Below are positions 1 to 64,000 of a stretch of DNA of 64,000 nucleotides, piece after piece. Position numbers and translations under genes: made by a program. Numbering within the stretch: the first letter of the stretch is position 1; each line of letters opens with the position of its first letter. The DNA is from Euprymna scolopes (Eukaryota), in assembly GCA_053919585.1 (NCBI GenBank), contig CM132795.1; one strand, written 5' to 3'. The notes beneath the pieces are model-generated. The model worked only from the letters and a program-made list of their open reading frames with translations. It was not told the DNA's origin and searched no databases.

Positions 1-97
1 TATAGTTCTTTCTCCCCTTCTCTTATTCTATATTTCTATCTCCAACCATAGTTCTCTCTCCCCTTCTCTTATTCTATATTTCTATCTCCAACTATAG
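1..97. repeat. 46-bp tandem repeat (about 2 copies, cut by the window edge)
   Basis: YATAGTTCTYTCTCCCCTTCTCTTATTCTATATTTCTATCTCCAAC at 1-46 and 47-92, then TATAG. Confidence 0.85.
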
Positions 98-319
98 ATT
101 AAATTGTATTTCTGCTTGCGCCCATATGACCTTCTATTTATAATAGACTAATCTAATATCTTTATCATCTTTTTTATTTATTACACTTGACTCTTAATAA
201 ATAAGTAGAAAAAGACGGAAGTGAACGTCATTTGCGACGTATAGAATAATAGCGAAACAAAAATACATTGACCAAGTAGCATACCGTAAAAGAAGGTAAA
301 AATGATAGACAGACACTTA

Positions 320-1100
320 GTCTACCGTTTCGTCTTATTACGATTCTCATCTCCGTTCTCGCTGCTATTTTCATTGCTACTCTTGTATCCATTCTCGTGC
401 TGTTCTTGTGTTCATTTTCTAATCACGTCTACGTTCTTGTCACTGTTCTCTCCATTCCTGTTTTTGTTATTTGTCTTCATTCTCATCTCTTCTCGTTTCC
501 ATCTTCATTGCTGTTCCTGTCTTCGTTCTTGTCTTTGTCCCCTTCTCCCTCTCATTGCCGTTCCTCTATTCTCGCCACTGTTCCGACAGCGGTCCTCGTT
601 CCTATTCTCGCTGTTCACATATCCATTCTCGTTGCTGTTCTTGTACTCATTCTAGTCTCTGTCCTTGCCTCCGTTTCTGTCAGTTGTTTCCATCCTCATC
701 TTCATTCTCGTTACGGTTCACATCTCCGTTCTCGTCTTTTTTCTTATCTCTGTTCTTGTTCTTGGCATTCTTGTCATCCTACTTTTTTCTGTCCTAATCT
801 TTGTTCTCGTTTGCGTTTTCACAATCCTTCCCATCGACTTGCTCATTGCTGTTCTTGTCTCCATTTACGATTTCATACTCGTCACAGTTCTTGTCCCTGT
901 TATCGTCTCCGTTATCGTCGGTATTCTCATCTCTGTTATCACCTCTGCTCTTGTCTCTATTCTTGTTTCAGTTACCGTCACTGTTCTCATATTCTTTGTC
1001 ATCTTTGTTCTCGTTTCAGTTCTTATTTCCGTTCTCCTTACCGTTCTCTGCGCTGTTTTTGTCTATGTTTTCGTCTCCGATCTGGTCTCGGTTCTTATAA
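320..1100. repeat. Degenerate pyrimidine-rich hexamer-type simple repeat (TTCTCG/TTCTTG-like); resumes at about 2755-2845 after the LINE
   Basis: Periodic TTCTYG/TCGTC words; this explains the overlapping low-complexity ORFs at 302-1119. Confidence 0.8.
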
Positions 1101-2082
1101 TTTTGTAATTATTGAATGAAACTAGTTTAGTCTTGGCAGCATTGAACGCGACCAACCACTTTTGTCCCCATTCGACCACAGATTGGAGGTCTTCCTCTAG
1201 TGTTTCTACCATTTCTTTAGATATGTGTTCATTCGTCTTCCTGTCGTGCCTGCCATAGAGTGTAGTGTCATCAGCATATATACCCATCTCAGAGGCAATT
1301 TTGTCGGGGAGGTCGTTTATGAATATCAGGAACAATAGAGGTCCAAGGATAGAATCCTGGGGCACTCCCGCATTTATATCATATTGTTTAGATGTACAAC
1401 CGTCGAGGACAACCTGGATTTTTCTCTTATCTAAGAAGGATTTAATTATGTTAAGTATTCTACCAGTGATACCGTATGATCTAATTTTCCTGAGGAGACC
1501 CTCATGCCATACCCTGTCAAAAGCCTTAGATATATCTAGAGCTACCGCTCTGCCCTCCCCCGCTTTGTCCAGCGAATGGTATATACGTTCAGAGATTACA
1601 GTTAGGATGTCTGCTGTGGAACGGGCTTGTCTAAATCCATATTGTTGGTCAGTCAGAAGTTTAGCATCTGTAAGATGATGGACTAGAGCATGGTTAATTA
1701 AGGTCTCAAATATTTTGGCAAAAAGTGGGAGGAGGCTAATGGGGCGATAATTTGATGGGTCAGTCCTTTCGCCAGAATTCTTGAATACTGGTACAACAGA
1801 AGCAGTTTTCCAACAGCCCGGAAAGCAAGCTTCATTTAGGCATTTGTTGTAGAGTTTGGAGAGAACTGGAGCTACTTCGGCTGAGCACTTTTTTAATAGC
1901 ACAGCTGGGATGAGATCGGGTCCACATGCTTTTGAAGTGTCGAGGTTTTTTATGATAGCATGCACCTGAGCAGGGGTGGTTTTCAGATCGTCTAGCGTGG
2001 CGTCTGTCCGCATAGGAATGTCAGGTAGGGGGTGGTTGGAAGGGTCCAGTGTGGAGTTTGAGGCAAACCGACTGACAAGCAT
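1063..2082 (-). pseudogene. Non-LTR reverse transcriptase fragment (339-aa open frame; the last ~11 aa come from host repeat)
   Basis: Canonical non-LTR RT motifs including YADD; the frame leaves the element after VSFNNYK. Confidence 0.9.
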
Positions 2083-2755
2083 GTTAGCCTTGTCGGTTGC
2101 TGAGGAGACAACCTTGTGATTGTTGGTTAGTGGGGGAATTGTTGATTGCCCATTATTTACTACACTGTTGTAGATTTTCCAGAAGTCTCGAGTTCCTAGT
2201 TTTTATGCTTCGATACGCTTCTTAGTGGTTTCCGTAAATTCTTTCTTAGCTGTCGCTATTTCTTTCTTAACGTTATTTCTAGCTTCTATATACTTCAGTC
2301 TGTTTGAACTGGACTTATGTCGGTTAAACATATGGTATGCATGCTGCTTTTGAGCAATGGCAGTTGCACAAGTCGACGTAAACCATTGGGGAGAGTGGGG
2401 CTTACTATAAAATTTCCGCATGGGAACATGCGCTTCGATTGCAGTTTTGAACCAGTCAGTGCTCTCGTTTGCACATTGTTCAACAGGAAGAAAAAAATAT
2501 TTCTCCATGGGGCATCTCTAATTAGTTCCCTGATGGCTTCCCAGTCAGCCTTTTTATAATAGCTCGTTGTTTTGAGCACTGGCTCTACAGTTTTGGCTCT
2601 AGAGTTTAGGGCGATTTCAACCATTATCACTGCATGATCAGCGTTCCCGAGTGGGCTGAGGGGCTTCGTTATGCAGTCATCGGAAACTGTGGTCAAAAAC
2701 AGATCTAGAAGTGATGCGTGTTGTTCTTCCTGTTCAGGGAAACGGGTTGTTTTCA
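1101..2755 (-). mobile_element. CR1/L2-group LINE internal fragment (end of endonuclease region to RT domain), truncated at both ends
   Basis: ORFs 2295-2756, 2203-2508 and 1063-2082 give LLDLFLT...LGNADH, KACGPD, NYRPISLL, QYGFR, LDISKAFDRVWH, GVPQDSILGPLLF and YADD; frameshifts and stops separate the ORFs. Confidence 0.95.
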
Positions 2756-2851
2756 TCTATTTTCTTTGTCTTCATTTTTGCCTCTGTTCTCGTCTGCGTT
2801 GTCGTAACCGTTCTTGTCTATCCCCAGAACCATCTCCGTCTTCTATAAGCC

Positions 2852-2855
<4 letters not shown>

Positions 2856-2923
<68 letters not shown>
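2856..2923. repeat. (TA)n microsatellite
   Basis: Direct. Other (TA)n tracts at about 18162-18198, 31141-31180, 31927-31988, 41793-41832 (followed by (TG)n to 41873), 43165-43202, 48658-48725 and 63315-63388. Confidence 0.99.
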
Positions 2924-2927
<4 letters not shown>

Positions 2928-4028
2928 AAGCAGCCGAATCGCGAAGTTATTGCAACGAACGCTAAAAAGTTCCAGTTGCTTACCCTCTTTGCTTCATTAG
3001 AATTAGCTTTCTTTGTTACTTCCCAAAGCAAGTGAAGTGTTGGCTCAAAGTGTTTTAAACAATTAAAAAAAAATTTCAAACCACAAAGATGTTGTAACAA
3101 GTCTGTGTGAAATTAGTAAACCAGTCTGAACTTAAAATATCTATGTGACCTGGTCACCAAAATCAGTTTTCTCCAGAATTTTGAAGCCGTCGCACCTTGA
3201 ACAGAGCTATAAGAACGTGTCTTCTACAAAACTCACCAACTTCATTCATCTCACTCACACTAACAAGTGGAAAGTAAAGAAAACCCAATTGCTACTTACA
3301 GCTATACACGCAGTAACAAGAACAAGGTAACCCCATACACATGTTCACAACGGAACTTTGAAACGAACTTTCTGACACTTTTGTCCACTACTTATACAAG
3401 AACTTTAAAACTTCCCAACAAACTTTTGTCTTTTAGAGTATATTTTTACATTCCTGTAAAATTGTCGATTAATTGTATTTCTGTAAAATTGTTAATTATC
3501 TTAATTAATATATTTGTTTACATATAATCATGATTTCTCGCTTTCATTTTAAACATCCCGTTGTTGAGTCAGCTTTCGCTAACTGGTAACCCATTTATAA
3601 CATCTATGTTTTATCTAACTTTCTGGATTGCTAATTTAACTTAATGTATATTAATTGTTAGCGCTATTCTTGTTACTTTTCAAAGACGTTACTATTGGCA
3701 AAAATATAATATCCGAGACTAAAATCGGCACTACAATATTATATTGATATGTACCGCTGGCCATCAATGAATACGATATATAATTACGTACAAAACGCCA
3801 TTTAATTAAAACAAATACTTCAATCAATGTAGAATAACGCCTTGTTTTTTGGACGTTCCCACGCGTGCACATGTTTCAGCGATCCGTCCAGACTATAGAC
3901 TGTTATAGAAATATTTTTGGCATGATTTTTGCATTAATTAAATGAAATGAATTAAATGAATAACTAGACCTTAGGAGATTTCTTCAATATGTTCTCTCAG
4001 TAAGTTGCAAGGCCAAAAGTGTTGAGAA

Positions 4029-4032
<4 letters not shown>

Positions 4033-4076
<44 letters not shown>

Positions 4077-4110
4077 CACACACAAACACACACACACAAA
4101 CACACACACA
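4033..4110. repeat. (GA)n followed by (CA)n microsatellite
   Basis: Direct. Confidence 0.95.
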
Positions 4111-5125
4111 CTTATTTTAGTGATTTCATGTTGTGTCAACTAATCTTAAAAAATATGTACTGCCACATTCAAGCTTTGCTCAAGATAACCAAAAATTGAC
4201 AATCTCCATTCTTTCCATTACAGGTTCGATATAATTTTCACCTACTTTTAAAGGATTTCCCTTCTCACTTATTCTAGATTATTTCAAGGTAAGCAACGTG
4301 ACACCTTCATAATATTTGTTCAAAACATATCTTATTAACCACATTTATACGAGGAAATGAATTTAGGTGACATATGTATGTTTTACTCCTAGCTGATTAC
4401 AATCAATATAAATCAATCAGGTGAAATGAGACTCAACACAAAAAGTAAGTTATAACAAGATTAATGTAGTATCAATATTTGCTTACTTCTCGCCTGGTTA
4501 CTATTTCTAGAGTCTTTTATGAACTGAGTAATCCGGACTCAGGAGGTGTCAGGATTTTCCACTATATAAATGTACTAGCAAACGATTCCGCCAATTAAAC
4601 AGATGTTGCTAACACGTGCACATTTTAATTAAAACGAAATCATAGAGAAACTAAAACGACTTTTTTCATAGAACTACCTAAGATAATCGTACAGTATTCC
4701 AGAAGTTAAAGTTTTCTTTATTTTAACGCACAGCCGCCAGTTTAAAACGACACAACCACAATCCGATTAGAGGTATTTGACGCCCTGGAGTCGTACTTAG
4801 TCATGTTTATTGACGCGCGTATTGTTATATGTAGGAGTTTTGGCTTCAAAGTTTTAACTTGCTTCTGGGTTAAATTCGCCATATTTCAATTGAAATTATA
4901 TATTTTAAATATTCACAATTATGTGTACCTTTTATTAATCTTTCTATTAACGTATTTCTCCATCCGTATCTGTCTCGTGTTAGACGTATACTGCAATATG
5001 CAGTCCAGGATTTCTCCACAAAGTGTTCTCCCACTTTCAACTCGTACAATACCTGGTCACGCTCATATTAAAGGGACTTTAGAAGCTTACTAATAACCGA
5101 CAGCTAGTAAAGTAAGAACACTCAC

Positions 5126-5226
5126 CTTTTCTTTCAGCCTGATCATTTCAACACAGTATGTTGTTTTGCACACGTTTTCCTCTTCTTTTATGAATCGCTC
5201 CTTCCATGAGGTCATCAGACCTAAGC
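5126..5226 (-). other. Possible exon of an unidentified minus-strand transcript
   Basis: ACAG acceptor, perfect AAG|GTGAGT donor and one open frame LGLMTSWKERFIKEEENVCKTTYCVEMIRLKEK; no recognisable homology. Confidence 0.25.
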
Positions 5227-6729
5227 CTGTCATTAAGAATTCCGTTATACATCTATCGTAACATTTTCATATCATTTTTCTACTCGTGCAATACATATTT
5301 AACCTTCACTGACGAGTTTTAACGTCATCTTACTTCGTACACGTGTCTGCTATACCCCTCTGTTAATAAACAGTGTTAACGCTCTGCTGGTTAATAATGT
5401 CAGTAAATAATCCATTTTCACATTCATTAATTCTTACTTTCTTAAGTATTTATATTTCATTCGTATTATTTGTATCCTTCGAACTATTGTTCTCATATGG
5501 AGTGTAATTTTCGCAATGTTTCGGTCGATGTAACTTCTTCCTTCTTCAATCGCATCTTATCAAACTTGCAATCTTTCTGTCAAACTCGAGAATCTTTCTG
5601 TAGAACTCAGGAATCAGTACAGAATTTCGAACGGGGCCCTTTATTTAATCTAAAGGCATAGCGTGCTCTAGTTTCGTCAACCATGACCGGGTAGAAGTCC
5701 TAAGTAATTCGCAATTGTATTTTGAGTGTCGCCCGCACTGAGGATTTACTCTACATTTCCGGAAGAGTGTAACATTTTTACAACTTAATTTTATTGAGTA
5801 CTTTATCCGCTACGACACACGTCCTTGCGGAAATTGCATCGACCGAATCGTTGTGAAAATAACGCGCAATATAATAACAGTAGTCCGAAAAATCTAAGTA
5901 ATACGAATAATTAATTCTTGACGAAAATGAACTCAGTTCCATAAATTTCTGCAGTTGGTATCAATACTTATCATAATTTCTTTTTAATTCCTTTATGTTG
6001 ATATTGATTCACACACTCACGAGAGAGACCATGTTAAAGTTGCCAATATTTCTGTGATATGATCTGAATCGGACGTGGCACGAACACTGCACATCAGTCC
6101 ATAATGGTTATTAATTTATCATTCTTTTCCTTTTGAAAATTTGCTGCAGAGATGCTTCAAGGTAGCAACGCCTTTGAAACTGACTGGTAGACGAAGCGAA
6201 CACCTCAAGACAAAATCAAGAGAGACGCAAATAGATTTTCGCTTCCGTCTTAATAAGCACCATTCAGTTGCACACCTCTAATCTTATCTGCGCATCTGAA
6301 CTCCACCTTCAAGTTCATACGTGTACACAGTCATTATTTCCACACGAAATGTTTTCTTACATAGATATCACGAAAATACAAACCATAAAATAGACATTCT
6401 TTAGAAAAGATTATTTAGCACTTGTGCATTTCTGTTATTTAGGAAAATTATATCATTTTTTTTTTAATTTTTGAAAAACTCTTTTATGAAGAAAAAGAAA
6501 CAAGATTAATTAGACCCTAAACTTTTTCAAACATTTTTTCCGAAACTGGATGTGAGTACATATATGCGCGGTATCATTTTTTTTTGTTAACTTTGGGCTA
6601 GACTAAATCTACCCAATTTTTATAGTTTCGAAAACTGCCACTTTCTACCGAGGCATGGTGGAGATTTCTCAATTTAATTTTTATTCAATACCTGTTCAGA
6701 TAATACAAGTTTTTCGTTTTGCTATTGTA

Positions 6730-7410
6730 CAGGGTAGAAAGATAAAGTTGTCGCCACACAGAAAACAACTTTACAGCTTTATTTTAAAACTTAAAAAAAA
6801 ATATCAAATATCAATTTAGGTTACTTGATTATGTATTAGAGCTGACATCGATTCAATGTAAGCGCCTTCAGCCCTATCATCGTCTCAATGCGGGTCCGGA
6901 ACTGGAAGTATGCCTTTTCTAAAATTACCGGCGGGAGCTCGGCGGATGGTGACGATCAGGCAGGCTTTGGTGTAGTGGAAGGTAATGTTAGTGATGTCTT
7001 CGACGTATGACCAAACGAAGTAGTTCAGCGGTTCAGGTTGTGAGAGGAGGCGGTCAGTAAGAGAAAAGTACAAAGTCGTAGCACTACTTTTGAAGCCAAA
7101 CCTGCGTCTCTTTGGACCTGTGGGCCGGTGCTGAGTCTTGCTACTACAACCAGGACTTGTCAGCGACCACTTGATTGCACCAGGGGATCATCAAACTCTT
7201 AAGCACATCCAGCTACAGCTTTGTGTTAACTTTCAAGCTGACTTCGAAGATGTGAGGTGGCATGATGTGGTTCCTACTTAAAACCACAACAAAGACCTTA
7301 ACTGTGGCCGAAAATTTTGTTTTCATCACTCTAGACACGTCTCTGTTAGTCGTAGCAATCCAGCGATGCATTTTGAGGGCGGGATTGTGCTGTTTTTGCT
7401 GGGACGACGA
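6730..7410 (-). mobile_element. maT/DD37D-like (IS630-Tc1-mariner) transposon relic, 3' half
   Basis: Minus-strand translation HIMPPHIFEVSLKVNTK..LDVLKSLMIPWCNQV...QDSAPAHRSKETQVWLQ...PLNYFVWSYVE with stops; terminus TA|CAGGGT at 6728-6735. Confidence 0.85.
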
Positions 7411-8859
7411 TTTTATTATGTATCTCCGTATTACTTTAGTGCATTCGTTTTTATCTAAAAGTTACGTAAAAAATTGATATCTTAAGATAAGGTTTTCTTG
7501 AGTTGTCTCCCCTGTTCTGAAATAGTTCTTTACAAATGAAAAAAAACAAAAACAAAAAAAACGTATGTCCAAAATAATCGAAGTGACGGGGGATTTTGTT
7601 TTTGCTGTTGTCTCAGTTGATATGAATCACATAATTATGTAACGTTTTTTGAGTTGACCTGTAAATTTGAAGTTGATTGGATCAAATTTCGTATTGATCT
7701 TTTAAGTTGATTTAATATTTAAAATAAATAAACTTCATTCTTTTAAATTTTAAAGTGATATTTGATGATTGAAACTCACCTTTGTTTTCAAAAATGTTAA
7801 ATCTATCTCAATCATCTATCAGAAAATTCAATAGTAGATACAAACACAAGCGCGCATACACACACGCGCGCGCAAGCATATATATTATCTTTTTGTAAAT
7901 TTATACATTACAATTTCTCTGAGGCGTACCGAGACTTAATTTTTAAGAACGGAAATTGAGATAAATAAATGACCCTCGCATTAGACAATAATGAAGTAAA
8001 AAATAGTAAAATATGACTAAGAAGACGGTTTCGCCAACCTGTCGTAAATATGGAACTTCTATTACAAAATAACATTGCATTTTTGTAGACTGACTGTTCC
8101 TCTGTTCTTTGATTTCTTCTCATTTTCCTCGATTTCTGAGGCGCTGGATACTTGGTACATGACAGTCAATGAATGTGGATGTTCATGCAGTTTGCTTGGA
8201 GACGCAACTCTTTTTGATTTTATTTTACTAACTTAACTGAAATAGTTTTCAGAAATTAATCAAGACAGATTTCTGATATTTCAGTTTCATATGTGTAATT
8301 AAAATGATTGTGGGAGGTGGCTGTATGTTTATAAATTCAAATTTCCAAATTACAGTATACAGAAAATAAAGGAGGAGTTAAAAATGTTAAATCCTTCTAA
8401 GAATTCCGAAACGCAGTAGATGCTATTTATTTCCATCTTACGACGGGGAGATGTGACACAAGCGCCCAGGAGGAAGAACACTCTGACCGAAAAATAATTG
8501 TCTGAACAGCCGCAACAACGCTCTCTAGAATAGGCACATTTTGCGATTATCAAGTAAAATAGCTCCCTTTTTGAAAATTTTGAGAAGGCAAGACCTGAGT
8601 AAATTGATTCCCTAGAATTGCAAAGGAACATACATTAGATTGATAGCGAACAACATATTATAAAATATAGCATGTTTTATGGTTTCATTTTTATAGATGT
8701 GGTAGGAATTAAGCGCATGGGTTTTAAAAGCGCTTGGGCATAAAATTTTTATATGACTATTCGACACAAGTTAGAAATTATTCAGAAAATTTTGTTATTT
8801 TAAGAAGTTAACAACTCGCAAAAAAGGAACATATTGTTAGATTTACACTGACCGGTGTG

Positions 8860-9870
8860 TTGATAAACTATTGTCATCGTTCCCGTTTCTACCGTTGATA
8901 AACCATCGTCGTCGTTCCCGTTTCTCCCGTTGATAAACCATCGTCGTCGTTCCCGTTTCTACCGTTGATAAACCATTGTCGTCGTTCCCGTTTCTACCGT
9001 TGATAAACCATTGTCGTCGTTCCCGTTTCTACGGTTGATAAACCATCGTCATCGTTCCCGTTTCTACCGTTGATAAACCATCGTCGTCGTTCCCGTTTCT
9101 ACCGTTGATAAACCATTGTCATCGTTCCCGTTTCTACCGTTGATAAACCATCGTCATCGTTCCCGTTTCTACCGTTGATAAACCATTGCCATCGTTCCCG
9201 TTTCTACCGTTGATAAACCATCGTCATCGTTCCCGTTTCTACCGTTGATAAACTATCGTCGTCGTTCCCGTTTCTACCGTTGATAAACCATCGTCGTCGT
9301 TCCCGTTTCTACCGTTGATAAACCATTGTCGTCGTTCCCGTTTCTACGGTTGATAAACCGTTGTCGTCGTTCCCGTTTCTACCGTTGATAAATCATCGTC
9401 GTCGTTCCCGTTTCTACCGTTGATAAACCATCGTCGTCGTTCCCGTTTCTACCGTTGATAAACCATTGTCGTCGTTCCCGTTTCTACCGTTGATAAACCA
9501 TTGTCATCGTTCCCGTTTCTACCGTTGATAAACCATCGTCATCGTTCCCGTTTCTACCGTTGATAAACCATCGTCATCGTTCCCGTTTCTACCGTTGATA
9601 AACCATTGTCGTCGTTCCCGTTTCTACCGTTGATAAACCATCGTCGTCGTTCCCGTTTCTACCGTTGATAAACCATTGTCGTCGTTCCCGTTTCTACGGT
9701 TGATAAACCGTTGTCGTCGTTCCCGTTTCTACCGTTGATAAATCATCGTCGTCGTTCCCGTTTCTACCGTTGATAAACCATCGTCGTCGTTCCCGTTTCT
9801 ACCGTTGATAAATCATCGTCGTCGTTCCCGTTTCTACCGTTGATAAACCATTGTCATCGTTCCCGTTTCT
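8860..9870. repeat. 35-bp minisatellite, about 29 copies
   Basis: Unit TTGATAAACCATYGTCRTCGTTCCCGTTTCTACCG; very homogeneous, no spacers. Confidence 0.98.
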
Positions 9871-11929
9871 CTGTGAATCCGCTCATTCAGACGCCGAAAT
9901 TTAAGTTCAGTAAATGTTTATTACTATTGTAGTCTTCTAGGCTGGTAATAATCAAGACGACCACATCGTTATATTTAACAAAAAATGTATTAGCAAAAGT
10001 ATATTACAAAATTACACGTCGTGATTCCGGAGTCTATATCTGTCACGAATCCTTATACAATAACGTGTTAGTCTCTGTGTAATTCCGTTATTCTATGAAT
10101 AGTTATATCAGCATTACATCTGCTAAGAAAAGAATAAGAGAAGGAATGTCAGAAAGATAGATAATTAGACATATTCGTTGCTATACATCTAATTTCATTT
10201 TGCAGACGCATTTCACCTGTTCCAAGTCTCGCCATAAAATAAAAGTAAGAAAATCTGCAAACGTTTTATTTACTGAGGTGCAACCCAAACTATTCCATTC
10301 AAAAATGGCCATTGTTATAATACAATATATCCTCATTCCAAATTAATATATGTTTCCCACTACAGTCAACTGTATATGACTCTAATTTAGCAATATTTCA
10401 CAAATTTACATTTCCCAAGATCATTTTAAAATAAACAAGGTGACAACAAAAACAAAATGGATCTCTTAATTATAAGCCCGTTGTTGAACGGATCGTATAG
10501 GTAGTGCTTTATAGTCCCTGTTTCGTGTTCATCGTCTCTTGAGAGTGAAAATTGTTTTATTATATTTTGTCTGAAGTGATGGTTCGCAAAACATAGGATT
10601 AAAATTTTGTTGAATGACCCAACTAGAAATTAAAAAAAAATAATGTGATCAAAATAAAAAAAAAATCAAACTTTTTATGAGAGTCGCTCAAGACAAGGTA
10701 TGAAGCTACTTGATGTAAGGAATTAAAAATAACAAAATGTGCTTTTCGAAAAGGCAGGAAATGCATACTGCTTGTAGTCTTGAACCTTGAAAAGACCAAC
10801 GTAGGAGGAAAACAGTCAGCAGGCGAGTAGTTGCACAAGACTGAAGTTTTAGGAAGGAAACTATTGGAATAGGAAGTTGTCTCATATCGATATATCAGAA
10901 CAAGGAATTGAGAAATAACAATTCTTTGTAAATTACGAACATTTGGAAGGTTTTCTGATTTCGAGTAATTTTACCTCTGAATATGACCTGAAAACTTCCA
11001 ACTTCAAATAAATATAATTTTGAAACATGTTGGAATTATAGGCAATTCTACAGCACCGTTTTGCTGAATTCTACGTAAAAATTAAAATCCACGTATAATT
11101 AAATTAATTCTATTAAAGAGAATATTAGAAATGACTATTAATTTTAGCATTTGTTTTGCACAGTACATTTTTCCTTTTACAGTTTACTTGGTCGTTTATT
11201 TATTTAATTGCGCACGTGCTCGCATGATTGCAATATACTGTTTGCAAGGAGACTTCAAGTGCGCTTGTTCATGTAGAATTCGCGAATCTTCAAGCCGACT
11301 CTTAAACTATCCGTTGCATACCATCTATTTGTAAACGGCTTGAGATGAATTTCTCGTTACTGAACAATCGTGCTGACGCATGACACTGAAAAGAATTCAA
11401 ACTTATAATTAAATAGTAGAGCTACCTGGCGTTTCCCAAGGTCATAAAAATAAATAGAAGCTAGATGATGTGTGAAACATCGTTATATTAAAAAAAAAAC
11501 TTACCTCTCATCCCCCTCTCTATTTCCCTAACTGTATTTTTATCTTAATCTCTGCCCCTATCTCATATTTTGTCCTTTTCCTCAACTTTTTTTTCCACCT
11601 TCGTCCAACCCATTGCCACCTCCTCTATCTTTCATGTTGATGTGTTGAAAAAAGTTTCTATAGCAATCTATTTTAAATGCAATATTGTAATCTTTCATTT
11701 ATTTGTCCTGGGCAATGCAGAGCAACATAAAACAGAACTACATTTTTTATGCCAATTCCATTCACCTGCTTTCATAATAATATAAAAAAGAAATTATGTT
11801 GATAATGAAAATAGTCTAAAGACATTGAATTTAATATTATAGGTTACATTTATTGATGATAGGCCACCCATATTAGAACAAAAGAGTATGCTATCCCCGT
11901 CAATTCACTATAAAATAACATAAAGTAAT

Positions 11930-12706
11930 TGTTACGTAGCGAGGATACTCAAACGGACGGTATATAATATAAAGGGGTTTGAAACGGCACCAACTGTTAT
12001 GTTGTATACTGATGTGTATATAACCACCATGGCCGTATAACAAGCGTATATATGTTTGTCTCGTCTCTCTATATATACAGATATCCATTTAACAGATCTG
12101 TGTTTCGATAATGAGTCTCTATGAGTGTTAACGTTCTGCGTGTAATTCATCCAGTGTATTCTCTATTGGGAGTTGATGCGTGCATACATAAATTAACAGT
12201 TTATAGACATCATTGTCGGTTAGAGCAACATCAAAAACATATCTCAAAGTTTCTTACGTGCGTCCTAAAATTGAAGGTGTTTCTCTCCGAAAGTGAAAAC
12301 GCTCAGCCAGAAATGATATTTTTGAATATAATCCTTTATTTTGCTGCGTTCTTTTTCAGAGTTGTCACGCTTTGTATATGATTGCAATTTACCAAGATGT
12401 CCCCTTTCTGATCTCCAGCGTTTACATCTCAATATCTATATTTTTATTACATCATTACTACACGTAGCGTAAAGATCCTTGTTGGGTATTTTGTCAAGTA
12501 TATTTGCTTATATTATGATTAGCTTAAATTCCATCTGTCAAATTAACATCAAGTTAACATTCCTGGCAACTATTAAATGTAAATATTTCGACTTTACATA
12601 ACATTTTTTTACATCCTTAAAATACTCTATATATCAATATACTTTTACTAATCATAATAATCGACTATTATAATTTCATCACAATAATCGGCTATTTTAA
12701 TAGTTT
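11930..12706 (+). repeat. Unclassified ~0.7-0.8 kb interspersed repeat, copy 1
   Basis: Colinear with 15036-15693 (GTTACGTAGC...CACCAACTGTTATGTTGTATACT...TTTAATAGTTTC). Confidence 0.85.
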
Positions 12707-14392
12707 CTAGGGGTTTTCGGTAAACTTAAAACATAAGATACTTCCCTTTTATTTAATCAAAATTGTATGACATGCATTTTTCTACAACATTATTTCCTGG
12801 AACCATTTCCCATTATTTACTGATTCAATTGTTACGTTTCGGCGGTCTTTTCATTATTTTCCTTTTATGCTTATCCATAAGTGATTCGCTATCACAATGA
12901 CTTCACTGTCCTTGTGCCTGCCCATGTCTGTGTTCGGGAAACTCTCATCCCCAAACTGGTAACAGCAGCTGGTTCTTAACCTACAGAACTCCATCCCCAT
13001 TTTTAATCGCTCCGTCAAGTAGGCATTTTACTCGAAGACAATATCCGTAACCGGACCCTTTTAGAAGCCACAGTTCGTGGAAAACAATATGTTTTTTTTT
13101 AACTATAGGAGCACTTCTGTGCTTTCTCGCTGATCTAAGAGAATCGAGAAAAATCGTGACGAAAAAATACTTTGGGAAAAGCTCTCGAAAACAATGAAAT
13201 ATTTAACATCGTGTTACCCTCTCTAATTCTGAGGAACAAAACAGAAAACCCCGATGCCACTGCATATCTGGTGGTCAGCTCACAAGGTACCTATTATTGT
13301 CTATCCAAATCTCTCATCTAATATAGTATCTTGTTCTCTATACTTTTCGTTTGAGACCATTTGCACCTTTACATGTTACATCTTGACGACTTTTATACTT
13401 TATTCTCCTTTTTTCTTTTCTTACTTGAGTGTTTCACAACATGATGGCTCCGTTCGCCATTATTCTTCCGCCCCTTACGCGGTGTTAGAGAATTTGTGTT
13501 GCCTAAAATTGACTGTCGCAATTAGCTTCGCTCACGCTGGACAGATACGTCCACCTTCTTATACGATGCTGAACATTTTTTTTCCAAAGTCGGGAACTGC
13601 AAACGGCCCTGTCCGGCCTATACTCTGCGGAAAACTCCGGATTTCCATTCATGAAGCATCCAATTTTTGCTTCAAGTTGATCTTACACGAGATCTAAGAA
13701 AATAAAAACGAAAACAAAAAAGTTTTATCGCGAATCACTCCTCGAAAATAATAAAATGATTTGCCGCCATGTAGCTGTTTCTTATCGCGATTAAACTCAA
13801 TTATAGACTGACCGTAAGTTCTCTAAAAAATTTCACTAACTGTTTTTTTTTCTTCATCTTATTAAATCAGCGTTTCATTGTTTCAACACAATTACAACAA
13901 ATATAATATCACTACATTACATATTACAATTTACTTAACATTTACATACATTAAAAGAGACTTATCAATTCTTTTATAATTAACAATGAAAAAAAATCAT
14001 CATCGGCATGCAAAAGAAAAATTCACTTTCCGTTTTTTTCAACCACTCAAAATCTGGAAAGTTCAACCATAACATCTTCAGTTTCTTTTAAGAAAAACAA
14101 GAACATAAAACTTTAACGCTATCACAGGACATCCATATAAACCCCACGTTCAATATTGTCCTTTGTTGTTTAACAAATCCAAAAAACAAACGGAAAGTTG
14201 CAAAATCCAACATTAATCTTGTAACACAAAAATGCTCTTTGCATGTTTGACAATCAAAATTGCATGTAAATACGAACTATAGTATGTTTAAAAATGCATT
14301 CGTCTTCATTCTCCCAATTATAATAAAATCATATTTATACAAACAAAATTCCTTATGAAAGTACACAGTAGCTTGTTTCTGGATTTTAATTG

Positions 14393-14526
14393 NNNNNNNN
14401 NNNNNNNNNNNNNNNNNNNNNNNNNNNNNNNNNNNNNNNNNNNNNNNNNNNNNNNNNNNNNNNNNNNNNNNNNNNNNNNNNNNNNNNNNNNNNNNNNNNN
14501 NNNNNNNNNNNNNNNNNNNNNNNNNN
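14393..14526. other. Assembly gap (N run)
   Basis: Direct. Confidence 1.
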
Positions 14527-15035
14527 CGTATTTTTTCTTTTCGCCCTTTCTTTTATTTTGCGTCTATATGTGTGTTTCTTTATTTCTTTGTTTTTCATCT
14601 ACAGTACTGTTTTACTTTGTGCGTTTCTTTCCTCAATTCGTATTGTCACGTTGTATTCTTTCTTTGTTTTTTTTTCTTTTCTTTTTACATTCAAATATGT
14701 TTGTATGTATATGGACAATTGTGTTTGTGTTCTTTTATTTCTTCTCATTTTATTTCTCTCTAGTTGACACATATATATCCTTCCTTTTCTACGACATTCT
14801 TTTTTGCCGCATATGGCACTTATCTTAATCGTCTTTAAAATATATATTTTCGTATGCGTTTGTGTTCTTTATATTTTTTCCTTTAATAGCTTAGTCTTTT
14901 TTAAAATATAATTTCTTTTACAAAATTGGGCCCTCATTTCTGTTTCTTTTTCTTTGGCGTCGTGTGCGTGGTAACCCATATGTTCCTTATGTCACTTATG
15001 TGAGGAGGCAATGCACGGCGCCAAAACGGTTATAC

Positions 15036-15693
15036 GTTACGTAGCGGAGGGATTCAAACGGATGATATATATTATAAAGTAGTTGAAAACAGCACCAACT
15101 GTTATGTTGTATACTTGGGTGTATATAATCATTGTAGCCGTATAACAAGCATATATATAGATATCCATTTAAGAGATGTGCCTATTTTTAATGAGTCTCT
15201 ATAAGTGTCCGCCGTCTACGTGTGACGTGTGCATACATAAATTAACAGTTTATAGATATCACTGTCGGTTAGAACACCAGCAAAAACATACCTCAAATTT
15301 TCTATCCATGAATCTTTTTCTTGCGTCCTGAAATTGAAGGTGCTTCTCTCTGAGAGCGAAAACACTCAGACGGAAATCATATTTTTAAATATAATCATTT
15401 ATTCTTTGATCTCTCACGTCTAAAAATCTAAATCTACATCTCAAAAATTTATATTTTTTATTACATCATTGCTACACGTAGCCTAGAGATCCTTGTTGAG
15501 TATTTTATCGCGTATTTTTGCTTATATTATGGCTAGCTTGAATTTCATCGGTTAAATCAAAATCAAGTTAACATTCCTGTCACCTATTAAATGTAAATAT
15601 TTCAACTTAACATAACTTTTTAACACTCTTTAACTATTTCCATCTAACAATATACTTTTACTAATCATAATAATCGACCACTTTAATAGTTTC
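15036..15693 (+). repeat. Unclassified interspersed repeat, copy 2
   Basis: Diverged direct copy of 11930-12706. Confidence 0.85.
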
Positions 15694-16401
15694 CGTTTTT
15701 TCCGGAAGACTAACAACATAACATAATGTTTATAATGACTATTTTATTTATCCCAAAGGACGCGGGGTGGAACGAATTTATTTGTTCCCCCCTCCCACTT
15801 ACAAAATCTAATTACGTCTCTCTCTTCTTGGCGGCACCTCAGCAGTGATGATAGTGGTCATGTTCTGGATTTTAGTATATGAGGAGTAGTCCGACAAGGC
15901 CGATAATGGTTTTAAACTGTCTTTTACAATGATGGAAGGCACCTCCATTTCCATTTGGATGATTTGTTCGAGGGCGTTATTCTCTGTCCCCCTCTTTCTT
16001 GTCTTCTCGATGTCCGTACGTCGGTTGGCCCCAAAGGTGGCTGTGTTTTGACGATTGGCTGGCACTCTCATGCATATATATTGATGCTAAATTTCTTCAG
16101 TTTTGCTTTCAGAAGATATTTTTCTTGCTTTCTCTTTCCTCCTCGAGTGCACTTTATTTCTTTTAGCTGCCTATAGAAGAGTTTCTTCGACAGCTAGAAA
16201 TCTGACATCTTGACAACGTGGCTGACCAGCTAAGTATTGTAAGATTAGCAAGGAACCCAATAGCTTTATCGAACGTACAGCCCAAAAGGTATGAAAAGAA
16301 ATTATGTTAATAATCAATTTGTTTGCTCCCGAACAACCCCAAGTGAACAAAAATATAATGTTACCTAATGTTGCAAAATACAACGTTACCTTACTTCCTC
16401 C

Positions 16402-17380
16402 TTTCTTTTTTTTTATTACATTTTCACCCCAAACAAGGCAAATTGCCACTTTGGTGTAGGGGGCTACTATCAGGGGCAACAACTGCTGGGGTACTATGTA
16501 GGGATTTGGGCAGCAAGGTGTCGGTTCACGTTACACTTGAACTTCTGCACGTCAGTACTGTTGGGGAAGCAGGGACCTGGAATGGAATTCCAGAGTCTAG
16601 CGGTTCTGGGGAAGAAACTATTGATAAAAAGATCTTTTACATCTAGGGATCTCTACAGTGTGGGGGTGGGATTTAGCAGCCTGTCTGGTTTGTCGAGGGT
16701 GCTCACGTCGTGGGGGCACAAGTGATTGCAGTTCGTCAGAGCATTCACCACTAAAATACTTGTAGAAAAGGCAGAGGGATGCAACATTTCGTCGATGGGA
16801 CAGAGGCTGAAGCTTAGATGCCAGTTCAGGGCCTATCAGATTTGCGACTCTCTTTTGAACCTTGTCAAGGAGCGAGAGACTAGTAGCAGATGCACCAGCC
16901 CAGATGTGGCAGCAATACTCCATACATGGGCGAATGGTGGCCTTATAGAAGTACAGGATACTTTCGGGTGTTAGTAGTTTTCTAGCACGGTAGAGAGATC
17001 CCACCTTTCTTGCAGCGGCCCTGGCAATGCCTTCAATGTAATTGTTCCAACTCATGTTTCCTGTGAACGTTAGGCCAAGGAGTTTGAAAGATGGACTCTC
17101 AGATAAAGAGTCGTTGGCCATTGCTATGGGTGGTAGAGAGGGTTTCTTGTAATTATTGAATGAAACTAGTTTAGTCTTGGCAGCATTGAACGCGACCAAT
17201 CACTTTTGTCCCCATTCCACTACAGATTGGAGGTCTTCCTCTAGTCTTTCTTCCATTTCTTTAGAAATGTGTTCATTCGTCTTCCTGTCGTGCCTGCCAT
17301 AGAATGTAGTGTCATCAGCATATATACCCATCTCAGAGGCAATGTTGTCGGGGAGGTCATTTATGAATATCAGGAACAAT
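16402..17380 (-). mobile_element. 5'-truncated CR1/L2-group LINE, same family as 1101-2755, with 3' UTR and A-tail
   Basis: FLIFINDLPD...YADD...MEYCCHIWAGA...LQPLSHRRNVASL; minus-strand AATAAA runs into an A-tract at about 16415-16402; about 235 bp are nearly identical to 1103-1338. Confidence 0.95.
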
Positions 17381-18159
17381 GAATGAATGAATCTAATAAT
17401 GACATCCAGCGCTAACAAAAGTAGAGATAAAATTAAAGTATAAAGGAAAATTATATTTACACTGAAAATTTTACTGCACCCGGGCAGTACCGAATAGAAC
17501 AAAAAATTCTGTTACCTTGCCCTTTGCTTAACAAATATAATGTAATGTTAGTAAAGTTTTTTTAGCCCTTACAAAAGTGCAGTTTAAATCAAAATATTGA
17601 AAATAATTATGTTAATCATGGCAATTTTATAGCTCGCAGACAAAACCGATATAATAAAAGTATCTTAAAAATAAGACCAAATTATCGAAACTTGGCTTTA
17701 AATAAAGGTAACACTGGAGAAGTTTATTTTAAATAGCCTCACTTTCGAATTACAATAATATATGATCTCCGTTGTAATGCCGTGAAGAAAAGAACTTGTA
17801 GTAATTTTCTGCACTAAAGCAAGAAGTCAGCGAAGCATTACGTAAAAAGGGAACATTCGAAAGAAACATACTAAAAATAGTGTCTGCCAAGAGGAGTGGA
17901 ATTGACAAAGTTAATTAAAGATTGTACCTTTCGATGTGATTTTATTATTTATATTAATCTATGTAGCACAATATTACTTTCGGAGTATATTTTAGTATTT
18001 ACTAACTAATCTCATTTGGATTAATTCTATATATAAAATAGAATAAACACTATTTTCATCGAAATATTAATAAACTCACATTTGCGGTGTGTTATTAACT
18101 TTCCTGTCCAAAAATCTTATTTTATTAGCTATAAAGAAAAATATCAGTTTTATCGAAAC

Positions 18160-18201
<42 letters not shown>

Positions 18202-18229
18202 CCCGTGAAATTCTCACGAGTTCTGCTAG
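18202..18229 (+). mobile_element. Probable Helitron 3' terminus remnant
   Basis: Hairpin CCCGTGAAATTCTCACGAG followed by TTCTGCTAG, next to a (TA)n tract. Confidence 0.45.
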
Positions 18230-18689
18230 CATAAATAAGACTTGAAATCTGCGTAAAATAAAATCAATTCATTAAAAAGACATAACTCAGAATAATGAGT
18301 TTCCGCATTTGATTTTTGCATTTTATTTGCTATCTAATGTCTTCAAATTTAATGATTTATTTTAATTACAGACGTGCTCCTTGTATTTCACTCTGTCATT
18401 AATAAAATATCTGATGTTAAATAAATGCATGTTGTCGAAGAACATGGGAAATGATACTAATTATATTTCTTTTGATCATTTATGCGAAATTAACATACAT
18501 CCCTGTTATACACTGTTTTAAGATTAATTTCGCATCGCTAAAATGTTTCTGCAAAGAACCTCATCGCCAAGAGATATTCTTCATCTAAATTTATTTATAT
18601 TTACATTAAAATTCTCCTGTAAGAATATAATCACAGAACTGACCATTTGAAAGTTTTTCGCAGCATTTCTATTAACGGTTAATTACAAA

Positions 18690-21600
18690 GGCCATTCCTA
18701 TTATTTGTTGATCATAAAACACCAATATTATTTGTTGATCATAAAACACAAATATTTTTGGTTGATCATAAAACAGCAATATTATTCATTTATCATAAAA
18801 CCATTCCTATTATTGGTAGACTATAAAACATTGCTATTATTGGTTGATTATGAAAAACTTCCTATTATTGGCTGATCATCAGAACGTTCCTAATATTAAT
18901 ATGTCGTAAGAACACTACTACGATTGGTTATTCATAAATACATTACTATTATTGTTTTATCATAAAAAACGTTCCTATTAATGGCTGATGAGAAGAACAT
19001 TATTATTATTTATTGATTATAAGACCATTACAATTATTGGTAGATCAGAAAAAAACATTTGTATAATAAGTTGAGCACAAGAGCATCCCTATTATTTATT
19101 GATTATAAGAAGATCCTTATTACTGGTTGATCATGTGTAGGTCCCTTTTATTTGCTGATCATAAAACATTTCTATCATTAGTTGATGATAAGAACATTCC
19201 TATTATCGATTGATCATAAGTACATTCCAATAATTTGTTGATCATGAAAAAATTCTCATTATTGGTAGAGACTTAGAACATTTCTTTTTAATTAATTATA
19301 AACATATTTTTATTATAGGTTGATCATAAAAAACATTCCTTATATTAATTGATTATAAGGACATTCATATTATTAGCGGATCATGGGAGCATTCTTATTA
19401 GTTGATTAGAAGAGCATTACTATTATTGGTTTATCATAAGAAAATTCCAATTATTAGCGTATCATAAGAACATTCCTATTATCTATTGATCATAAGGACA
19501 TTTTATTATTAGTTGATTATAATGACACTCATATTGGTTGATCATTAGAGCATTACAATTATTGGTTTATCATAAGCATATTCTTATTATTAGTTTATCA
19601 TGAGAATATCTATTTTATTGGTTGGTCATAAGAACATCCTTATTATTGGTTTATCATAAAAACATTCTTAGTTTATTATATGCACATTTCCATCAAAAGA
19701 ACATCCCTACTATTGGTTGATTATAAGTATATTTAGATTATTGGTTGAACATCGGAATATTTTTCGATTAGTTTGTCATAAGAATATTTCTATAATAGGT
19801 AGATCATAAGAATAATTATTTTTATTGATTGATCATAAAAAAATCCTATTATTAGCCGATCATTAGAAAATTCCTATTATTGGTTGCTCATAAGAATGTT
19901 CCTATTAATGATTGATTATAAGCACATTCGTATGATAGTTGGTTATAAGAACATTACAATTATTGGTTGATTACAAGAATTTTAAAATTATTGGGTTATC
20001 ATGAAGTCATCTCAATTATTGATTGACCTAAAGGACATTCCTTATATTGGTTGATCGTTAGAATAATCCTATTGTTTGTTGATCGCTTGAATAGTTCTTA
20101 TAATTGGTTAATCGTTAGAATATTCCTATTATTAGTTGATCGTTCGAATATTTTTATTATGGTTTGATTGTTAGAAGATTCCTATTATTGGTTGATCGTT
20201 AAAATATTCCTAGTATTGGTTGGTCATTAGAATATTACTTATTATTGGTTGATGATAAGATTATTCTTATTATTGGTTGATCGTTAGAATATTCCTACTA
20301 TTGGTTGCTTGTTAGAATAATCCTATTATTGGTTGATCATTAGAATATTACTTATTGGTTGATATTTAGAATATTCCTATTATTGGTTACTCGTTAAAAT
20401 AATCCTATTATTTGTTGATCATTAGAATATTACTTAGTATTAGGTGATCGTTATAATATTACTTATTATTGCTTGATCGTCAGAATATTCCTATTATTGG
20501 TTGATCGTTAGAATATTACTTATTGGTCGATCGTAAGATTATTCCTATTATTGGTTGCTCGTTAAAAACATCCTATCATTGGTTAATCATTAGAATATTA
20601 CTTAGTATTGGGTGATCGTTATAATATTACTTATTATTGGGTGATCGTTATAATATTACTTATTATTTGTTTATCGTTAGAATATTCCTGTTATTGGTTT
20701 CTCGTTAGAATATTACTAATTATTGGTCGATCGTTAGAATATTCCTAGTATTGGTTAATCGTTATAATATTACTTATTATTGGTTTATCGTTAAAATATT
20801 CCTATTGTTGTTTGCTCGTTAGAATATTACTAATTATTAGTTGATCGTTAGAATATTCCTATTATTTGTTTATCGTTAGAATATTACTTATTTTTGTTGA
20901 TCGTTAGAATATTATTATTATTGCTTGATCGTTAGAATATTACTAATTATTGGTTGATCGTTAGAATATTCCTATTATTGGTTGATCGTTAGAATATTAC
21001 TTATTATTGGTTGATCGTTAGAATATTACTTATTATTGGTTGATCGTTAGAATATTCATATTATGGGTTTATAGTCAGAATATTACTAATGATTGGTTGA
21101 TCGTAAGAATATTACTAATTAGTGGTTGATCGTTATAATATTACTTATTATTGGTTGATCGTTAGAATAATACTTATTATTGGTTGATCGTTAAAATATT
21201 CCTAGTATTGGTTGATTGTTAGTATATTACTTATTATTGGTTGATCGTTAGAATATTCATACTATTGGTTGCTCGTTAGAATATTACTAATTATTGGTAA
21301 GTCGTTAGATTATTCCTAATATTCGGTGATCGATATAATATTACTTATTATTGCTTGATCGTAAGAATATTCCTATTATTGCTTGATCATTAGAATATTA
21401 CTTATTATTGGTTGATCGTTAGAATATTACTTATTATTGGTTGATCGTTAGAATATTACTTATAATTTGTTTATCGTTAGAATATTCCTATTATTGGTTG
21501 ATCGTTAGAATATTACTTATTATTGGTTGATCGTAAGACTATTAATATTATTGGTTGATCGTTAGAATATTACTAATTATTGGATGATCGTTAGAATATT

Positions 21601-23420
21601 ACTTATTATAGGTTGATCGTTAGAATATTAATTATTATTGGTTAATCGTTAAAATATTACTTATTATTGGTTGATCGTTAGAATATTACTAATTATTGGT
21701 TGATCGTAAGAATATTCCTATTATTGGTTTATCGTTAGAATATTCCTATTATTAGTTGATCGTTAGAATATTACTTATTATTGGTTGATCGTTAGAATAT
21801 TCATATTATTGGTTTCTCGTTAAAATAATCCTATTATTTGTTGATCAGTAGAATATTACTTAGTATTGGTGATCGTTAGAATATTCCTATTATTGTTTGA
21901 TCGTTAGAATATTCATATTATTGGTTGATCGTTAGACTATTATTTATTATTGCTTGATCGTTAAAATATTCCTCGTATTGGTTGATCGTTAGAATATTAC
22001 TTATTATTGGTTGATCGTTAGAATATTCCTATTATTGGTTGCTCGTTAGAATATTATTAATTATTGGTTGATCGTAAGAATATTCCTATTATTGGGTGAT
22101 CGTTATAATATTACTTATTATTGGTTGATCGTTAGAATATTACTTAGTATTGGTTGATCGTTAGAATATTACTTATTAATTCTTGATCGTTAGAATATTC
22201 CTATCATTGGTTGATCATTAGAATATTACTTATTATTGGTTGATCGTTATAATATTACTTGTTATTTGTTTATCGTTAGAATATTCCTGTTATTGGTTGA
22301 TCATTAGAATATTACTTATTGTTGGTTGATCATTAGAATATTACTCATTATTGGTTGATCGTTATAATGTTACTTGTTATTTGTTTATCGTTAGAATATT
22401 CCTGTTATTGGTTGATCATTAGAATATTACTAATTATTGGTTGATCGTTAGAATATTTCTAGTATTGGTTAATCATTATAATATTACTTATTATTGCTTG
22501 ATCGTTAGAATATTCCTGTTATTGTTTGCTCGTTAGAATATTACTTATTATTGGTTGATCGTTATAATATTACTAATTATTGGTTGATCGTTATAATATT
22601 ACTAATTATTGGTTGATCGTTAGAATCTTCTTAGTATTGGTTGATCGTTAGAATATTACTTAGTATTGGTTGATCGTTAGAATATGACTTATTTTTTGTT
22701 TATCGTTAGAATATGCCTATTACTTGTTGATCGTTAGAATATTACTTATTATTGGTTGATCGTTAGAATATTACTTATTATTTGTTTATCATTAGAATAT
22801 TCCTATTATTGTTTGATCATTAGAATATTACTTATTATTGGTTGATCGTAAGAATATTCCAAATATTGGTTGATCGTTAGAATATTACTTATTATCGGTT
22901 TATTGTTAGAATATTACTTATTATTGGTTTATCGATAGAATATTCCTAGTATTGATTGATCATTAGAATATTACTTATTATTGGTTGATCGTTAGAATAT
23001 TACTTACTATTGGTGGCTCGTAAGAATATTCCTATTATTGGTTGATCGTTAGAATATTCCTAATATTGGTAGTCATTAGAATATTACTTATTATCGGTTG
23101 ATTGATAGAATATTACTTATTATTGGTTGATCGTTAGAATATTCCTATTATTGGTTGATCGTTAGAATATTACTTATTTTTGGTTGATCGATAAAATATT
23201 ACCTATAATTGGTTGATCATTAGAATATTACTTATTATTGGTTGATCGTTAGAATATTCCTATTATTGGTTTATCCTACAAATATTACTTATTATTGGTT
23301 GATCGTTAGAATATCCCTATTATTGGTTGATCGTTAGAATATTTCTATTATTGGTTGATCGTTCGAATATTTCTATTATGGGTTGATCATGAGATTACTT
23401 TTATTATTGGTTGATCATGA
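18690..23420. repeat. 28/29-bp satellite array, about 165 copies
   Basis: Consensus TATTATTGGTTGATCGTTAGAATATT(CC/ACT); the left ~1.3 kb is a more degenerate GATCATAAGAACATT variant. Confidence 0.97.
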
Positions 23421-23479
23421 GAAACGGCGAGTATAAGTTCATTTCTATTATTTGTCTCCTTCGCCTGTGAGAATACAAC

Positions 23480-25637
23480 ATATTGATTCTCGAACAACGT
23501 GACATATTTACACATAGAAACGTCTTCCTGTTGTGAGAGTTGCTCGCATTGACAGTGTAGCCATCATTCTTACATTCACGTCTGTGAAACTTCAATGTTC
23601 ACAGTGTGGAATGGTAAACCCATTCAAACAAGACAGGGGAATTTTGTCACAATTTCGTCATTACTTATGACCTAACTTAGATTGTTCACGAACCCACCCA
23701 TGTGCCCGACACTGACGGTCAGTATGCTAGTCTCCCTAACCTTTTTCTCGCAACTTGCCCTGAGGTATGTTCATCTACATTTTCTCTGGACTAGGATCTT
23801 CCGACCACTTGGTCATATTAATTATGATAAAAACCTCTTTATCTTACAGTATATCGATACTTAATGGCTGACTGAGGTTCCATGTTTTAAAAGAATGTGT
23901 CTTCTATAGTATCAGACCTGACGGAATAGTTAATTGTAGGTATACACTGCTGCATACTGTTCAAAAATTTAATCAAAAACTTACAGACACACGTTGTTCT
24001 CTCCGCTGCTTTCAACGTAATAGATATACTGAGTCTGAAATCGCCTACAGGACTGCCAGCAACCACTGTAAAAGAGTAAAAAAGGACGCAAGAGAGTTGT
24101 ACGCCCAGTCTGTCAAGTCTAAAGTGGCTGAGCAGCGGCTTGATTCTAACTAGTTTGGGCAAATAACAAACAGGGTCCTTAACAGAAGCGTGTTCTCTAT
24201 TCAATGGTCCTGTAGTAATCTCGTCGGCATCGGACAAAGCCAAACTCTTTGCCAAGAACTTTGCAGTTAATTAAACCTTATGCGATCAAGGCCGCCAACC
24301 TCCGCATTTTCTCCTGTATCTGAAAACATGCTATGCGCCATAGAAATATTTGTGCGTAATGTTGCCAGGCTAATCAAAAACCTTAATTCCAGTAAAGAAA
24401 GTGGCCCTGATGGCATTCCAATTACCAATTATAGCGCTGAAAAGCTTCAACCAGAAATAACTCCCATACTTACCGAGATCTCCAGTTATGGTATATCAGA
24501 AAAAGTTTTTTCAGGTATTAAATCATTTCTCTCCGATAAGTTCATAAGAGTAGTCGTTGATGGGCTTAAATCAAAAGCTCTTAGTATTAATGCTGGAGTC
24601 CCTCAGGGGTCCATCCTGGGCCGAATTCTCGTCCTGATTTACATCAATGATCTTCCAAATAACATTCTTAGATGATTTGTAGATATTTATGCTGACGACA
24701 CTACAATCTATGGCAACACTTCAAAGGCTGTAAATGACCAAGTTTTCTCTGATTCTCTCTTTTCTCATCTTAAGCACGTGTTACAATGGCGAAAGAGGCC
24801 GCTGGTTTATTTTAATGCATCTAAAACCAAGCTTTTCCCTTTATATTATCAACGCTCTGATTCCCATTTGGCATCAATTGAAATGAATAGCTCTCATCTT
24901 GGGAAGACTCCATGATTAAACAAGCTTCCAGATCTGACCTTTACTACTGATCTGAAATGGGACACTTATATAAAATCTGTGGCCAATGTTGTTTAAAAAA
25001 TTGTGAAATCGTTCTACCGCCCGAGTAGATATCTCACTACCTGTATAAGAGCCAAGTACGTCCAAGGATGGAGTACTGTTGTCACATCTGGGCAACAGTT
25101 GCTAGAAAGTTCTTATCCAGCCTTGACAGAGTCCAAAATAGACTTCGTAACTTAGTGGAGGATGACATTTTCTCTTCCCTGCAACCTCTTTCCCACAGAA
25201 GAGACGTTGCCAGCCTATCTCTGCTCTATCATTATTTCCATGGCAAGTACTAATCTGAGCTCCAATCTATAGTTCCCTATAGTAAACTTTTACGAAAAAC
25301 ACTCATCTAACTAAAACCACTATCAATAATTTCCCCCACTCTTTATGTGTGTTGTAACCTAAACGTAGATTTCATGAACAAAGCGTCTTTCTCAGAAATG
25401 CACGTGTGTGAAACTTTCTTCCGTTTCCTTGCTTTCCAGCTGATTACAATATGGTCATCTTCAAGTCCATCGTAAACAAATTCTTGATGAGCCGTCCTCT
25501 TCAGTAATCCAATTTACCAAATTTCCACTACTAACTATTTCTACGATATTGTGTCATTGACTACTATACACTTGTTAACCCTTATCCTTGAGTGGCCTCC
25601 GGGTCTTGATAAGTAGTGACTCGTTTGTAAGAAAAAA
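23480..25637 (+). mobile_element. Decayed CR1/L2-group LINE (second family) with an internal RT deletion and intact 3' end
   Basis: KESGPDGIP, GVPQGSILG, YADDTT and MEYCCHIW...LQPLSHRRDVASLSL; a jump from PILT to EISSYG near 24474 removes RT domains; 3' UTR ends ...TTGATAAGTAGTGACTCGTTTGTAAGAAAAAA. Confidence 0.92.
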
Positions 25638-26370
25638 TGTACTTACGCTGTGTTCGCTATAAAGTTTAATTTATTACTTTTACTCAAATCCACATTTTCT
25701 TTTTCATTTATTTCATTTAATTTATTATATGGGTAACACTATATTTTTGAATAATGTTAATTAAACGTTGTTAGATTGTTCTTTTAATTTATTATATTCA
25801 TATAAAACGTAAATTATGTTTCAATGAAAATAATCGTTTTTTATATATTCTTATATGATGACCTAAAGTTTCGTCCGGGTCTTTAATAAAGACTACATGA
25901 TTTAATGCAGATTACTTTTAAAACAGGAACCGTTTGTTTGGGTAAATATGCGCTTATACGAACGTTCCCATGCAAAACGTGATAAATTTCATTCTAAGAT
26001 CGTAAAATGACTACAATGAAAAGAGTTACATTTCTTATTTCACATCTTCACTCAAAATCATTTTGCTAAACTAATGTGATATTTGCCTTTTAGTTTCCTT
26101 TGAGTTAACATTAGAAAAACGTTCGGTTTAGTGAACTCTAGTTTCTTAATTGTATGAATTGAATTTATCACGTTTTGCATTAAAACTTTTCGCATGTTCT
26201 TTAAGTCTACATAATATTAATAAACATGAATTAATAACATTAAACTTTATGTTTATTCCTATTTACTTTGAATTTCTTTTAACTTGGTCGAATTGCTCGT
26301 CTTTTTGTAGTAGTAATTTACAGGAGGCACCTCGAGAATTTTGTATTTTGTTTATCATTTTTATATTTAA

Positions 26371-27289
26371 CTAGCATTTCAGCCCGGCGTTGCCCGGATT
26401 TTTGGATGTGTATGTTGAGCACAAAAAAAAGTGGTAGTAGGAAGGCAGGCTCGAACCCGTACCGCAAAGGAGGAAAAGAACGGAATAAAACATAACGTGT
26501 ATGCTGTTATGACCACCGCCAAACCGGAAGCGACATTTTTTTAAAAATTAAGGCTAAACAATCTAAAGGAGAGGATAACTTTAAAAAATATCGGCGAAAA
26601 CAGTGACCCCCCTCTGTAGAAAAGTGCATAGTTGAAAGGGAAGATATTAATGCTTTTAGCCAATTTTTCGATATTTGTCGTATGAAAGATCGAACTTTAA
26701 AACGGTACTGATCTTGGTAAAATCCGTCGCCTCTATTGAAAGTTTAAGGCACACATGCAAGCAGACATACATACATACATTTATATATTGATAACTAAAA
26801 ATTTTCGACCCAAACTGATGAAAAAGCTTGCCCTATCTTTGAATACCCTTTATGTAAAATTTCAAATATTTAGACCAGAAATTGTCTGAGTAATTTGAAA
26901 GAGACCGCAGGTAATTTTTTTAAAATTTGACCCCTATTATGACCTCTTAAAATTTATAGTTTTGGGCTCAAATCAAGTTATTAAGTTAGATCCATGTCCA
27001 ATGGACCTATACCTAAAATTTCAAGTGCGTAGACCCAAAATTGTCAGAGGAGTTTGATAGAGTTCTCAAAGGTCAAATCGTTGAACTTTGACCCCTTAAT
27101 TGCCAAATTTCTGGCCAAAAATCGATCACGACGATTTTCCCAAATCTCAGTACCCTGTATATCAAATTTCGAGTTTGTAGACTAAAAATTGACAGAGTTA
27201 TTGCGTAGGGAAATATACACAGACACAAAGATACACAGATACACATACACACAGATACACAGATACGTTCACTTTTATAGATATATAGA
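26371..27289 (-). mobile_element. Non-autonomous Helitron-like element
   Basis: Minus strand reads A|TCTATATAT ... CCGGGCAACGCCGGG hairpin ... CTAG|T (5' TC, 3' CTAG, AT target). Confidence 0.8.
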
Positions 27290-27339
27290 TTTACAAACGA
27301 AAAGTCTATGTAAAAAAGACATTTCACAGAAGCGCACAA

Positions 27340-27700
27340 CACATTGAACTCATAATGATTCTTCAATTTCTTTGAATATTAAACTCGAACTCATTTTATA
27401 AATCTGTTGAATATTGAACTCGTACTTATTCTAAATTTTTTTAATATTGAACTCGTAATCATTTTACAAATTTGTTAATATTGAAGTCGTAATTAATCTA
27501 CAATTTTTTGACTATTGAACTCGTAATCATTTTAAAAATCTGTTGAATATTAAACTTGTAATTATTCTACATTTTTTTTAATATTGAGCGCGTATTCATT
27601 TTACAAATCTGTTGAATATTGAGCTTGTAGTCATTTATCAAATCTGTTGAATATTGAACTAGTAATTATTTTACAGTTCTTAATCATTGAGACGAGGAAT
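27340..27700. repeat. Degenerate ~35-bp tandem repeat, about 10 copies
   Basis: Recurrent TGAATATTGAACTCGTAATCATTTTACAAATCTGT. Confidence 0.85.
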
Positions 27701-28399
27701 CATTGTCTGTATTATCTAAACATTTATACACTTGTGCGACGTCCGGTGTATAAAACACATTATCCTCGCAAACATTAATCAATGTGAAACGAACTACCTC
27801 CCTTTTTAGTCGTTTTGTTTCAATGAAAATTCATTAAACCATATCCTCCCCCAAAATTTTCTAAACAAAAAAAAAACATGGTTGTCTGTTTACGGTTTTA
27901 AATTGACATTTAGTTTTTATAATTTATAAAAGATAATGTTGAGAGGGCACTGTATTTTTTTTATTATAGATTGTTTTTAAAATAAAAAAATGGGCAAGTG
28001 AATTGCCATCGGTTTCTTTATAATTGATATTTTTTAAATGAATTCTTTTTAGCTTTTTATATGGTTAAAAGAGAATTCACTAAAAAGTGTTTAAAATTCG
28101 CCCTTATTTGTTTTATTTTATTTCTATTCATTTTATTTTAAATGTGTTTTAAAAATTTTATTACTATGAAATTTTCACAGGCTCTGCTCGTTTAGATTAA
28201 TCGAACTATTGTTTTTATCTTTAGTGTTATTTGCACAATGTTTTGATTAACGTAATATTCGGCCTTATTCAGGCGTATAAATAACCATGTTTGCTTAATA
28301 TACTACAAACATCTGCTTGAGTCTTGGTTGTTACTTTAGACTAGCTCAAGTCAGAGCTTAGGGACTTAATATACCGTATTGCCACCTGTACGATTAAAA

Positions 28400-28730
28400 A
28401 CCGACTATCTAGAAAGAATGGGAAAATGTTCGATGGTAGTGTCTCTCGCATAAAATGACCTTTTAGTAGGTAACTTATCAATCACTTCGTAAATGAGAAT
28501 TAGTTAGCACAAAAGTAGTAGACTGGAATAATGTGGCTTTTTTTATAAAGAAGTCACCACTTATATCAAAGCACGGAGGCCATTCGAGGATAAGAGTAAC
28601 TGAGTGTACGGTAGTCTATGGGGATTATATCATCGGAATCGTTAGTAGTGGAAATTTGTTAAATTGGATTACTGAAGGGGACGGCTCATCAAGAACTTGT
28701 TCACGTTGGACTTGAAGACGATCATATTGT
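28400..28730. repeat. Local duplication unit A (copy at about 29258-29590), containing a short minus-strand LINE 3' tail
   Basis: Shared GGTAGTGTCTCTCGC...AGTCACCACTTAT...GGATAAG...CTTGAAGACGATCATATTGTAG; the latter part is the reverse complement of the 25450-25637 LINE end. Confidence 0.85.
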
Positions 28731-28899
28731 AGGTTTTAGGTAAAACGAAACCCTCTCTAACTTTTTCCAAACATGGCTACTCATACACTTGAAGAATATC
28801 CAGTGACCGACATGTTGTGCAAATAACGCTCAAGATGGGAAAATTAATGTAATTAAAATACAAACAATTATAATTATTTTAAAACATCCTTTCCGATAA

Positions 28900-29248
28900 G
28901 CTTATATGTACCTATCAATATATATATATATTATGCGCCTTAAAGCACGTGTCGACATCTACAGTATGCAGTTTGCCTCTCTCTAATGAATATCTGCCTG
29001 TGTGTGGCGAATACTCACAACATTCACGCTGTTTCTCTGTTGATATGTATGGGCATCGCCAGAACCGGGCTGATCTAGAGAAATCTAATATTGATATAAA
29101 AAAATACTTTTACAAGTAGTTGTAGTTCCTTTAGTAATCATCGATAAACGAATTTTCGATAAGGAGAGTAGAAATTAGATCTTGGGTTTAATTTCGACAG
29201 CCGCGTGATTCTCGCTTCCAATATTTGTTCTTTAGTCCTCACATCCCA
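28900..29248. repeat. Local duplication unit B (copy at about 39935-40263)
   Basis: Shared ATGTACCTATCAATATAT...GAACCGGGCTGATCTAGAGAAATCTAAT...AGTCCTCACATCCCAT. Confidence 0.9.
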
Positions 29249-29919
29249 TGATCAAAAGCCGGCTGTCTAGATAGAATGGGAGTGTGTTCGGCGGTAGTGT
29301 CTCTCGCGTAAAATGATCTCTTAGTAGGTAACTTATCAATCACTTCGTAAATGAGAATCAGTCAGGGCAAAAGTAGTAGGTCTGAATCATGTGGCTTTTT
29401 TTTCCAAATGAGTCACCACTTATCAAGTCCGGAGATCACTCAAGGATAAGGGTAATGAGTGTACGGTAGTCAATGAGACAATATCGCAGCAATAAAGTTA
29501 TCAGTGGAAATTTAGTAAATTGGATTACTTAAGAGGACAACTCATCAAGAACTTGTTCATGTTAGACTTGAAGACGATCATATTGTAGTTAGTTGGGAAG
29601 CAGTGAAACGGGACAGAGTTCAACTAAGCTAAGAAGTCTATTTTAGACACTTAGAGTAGTATCACACATAGCTGTCTGCTACCAGATTAGGTTTTTTGAG
29701 TTACTAGCTTCCTAATGAAAGATGCACTAAACATTGATATTATTATTTTTTCTTTTGCCCTTGCACAAACTAAATCATATTTTGCAAAGTCACAAACAAA
29801 TACAAGAATGTTCCTCTACAAAACCACAAAACCAAACAAAATAAACATTTGAAAAATAAAAAAATTATATGAAGCATAAAACAATGTTTCTAAAATTACT
29901 GAATGTCACATTGAATAAC

Positions 29920-30780
29920 TTAAAAGGGTTGATACGCCGTAAAACCAAACAACGAAAACACTAGACATCAAGATATTCAAATGACAGAACGAAAAAGATT
30001 CTCGACCTGAAATGCATAATAATCTAAAACAAATTAAGCTTTAATAAAGTGGGTTTCAAAGAACGCTTCATTAATATTTTCCTTGACATCCACATAGTCT
30101 ATTGTTTAAATATCTTATTTAGTTATGTTTTATTTAATAAAACGTGAATCTATTTGTGTTTAACTTATTCATTTAATACGACATTTGAAATAAAAAATAT
30201 ATTTAACTCAAACGACTAATAGAATTAGCGAGTTTGCTTCGTTACTTGTAAATTAATTTCTCCGAATGAAAATAGACTGAAAATATCATTTGGTCGATAT
30301 TTCATTACCAATCTGTAACACGAGCCCACCTGTCAACTTGCAGACTTCGATCAATAATAAATTGCAGCACCACCATATCTTTTCAAATACAAAGTGCCAA
30401 CATACCTGGCATATCTTAAAATATCGCGGCAGTTCACATCCAATTAGAGAAACTTATCTCTATTATAAGTAAATTAAACGTAGATTTTTGCACAATCAAA
30501 TATCTAAGATGAATTATAATACGTTGATGTCTCGTCATCGTAAAAAATGTGAGTTCGTTTTCATGCGTGATTGTCGCTCAAAGACACCACACAATCTCAT
30601 TCAATAAATATGCCCCAATGAGTCTTCAGTGTAAGACACATATTTTCTAATTTGTCATTCGCCGTCTGCATTGCTATATACACATAAGCGTTAAGAATTA
30701 CAGAATTTTACACACAGCGGACAATAATTTATTTCGCTTGGGACGTTTTTGAAAATAGTAGATTAGAGTTTTTTCATGTT
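29920..30780. repeat. Local duplication unit C (copy at about 32915-33960)
   Basis: Shared ATTCTCGACCTGAAATGCATAATAATCTAAA...CGAATGAAAATAGACTGAAAATA...GACAATAATTTATTTCGC. Confidence 0.9.
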
Positions 30781-31135
30781 TTTTTTTATTTTTTGAATAT
30801 TTGCACTTTGCGTTAACGACTGTTATTATATGATGTTGATCTCCTACATCAAGTGTGTAGATGGGCTTATCGTCGAAATTATGAAGAGAGTTACCAGTGA
30901 GTGTCGTTGCAAAATTAGAGGCAGTTGTAGCTACAGAATTGGATGCAAGCCTTCTGTAAAATTCTTTGTAATACTCTTTTGTAAATATAGTAGCGCGCTA
31001 TTTAGTGGTTATCAGGTTAACGATAGGGACACGATAAGAACATGCCCACCTATCAAAATCTATGTCGCGCAAATTTGGTGACAAAGAATTCGAATCATAC
31101 GAAAATAACTCGGTCGTAAGCTGCAGTAAACACTG

Positions 31136-31140
<5 letters not shown>

Positions 31141-31184
<44 letters not shown>

Positions 31185-31925
31185 CTGAATGTGTGTGTAT
31201 GTGTCTGGTCACGAATAGTCTCCTATATGGTTGACTATTTTAAAAAGCTGATTACATATAATGATAGAAGATGTATCGAGAAACACGAATGGGTATGCTT
31301 GATCTGGCAGAACTGTGGTTCATTAAAATTGTGGGATCTGCGTTCGCGCCTGGTCCACAAAGTATGGAAATAAAAAAAATTAAAAATAAAAAAAAACGTT
31401 TACAAGTGTTTTTGATATAGATATACATAAATATACTTTGATAAGTATGTTTTAACTTAAATAGAGATGGTATAATAAAATTGTGAGGTCTGCGTTCGCG
31501 CCTGGCCTCTATAGAATGGAAATAGGCACAAACTTTAATAAAGATTTTTCATATCTATCTGCGTAAGTATACTTTGATAATTATGTTTCAGTTTGAAGAA
31601 ATATGGTATAATAAAATTATGGGGTGTTCGTTCGCGCATGACCTCCATAGAATGGAAATATGTCACAAATTTTAACTAGTTTTTTTTTAATATAGATCCA
31701 CAGAATATTGTGATAAGTGTTTCAGTGTGAACAGGTATGGTATAATAAATTATGGGGTTTATCTATTTTATTTTTGCTTTCATCATATTTTGCTTTGGTT
31801 TTGATACCCCCAAATTAAACTCAAATTTACAACCCTTCCTTTTCATAACCTATAATACTTTCATAAATCAGAGTCATTTTCTGTAGGTAGTTTTTGAACC
31901 AAGTAAACCGCCGGCACTTTTGCTA

Positions 31926-31926
<1 letters not shown>
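31141..31926 (+). mobile_element. Helitron-like non-autonomous element with internal ~135-150-bp tandem subrepeats
   Basis: (TA)nAAAGCTGAATGTGTGTGTATG start; subrepeats AAAATTRTGRGG...GTTCGCGC at about 31326, 31477 and 31613; ends ...CCGCCGGCACTTTTGCTAG|T. Confidence 0.65.
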
Positions 31927-31991
<65 letters not shown>

Positions 31992-32377
31992 GAAAGATAT
32001 ATGCGTGTATGTTAGCTTGTGTGCGTATATTTGGGTGTGTATGTGTGTGTTAAGTTAAAGATAACATTCGACAGAACGTTTAAGCAAAATGTAGTGGAAA
32101 ACCACAACATATTTTCTTTAAAAATTATATAACCAGGTTTCGGTTTCGTTTCTAGCTGATGCCATCCAATTCATTTTTCAACTGTTGAAATCATTACTAT
32201 CTATTGAGTACAATAAAATAATTAATAGATGACTGGCTCTATAAAAATACGATATGTGCATGAATTAAAATATTATATTAAAACTTGTTTTACTGTTGGG
32301 CTATATTGAGAGGTCATTACTATATATTACGTACATTATTGCAATCAATAGAATATTTGATCCATATCAATAAGTAA

Positions 32378-32760
32378 TCTTCTATATATATATCTATATA
32401 TATAAAAGCCAAACGTCTGTGTGTATGTATGTATGTTTGTTTGTAACGCTAAAACTTTTGAAAGACGGAACCAAACTTGACAAATTTGGTATCATATCGA
32501 AGCCCCATCACCTGGATGACAAATATCGAAATTTCACGTCAAACGGACCACTAGAAGTTGGTCAACTGATCAGTTATCTTCGAGGGGGGCCCCAAAAAAA
32601 CCTGTCATTATCTATATATATAAAAGACAAATGTTTGTTTGTAACGCTAAAACTTGAGATAAAAGATTCCTCTCCCCTAAGAATAAAACATATGTTCAAT
32701 ATCTGATTTTGTTTTTTCATTGTTTATACGGTCCCGAGCAACGCCGGGTAGCCCTGCTAG
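32378..32760 (+). mobile_element. Non-autonomous Helitron with a duplicated 5' end
   Basis: TCTATATATATAAAAG...GTTTGTTTGTAACGCTAAAACTT at about 32393 and again at 32611; 3' CCCGAGCAACGCCGGG hairpin + TAGCCCTGCTAG|T. Confidence 0.8.
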
Positions 32761-33323
32761 TACTTTATATGAATAACCTGGGGCTTAAAAACTTTTTTCT
32801 AACAATACTGGAATCGGCATTAAATATCATAAAAAACTAGAACGTAAATGCAAAATCAAAATCTTTGAATAAAATATTTGAACATATAAAAAAATTAGAC
32901 TACAATCCAAAATTAATGAAAGGGTTTATATGCCATAAAATAAAATAGCCAAACGATCCAATATCAAAATATTCAGATGACAAAACGAAAGGGTCGAGAA
33001 TTTGAGAAAAATTCTCGACCTGAAATGCATAATAATCTAAACCAAATTAAGCTTAATAGAGTGTGTTTCAAAGAATGCTTCATTAATATTTTCCAGGATA
33101 TTTACCAAGTAGTCTATCGTTTAAACGTCTTATGTAGTTAAATGTTTCATTTTATAAAATGTGATTCTATTTGTGTTCAATTTATCATCTATTAATAGAT
33201 TTGAAGTAAAAATATATTTATCTAAAACGAATAATATAGTTCACCAGATTGCTTTGTTACTTGAAAATCCATTTATTCGAATGAAAATAGACTGAAAATA
33301 CTGTTTGTTTAATATGTCATTAC

Positions 33324-33491
33324 TAGGGCTATTACAAGAGGATGCTTTTCATTTTTTGTACTCTAGATTATATATCAGTTAATATCTTATATATTTTAGA
33401 TAGAGGGATGTGATTCTCGATTGATTAACTGTGTCGGATATATAATCGAGAGTCAAAACAACGAAAAGAATATTTTCTTTACATAGCTCTA
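33324..33491. mobile_element. 168-bp hAT-type MITE with 8-bp TSD
   Basis: TSD GTCATTAC at 33316-33323 and 33492-33499; termini TAGGGCTAT/ATAGCTCTA; absent from the paralogous site (TTCATTACCA at about 30302). Confidence 0.88.
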
Positions 33492-34339
33492 GTCATTACC
33501 ACTCTGTACGCAAGCTCGTCTATGAACTTGCAGACGTCGATCAAATATACCAGTATTGCACACTAGAATTGTACCAACATCATAGTTTTCAAATTAAAAG
33601 TGCCAACATACTTGGCATATCTTAAAATAGCATGGCAGTTCACAGCTAATTAGAATAACTTATTTATAGTACAAAATAATTTAAACGTGGATTTTTGCAC
33701 GACCAAATATTTAAGATGAACCCTAATGCTTTAGTTTCTCATTATCGTAATATACGTTATCTTGTTTTCGTGCGTGATTGTCGTTAAAAGACGCCACGCA
33801 ACTCATCCATTCAATATCTTCTTGTTTACCTTCAGTCTACTTTGTTACTCGCGTTCTGCATTGCTATATACGTACAAGCGTCAAAAATTTCACACACCAG
33901 ACAATAATTTATTTCGCCTATAACGTTTATGAGAATAGTGGACTGAAGTTTTTTCATCTGAGTGTTTTTATCCTAAATGCGACTCCGTTATGCAAAATAT
34001 AGAGAGTATGCCTAAGTAGAATGCGCGTAATAATTAAAAGAAAAGCAATCAACTAATAAGAAACAATAAAACAATGTTAATTAATGAAAGTTCGCTTTGC
34101 AAAGGAAAATAAAAATTAGTTTACATCACTGTAGTCGCTTCCTTACCTATGACTGAGTATATTAAGAAGTTCGTTTTAATAATTTTTTAATAGTAAGAGA
34201 AAGCTTTATGCATCAATGTCAGTGTAATAAAACTCAATTTTATATATATGAGTGTGCGTGTGTGCCACAAATCTTTCCTTAAATGCTACAAACTTTTGAG
34301 GAATGTAGAAAATATGCATAAATAAAACTGACTCAATGA

Positions 34340-37300
34340 ATGAATGAGTATATTAAGGTGTAAAATGACTGAATATATAAAGGTGTTCAATGATTGAGTA
34401 TATTAAGGTTCAATGCCCACGTATATTAAGGTGTTCAATAACTGAGTATATTAAGGTGTTCAATAACTGAGTATATTAAGGTGTTCGATGATTGAGTATA
34501 ATAAGGTGTTCAATGCCTACGTATATTAAGGTGTTCAATGACTGAGTATATAAAGGTGTTCAATGCCTGAGTATATAAAGGTGTTCAATGCCTGAGTATA
34601 TAAAGATGTTCTATGCCTGAGTATATAAAGGTGTATAATGACTGCGTATATTAGGGTGTTCAATTACTGAGTATATTAAGGTGTTCAATAACTGATTATA
34701 TTAATGTGTTCAATGCCTGAGCATATTAAGGTGTTCAATAACTGAGTATATTAAGGTGTTCGATGATTGAGTATAATACGGTGTTCGATGATTGAGTATA
34801 ATAAGGTGTTCAATGCCTACGTATATTAAGGTGTTAAATGACTGAGTATATTAAGGTGGTCAACGCCTGAGTATATTAAGGTGTTCAATAACTGAGTATA
34901 TTAAGGTGTTTAATGCCTGAGTATATAAAGGTGTTTAATGATTGCGTATATTAAGGTGTTCAATGACTGAGTATATAAAGGTGTTCAAAGATCGAGTATG
35001 TTAAGGTGTTCAATGCCTGGGTATATTAAGGTGTTCAATGCCTGAGTATATAAAGGTGTTTAATGACTACTTATATTAAGGTGTTCAATAACTGAACACA
35101 TTAAGGTGTTCAATGCCTGAGTATATTAAGGTTTTCAATAACTGAGTATATTAATGTGTTCAATGCCTGAGCATATTAAGGTGTTCAATAACTGAGTATA
35201 TTAATGTGTCCGATGGTTGAGTATAATAAGTGTTCAATGCCTACGTATATTAAGGTGTTCAATGCCTGAGTATATCAGGGTGTTCAATGCCTGAGTATAT
35301 AAAGGTGTTCTATGCCTGAGTATATACAGGTGTATAATGACTGCGTATATTAAGGTGTTCAATTACTGAGTATATTAAGGTGTTCAATAACTGATTATAT
35401 TAATGTGTTCAATGCCTGAGCATATTAAGGTGTTCAATAACTGAGTATATTAAGGTGTTCGATGATTGAGTATAATATGGTGTTCGATGATTGAGTATAA
35501 TAAGGTGTTCAATGCCTACGTATATTAAGGTGTTAAATGAGTGAATATATTAAGGTGTTCAATGCCTGAGTATATAAAGGTGTTTAATAACTGAGTATAT
35601 TAAGGTGTTCAATGCCTGAGTATATTAAGGTGTTCAAAGATCGAGTATATTAAGGTGTTCAATAACTGAGTATATTAAGGTGTTCAATGCCTGAGTATAT
35701 AAAGGTGTTTAATGATTGCGTATATTAAGGTGTTCAATGACTGAGTATATTAAGGTGTTCAAAGATCGAGTATATTAAGGTGTTCAATGCCTGGGTATAT
35801 TAAGGTGTTCAATGCCTGAGTATATAAAGGTGTTTAATGACTACTTATATTTAGGTGTTCAATAACTGAATATATTAAGGTGGTCAATGGCTGAGCATAT
35901 TAAGGTGTTCAATAACTGATTATATTAAAGTGTTCGATGATTGAGTATAATAAGTGTTCAATGCCTACGTATATAAAGGTGTTCAATGACTGAGTATATT
36001 AAGTTGTTCAATGCCTGAGTATATTAAGGTGTTCAATGCCTGAGTATATAAAGGTGTTCAATGCCTGAGTATATAAAGGTGTTTAATGACTGCGTATATT
36101 AAGGTGTTCAATTACTGAGTATATTAAAGTGTTCAATAACTGAGTATATTAATGTGTTCAATGCCTGAGCATATTAAGGTGTTCAATAACTGAGTATATT
36201 AAGGTGTTCAATGACTGTGTATATTAAGGTGTTCAATGACTGAGTATATCAAGGTGTTCAATGCCTGAGTATATAAATGTGTTTAATGACTGCGTATATT
36301 AAGGTGTTCAATTACTGAGTATATTAAGGTGTTCAATAACTGATTATATTAATGTGTTCAATGCCTGAGAATATTAAGGTGTTCAATGACTGAGTATACT
36401 AAGGTGTTCGATGATTGAGTATAATAAGGTGTTCGATGATTGAGTATAATGTGTTCAATGCCTACGTATATTAAGGTGTTCAATGCCTGAGTATATAAAG
36501 GTGTTCAATGCCTGAGTATATTAAGGTGTTCAAAGATCGAGTATGTTAAGAAATTCAATGCCTGGGTATATTAAAGTGTTCAATGCCTGAGTATATAAAG
36601 GTGTTTAATGACTACATATATTAAGGTGTTCAATAACTGAATATATTAAGGTTTTCAATGCCTGAGTATATTAAGGTTTTCAATAACTGAGTATATTAAT
36701 GTGTTCAATGCCTGAGCATATTAAGGTGTTCAATAACTGAGTATATTAAGGTGTTCGATGATTGAGTATAATAAGGTGTTCAATGCCTACGTATATTAAG
36801 GTGTTCAATGACTGAGTATATTAAGGTGTTCAATGCCTGAGTATATTAAGGTGTTCAATGCCTGAGTATATAAAGGTGTTCAATTACTGAGTATATTAAG
36901 GTGTTCAATAACTGATTATATTGATGTGTTCAATGCCTGGGCATATTAAGGTGTTCAATAACTGAGTATATTAAGGTGTTCGATGATTGAGTATAATATG
37001 GTGTTCGTTGATTGAGTATAATAAGGTGTTCAATGCCTACGTATATTAAGGTGTTCAATGACTGAGTATATTAAGGTTTTCAATGCCTGAGTATATTAAG
37101 GTGTTTAATGACTGAGTATATTAAGGTGTTCAATGCCTGAGTATATTAAGGTGTTCAAAGATCGAGTATATTAAGGTGTTCAATAACTGAGTATATTAAG
37201 GTGTTCAATGCCTGGGCATATTAAGGTGTTCAATAACTGAGTATATTAAGGTGTTCGATGATTGAGTATAATAAGGTGTTCGATGATTGAGTATAATGTG

Positions 37301-39749
37301 TTCAATGCCTACGTATATTAAGGTGTTCAATGCCTGAGTATATAAAGGTGTTCAATGCCTGAGTATATTAAGGTGTTCAAAGATCGAGTATGTTAAGGAA
37401 TTCAATGCCTGGGTATATTAAAGTGTTCAATGCCTGAGTATATAAAGGTGTTTAATGACTACTTATATTAAGGTGTTCAATAACTGAATATATTAAGGTT
37501 TTCAATGCCTGAGTATATTAAGGTTTTCAATAACTGAGTATATTAATGTGTTCAATGCCTGAGCATATTAAGGTGTTAAATAACTGAGTATATTAAGGTG
37601 TTCGATGATTGAGTATAATAAGGTGTTCAATGCCTACGTATATTAAGGTGTTCAATGACTGAGTATATTAAGGTGTTCAATGCCTGAGTATATTAAGGTG
37701 TTCAATGCCTGAGTATATAAAGGTGTTCAATTACTGAGTATATTAAGGTGTTCAATAACTGATTATATTGATGTGTTCAATGCCTGGGCATATTAAGGTG
37801 TTCAATAACTGAGTATATTAAGGTATTCGATGATTGAGTATAATATGGTGTTCGTTGATTGAGTATAATAAGGTGTTCAATGCCTACGTAAATTAAGGTG
37901 TTCAATGACTGAGTATATTAAGGTGTTCAATTCCTGAGTATATTAAGGTGTTAAATAACTGAGTATATTAAGGTGTTCAATGCCTGAGTATATTAAGGTG
38001 TTCAAAGATCGAGTATATTAAGGTGTTCAATAACTGAGTATATTAAGGTGTTCAATGCCTGAGTATATAAAGGTGTTTAATGATTGCGTATATTAAGGTG
38101 TTCAATGACTGAGTATATTAAGGTGTTCAAAGATCGAGTATATTAAGGTGTTCAATGCCTGGGTATATTAAGGTGTTCAATGCCTGAGTATATAAAGGTG
38201 TTTAATGACTACTTATATTTAGGTGTTCAATAACTGAATATATTAAGGTGGTCAATGGCTGAGCATATTAAGGTGTTCAATAACTGATTATATTAAAGTG
38301 TTCGATGATTGAGTATAATAAGTGTTCAATGCCTACGTATATTAAGGTGTTCAATGACTGAGTATATTAAGGTGTTCAATGCCTGAGTATATAAAGGTGT
38401 TCAATGCCTGAGTATATAAAGGTGTTCAATGCCTGAGTATATAAAGGTGTTTAATGACTGCGTATATTAAGGTGTTCAATTACTGAGTATATTAAAGTGT
38501 TCAATAACTGAGTATATTAATGTGTTCAATGCCTGAGCATATTAAGGTGTTCAATAACTGAGTATATTAAGGTGTTCAATGACTGTGTATATTAAGGTGT
38601 TCAATGACTGAGTATATCAAGGTGTTCAATGCCTGAGTATATAAATGTGTTTAATGACTGCGTATATTAAGGTGTTCAATTACTGAGTATATTAAGGTGT
38701 TCAATAACTGATTATATTAATGTGTTCAATGCCTGAGCATATTAAGGTGTTCAATAACTGAGTATACTAAGGTGTTCGATGATTGAGTATAATAAGGTGT
38801 TCGATGATTGAGTATAATGTGTTCAATGCCTACGTATATTAAGGTGTTCAATGCCTGAGTATATAAAGGTGTTCAATGCCCGAGTATATTAAGGTGTTCA
38901 AAGATCGAGTATGTTAAGGAATTCAATGCCTGGGTATATTAAGGTGTTCAATGCCTGAGTATATAAAGGTGTTTAATGACTACTTATATTAAGGTGTTCA
39001 ATAACTGAATATATTAAGGTTTTCAATGCCTGAGTATATTAAGGTTTTCAATAACTGAGTATATTAATGTGTTCAATGCCTGAGCATATTAAGGTGTTCA
39101 ATAACTGAGTATATTAAGGTGTTCGATGATTGAGTATAATAAGGTGTTCAATGCCTACGTATATTAAGGTGTTCAATGACTGAGTATATTAAGGTGTTCA
39201 ATGCCTGAGTATATTAAGGTGTTCAATGCCTGAGTATATAAAGGTGTTCAATTACTGAGTATATTAAGGTGTTCAATAACTGATTATATTGATGTGTTCA
39301 ATGCCTGGGCATATTAAGGTGTTCAATAACTGAGTATATTAAGGTGTTCGATGATTGAGTATAATATGGTGTTCGTTGATTGAGTATAATAAGGTGTTCA
39401 ATGCCTACGTATATTAAGGTGTTCAATGACTGAGTATATTAAGGTGTTCGATGCCTGAGTATATTAAGGTGTTCAATGCCTGAGTATATTAAGGTGTTCA
39501 AAGATCGAGTATATTAAGGTGTTCAATAACTGAGTATATTAAGGTGTTCAATGCCTGAGTATATAAAGGTGTTTAATGATTGCGTATATTAAGGTGTTCA
39601 ATGACTGAGTATATTAAGGTGTTCAAAGATCGAGTATAATAAGGTGTTCAATGCCTGGGTATATTATGGTGTTCAATGCCTGAGTATATAAATGTGTTTA
39701 ATGATTGCATATATTAAGGTGTTCAATGACTGAGTATATTAAGGTGTTC
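34340..39749. repeat. 25-bp satellite array, about 215 copies, with higher-order structure
   Basis: Consensus GAGTATATTAAGGTGTTCAATGCCT; diagnostic variants recur at 847, 1521 and 2368 bp spacing. Confidence 0.98.
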
Positions 39750-40562
39750 CTTTTAATAATTTGCGATAGAAGCATTGTCTTTTTATGTCAATGTCAGTGT
39801 AGAAAAGATATCAAGTTTATAAGTGTATATTAGTTTCCTTGCAATGCCACAGGAGAGACAGTCAAGCAAAACAACCCGAAGCAAACTTCATCCCAAAGCA
39901 TCAAAACTAATTTCACAATGTTTTCGACTAGTCTATATGTACCTATCAATATATAATGCGCCTTAAAGCACGTTTCGAAATTAGAGTATGTTGTTTGCCT
40001 CTGCCTAATGACCATTTGCCCGTTCGTAGCGAATAGTCACAACATACACTCTGTATGCAAGAATATCGCCTGAACCGGGCTGATCTAGAGAAATCTAATA
40101 TCTATTTAAAAAAAAAATACTTTTACAAGTAGTTGTAGTTCCTGTAGTAATCCTCGATAGACGAATGTTTCGATAAGAAGAGTAGAAATTAGATCTTGGG
40201 TTTAATTTCGACAGCCGCGTGATTCTCGCTTCCAGTATTTGTCCTTTAGTCCTCACATCCCATCGAATTGCACTTAAATTGTAACCATAAAATAGTAGCA
40301 TACTCTACTAAAAGCCTTCAAATTTTCATGTAGTTTCAGCTCATAAGATCAAAGATATGCACATTTCAACATCCATTTGGCTACAAGTATAGATATATCC
40401 ATATATAAATATACCAGTTTTGGGGGCAATTTTACGAGTTCGAAATTTTGGAAATTACTGATCTAAATTTAATAAATAAAGGCTCGTTGGGAAGCTAATG
40501 ACCTGAATTGTATTAGGGATTATGTAACATTCACCCTTAATGTTGCAGATTACTGTTTTAAG

Positions 40563-40685
40563 ATGTAGGGGATCACTTTTCTATATTAATTTAACGTAAG
40601 ATGGGCACCCACTTTATGGCCACCTTGGCCATAAAGTGGATGTTCATTTTATATTAAATTAATATAGAAAAGTGATCCCCCACAT
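40563..40685. repeat. Long inverted repeat: 60-bp arms, 3-nt loop
   Basis: ATGTAGGGGATCACTTTTC...TTTATGGCCA-CCT-TGGCCATAAA...GAAAAGTGATCCCCCACAT. Confidence 0.95.
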
Positions 40686-41790
40686 TATAATTTCTTCATA
40701 TCTAGGAAACTACTGGTTTCCTGGAGTTTTTGCTGTTATTTTCGTTTTCAGCACACTCGAAAACCTTTAATAGTGATAATTTTAATGACTTTTCGTGGGT
40801 GGAAAGATACTACACCTTTACCAATACTTTACAAAATATCCGATATTTCCCCCTTTATGGAGGGGAGATAAAAACTTGCTGCTATAGTTTCAATTGATCT
40901 GAAATAACAGCAAGGGGGAATTTGATTCCAAATATTTCTCATATGTTATATCTCCCCTCTTTGGTTTTCATACATTAAGTAAATTTCACAGTGAATAAAG
41001 ATCATTTGATACTAGAGATATTCATAGAAATATAACATATTAGAAATATATGGAATCAATCCCGCTTTCGTTCTTAAACTACGCAATAATGTACAAAATA
41101 ATAAAATATGCCTGAATAGAAGTGAACGTAGTATTTAAAAGAAACTAATAATCTAATAAGAAACAATCAAAATGAATAATTAATTAATGCTTGTTTTAAA
41201 AAAGAATATGCAAATTAATTCAGATTTATGAAGACGCTCTTATTTCTACAACGAATTTAAAATTTCGTATAAATAATTTTTAAATTGAAAGACTGTAATG
41301 TTGTTCAAATTAACTGCCCTAATGTTGCCCCAATCTAAATCAGTAATGCTGTCCTCTATTTCTCTAATTAAAGAATATGTAGTGTGTAGGCAAGGTCGCA
41401 TAGAGAAATGATAACTTCGACACAAATTTTCCTTATGAAGGAAAAAGGTATTTATTTTTTCATTTCACGAAATCCAAACAGGTGCTCGCTTTCAGTACAG
41501 GGTATTAGAAAACACATCTCTTAATCCACATTCGCACGACTACCAGTTTTACAAAGTACGATTTTCGGAAGGGTGCTAAGAGAGAAAGGTAGTCCTCGCA
41601 TTCACCGAACATAACGGACCAAGTGCTCTTTTTCTGCTCTTCCTTATAATCTTTGCTTTTTGTTCTTACCTCCACCTTTCTTTCTTTTCCAGTTTTAATC
41701 CACGTAAGCATTTGAATCAATGATGTAATGCTGACGCTAAACCTTCGAATACAAACGCAATCATGTACCAAAAAAGAAACGTTTTTATAT

Positions 41791-41877
<87 letters not shown>

Positions 41878-41887
41878 AATATCTGTG

Positions 41888-42860
41888 GTATAATGGGGTA
41901 GATATTTATTTGCTGCCCAGCACAGCAAAATGTGGCACAAGGCCGGAATGTGGAGAACAGGCGAGCTCCCCTAAAGAAGGGGCACTCTCGCCTCAGAAGA
42001 ATTTGCCTGGGCACCCCCGTCAGCATTCACCGGTAGGGACGCCTCAGGCGACAAGCAATTAAATTGCCCCACCGGAAAGCCCGGTGGCAAGGCCTAGGAG
42101 GGTGGACCTCCTAAGTAGTACCAAGAGGTGTACCTCAATCTGACAGGTGCTGAGCCGGTTTCCGACCCCTAAACTGTCGGGCTGAGTGTCAAGAACGGAT
42201 CCTTGATGAGTACTTCTAACCTGTCTCCCTGCAGCCGAAGCCGCTAGGAGACACATCCCATCATACCAGAGTATAATGGGGTAGTTATTTAAATGCTGCC
42301 CACATCAGCATTATTTGGCACAGGCGGTGTACCTCAGTCCAACAAATTCTGGGCCGGTTCCCGGCCCCTCACCTGTTGGGCTGAGTGTCAAGTGACGAAT
42401 CCTTGACATGTACTACCCTGTCTCCCTGCAGCCGAAGCAGCTAGGAGACACATCCCATCATACAGGAGTATAATTTGGTATATATTTAATTGCCGCCCAC
42501 ATCGGCAATATTTGGCACAAGGCCTGGAAAGTGGGATACCCGCAGGCTCCCCTAAAGGAGGGGCACTCCTGCAATTTTAAAAATTGCCTGAGTAACCCCG
42601 TCGGCATTCCCCGGTCGGGGCGCCTCAGGCAGCAAGCAATAAACTTACCCCACCGGAAAGCCCGGTGGCAAGGCCTGGGAGGGTGGACCTCCTAGGTATT
42701 ACCCAGGCGGTGTACCTCAGTCCAACAGGTGCTGGGCCGGTTCCCGGCCCCTCACCTGTTGGGCCGAGTGTCAAGTGACGAATCCTTGACTTGTACTACC
42801 CTGTCTCCCTGCAGCCGAGGCCGCTAGGAGACACATCCCATCATACAGGAGTATAATTGG
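41888..42860 (+). ncRNA. Tandem 383-bp GC-rich structured non-coding element (383 + 197 internally deleted + 383 + 10-nt terminal repeat); retrozyme/circular-RNA-like candidate
   Basis: Units start GTATAAT at 41888, 42271, 42468 and 42851; many hairpins show compensatory changes between copies; G-U pairs favour the + strand. The repeat is certain; function is inferred. Confidence 0.65.
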
Positions 42861-43162
42861 TTATGATTCCGCACAGTTGGGAGATTCTATTTATAAACGA
42901 TGCTGCTAGGAACTGACGAATCGAATTAATTCGCGTTCTGCTACCAACCAATCAGAAACCAGAATTGCTCCATAAATATTAAACCTTTCTGTAGCAATTA
43001 CGCATATGTTTTTTTTTTTTCGTCTCGACACGGAACAATCTTTTGCTCTGTGGATTTCAACTCGGGAACTGTCTACTGCAAACCAGTCAACTGTCGGGAC
43101 TTGTGTAGAACAGCGAATCATCGGAAACTGTTCTGCGACTAAACATGGCTTACACTTCTAGA

Positions 43163-43204
<42 letters not shown>

Positions 43205-43333
43205 CTACTTAATTTACTCACATAAAATTAATATACGAAAGTATAGATCTGTGCGTAAACTTTAAGTATTTACTTCAAAAGTGCTCAATACGTAGGTAGA
43301 GCTAGTTAGTAAGTTATAAAATGTACATGGCGA

Positions 43334-43388
43334 TTAAGCTACACTGATTATTCCACGTTTCATCCACTCTAGGATTCTTCAGGCTTAA
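43334..43388 (-). ncRNA. Type I hammerhead ribozyme motif (Penelope-like)
   Basis: UUAAGC-CUGAAGA-AUCC/UAGAGU/GGAU-GAAAC...GUA-GCUUAA: core boxes, stem II, 6-bp stem I and GUA cleavage triplet; stem III is weak. Confidence 0.7.
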
Positions 43389-43409
43389 GCCTGAAGAATC
43401 CTAGAGTTA

Positions 43410-45202
<1,793 letters not shown>

Positions 45203-45354
45203 NNNNNNNNNNNNNNNNNNNNNNNNNNNNNNNNNNNNNNNNNNNNNNNNNNNNNNNNNNNNNNNNNNNNNNNNNNNNNNNNNNNNNNNNNNNNNNNNNN
45301 NNNNNNNNNNNNNNNNNNNNNNNNNNNNNNNNNNNNNNNNNNNNNNNNNNNNNN
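45203..45354. other. Assembly gap (N run)
   Basis: Direct. Confidence 1.
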
Positions 45355-46915
45355 CACCCCTCACATTGCTTATAATTTTTAAGTATAATCCTTCATGGGA
45401 CAACACTGAAAAGTAATTTTTTGACACAATGAACAGTACTCTGTCAACAGCATATATAACAGAATTAATTTATTTTACCTTCAAAATAACTCAAAATATA
45501 GCCATTAACAGCTAAATCCCTGGCAACGAAAGTGAGTACACCCCTAAGAAACTACACCCCTAAAAGCGAGTACAATCCTTAAAAACTATACCCCTAAATG
45601 TTTAAATTGAGTACTGATTTTTTTCTCCTCCAAATTACGTATGTATTACGCCATGTATTCATAGAGAGTAGGTGTATTAAAATTTGTAGTGCAGCCCTCA
45701 CACTATCTCTTTCCAGTCACTGAAAGTTCCAACATGGCACCAGATGGCAAATAACTCTCTGAGGATCTGAAAAAATGTATTCTTGCTCTACATAAACATG
45801 ATCAAGGCTACAAGAAGATTGTTAACACCTTGAAACTGAGCTGCAGCAAGATTCACTCGGAACTGGCCTCGGGTAGGTCTTCTAAAGAAGCCGAGCACAG
45901 GTCCTGAGCGTCACATCCAAATGCTTTTTTTGAAAGATCGGCGTAGCAGAGATTAAAGAGGTTGGGGCTCAGCCTGTTTATGTTCAGACCATCTATCGCA
46001 CACTATATCAAATTGGTGTGCATGGCTCTCACCCCACGAGGAAGCCTCTTCTGAAGGCAATGCACAAGAAAGCCCGCAAACAGTTTGCTGAAGACATGTC
46101 AACATAGCCCTATGGAACCATGACCTATGGTCTGATGAGGCGAATTTGATTTGTTTGATTCTGATGTGGCGGCGACCAGGTAGGGAGTACAAAGATAAGT
46201 GTGTCATACCTACAGTCAAGCATGGTGGTAGGAATGTCATGGTCTGGGGCTGTATAAGTGCTGAAGGTATTGGAGAGTTACATTTCATTAAGGGGAACAT
46301 GAACTCCAACATGTACTGTCAAATAGTGTAGCAGAGCATGATCCCCTTCCTCCAGAAACTGGGTCGCAGAGCAGTGTTCCAGCATGACAATGACCCAAAA
46401 CACGCATCCAAGACAACCACTGCTTTACTGAAGAGGCTGAGGGTAAAGGTGATGGACTGGTGAAGCATGTCTCCAAACTTGAACCAAACAGAACAACTTT
46501 GGTGCGTCCTAAAACAGAAAGTGGAGGTACGCAAATCTCAAATATCCGCCAGCTACGCGACATCGTAATTGAAGAGTGGAAGAGCATTCAGGTGGCTGCT
46601 GGTAAAGTCCATGCCCAGGAGAATAAAGGCAATTTTGGATAATGATGATGACCACACAAAATATTGAGAATTGACATGTATGTTAATATTGACAACTTTT
46701 CGTAAGGAGGGTACTCACTTTTGTTGCCAGGAATTTAGCTGTTAATAGCTATATTTTGAGTTATTTTGATGGGGGAAAATAAATTAACTGTTATATATGC
46801 TGCAGACAGACTACTTTTCGTTGCGTTAAAAGTCATTTTTTCAGTGTTGTCTCATGAAGAGATATGCTTAAATATTTTAAGAAATGTGAGGGATGTACTC
46901 ACTTTTGTGACACAC
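45355..46915 (+). mobile_element. Tc1-like IR/DR-type transposon pseudogene
   Basis: ATG at 45733: MAPDGK*LSEDLKK...GYKKI; WSDE, PTVKHGGRNVMVWGC and FQHDNDPKH; ~200-bp TIRs with internal direct repeats AAAGTGAGTACACCCCT. Confidence 0.95.
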
Positions 46916-46954
46916 ACATATATATAATTATTTACTATAATAATTATTAAATAA

Positions 46955-46998
46955 CTACAGACACTAGTGTTTCATCCTTTAGGGAATCATCAGTGCAG
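46955..46998 (-). ncRNA. Type I minimal hammerhead ribozyme
   Basis: CUGCA-CUGAUGA-UUCC/CUAAA/GGAU-GAAAC-ACUAGU-GUC-UGUAG: stem I CUGCA/UGUAG, palindromic stem III ACACUAGUGU and GUC cleavage site. Confidence 0.85.
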
Positions 46999-47015
46999 AG
47001 TGTCACAATTAACAC

Positions 47016-47097
47016 CAGTCAATAAATTCGAACCCGGCGGCAGAAACCATCCCTGGCTTCATTAGCAAGGACCTAATTCATTCGGCTACTGTTAACC
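47016..47097 (-). mobile_element. tRNA-derived SINE head (Pol III A and B boxes) directly upstream of the hammerhead
   Basis: GGTTAAC-AG-TAGCCGAATGAA (A box)...CTTGCTAAT...GGGTTCGAAT (B box)...ATTGACT, with a residual acceptor stem. Confidence 0.7.
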
Positions 47098-47146
47098 GCG
47101 AGAAATTTTGTTGAATTTAAACATTTATTTTTACACACTTTTTACG

Positions 47147-48248
47147 TTAGTAAATTACGTAATTCGCTTTAAAGAATTATGTCTTCTTTTAAGAACGTTG
47201 AATACAAGATGGAAAAAAAAGCAAATTCGCAAAATTTTCTTTTTTCAATTCAAGCTAGGCCGAAAAGATTCTTAAACAGCTTGCAATATCAACGAAGCAT
47301 TTGGCTAAGGAACTACTACTATATGCACAACACAATGGTGGTTTTAGAAATTTCGTGGCGCCGAAAGGAGGCTTAAAATCATGAGCATAGTGATCGGCCA
47401 TCGGATGTTGACAACAATCAATTAAGAGCATTAGTCGAAATCAATAAACGCACAACTATTCGAGAACCTGCTTCCGAATTTGACGTAATGAATGTGAACG
47501 AACAAAAAACTTGATAAATTGGTGCCTCATGAACCAAAAGAAACGCCGTTATGAAGTGTCATCTTCCCCTTTTTTACGCAACAAGAACGACTCGATTCTC
47601 GATCGGATTGTGACTTGCTATGAAAATTGTTTTTTTTAATGACAGCTGGTACGCTCAGTTCAGTGATTAGACACCGACGAAACTCTACGATACTCCCCGA
47701 AGCCAGAATTGCACCAAAAGAAGGTCATGCTGACTGTTTTGTGGTCTGCGACTGGTCTTATCCATTACATTTTTTTTTAATTCAAGCGAAACAGTTATGA
47801 TAGAAGTACTGCCGTCCGAAACTTTGACCACACCTTGCATTAGTCAACAGAAAAATTCTTAATGTTCCTCTACGACAATGACCGACCGCATCTTGCTAAA
47901 CCGACCCTGCAGAAGTTGAATGGATTAGGCTACGAAACACTGCCTCATCCTCCATACTCTTCAGACCTCTCATCTACTGACTACTAATTTTTGAAGTATT
48001 TCGACAAATTTATAAGAGAGAAATGCTTAAAAGATCTAAGCGATATCAAAAACGCTTCGATCGTCAACTGAACGCAAGATTTTTTCTTTACTGATATAAG
48101 TACACTCGTTTTGCGCCAGCAAAATTGTTTTGATCCTTATGGAGCTTATTTCACAATAATATTTTTTAGCAGACATATCTTCATCTGCATTTAAAAGTAA
48201 CCCCCCCCCCCCAAAAAAAAACTCAAGAACTTTCTTGTCAACCTGTTA
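47147..48248 (+). mobile_element. Mariner (DD34D) transposon pseudogene
   Basis: MEKKQIRKIF..QFKLG, LVPHE (WVPHEL motif), RIVTC, LHQKKVMLTV, YDNDRPH and HPPYSSDLSSTDY; right end ...CTTTCTTGTCAACCTGTTA; the 5' ~160 bp is duplicated at 49018-49176. Confidence 0.92.
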
Positions 48249-48538
48249 GAACAAAGCGTAACAACTAAATAAAATCATCTGTACATTAAGAAACCATAAA
48301 AATGAATAAATAATTAAGGTTCGTTTTGCAAAGGAATATGCAAATTAGTAAGCCGTTTTGAAGTCGCTCGCATATCCACGACTGAGTATATTTAAAAGGA
48401 CGGTTGAATAAATTTTATATAGAAAAAGTAGGCTTTTAATACTAATGTAAGTGCGACAAAAATCTCAACTTTGTATGTTTATAGATAGAAGATATATACA
48501 CGTATATATGATGTTAAAAGGAAAAAGAGTACCGGAAG

Positions 48539-48577
48539 CTCGACGTTTCGCCCGAATTATGTGGTCTTTTTCAAGAG
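48539..48577 (-). ncRNA. Variant minimal hammerhead-like motif (Penelope-type)
   Basis: CUC-UUGAAAA-AGACC...GGGC-GAAAC-GUC-GAG: stem I CUC/GAG and palindromic ACGU stem III, with a non-canonical core. Confidence 0.5.
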
Positions 48578-48656
48578 GTGTAGTCACCTCCGGTCTTCCG
48601 CTTCCTTTTCACATAATAACGTCGGATTGTATCCATTTTAATTTTTTAATTCACCC

Positions 48657-48726
<70 letters not shown>

Positions 48727-48828
48727 TTCATTTACTCACATAAAATTAATATACGAAAGTATAAATTCATGCGTAAACTTTAAGTATTAGTTTATAACAG
48801 TGCTCAATGCGTAGGTAGAGCTTAGGCG

Positions 48829-48879
48829 TAAGCCTAAGAATCCTAGAGTGAATGAAACGGAATATTCAGTGTAGCTTAA
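48829..48879 (+). ncRNA. Degenerate copy of the 43334-43388 hammerhead
   Basis: UAAGC-CU-AAGA-AUCCUAGAGUGAAU-GAAAC-GGAAUAUUCAGU-GUA-GCUUAA; the core G is deleted. Confidence 0.55.
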
Positions 48880-48982
48880 TCGCCATATATATATAGGTAT
48901 ATAGAGATGTAGATATACGTATACGGAAACGTATTAAGCACCTAAAAATATTGTTTTATTTCAATATATTAGAACCTACTTA

Positions 48983-49014
<32 letters not shown>

Positions 49015-49192
49015 GCATTAGTAAATTACGTAATTCGCTTTAAACAATTATGTCTTCTTTTAAGAACGTTGAATACAAGATGGAAAAAAGCAAATTCGCA
49101 AAATTTTCTTTTTTTCAATTCAAGCTAGGCCGAAAAGATTTTTAAACAGCTCGCAATATCAACGAAGCATTTGGCATATGCATGATATTTTA

Positions 49193-52100
49193 CCTGCCGT
49201 TTTCGCCCCTTTCCCGTTGCTACAGGACTTGGTAAAGTTGGTCGCAAGTGGACATGGACGAGTTCTTCCAGCCTGTGTGTGGAATTTTATAGCGAAGTAC
49301 TGGTCCCACTCTTTACACCCGTGGCCTATTCGTCATGGCCCAGTGAGCTGGGACGGTGACAGCGAGGTCCTCACATTGTAGGTTTTATGTCAGACTGTCC
49401 TTGTCTTAGCCTCTGGTTCAAAAACCTTCCCCGGAGGCACGGGGAACATATTGGCCAATAAGCTCGTCATGGAGCCCATCCCCTTCAGCCGGTGACCTCA
49501 GATGATGTTCGTACGCCCAGTGGTGCAATGTTAGACACCACCTCCTCATATGGTTTAGCCCGCCAGCTGAAGCAGTTTACCGGGATATGACGCTTGGAGT
49601 CAACATGTGAGAGATTTAAGGATGAGTGGGGGCCAGTGAGGCTCGTCCACCCTACTAGGTGGGAAGCAGCATGTTGGACAACGAAGGTGCTACCCCTCCT
49701 CAGAGCCCCTATGCGAAACGGAAGGTGGAAGATGATCACTGAAAGCCGCACATATATCCTGCATGCAGTCGGTACAGGTTATTGGTTGCCTGATGACAAT
49801 ATCACTCGGCAGCACCCTGATTGATCAAGGAGCCTTATCTAAGGAAGCACTGCTTGCTCTACAAGGAGAGGGGTCTAGAAAATGTGGCCTAAAAGCTCGT
49901 TTCCGTCATCCCCAGTCGGCTTGCCGCGGTCAATGGGCATCTCCCAATGCGGTCGAAATACTACAAAGAAACCTATGCACCCACCTGTAAGAGTGCAAAA
50001 GTACTGAATCTGGCATCTTGGAACATCGGAACTATCTTAGACAAAGACGACAACAACAATCAAAGCGACAACTGCTTTGATTGCACTTGAGCTGTCCACT
50101 GGGGGTAGCAGCCTCTAGGAACACGGCGCCGGATACACCCTCTTTTGGTCCGGGGAAACCTGCAACGGAAAGGGTATTTCTCGAGCATTGGCTTCCTGGT
50201 CAGAACCTCCATCGCTTCCACACTGGAAAGCCTTTCTACTTGTCTGAGGAATAAAGAATTTGCTACGCTTCTCAGTGTGTACGCTCAACTCTTCAAGCTG
50301 AACCTGCAGAAAAAGACTGATTTTATTCAGAGCTCCGCTATGTACTGCGGCGCACCCCTTCAACTAATAAGGTGATAATCCTCGGCGACTTCAACGCCAG
50401 AGTGGACCGAGACGCAATTATCTGGAGAGGAGTGCTTGGCAGACATGGCATTGAAGCTTGCAATCAAAATAGGCGTTTTACATGGAGCTGCAGCTCGTCA
50501 TCACAAACACCATCTTCCAGCAAAAAGACATGCTAAAGACAACCTGGAGGCATCCTCGGTCCAGACATTGGCGCCGCATAGATGACATTCTAGTATGCCA
50601 AAAAGACTGAAAAGATGTCTTACACACCCGAGTGCAGAATGTCATACTGACCACCGCCTAGTGCGTTGCAAAATCCGACTGCACTTAAAACCCAAACCAA
50701 GGAAGGGAGGGCCACCCTGGAAAACGTACAAGCTTAGCAAACTACAACCAGCTGTCTTTCAGGCAGGCTTGCAGTCCAAGCTTAAAAACGTCAGCGGCCC
50801 AGAAGAAGTTCCCTCACCTGAGCGCCTCTGGGATCAACTGGAAAATAACCATCCTGCGGACATCTGAGGAGGTCCTGTGGTTTTCCACTAAAAAGAACTG
50901 CGATTGGTTTGACGAAAACAATGAAGAAATACGAGAATTGTTGGAAAGGAAGAGATCAGCACCGGGCCTACTTGGCTCGCCCGTCCTGTCCGCTGAGGGG
51001 AGCAGCCTTTCGTCACATTCCGTCACATCTGCAGCAACCTCCAGCGCAAGCTTATAATCTTAAAGTTCGACTGGTGGTTCAACCTCGGAGTAAGAACGCA
51101 GCAGTACACAGACGCCGGTGACTACATCAGCTTTTATGAAGCTCTGAAGACAGTATATGGCTCCGCGTCCATGAATCCACTGCGTAGGGCGGACGGCCAG
51201 ACGCTTCTAACGGATGGAATATACATCCTGAACCATTGGTCTGGGCATTTGCAAGCTCTCTTCAGAGTTGACCGGGTCATTCAGAGCTCAGCAATCCTTC
51301 ACATCCCTCAACCGCCAGCCAAAGTGGAATTGGATGAACCTTCCTCCATGGAAGAACTCCATGTAGCCATAAAACAGTTGAAGAGTGGAAAGGCGGCAGG
51401 AATCGATGGGATCCCACCAGAGATCTGAAAAATGGAGGCCCAGCGTTGCACAGAAACTTCATAAGCTCCTTGTCTGTTGTTGAGAACAAGGAGAACTCCA
51501 ACTGGACCTCCGTAATGCGGTCATTGTACAAAAACAAGGGCGAAATGTCAGTCTGCTCTAACTACCGGGGATCACCCTGCTCTCCATCGCAGGTAAAATC
51601 CTTGCCCGTTTGCTCCTAAACAGACTGATACCTTCCATCGCAGAAGACTATTTCCAAGAAACCTAGTGTGGTTCTAGAGCAAACAGAGATACCACGGGCA
51701 TGGTCTTCGTCCTCAGACAACTGCGAGAGAAATGTCGTGAACAAAACAGGGGACTCTATGTAACGTTTGTGGACCTGACCAAGACATTTGACAGAGTAAG
51801 CAGGAAAAGGAATTGGCTGAATTTGGAGCGCCTCGGCTGCCTCCCAAAGCTCCTCAGCATGATAGTTCAGTTGCATGAGAATCAGAACGGTCAGGTTAGA
51901 GTAAATAACAACCTCTCAGAACCCTTCTTTATCGTCAATGGCGTAAAACAGGGATGCGTTCTGGCACCGACTTTGTTCAGCATCTTCTTTAGCATGATGC
52001 TAAAGCAGGCAACCGAAGATCTTTACGATGATGATACTTTCTACATTCGATATCGCCTCAATGACAGTCTGTTCAACCTCAAAAGGCTTCAAGCCCACAC

Positions 52101-53102
52101 AAAGACATTCGAGCAACTGAACGAAGACGCTGCCCTTGTTGCCCACACCGAAAGAGCCTTGCAGTTTTCCACATCCTTCTTCGCAGAGATCTTCGGACTC
52201 GAGAACAGCTTGAAAAAGACGGAAGTCATCCACCAGCCAGCTCCCCAGGTAGAGTACCGCCCTCCCTACATCACCATTGGCGAAACTAAGCTGAAGACCG
52301 TTTACCAATTTACCTACCTGGGGTGTACCGTCACATCAGATGCCAAACTCGACAGGGAAATAGACATCAGACAGGCCAAGGCAAACAGCGCTTTTGGCAG
52401 ATTGTACAACAGAGCCTGGAAAAACAGACACTTAAAAAGTTGCACAAAAATCAGTGTGTACAGAGCCGTAGTACTCTCCACCCTGCTGTACGACTCTGAG
52501 TCCTGGACTATTTACCGCCACCAATTACGACTCCTCGAGTGTTTTGATCAGCGCTATCTCCACACCATTCTCAACATCCACTGGAGTGATTATGTTACCA
52601 ATGTTTAGGTCATCGAGCGGGCGGAAATCACCAGCATCGAGGCCATGCTGCTGAACTCCCAGCTACGGGGGGTCGGGTACGTCTCCAGAATATAGAATCA
52701 TCGCCTGCCCTAGATAGTCCTATATGACGAACTCTCTACTGACCGTCGTGACAGAGGGGCACCGAAGAAAAGATATAAAGACTCTCTGAAGAAGTTCCTA
52801 GGTGACTGCCACATGTACCACCTCCAGTGATCTGTTCTCGCTGCTGGCCGTGCTACCTGGCGACGTATTGTACAACAGACTGCCGACTTTTTTGAGATCT
52901 CCGCACAGAGAATCTGCGGGAGAAGCTCTGAAGGAGGAAGATTTGGGAAGCCTCAGCAGCCACACCTGACGCGACTTTTGACTGCAGCTGCTGGGGCTAA
53001 ACTTGCTTGTCCCGCATCGGGCTCATCAGCCACAAGCGTGCCTACAGTCGATGTAGACAACCCCCTTCATAGAATGTTCGTTTGCGAAGTACAGCAAAGA
53101 AG
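49193..53102 (+). mobile_element. Full-length decayed RTE-clade LINE with 11-bp TSD
   Basis: TSD ATGATATTTTA at 49182-49192 and 53103-53113; APE motifs LASWNI and ILGDFNARV; GKAAGIDGIP; RT GVKQGCVLAPTLF; short AAG-type tail. Confidence 0.93.
51700..52608 (+). pseudogene. RTE reverse transcriptase fragment (catalytic FADD segment damaged)
   Basis: FVDLTKTFDRV, GVKQGCVLAPTLFSIFF and FTYLG; reads QLNEDAAL where ...FADDAAL is expected. Confidence 0.9.
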
Positions 53103-53411
53103 ATGATATTTTAATTTATATAGAGTTTGTTATTATTATAGAATAAATTTTCTATTCCTTATATTACAATACTTAATATATAGTAGCAATGTAAAAAAAT
53201 TACTTGGATGCCATGCCCAATTCCTTAGCATCTCTGCCACACCCATATGCATATAATAACTTATAAATGTAGATGTGTACATGAAAACAGCTTTATTTAA
53301 CTACTCCTACGAAAGTTAACATTTTAATTTTCAATTTTGACACATAGCAACATTTTTATATACTTATAAAGTTAAGTTATTTTCTCACTCTAGCATTGAT
53401 ATTAGTATGTG

Positions 53412-53575
53412 ATCTATCCCGGATTACGCCGGCATGTTACACCCTGTGAGGGTGTGTTAGTGCAGGTAAAGTTCAAGGGTTAAGTTGAGTGCATATGTCA
53501 AACTCTGTAGCTGGGGTCGATAATAGCACCCTGAAATAGGTCATTCGGGTACATGTGAAAGGGAACGGGAAAAGA
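53412..53575 (+). repeat. ~165-bp unclassified repeat (second copy at about 54912-55075)
   Basis: Shared ATCTAT..CGG.TTACGCCG.CATGTT...TATGTCAAACTCTGTAG.TGGG.TCGA...TGAAATA.GTCATT. Confidence 0.8.
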
Positions 53576-56500
53576 AAGAAAGAAATTGATTGTTTTTTGT
53601 TTTGTTTTGAAGAGAGATTGTTGTTCACATTACCTTTAAGAGTATTTCCTGTTATTTTATTTTCGGCGTTTTCTTTTTTGGAGAAGAAGAAAAATGTTAG
53701 TGAAATTGTACGCTGTCAATCCAGCCCATGAAAGTGGATGTGTTTCTCAATTATTGGTAGGATTGGCCGGTGATGCCTGGATTAGAGAAGTTTAATCCTT
53801 TTGGACTTTTTTCGTCAGTATAATTTTATTGCTTGTTGCGATGTTTGCAGTTTAATTAGACGTATATTAATGTCGACGTTAAATGTAAAATATGCATGTA
53901 AGAGCGTTCCTAATTTTTTGTTGGCTTGCTCGCTTAATTAGATGACATTTTCTCAATTATAACTATTAAAAAGATGTCACAAAAACAGAGCGTAGTTGCG
54001 ATATGTGAACGAGAGATACGGAAAATGCAAAGGTCAGCGACTAGGATAGATTTAAATCAAAAGGTCGTATTACGGTCGGTAAATTATTTTATATTTTCCG
54101 GAGTGATTAACATTTACAAGCCAAAATATTTAGCTGCAGTTAAGATGTGGTTTAAGCTCAAGCTACAAAGTTTGAGAACGGGGATTTTCAGTTCGTTTTG
54201 TCCGTAAACCTATGGGCTTAAATACTGGTAGTAACTGCAACTAGAGTCAGTAAACAATACGACCTATATACGTAAAGTTTCGGATGGATCCGCTCTATGG
54301 GCCTTAACAGGTTACAAATGCCTAACCTTGGAAAATAAAGATTATTCCTCTGACATGGACCGGACGGTTAAAAGGGCAAAAGAATTGCTATTAGGTTGAG
54401 AATCACTCGAGTGACGAGAGGTGAAGTATATAAAATAAGAGAAAAAAGGGTCGGCATAATAACACGTTAATCAGTAGATTGCTTCCTAAACGGGAGTGAT
54501 AATATAACAAGATACCTTATAAGTGAATAGGTTGAGCCTAATTTTGTGCGCTACACTTTGGCTGAGATATAGGAAAAATCACACATCGTCCTTCGAAACG
54601 ATAGTTAGTAAATATGTAAGTGCATTCCACTGGCGCAAGGAGGGTAAGTTTAGTTATGGGTGTAACATTTTTCCGGATTTATCCCAGGGGCGGTGGTTTT
54701 CTAAGCTTTGGAAATCCGAGTGATTTGGTACGTAGAAGATATTTTGAAAACTGACCATCGTAGATATGTAAGTAGGGGTTTCAGTTTTGTTGCCCAGAAG
54801 TATGGTATGATTGAGATGACGGAGCGTATAAGTCGATGACAGAAATACGAGGATGGTTTAGTAAAACCAGGGTCAGAAGGGAGAGTCAGAAAAAATCCGG
54901 CGGACGAGTGAATCTATACCGGGTTACGCCGTCATGTTTAAAACTATGTAGGAGTTGGCTAGTGGAAGAAGAGTTCAAAGATTAAGTTACTGACGTATGT
55001 CAAACTCTGTAGTTGGGTTCGACGATAGCAGCTTGAAATAAGTCATTTGAATACTGGCGAAAGAAAATGTGAAGAGAAAAAGGAAAGTGAAAGCGAGAGA
55101 GCATAAAAGAAAGAAGGGAGCATATCTATTCTCTCATATGCAAGTCAGTCTGGGTTCCGATTTTGGATGAAACAGACCTGTGGAGATTGTCGCAAAGATG
55201 CAAAAAAGAGTTAAGGACGGTCTATAGGAAAATGTTAAAGTGCCAAGATTGAGAAAGCAATACACCAAGCATTAATTAAAAGAAGCCTCCGACTTGTTAT
55301 TTGTGCATGCCTTGCAGCTACGAGCGACGAAGCTAAGAGGTAGAAAAAAAGGCATGTCAACGTTTGGTTACACACATATTTAGACATATATCTTTGAACA
55401 ACGAACTTTCATTAATTACTTTTAATTTTTTATTGGCCCTTATAATGATTGGTTTCATTTCACTTTAATGCTGGATTCTATTCATGCATAGTTTCTACAT
55501 TCTGCATAATTGCGTAGAATTTAAGATGAATATATTCTAGCACGCAGAAATATTTTTATATATTTTTATCTTTATATGAAAGTGACCTTGGCAATATGCG
55601 TTAGAAAAGTTTCTAATGGACTCCCCTCTGAATATTTGGTATACAGATTGATTTATAGGGTATTTGGACCCGTAACACACTTTCATTTTGTTTTTAGGGG
55701 TGTTATAGTGATAAAATGGACGGGGTTACTCTAAATAAAGAAAGTAAAAGTTATCGTCTCTTATAGATCTTTTAAAAGACTAAAGAGTTCTACAGGGAAT
55801 CGAGGATAAGATGGCAGCTTTGCTTGACATTGAATATCGTTCTGTAAATAATTAAAATTTTCTGCCGTGTATAAATTGTATTTAAAAATACAATCAACTA
55901 GTTTACTTGTTATTTGAATATTTAATGATCCTGACATTCCATTTTCCGATCACAGCTAAATTTAGTGACGAGATGAAATGACATTAAATACCAAAAACAT
56001 AAAAAATATCAAAAACAAAAACGCACACATGGTCTAAAAAAAAGAAGAAAACTTCGGAAAAATCTTTTCTGTGCAAACGAAAAAAAGTCTTTTGCAAAAT
56101 AATTTTTTGCTTTAACACATGAAAAAGATACTTTTTCCAAACCATTTTTTGTGAAAACACTAAAAAAATAAAATTTTCCACAATTAATTTTTTGTGAACA
56201 CACGAAAAAACAAATAAAGTAACATTTTTTTGCGAACAAACGAAAAAAAAGGAAATGTGCATAAACAAAAGAAAACAATCGGAATTATTTAGGTCCGAAT
56301 TATCGAGAAAATTATTGTGAAAAACTAAGAAGAGTAAGAAGAATCTTTAAAGGCTGAAAATAGTTTAATTGGAACTTTAACGGCACAATTATGCAAACAA
56401 GTAATGAAAACACCAAACTCAATTGCTCTGGACACGATGACTGATTTTCATTCAATCCGCATTTAAAACAAATTTTTACTGCTTGGTGTGGCCGATAGAA

Positions 56501-56929
56501 TGATCCGTTTCAGCCTTCAGTCCAAAGCGTCGGGTAATATATGCAGCTTTAGCCAAAGTAGAAAAAGAATCAGATCGTCTACAAAAAAAAAAAAAAAATG
56601 AGTAATCCAACCTACAAATTACTCGTCCTGGGCAGCATCTATTGTCATTGTAACGAAGCCTAATGTGCGCACTTCAGCAGAGGATTAAATGATAGACTGG
56701 AGGCGCATCGATATCCACTGTACTGTAAAACTCAACAGTGGAACTTGTTTTGCAAAACCGGACGCTGCAAATGCATATCTTTCAATGAAAGTTGATGAAA
56801 ATCTGCACCCCCTTTTCATTTTATTTTTTACTTTGAAGGCTACTATTTATCAAGGCTCTATGGCAACTCTAGGATATGGGTTAAGTATTAAGTAGATATT
56901 CTGCACTTAGTCAAGAGAGGTAAGGGTAT

Positions 56930-57520
56930 TTTTTTAGCTCCACCCCAGATGTCGTAGGAGTACTCCCTCTTAGAATGAAATTGGTCTTGTACAGGAAGAG
57001 GATCGCGGCGGTAGTGAGATACCTCGGGAGTGGTTAGGGATCTGATGTAGGTATTTTATTTCAGATTTAGGGTAAGAATGAGTCTCAAAAACTTATGTCT
57101 GCATAGATGTTGACAAATGATCGAAGAAAATGGTTTGTGAGACCCTTGGTAAAGGTAAGAAAGAGAGTTGGGCCCAATGTGGATCCTTTGGGCATGCCAT
57201 CATTACTACTGTGACCTACGTATTTCTGCCTATTAACGACCACTTTAATAGACCTATCAGAGCGAAAGGATTTTATGCTTGAGAGGACATTTCCAGCCAT
57301 TCCGTAGCTGGAGATTTTATGAAGTAAACCAGTGTGTCAGACCCTATCAAATGCTTTAGATATGCTAAGAGCTACCACTCAAGAAATGAAACCTTCGTCA
57401 TTAAATTCACTGATTCTGTGTGATATCACAATTAGCAAATCAGCTGTTGATCTCTCAAACCCATATTGCATGCCACTGAAAAGGTTATTTTTGTTGAGAT
57501 GATTGACAATTTCTCTATCT
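56930..57520 (-). mobile_element. Old CR1/L2-group LINE RT fragment
   Basis: RSTADLL, ISKAFDRV, GSTLGPTLFL and NIYAD, then degenerate downstream sequence with deletions. Confidence 0.85.
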
Positions 57521-57524
57521 ATCA

Positions 57525-58442
57525 TTTTTTTTTTTTACACAGTGATCACCACTTATCAAGGCCCGGAAGCCACTCAGGGATAAGTGTTATTGCAAGTACA
57601 TTAAGTTAGTGAGGAGATTTGCTGAAGTGTTTACTTAAGGGGGCGGTTCATTAGGAATTTGTTAACATTGGACTTGAAGACATCCAAATTGTAGTCCGGA
57701 GGGAAGCAGGCAAACGGAACAGAGTTCCACAGGCGTGCAGTTCTAAGAAAGAAGCTTTGTTCATGGAATCCGCGTTTTGATTTAGGCACAGATATAGAGT
57801 GGGGGGAATTTTTCACAGTGGATTCAGCTAGACGGGTGTTTTTCGTGAAAGATTGGCGAGGGGGGACCAGAAATTGGAGTTCAGACGAGCATCTGCCATG
57901 GAAATAACGATAAAACAAGGACAGGCTCGCAACGTCTCTTCTGTGGGAGAGAGGTTGCAGGGTAGAGAAAAGGGCATCCCCCACTAAGCCACGAAGTCTA
58001 TTTTGTACTCTGTCAAGGCAGGATAGGCTGTTTTTAGCAGCTCCTGCCCAGATATGGCAACAGTATTCCATCCTTGGACGTACTTGGCTTTTATATAGAT
58101 AGAGAATTGCATCAGTAGTGAGATATATTCTGGAGTGGTAGAAGGATCCCACCATCTTTCCAGCGACCTTGACAACAGACTTGATGTACGTGTTCCATTT
58201 CAGATCAGGAGTAAAGGTCAAACCCAGAAGCTTGTCAAAACACGGAGCCTCACCCAGACGAGAGCCATCCATCACAATTGATGCCAGATGGGGATCAGAG
58301 CGTTGATGATGTAAGGATAGGAGTTTGGTTTTGGATGCATTAAAGGTAACCAGCCACATCTTCCCCCACTGAACCACGCGCTCGAGATCAGAGGAGAGAG
58401 AATCAGAGAGAATTTTGTCATTTACAGCTTTTGATGTGTTGT
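57525..58442 (-). mobile_element. 5'-truncated younger LINE (family of 23480-25637) with poly(A) tail
   Basis: T-run at 57525-57536; 3' UTR matches 25570-25637; open 248-aa frame at 57631-58377 ending KFLMNRPLK*. Confidence 0.95.
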
Positions 58443-59207
58443 ATTAGCAAACTGTCTTTTCATGTTAGAAATTAAGCAGTAATATTTCAATATTTTAAAA
58501 CTGATTTTTTGTTATAAGTTTTTAACAGGGGGTGGAGGTTCAAATTGATATTTTCATCAATTTTTTATGCATGTATACATATTTAAAATGTACACCCTTA
58601 AGCATGTTAAAATAATTCGACTACATTCGTAATTTAGATCATTTATCTGAGGCTTCTTTTTCTTTATATATAATGCTTAAAGTATTTTCAATCTTTTTAT
58701 ATTATTTTCGCTTTGTTAGACTTTAGTATTTTCACCCATGATTCTTCAGAATTCAGAATGATGGCAGCCATTCTTTTTTTTAAATTTGCGATATTGGACT
58801 AGAATCGGAGAGGTGGAGAGTTAGTCTTCGCGACAACGTGCTTGCAGTTTATCCCTGTAGTTAGCAGTATTAGAAACACAATCTACAAATGGGCAGTTAA
58901 ATTGATAAACTACATTGATATTTGTCTGCGAAATGTCGTTTTTGATAACGTGGTAAGTCGTCTGTAGTTTTTTTTTATAATAGATATTTTATTGTTATCG
59001 TTGGAAACTACATATCGACAGATTATATTTGTTAGAATACTTTCATTAGTTTTGGAGTTCTTGTTTAGCTGGTTATGGTAATATATATAAATAGGTTGAG
59101 GATTTTCTTGTTGGATATTAGTAGATGGGTGTAAGTTGTTGATAGTTTTATTTTTGTTATCTACAAGAGAGTTTGGTTATTAACTAAAACCTGTTTTATA
59201 TTTTTTT

Positions 59208-59388
59208 AATTCGCTAAAGAATATTTTTTGTTTGAGGAAATCACCTTCGCGCGATCCATAAGACGTCAATTCCTGCATTTAAAATGTCAAAAGTGAATGT
59301 CCGTTCCGTTATAAAACCACTATAATAAAACATCTTATAGATCGCGCAAAGGTGATTTCCTCAAACAAAAAATATTCTTTAGCGAATT
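59208..59388. repeat. Inverted repeat with 59-bp arms and a 63-bp spacer (MITE-like)
   Basis: Arms 59208-59266 and 59330-59388 differ at only 3 positions. Confidence 0.92.
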
Positions 59389-59699
59389 CTACCCCTAAAG
59401 GATCTCAAATCCTTATTATCCAGATTTCCTGGAAACAAAATAATGTTATTATAAATACTTGTAATGGTTAAAATAAGTTTATTTGCATATGTTATTTTCT
59501 AACGTAATCGAAAAGGTCAAACCATCTAACAACTTAAACTGAGGTTTTTACTTTGGTTAATCAAGACTTTCATAGCAAGGGAAATAATTAAGTCTTTCAT
59601 AACTGCCAGCATGTTGAATTGTTGACTACAAGATGATCGTGTCCAGTTGACTACAAGATTATTGTTTACAAGTAAACAAGGCCAATTTATACCCAAATT

Positions 59700-59810
59700 T
59701 CACCACTAACCATCATCACGCTGTTTTCTCAGTGACCACAGTACACTTACGAATCCTGATTCTCGAGCGACCTTCGGGCCTTGATAAGCAGTGACTCTCC
59801 TGTGGAAAAG
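59700..59810 (+). mobile_element. Short LINE 3'-end fragment
   Basis: ...CCTTCGGGCCTTGATAAGCAGTGACTC resembles the 3' UTR at 25590-25622. Confidence 0.65.
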
Positions 59811-61145
59811 ATATAATTTTTGGAATCTTATTTGATAATTTAATTTGGTATTTTGAAGTATGTTTACTGATGTTATTATTTGGTATTTTTACAAATTTTC
59901 ACTAAATAAATTGATACTTTACATCTGACGTTTTTATCGGCTTTTCTCTTTTACGCAACGTTCACGTTGCAATCATCCAATCTTTTTCTACTTTATATTT
60001 TAATCGTCAATGACAGGTTTAATATTCGTTAGAGATATAATGTGTGAAGTGCCTTTTTTGTTGCTGTTCCACTTCTTTCCCCACCAACTCCCGCCGCTTT
60101 AATGTAGTAGTGTTTTTTTTTCTCTGGTCATGATCTACCATCAGTAAATAAAACATTTTGCAAACAGAAAGAAACAAACGACATTCTCTGAGAGTCTTTA
60201 AGGATTTGATTTTCGGACGGATTGATTGACACAAGAGAAATACTAAAGTTTCTTAATTAGTTAACTTATCTTCTTAACACTAATGGCTGTACCATGGAGA
60301 GAGGTCTTAGGGGAGCATTTCTTTCTTGGCAATTTCAAAGTTTCATTACAGCATTCGGGGAGATTTATCTCCTGCGGCTTTCCTAGACATGCTAGCATTT
60401 TTGCTCGCACGGCCCGCGGAGAAAAACTGATTTGAAAATTTCTTTTTTTTTTTCTCAGCTCGACAAAAAGTTGCGTCAATCGTATTCTCAACTCATCCCT
60501 ATTTTGCCTACCTCATCTGACCTTATACTTTGTGTTCTAAATTGTTTTAATCTATATATGCTTTACCCTGAGAATAATCTGTTTTGAAGATTTAGCGTCA
60601 TCATAGGTTACACTGCTCGCTCGGTGGTAAAAATTAATAGTTTATATCACGAGAACCTTCCAGTTTGCTTTAATCTAATAAATTAGGATATATTTATTAC
60701 CTGTCTAAAATATAATCTCACCCGTTTTATTAATATTATTCTTGATTGATTCGTTAAATAATATATAAAACTATCCAAGTCGCGACTTAACTCATAAGGC
60801 CGTCTCAGCGGTCGCACCCCGATAGATATAAACTTATTTGCAACCTCACGGATCGCTGAGCCGAATAAAAATCTCCTCCTCCGCAAACCGAGAAGAGAAA
60901 AGGTATAGTTTTTAGTATCTAAACAGATACTACACTTTTTTTATCATCCAAAAGTTCACAAACCGGGCAATTTTGTGCGATGCACTTTCCATTGTCTAAT
61001 GCCCCCAGCATGTGTCTCTGTTGTACAGAAAAGTTGATTAAACACACGCTACGAATCTTTTGTTGTTTAATCAATTCTCTTCTAGATTGGTCTGTTTCCG
61101 ATGCTGTCGCGACGGAGTGAAATTTGTATCAAACATTCCAGAAGA

Positions 61146-61146
<1 letters not shown>

Positions 61147-61197
<51 letters not shown>
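61147..61197. repeat. (TAA)n microsatellite
   Basis: Direct. Confidence 0.99.
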
Positions 61198-61201
<4 letters not shown>

Positions 61202-61961
61202 TTAACGATCGAATAGTCTATACTAATAAGCGTATTGTCTGCGAAGTATTAACACAATTATGCAAAGACATTTAAAACATGAAATAGTAAAAAAAAAAAA
61301 ATGTTTAAGCGTATCTTTTTTTCCTTTTTCTTTCTTTTTCTGAGCGTGATGACTAAACACTCATTGTAGTGATAATTTTCTGTCTCTGTTAGAGAGGTAT
61401 GGGAGGTAGTCAGCGTTTTCCCTCATTTAGACAGTCAAACGAGCTTCTTGATATTGTAGACCACGATTTTTGGGCTACTGGTTTCACTTGGCTTTCGGGC
61501 CAAGAACAAAGTGATTCAACCATTATTATCTTTTTTTTTGTTTTTACACGCAAATAAAAATGTTTTAAGCAATTGGGTTCTAAGGAGGACGTCACCCAAT
61601 ACAAAAGGATGAATGCGGTATTATGGTGGAAGAATATAACTAGCTAAGAGAAATTTTGTTTAGTTCTGAAGTGGCAGGGATGACCAACGACCTCCATGTT
61701 CCCCCTTTTTGTGTTGGGCTTGTGCCTAAGTTTTTGTTCGTGTTATTTTTTTTAGCCTGAATAAAGGATTTAATATGTCAAAGTGTAGTCCTTCAGTTGA
61801 TACACTTTAATTTCTTGTTCACTGTTAGTGGAGGAGAAATCCTTAACGACTGAGACAATTTTTATTTTTGTCCCTTTCTCCATATTAAAAAACGACAAAA
61901 AAAGGGCAAAATAAATAGGTACTCGAGGAATTCTCACTTAGATCTCTTTCTCACCAATTCC

Positions 61962-62503
61962 TGTTATGGTTGGATTTCGATAATAACTAAGTAGCCGTCC
62001 ACTTCACTTACCTTTTCGAGCCTGTTTCGCTTGGCTTTCCCTTGTGTTGTGAGGGAGGGATCCCACGTTGGATTGGGCTTTTTGCTAACTGGAACTCTTC
62101 TGTCTCTTTTTCCCCATTGTTTTTCTTTTCTCTGTGTAACTCTTTCTATATGTAGGTAAATGTGTGGAGACAGGCGATCGTACCCATCCTCAATAACCAA
62201 CCAGAGGCGAAATACTTTACACCCCGGCGAGTAATCATTGGTTAACCCTAATTTATCGGTATTTACCTTCACTATAAAATTCTTCGATTCTCACGGTAAG
62301 AACGACATCCACACAGGTTATCCGATGAGATTAGTCCGGATATCAAAGTGTACACACTATAATCTTTTATGATAAGAACTCCTTGCATCTGGTCCGGTGT
62401 TCAAGCGAAGCCAAACAATTACCCTATATCAGCGTCTGTCTATGAGAACTTTAGCTGACCAGTATGTAGAGGACTAGGACATATAAATCCTAATCCCGTT
62501 ACA
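61962..62503. mobile_element. Possible solo LTR
   Basis: TGTTATGGTTGGATTT ... AAATCCTAATCCCGTTACA imperfect terminal inverted repeats; no TSD seen. Confidence 0.35.
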
Positions 62504-63313
62504 AAAGAAAATAATGAAACGAATGGAATTGAAGGAAACAAACACTCAATTGATGGATAAGATAAACGTCGTTTATTTACTGTTGAAAGAATGAATGTTT
62601 TAGATATAACATGTGTTCATGTCCGCGCGGGTGTAACCATCGTTTGTAGAGGACTGGTATTGTAGAAGGAAAAAGGAAATGTGTTTTCATCTCACGATCG
62701 TTTGTTCGCGCGTGGGAAAAGAAGTGAGTAATATAGTAGAAATGAGAATGATAGTCCAGCGTGTAGACAAAGACAAAGGATAGAGGGTTTACATCAGTTA
62801 AACTGTGCGCCATGTTAGCCGTCAGATACGCGGTGGTGTTCTCTGGCACAATAGTAGATAGAGAGGAAGAGTGTACGTACTGTCTGTTGGTCTTTTGTCC
62901 CACATTGTAGTAAATGATGTGAGGTACGCGCGTGCGCGCATGCCAAAAAGGCACGCTGTCGGTCCGTAGACCAACCAGCTCGAAAGCTGGGCCGAAAAGA
63001 AAAGGTTGGAAACAGCTTTTCTTTTCCTTTTATAGGTGTTTCCGGTGTGTCTTTTGCGCATGTGTGGATTTCTTTTGTCCATGCGTGCGTGTATGTGAGT
63101 ACATGTGCGTACGTAAGCGTGTGTGTCTATACACGTGAATTTGAGTGTATGTACGCGAACGTGAATATATGTACGTGTGTGGACGTGGGCGCGTATGTTT
63201 GTGTGCGCGTATGTATATGACAAGTAATATAGCTTGAAATGTGAACGCGTGTTTTTGTGTGAGACTAGAAAAGGCTCGCGCAATACTCCCCTTCCTAGGA
63301 AAAAATATATGCA

Positions 63314-63392
<79 letters not shown>

Positions 63393-64000
63393 GTAATGTT
63401 TTCGGCAATTGACCTTTCGTCCTGTTTTTTTGCCGTTGGTCTGGTTGTTTAAATAAATGTCAAAAACGGAATGTCAAAAACGGAGTGTGTTCGGAAAAAA
63501 AAAGTATTTACTTACACGTGGAAAAGCGTTTACTTTTTTTTTAGGCTGACATTTGTTTGCTTGGTTTTTGTTGTGTGCTGACATGTGGAACGAGTTGCTT
63601 GGACAGAGAAGTGAATTGTTCGTTTGGAAGGGAATTTTTTTTTTGTTTCGTGGTGACGTCGTGTGTCCAATTGCCATTGTCTTCGCATGTGAGTCTGCGG
63701 TAGTATGTGCATTGTTTGGACGGGCGCTAGTTGCACCGTTCTTGTTGAACGATGAGTTTGGTTGCCGGCTGTCGACGAAACTTCCAAGTTGTGAGTTTAT
63801 CAGCGTGCGTCGTGCATCTCAACTCGTATTGTTGATTCAACTTCTTCCTATGTGTTGATAGCGATGTCCTGTAATTCTTTCTTTGTTGTTGCGTCTGCTG
63901 TGCGAGAGAGAATGTGTATAGGCCTATGTGATTTTGGTCCTCGCGTTTGTTGCAGGGTAATGTCAGGAAACCGTGAAAAATGTTTGTCGAGCTCGAATTT

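What the first reader, a model, noticed from the sequence alone, without database searches (positions are those of the whole stretch)
41888..42860. Tandem 383-nt structured RNA element with covariation: candidate retrozyme/viroid-like circular RNA with an unrecognised ribozyme
Seen: two full 383-bp units (41888-42270, 42468-42850) flank a 197-bp internally deleted unit, forming a GC-rich island with no credible ORF. Stems covary between copies. First stem: UUUGCUG/CAGCAAA (unit 1), AAUGCUG/CAGCAUU (unit 2), AUUGCCG/CGGCAAU (unit 3). Second stem: GCGAG/CUCGC (41961/41987) versus GCAGG/CCUGC (42542/42568). Third stem: UCUGACAG/CUGUCGGG versus UCCAACAG/CUGUUGGG. Other hairpins are retained (CCCCU/AGGGG, GCCUGRG/CUCAGGC, CCACCGG/CCGGUGG, GUCAAG/CUUGAY, UGUCUCC/GGAGACA). 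Established: non-LTR retrozymes are tandem few-hundred-bp repeats that make circular RNAs through self-cleaving ribozymes. Inference: compensatory changes do not arise by neutral decay, so the family was selected as RNA. I find no hammerhead, canonical twister or HDV core and no Pol III boxes, so any processing motif could be new.
Basis: partly seen in the sequence, partly recalled or inferred. Interest (0 to 1): 0.9.

Follow-up and report, generated by a model that had tools for sequence, protein, structure and literature searches.

The report
Structured tandem repeat inside copia LTR
The 383-nt GC-rich tandem units are real and their hairpins do covary, but they are a variable-copy repeat inside the long terminal repeat of a Ty1/copia retrotransposon (here a lone, decayed LTR), with no sign of a retrozyme or new ribozyme.

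Summary
Two 383-bp units flank a 197-bp deleted unit at the stated coordinates. They are GC-rich and non-coding, fold far better than shuffles, and their stems covary across a 108-unit family alignment.

The interpretation does not hold. The units sit inside a 1,291-bp solo LTR (window 41872-43162) of an abundant Ty1/copia family in a 5.9-Gb mollusc genome. Family copies show:
- 5-bp target-site duplications;
- a polypurine tract before the LTR;
- a primer-binding site complementary to nt 25-39 of initiator tRNA-Met;
- gag-protease-integrase-RT in full copies.

The unit lies about 20 nt after the LTR start and about 40 nt upstream of the TATA box, so in U3. Copy number runs from 0 to at least 9. 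Rfam finds no ribozyme on either strand.

Most likely the unit is a multi-hairpin U3 module carried in the element's RNA 3' end and in strong-stop cDNA. It would expand, contract and move between LTR lineages by template switching.

Three features are unusual:
- a hypervariable, covarying hairpin at each unit junction;
- near-identical units in LTRs that are otherwise about 20% diverged;
- folding that is equally good on both strands.

Two other notes in this scan (s1-295670, s1-244950) probably describe the same family elsewhere. I did not check them.

The parts
41872..43162 (+). Solo LTR (1,291 bp) of a Ty1/copia-type retrotransposon. It has no internal copia sequence, PPT or PBS next to it.
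   Evidence: BLAST of a clean family LTR and of a full element against the window hits only 41872-43162. Family ends are TGTTGC...CTTCTA(G/C)A with 5-bp TSDs in other copies.
41872..41887 (+). LTR 5' terminus (TGTTACAATATCTGTG), the start of U3.
   Evidence: Homologous to the family terminus TGTTGCAATATTTTGG, which directly follows the PPT in 3' LTRs.
41888..42270 (+). Unit 1, old subfamily type (82% identical to unit 3).
42271..42467 (+). Unit 2, 197 bp, with an internal deletion of unit positions about 51-236. Its hairpin 1 is the AAATGCTG/CAGCATT variant.
42468..42850 (+). Unit 3, young 'Y' type, 97-99% identical to units dispersed over dozens of chromosome-scale contigs.
42254..42282 (+). 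Junction hairpin between units 1 and 2: CCCATCATAC-CAGA-GTATAATGGGG. The same hairpin recurs at 42451-42479 and 42834-42862.
   Evidence: for the sequences. Family-wide covariation of the upper stem is shown.
42851..43162 (+). 3' part of the LTR. It holds a TATA box CTATTTATAAAC (42887-42898), an ATTAAA poly(A)-signal-like motif (42978-42983) and the LTR end TCTAGA (43157-43162). The U3/R/U5 borders are inferred, not mapped.
   Evidence: Sequence; alignment to the same part of other family LTRs.
41793..41874 (.). (AT)20(TG)21 microsatellite abutting the LTR start. (TA)20 at 43164-43203 abuts its end. Together they obscure the target-site duplication (GTGTG against GTATA).

Best explanation
The feature is a solo LTR of a Ty1/copia retrotransposon. 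Its U3 region holds a variable-number tandem repeat of a 383-nt, GC-rich, multi-hairpin module.

Shown:
- The units lie between the LTR's 5' terminus and its TATA box.
- Full copies have gag-PR-INT-RT, a PPT and a PBS complementary to the anticodon arm of initiator tRNA-Met.
- Copy number runs from 0 to at least 9.
- The hairpins are kept by compensatory changes.
- The newest unit type is at least 98% identical in LTRs whose promoter/R/U5 part is only 78-82% identical.

Inferred mechanism:
- Because U3 is copied from the 3' end of the genomic RNA, the module travels in the element's 3' UTR and in the minus- and plus-strand strong-stop DNAs.
- Selection acts there on a cis-acting structure. Its role could be RNA stability, export or packaging, or help with strand transfer. 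It may double as a promoter-proximal enhancer.
- Reverse-transcriptase template switching (or unequal recombination) at the 13-16-nt direct repeats TATAATGGGGTAT adds and removes units. The unit's closing or junction hairpin brings these repeats together. The same process would move the module between co-packaged LTR lineages.

The window copy is an inert relic: one old unit, one deleted unit and one young unit.
For: LTR identity:
- A conserved 5' end, TGTTGCAATATTTTGG, and a roughly 300-bp 3' part ending CTTCTA(G/C)A flank the units in other copies.
- 5-bp TSDs are seen (TCATC, ATACT, ATAAT, TTAAA, GCTAA).
- Full element L033 reads, in order: LTR, PBS, gag (PF14223), Pol_BBD/gag_pre-integrs/rve/SH3_retrovirus/RVT_2, PPT (AAAAAAATAGGGAGGA), LTR. 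Its LTR pair is 98% identical.
- The PBS GGTTATGGGCCCAGC is the exact complement of nt 25-39 of a tRNA-Met(CAT) of this genome.
- The LTR 3' part directly follows the unit array in 47 of 62 loci.
- Of 59 unit-bearing LTRs, 6 are 5' LTRs, 6 are 3' LTRs and 47 are solo or degraded.
- The window holds only the LTR.

Structure.

Junction hairpin: 51 distinct spacers among 88 junctions. The upper stem averages 2.82 bp, against 2.06+-0.15 for shuffled spacers and 1.85+-0.14 for half-swapped spacers.

Cassette-like conservation.

Precise unit loss between 16-nt direct repeats: the L034 5' LTR compared with its 3' LTR.

Expression: contigs from two poly(A) RNA studies cover every one of the 30 bins across the full element. 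The unit bins are not raised above the rest.
Against: - No function of the module is shown.
- The strand is undecided. The minus strand folds better. Single-sided subfamily changes split 3 (G.U on the sense strand) to 4 (A.C on the sense strand, which is G.U on the antisense strand).
- Seven of the 16 variable pairs are disrupted in one subfamily.
- Compensatory changes in palindromes can also arise mechanically, by intra-strand template switching, without selection. This rests on my own knowledge, not on a test here.
- Most copies end TG...GA, not the canonical TG...CA.
- The window copy's own TSD cannot be verified (GTGTG against GTATA, both within microsatellites).
- Transcription start and poly(A) sites were not mapped, because only assembled contigs were available.
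- The hypervariable junction has no demonstrated mechanism.
Confidence: 0.85

Rival explanations
1. The repeats are U3 enhancer or promoter repeats acting only as DNA. On this reading the palindromes and their 'compensatory' changes are by-products of hairpin-templated mutation (quasi-palindrome correction during replication or reverse transcription), not of selection on an RNA.
For: - The units lie directly upstream of the TATA box.
- Both strands fold equally well, and wobble changes show no strand preference.
- The palindromic, hypervariable junctions look mechanistic.
- Tandem U3 enhancers are common in LTR elements (my own knowledge).
Against: - Paired columns vary half as often as unpaired ones among the subfamily consensus sequences.
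- About ten separate hairpins are kept over 383 nt in subfamilies that are 12% apart, with similar MFEs (-191 and -196).
- LTRs with 0 units still carry the TATA box, and occur as 5' LTRs of copies with intact domains. The units are therefore not required promoter parts.
Confidence: 0.3
2. The unit is a retrozyme or viroid-like element that makes unit-length circular RNA through an unrecognised self-cleaving ribozyme.
For: - The repeat is tandem, few-hundred-nt, GC-rich and highly self-paired, and the unit ends pair with each other.
- A small rRNA-depleted RNA run of a related organism holds only a unit contig, and that contig crosses a unit-unit junction.
- Plant retrozymes are LTR elements with structured GC-rich RNAs (PMC4918200).
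Against: - Rfam 15, which I assume includes the hammerhead, twister, HDV, pistol, hatchet and hairpin models, gives no ribozyme hit at E<=10 on either strand.
- The units are internal to the LTR of an autonomous copia.
- The junction is hypervariable.
- There is no unit excess in poly(A) RNA.
- A junction-crossing contig is expected from any tandem array.
- There is no large, invariant unpaired core. Unpaired columns are the more variable ones.
Confidence: 0.04
3. The unit is an independently transcribed small-RNA gene carried in the LTR, as 5S rRNA is carried in Cassandra TRIM LTRs. Alternatively it is a small site-specific mobile cassette that inserts at TAATGGGGTAT in LTRs.
For: - The Y unit is at least 98% identical in LTRs about 20% diverged elsewhere.
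- 'Empty' (0-unit) and 'filled' LTRs occur in the same element, with 16-nt direct repeats at the borders.
- The unit has roughly 20-nt imperfect terminal inverted repeats (sequence).
Against: - There is no Rfam family and no convincing Pol III A or B boxes at a workable spacing. The young units contain a TTTT run internally.
- In the sampled loci the units were not confirmed outside this LTR context.
- Empty and filled states are equally explained by deletion between the direct repeats.
- Recombination between co-packaged RNAs explains the spread of the cassette.
Confidence: 0.08

Closest known systems
Ty1/copia LTR retrotransposons, especially Drosophila copia-type elements primed by a half initiator tRNA-Met
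   Same: - gag-PR-INT-RT domain order.
- 5-bp TSD.
- PPT.
- A PBS complementary to the anticodon arm (nt 25-39) of tRNA-iMet, directly after the 5' LTR. The copia priming mode itself is recalled from the literature, not read here.
   Different: The LTR carries a 383-nt multi-hairpin module in 0 to at least 9 tandem copies near the U3 start. Most LTRs end GA, not CA.
Tandem enhancer repeats in U3 of LTR elements and retroviruses (for example Tnt1 BII boxes and MLV 72/75-bp repeats; my own knowledge), and tandem repeats in hypervariable 3' regions of plant LTR elements
   Same: Variable-copy tandem repeats lie upstream of the TATA box in U3. Copy number changes between copies and between the two LTRs.
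   Different: The units here are much longer, GC-rich in an AT-rich genome, built of about 10 hairpins with compensatory changes, and separated by a hypervariable covarying hairpin.
Cassandra TRIM retroelements, whose LTRs carry a 5S rRNA-derived module (PMC7215508, PMC12486564; seen only as search listings with abstract openings)
   Same: A structured-RNA-like module sits inside an LTR and can form tandem arrays.
   Different: There is no homology to 5S or to any Rfam family, and no Pol III promoter was found. The host element here is an autonomous copia.
Plant LTR retrozymes (PMC4918200) and metazoan non-LTR retrozymes (PMC7229834)
   Same: The repeats are of a few hundred nt, highly self-paired and tandem. 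Plant retrozymes also have LTRs, a PBS and a PPT, and GC above 55%.
   Different: - The defining hammerhead ribozyme is absent.
- Metazoan retrozymes lack LTR, PBS and PPT and have GC below 50% (PMC7229834). Here all three are present and unit GC is 0.55-0.57.
- Plant retrozymes are non-coding; this family has gag-pol.

Membership tests
Ty1/copia LTR retrotransposon (LTR of) | Two LTRs flanking an internal region with gag, protease, integrase and then reverse transcriptase (the copia order) | tested here: met
   In L033, LTR 5872-5560 and LTR 1222-524 flank PF14223, PF22936, PF13976, PF00665, PF25597 and PF07727 in that order.
Ty1/copia LTR retrotransposon (LTR of) | PBS complementary to a host tRNA directly after the 5' LTR, and a PPT directly before the 3' LTR | tested here: met
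   The PBS GGTTATGGGCCCAGC is the complement of nt 25-39 of tRNA-Met(CAT) at L065:1471-1542. The PPT AAAAAAATAGGGAGGA abuts TGTTGC.
Ty1/copia LTR retrotransposon (LTR of) | Short target-site duplication (4-6 bp) and TG...CA termini | tested here: inconclusive
   5-bp TSDs are found in at least 5 family copies. The termini are TG...CA in some copies and TG...GA in most. The window copy's TSD is unverifiable (GTGTG against GTATA, within microsatellites).
Ty1/copia LTR retrotransposon (LTR of) | The window element aligns end to end with family LTRs | tested here: met
   Window 41872-43162 aligns to LTR positions 1-699 plus extra units.
Metazoan non-LTR retrozyme | A type I hammerhead ribozyme in each tandem unit | tested here: not met
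   There is no hammerhead or other ribozyme hit at E<=10 on either strand of 41000-43800. A weak HH9-like hit 4 kb away shows that the scan can report such motifs.
Metazoan non-LTR retrozyme | No LTR, PBS or PPT context; GC below 50% (PMC7229834) | tested here: not met
   The units lie inside an LTR, and the family has a PBS and a PPT. Unit GC is 0.55-0.57.
Metazoan non-LTR retrozyme | Abundant unit-length linear and circular RNAs | not testable with these tools
   Only assembled contigs were available. They cannot show ends, circles or levels.
Plant-type LTR retrozyme | Hammerhead ribozyme in each LTR and a non-coding internal region | tested here: not met
   No ribozyme was found, and the internal region encodes gag-pol.
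Cassandra-like LTR with captured small-RNA gene | Module homologous to a known Pol III RNA, with its internal promoter | tested here: not met
   There is no Rfam match. By eye, the A-box-like and B-box-like strings lie about 200 nt apart, and young units have an internal TTTT.

The most novel reading that the evidence does not exclude
The 383-nt module is a functional, self-contained structured nucleic-acid cassette, not merely a repeat. On this reading:
- it is selected for its fold in the copia RNA 3' end or in strong-stop cDNA;
- it sweeps between otherwise diverged LTR lineages by template switching;
- it is separated by a junction hairpin whose upper stem is re-made or diversified at high rate, possibly by the reverse transcriptase itself.

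A minority version of this reading is that it also yields unit-length (circular) RNAs.
Probability: 0.15. Interest if true: 0.6.

Novelty: new variant of a known kind. Interest (0 to 1): 0.3.

Why it matters
As a retrozyme or ribozyme claim, it does not stand. The sequence is an LTR fragment of a very abundant copia family, which is ordinary.

What remains of interest to transposon biologists is a large, covarying multi-hairpin module in the U3 of an animal copia element. It behaves as a cassette across LTR lineages and carries a hypervariable but always palindromic linker. If the fold is functional, it would be a tractable example of a cis-acting RNA or cDNA structure in Ty1/copia replication, and of reverse-transcriptase-driven modular evolution of LTRs.

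There is also a practical lesson for this scan. GC-rich 'structured tandem RNA' candidates in this genome should first be checked against this LTR family.

Tried and rejected
- RNAalifold on the 108-unit alignment gave a degenerate 18-pair consensus (-8.4 kcal/mol). Decayed copies penalise every stem, so the result is uninformative. I used the consensus MFE structure with my own slid and shuffle controls.
- Exact-pattern scans for a 28-nt conserved unit motif found nothing in metagenome contigs or viral contigs.
- Read laying returned only Logan contigs. This gives no starts, ends, strand or circles, and 'goes back' joints are expected from tandem arrays.
- I looked by eye for a hammerhead core. 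CTTGATGAG occurs in unit 1 and a few old copies but is not the family consensus. Pol III-like boxes are too far apart and a TTTT run lies inside the unit. I rejected both.
- I considered that 5' LTRs systematically lack units, since both full-length copies have 0 units in the 5' LTR and 1 in the 3' LTR. Unit-bearing 5' and 3' LTRs are equally frequent, 6 and 6, so I rejected the idea.
- I tried to fetch 20 more full-length copies to compare junction spacers between the two LTRs of one element.
- A literature search found no description of this module. That is weak evidence, because the library is limited.

Full report
**What is in the window**

Two 383-bp units (41888-42270 and 42468-42850) flank a 197-bp unit (42271-42467) that lacks unit positions about 51-236. 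The units have GC 0.52-0.57, against 0.31-0.38 in the flanks. No ATG-started ORF exceeds 71 aa. Unit 3 folds at -178.7 kcal/mol (z -6.6 against dinucleotide shuffles). Its reverse complement folds even better, at -192.7 (z -8.2). Rfam 15 at E<=10 on both strands of 41000-43800 reports only spurious miRNA and snoRNA hits on the flanking microsatellites, and no ribozyme. The whole window has no hit at gathering thresholds.

**What the units belong to**

The window comes from a 5.9-Gb genome. RNA runs that hold the unit are labelled mollusc. A search of that genome with unit 3 gave 1,736 first-look candidates on dozens of chromosome-scale contigs. The scored hits are 95-99% identical and occur as single units and as arrays of 2 to at least 9. 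Unit 1 defines an older subfamily with 4,370 candidates.

Aligning the flanks of single-unit copies showed that the unit is never free-standing in those copies. A conserved TGTTGCAATATTTTGG precedes it. A conserved segment of about 300 bp follows it, containing CTATTTATAAAC and ending CTTCTA(G/C)A. Beyond these ends similarity stops, and 5-bp direct repeats of host DNA appear: TCATC, ATACT, ATAAT and TTAAA.

Some copies are preceded by AAAAAATAGGGAGGA. Others are followed by GGTTATGGGCCCAGC and a gag-like reading frame.

A 10-kb stretch (L033) contains a complete element flanked by the TSD GCTAA. In order it reads:
- an LTR of 313 bp with no unit;
- the PBS;
- gag (PF14223);
- Pol_BBD, gag_pre-integrs, rve, SH3_retrovirus and RVT_2;
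- the PPT;
- an LTR of 699 bp with one unit.

The two LTRs are 98% identical over their shared 293 nt.

The PBS is the exact complement of nt 25-39 of an initiator-type tRNA-Met(CAT) gene of the same genome. This is the half-tRNA priming known from Drosophila copia, a point I recall from the literature.

The family is therefore a Ty1/copia retrotransposon. The 383-nt unit is a variable-number repeat in its LTR, about 20 nt after the LTR start and about 40 nt before the TATA box, which places it in U3.

In 47 of 62 sampled loci the LTR 3' part directly follows the unit array. Of 59 unit-bearing LTRs, 6 are 5' LTRs, 6 are 3' LTRs and 47 are solo or degraded.

The window contains only the LTR (41872-43162), with no internal copia sequence, PPT or PBS. 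It is a solo LTR. Its own TSD cannot be read, because (AT)20(TG)21 and (TA)20 abut it.

**Is the covariation real?**

I aligned 108 distinct units and scored the MFE structure of their consensus, which is about 10 hairpins plus a closing stem at -188.8 kcal/mol.

- 22:42 AU/UA, 54/53;
- 27:37 UA/CG, 64/41;
- 23:41 UA/AU, 97/8;
- 76:102 AU/GC, 76/25;
- 77:101 GC/AU, 68/35;
- 256:292 AU/GC, 65/31.

Selection can only act on master lineages, so I also compared subfamily consensus sequences. The young and old subfamilies are 11.6% apart, and each still folds well (-191 and -196). Results:
- Paired columns vary in 22 of 226 cases, unpaired columns in 27 of 128.
- Of the 16 variable pairs, 6 are doubly compensatory, against about 0.4 expected by my back-of-envelope estimate.
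- Three more are wobble-compatible and 7 are disrupted.

In the controls, the observed 9 covarying pairs and 224 double-changed cells exceed every slid-partner control (0-3 pairs, 29-82 cells). They also exceed all 300 column shuffles (at most 8 pairs and 110 cells). RNAalifold on the raw alignment was uninformative.

The structure is therefore conserved, but the strand is not identified. Single-sided subfamily changes give G.U on the sense strand in 3 cases. In 4 cases they give A.C on the sense strand, which is G.U on the antisense strand. The antisense strand is also the more stable fold.

**Three unexpected features**

*A hypervariable junction hairpin.* The 9-15 nt between CCCATCA (the unit end) and (T)AATGGGG (the next unit start, or the LTR 3' part) is hypervariable between loci. 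There are 51 distinct spacers among 88 junctions, although unit cores are 97-99% identical, and the spacer is the same within an array. These spacers form the top of a hairpin. Its 3-5 upper pairs differ in sequence but stay complementary around a purine-rich loop: TAC/GTA, TAAA/TTTA, TAG/CTA, TCTC/GAGA, CAC/GTG, AAAC/GTTT and TACAA/TTGTA. Mean stem length is 2.82 bp, against 2.06+-0.15 for shuffled spacers and 1.85+-0.14 for half-swapped spacers. A similar palindrome, CCCCATTATA ... TATAATGGGG, brackets the PPT and the U3 start. One LTR (L004) even carries an internal copy of that block. I have no demonstrated mechanism for this.

*Cassette-like conservation.* The young unit type is at least 98% identical in LTRs whose TATA-R-U5 part is only 78-82% identical. 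This includes the window's own LTR: unit 3 is 98.1% identical, its 3' part 80.4%. That points to cassette-like exchange between LTR lineages, most simply by recombination between co-packaged RNAs, or to extreme constraint.

*Ordered unit types and unit loss.* Arrays are ordered sets of different unit types. Units can be lost precisely between 16-nt direct repeats, as in the L034 5' LTR compared with its 3' LTR.

**Expression**

Only assembled contigs were available. Contigs from two poly(A)-selected RNA studies cover all 30 bins of the full element. The unit bins are not raised above the rest. In a run that may be DNA, the unit bins are about 10-fold higher, as expected from copy number. A tiny rRNA-depleted run from a related organism holds only a 342-nt unit contig that crosses a unit-unit junction, which any tandem array would give. 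Nothing here tests circularity.

**Interpretation**

The retrozyme or new-ribozyme reading fails its defining tests.
- There is no hammerhead or other self-cleaving motif.
- LTR, PBS and PPT context is present, and GC is above 50%. This is the opposite of metazoan non-LTR retrozymes (PMC7229834).
- The internal region is coding, unlike plant LTR retrozymes (PMC4918200).
- The junction is the least conserved part of the unit.

The best-supported account is a copia U3 tandem repeat whose unit is a conserved multi-hairpin module.
- Because U3 is inherited through the RNA 3' end and through strong-stop DNAs, selection on a cis-acting RNA or cDNA structure is plausible (inference).
- Copy-number change and spread between lineages by template switching at the TATAATGGGGTAT repeats fit the observed empty, filled and multi-unit states (inference).
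- A purely DNA-level enhancer, with palindromes maintained mechanically, is the main rival.

The family was probably noted elsewhere in this scan (s1-295670, s1-244950). I did not check those notes.

**Verdict**

The retrozyme, viroid-like or ribozyme part is not supported. The feature is a solo LTR of a known kind of element with an unusual structured repeat. Interest is modest.

Noticed in passing
G000:C4:4110521-4126361 (locus L065:1471-1542 and 1619-1690): There is a very large tandem array (period about 147 bp) of initiator-type tRNA-Met(CAT) genes. The 22-nt anticodon-arm pattern occurs 1,583 times in the genome.
   Followed up: partly
window 46937-47012 (-): A weak Hammerhead_HH9 match (17.1 bits, E 0.24, gathering score 52) lies where another reader noted a tRNA-head plus hammerhead unit. 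It does not reach Rfam's threshold.
   Followed up: partly
window 43365-43408: A 44-nt perfect inverted repeat (CCACTCTAGGATTCTTCAGGCTT/AAGCCTGAAGAATCCTAGAGTT) produces spurious miRNA-family hits.
   Followed up: no
window 34001-40000: A 6-kb block shows strong positive GC skew (+0.29 to +0.40) at GC 0.31-0.33. It is the satellite noted by another reader.
   Followed up: no
window 49001-53000: A block of GC 0.475-0.50 sits in an otherwise 0.30-0.40 window. I did not examine it.
   Followed up: no
L004 about 1878-1960 (same as L031 about 650-730): One family LTR carries, after its unit, an internal copy of the pre-PPT palindrome arm, the PPT and the U3 start (TTCCCCCATTATAAAAAATAGGGGGGATGTTACCATATTTGTCG). 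This suggests aberrant strand transfer or priming.
   Followed up: partly
L033 5872-5560 vs 1222-524; L034 about 6630-6934 vs 9928-10000 (continued in L026): Both full-length copies examined have no unit in the 5' LTR and one unit in the 3' LTR. In L033 the first 32 nt of the two LTRs are only 87.5% identical, while the remaining 293 nt are 98% identical. There is no general asymmetry among unit-bearing LTRs.
   Followed up: partly
L011 (G000:C3:41198547-41201921): A copy with a young unit (98% identical) sits in an LTR whose 3' part is strongly diverged and whose 5' end lacks the first T. It is an extreme case of the unit-versus-LTR identity mismatch.
   Followed up: no
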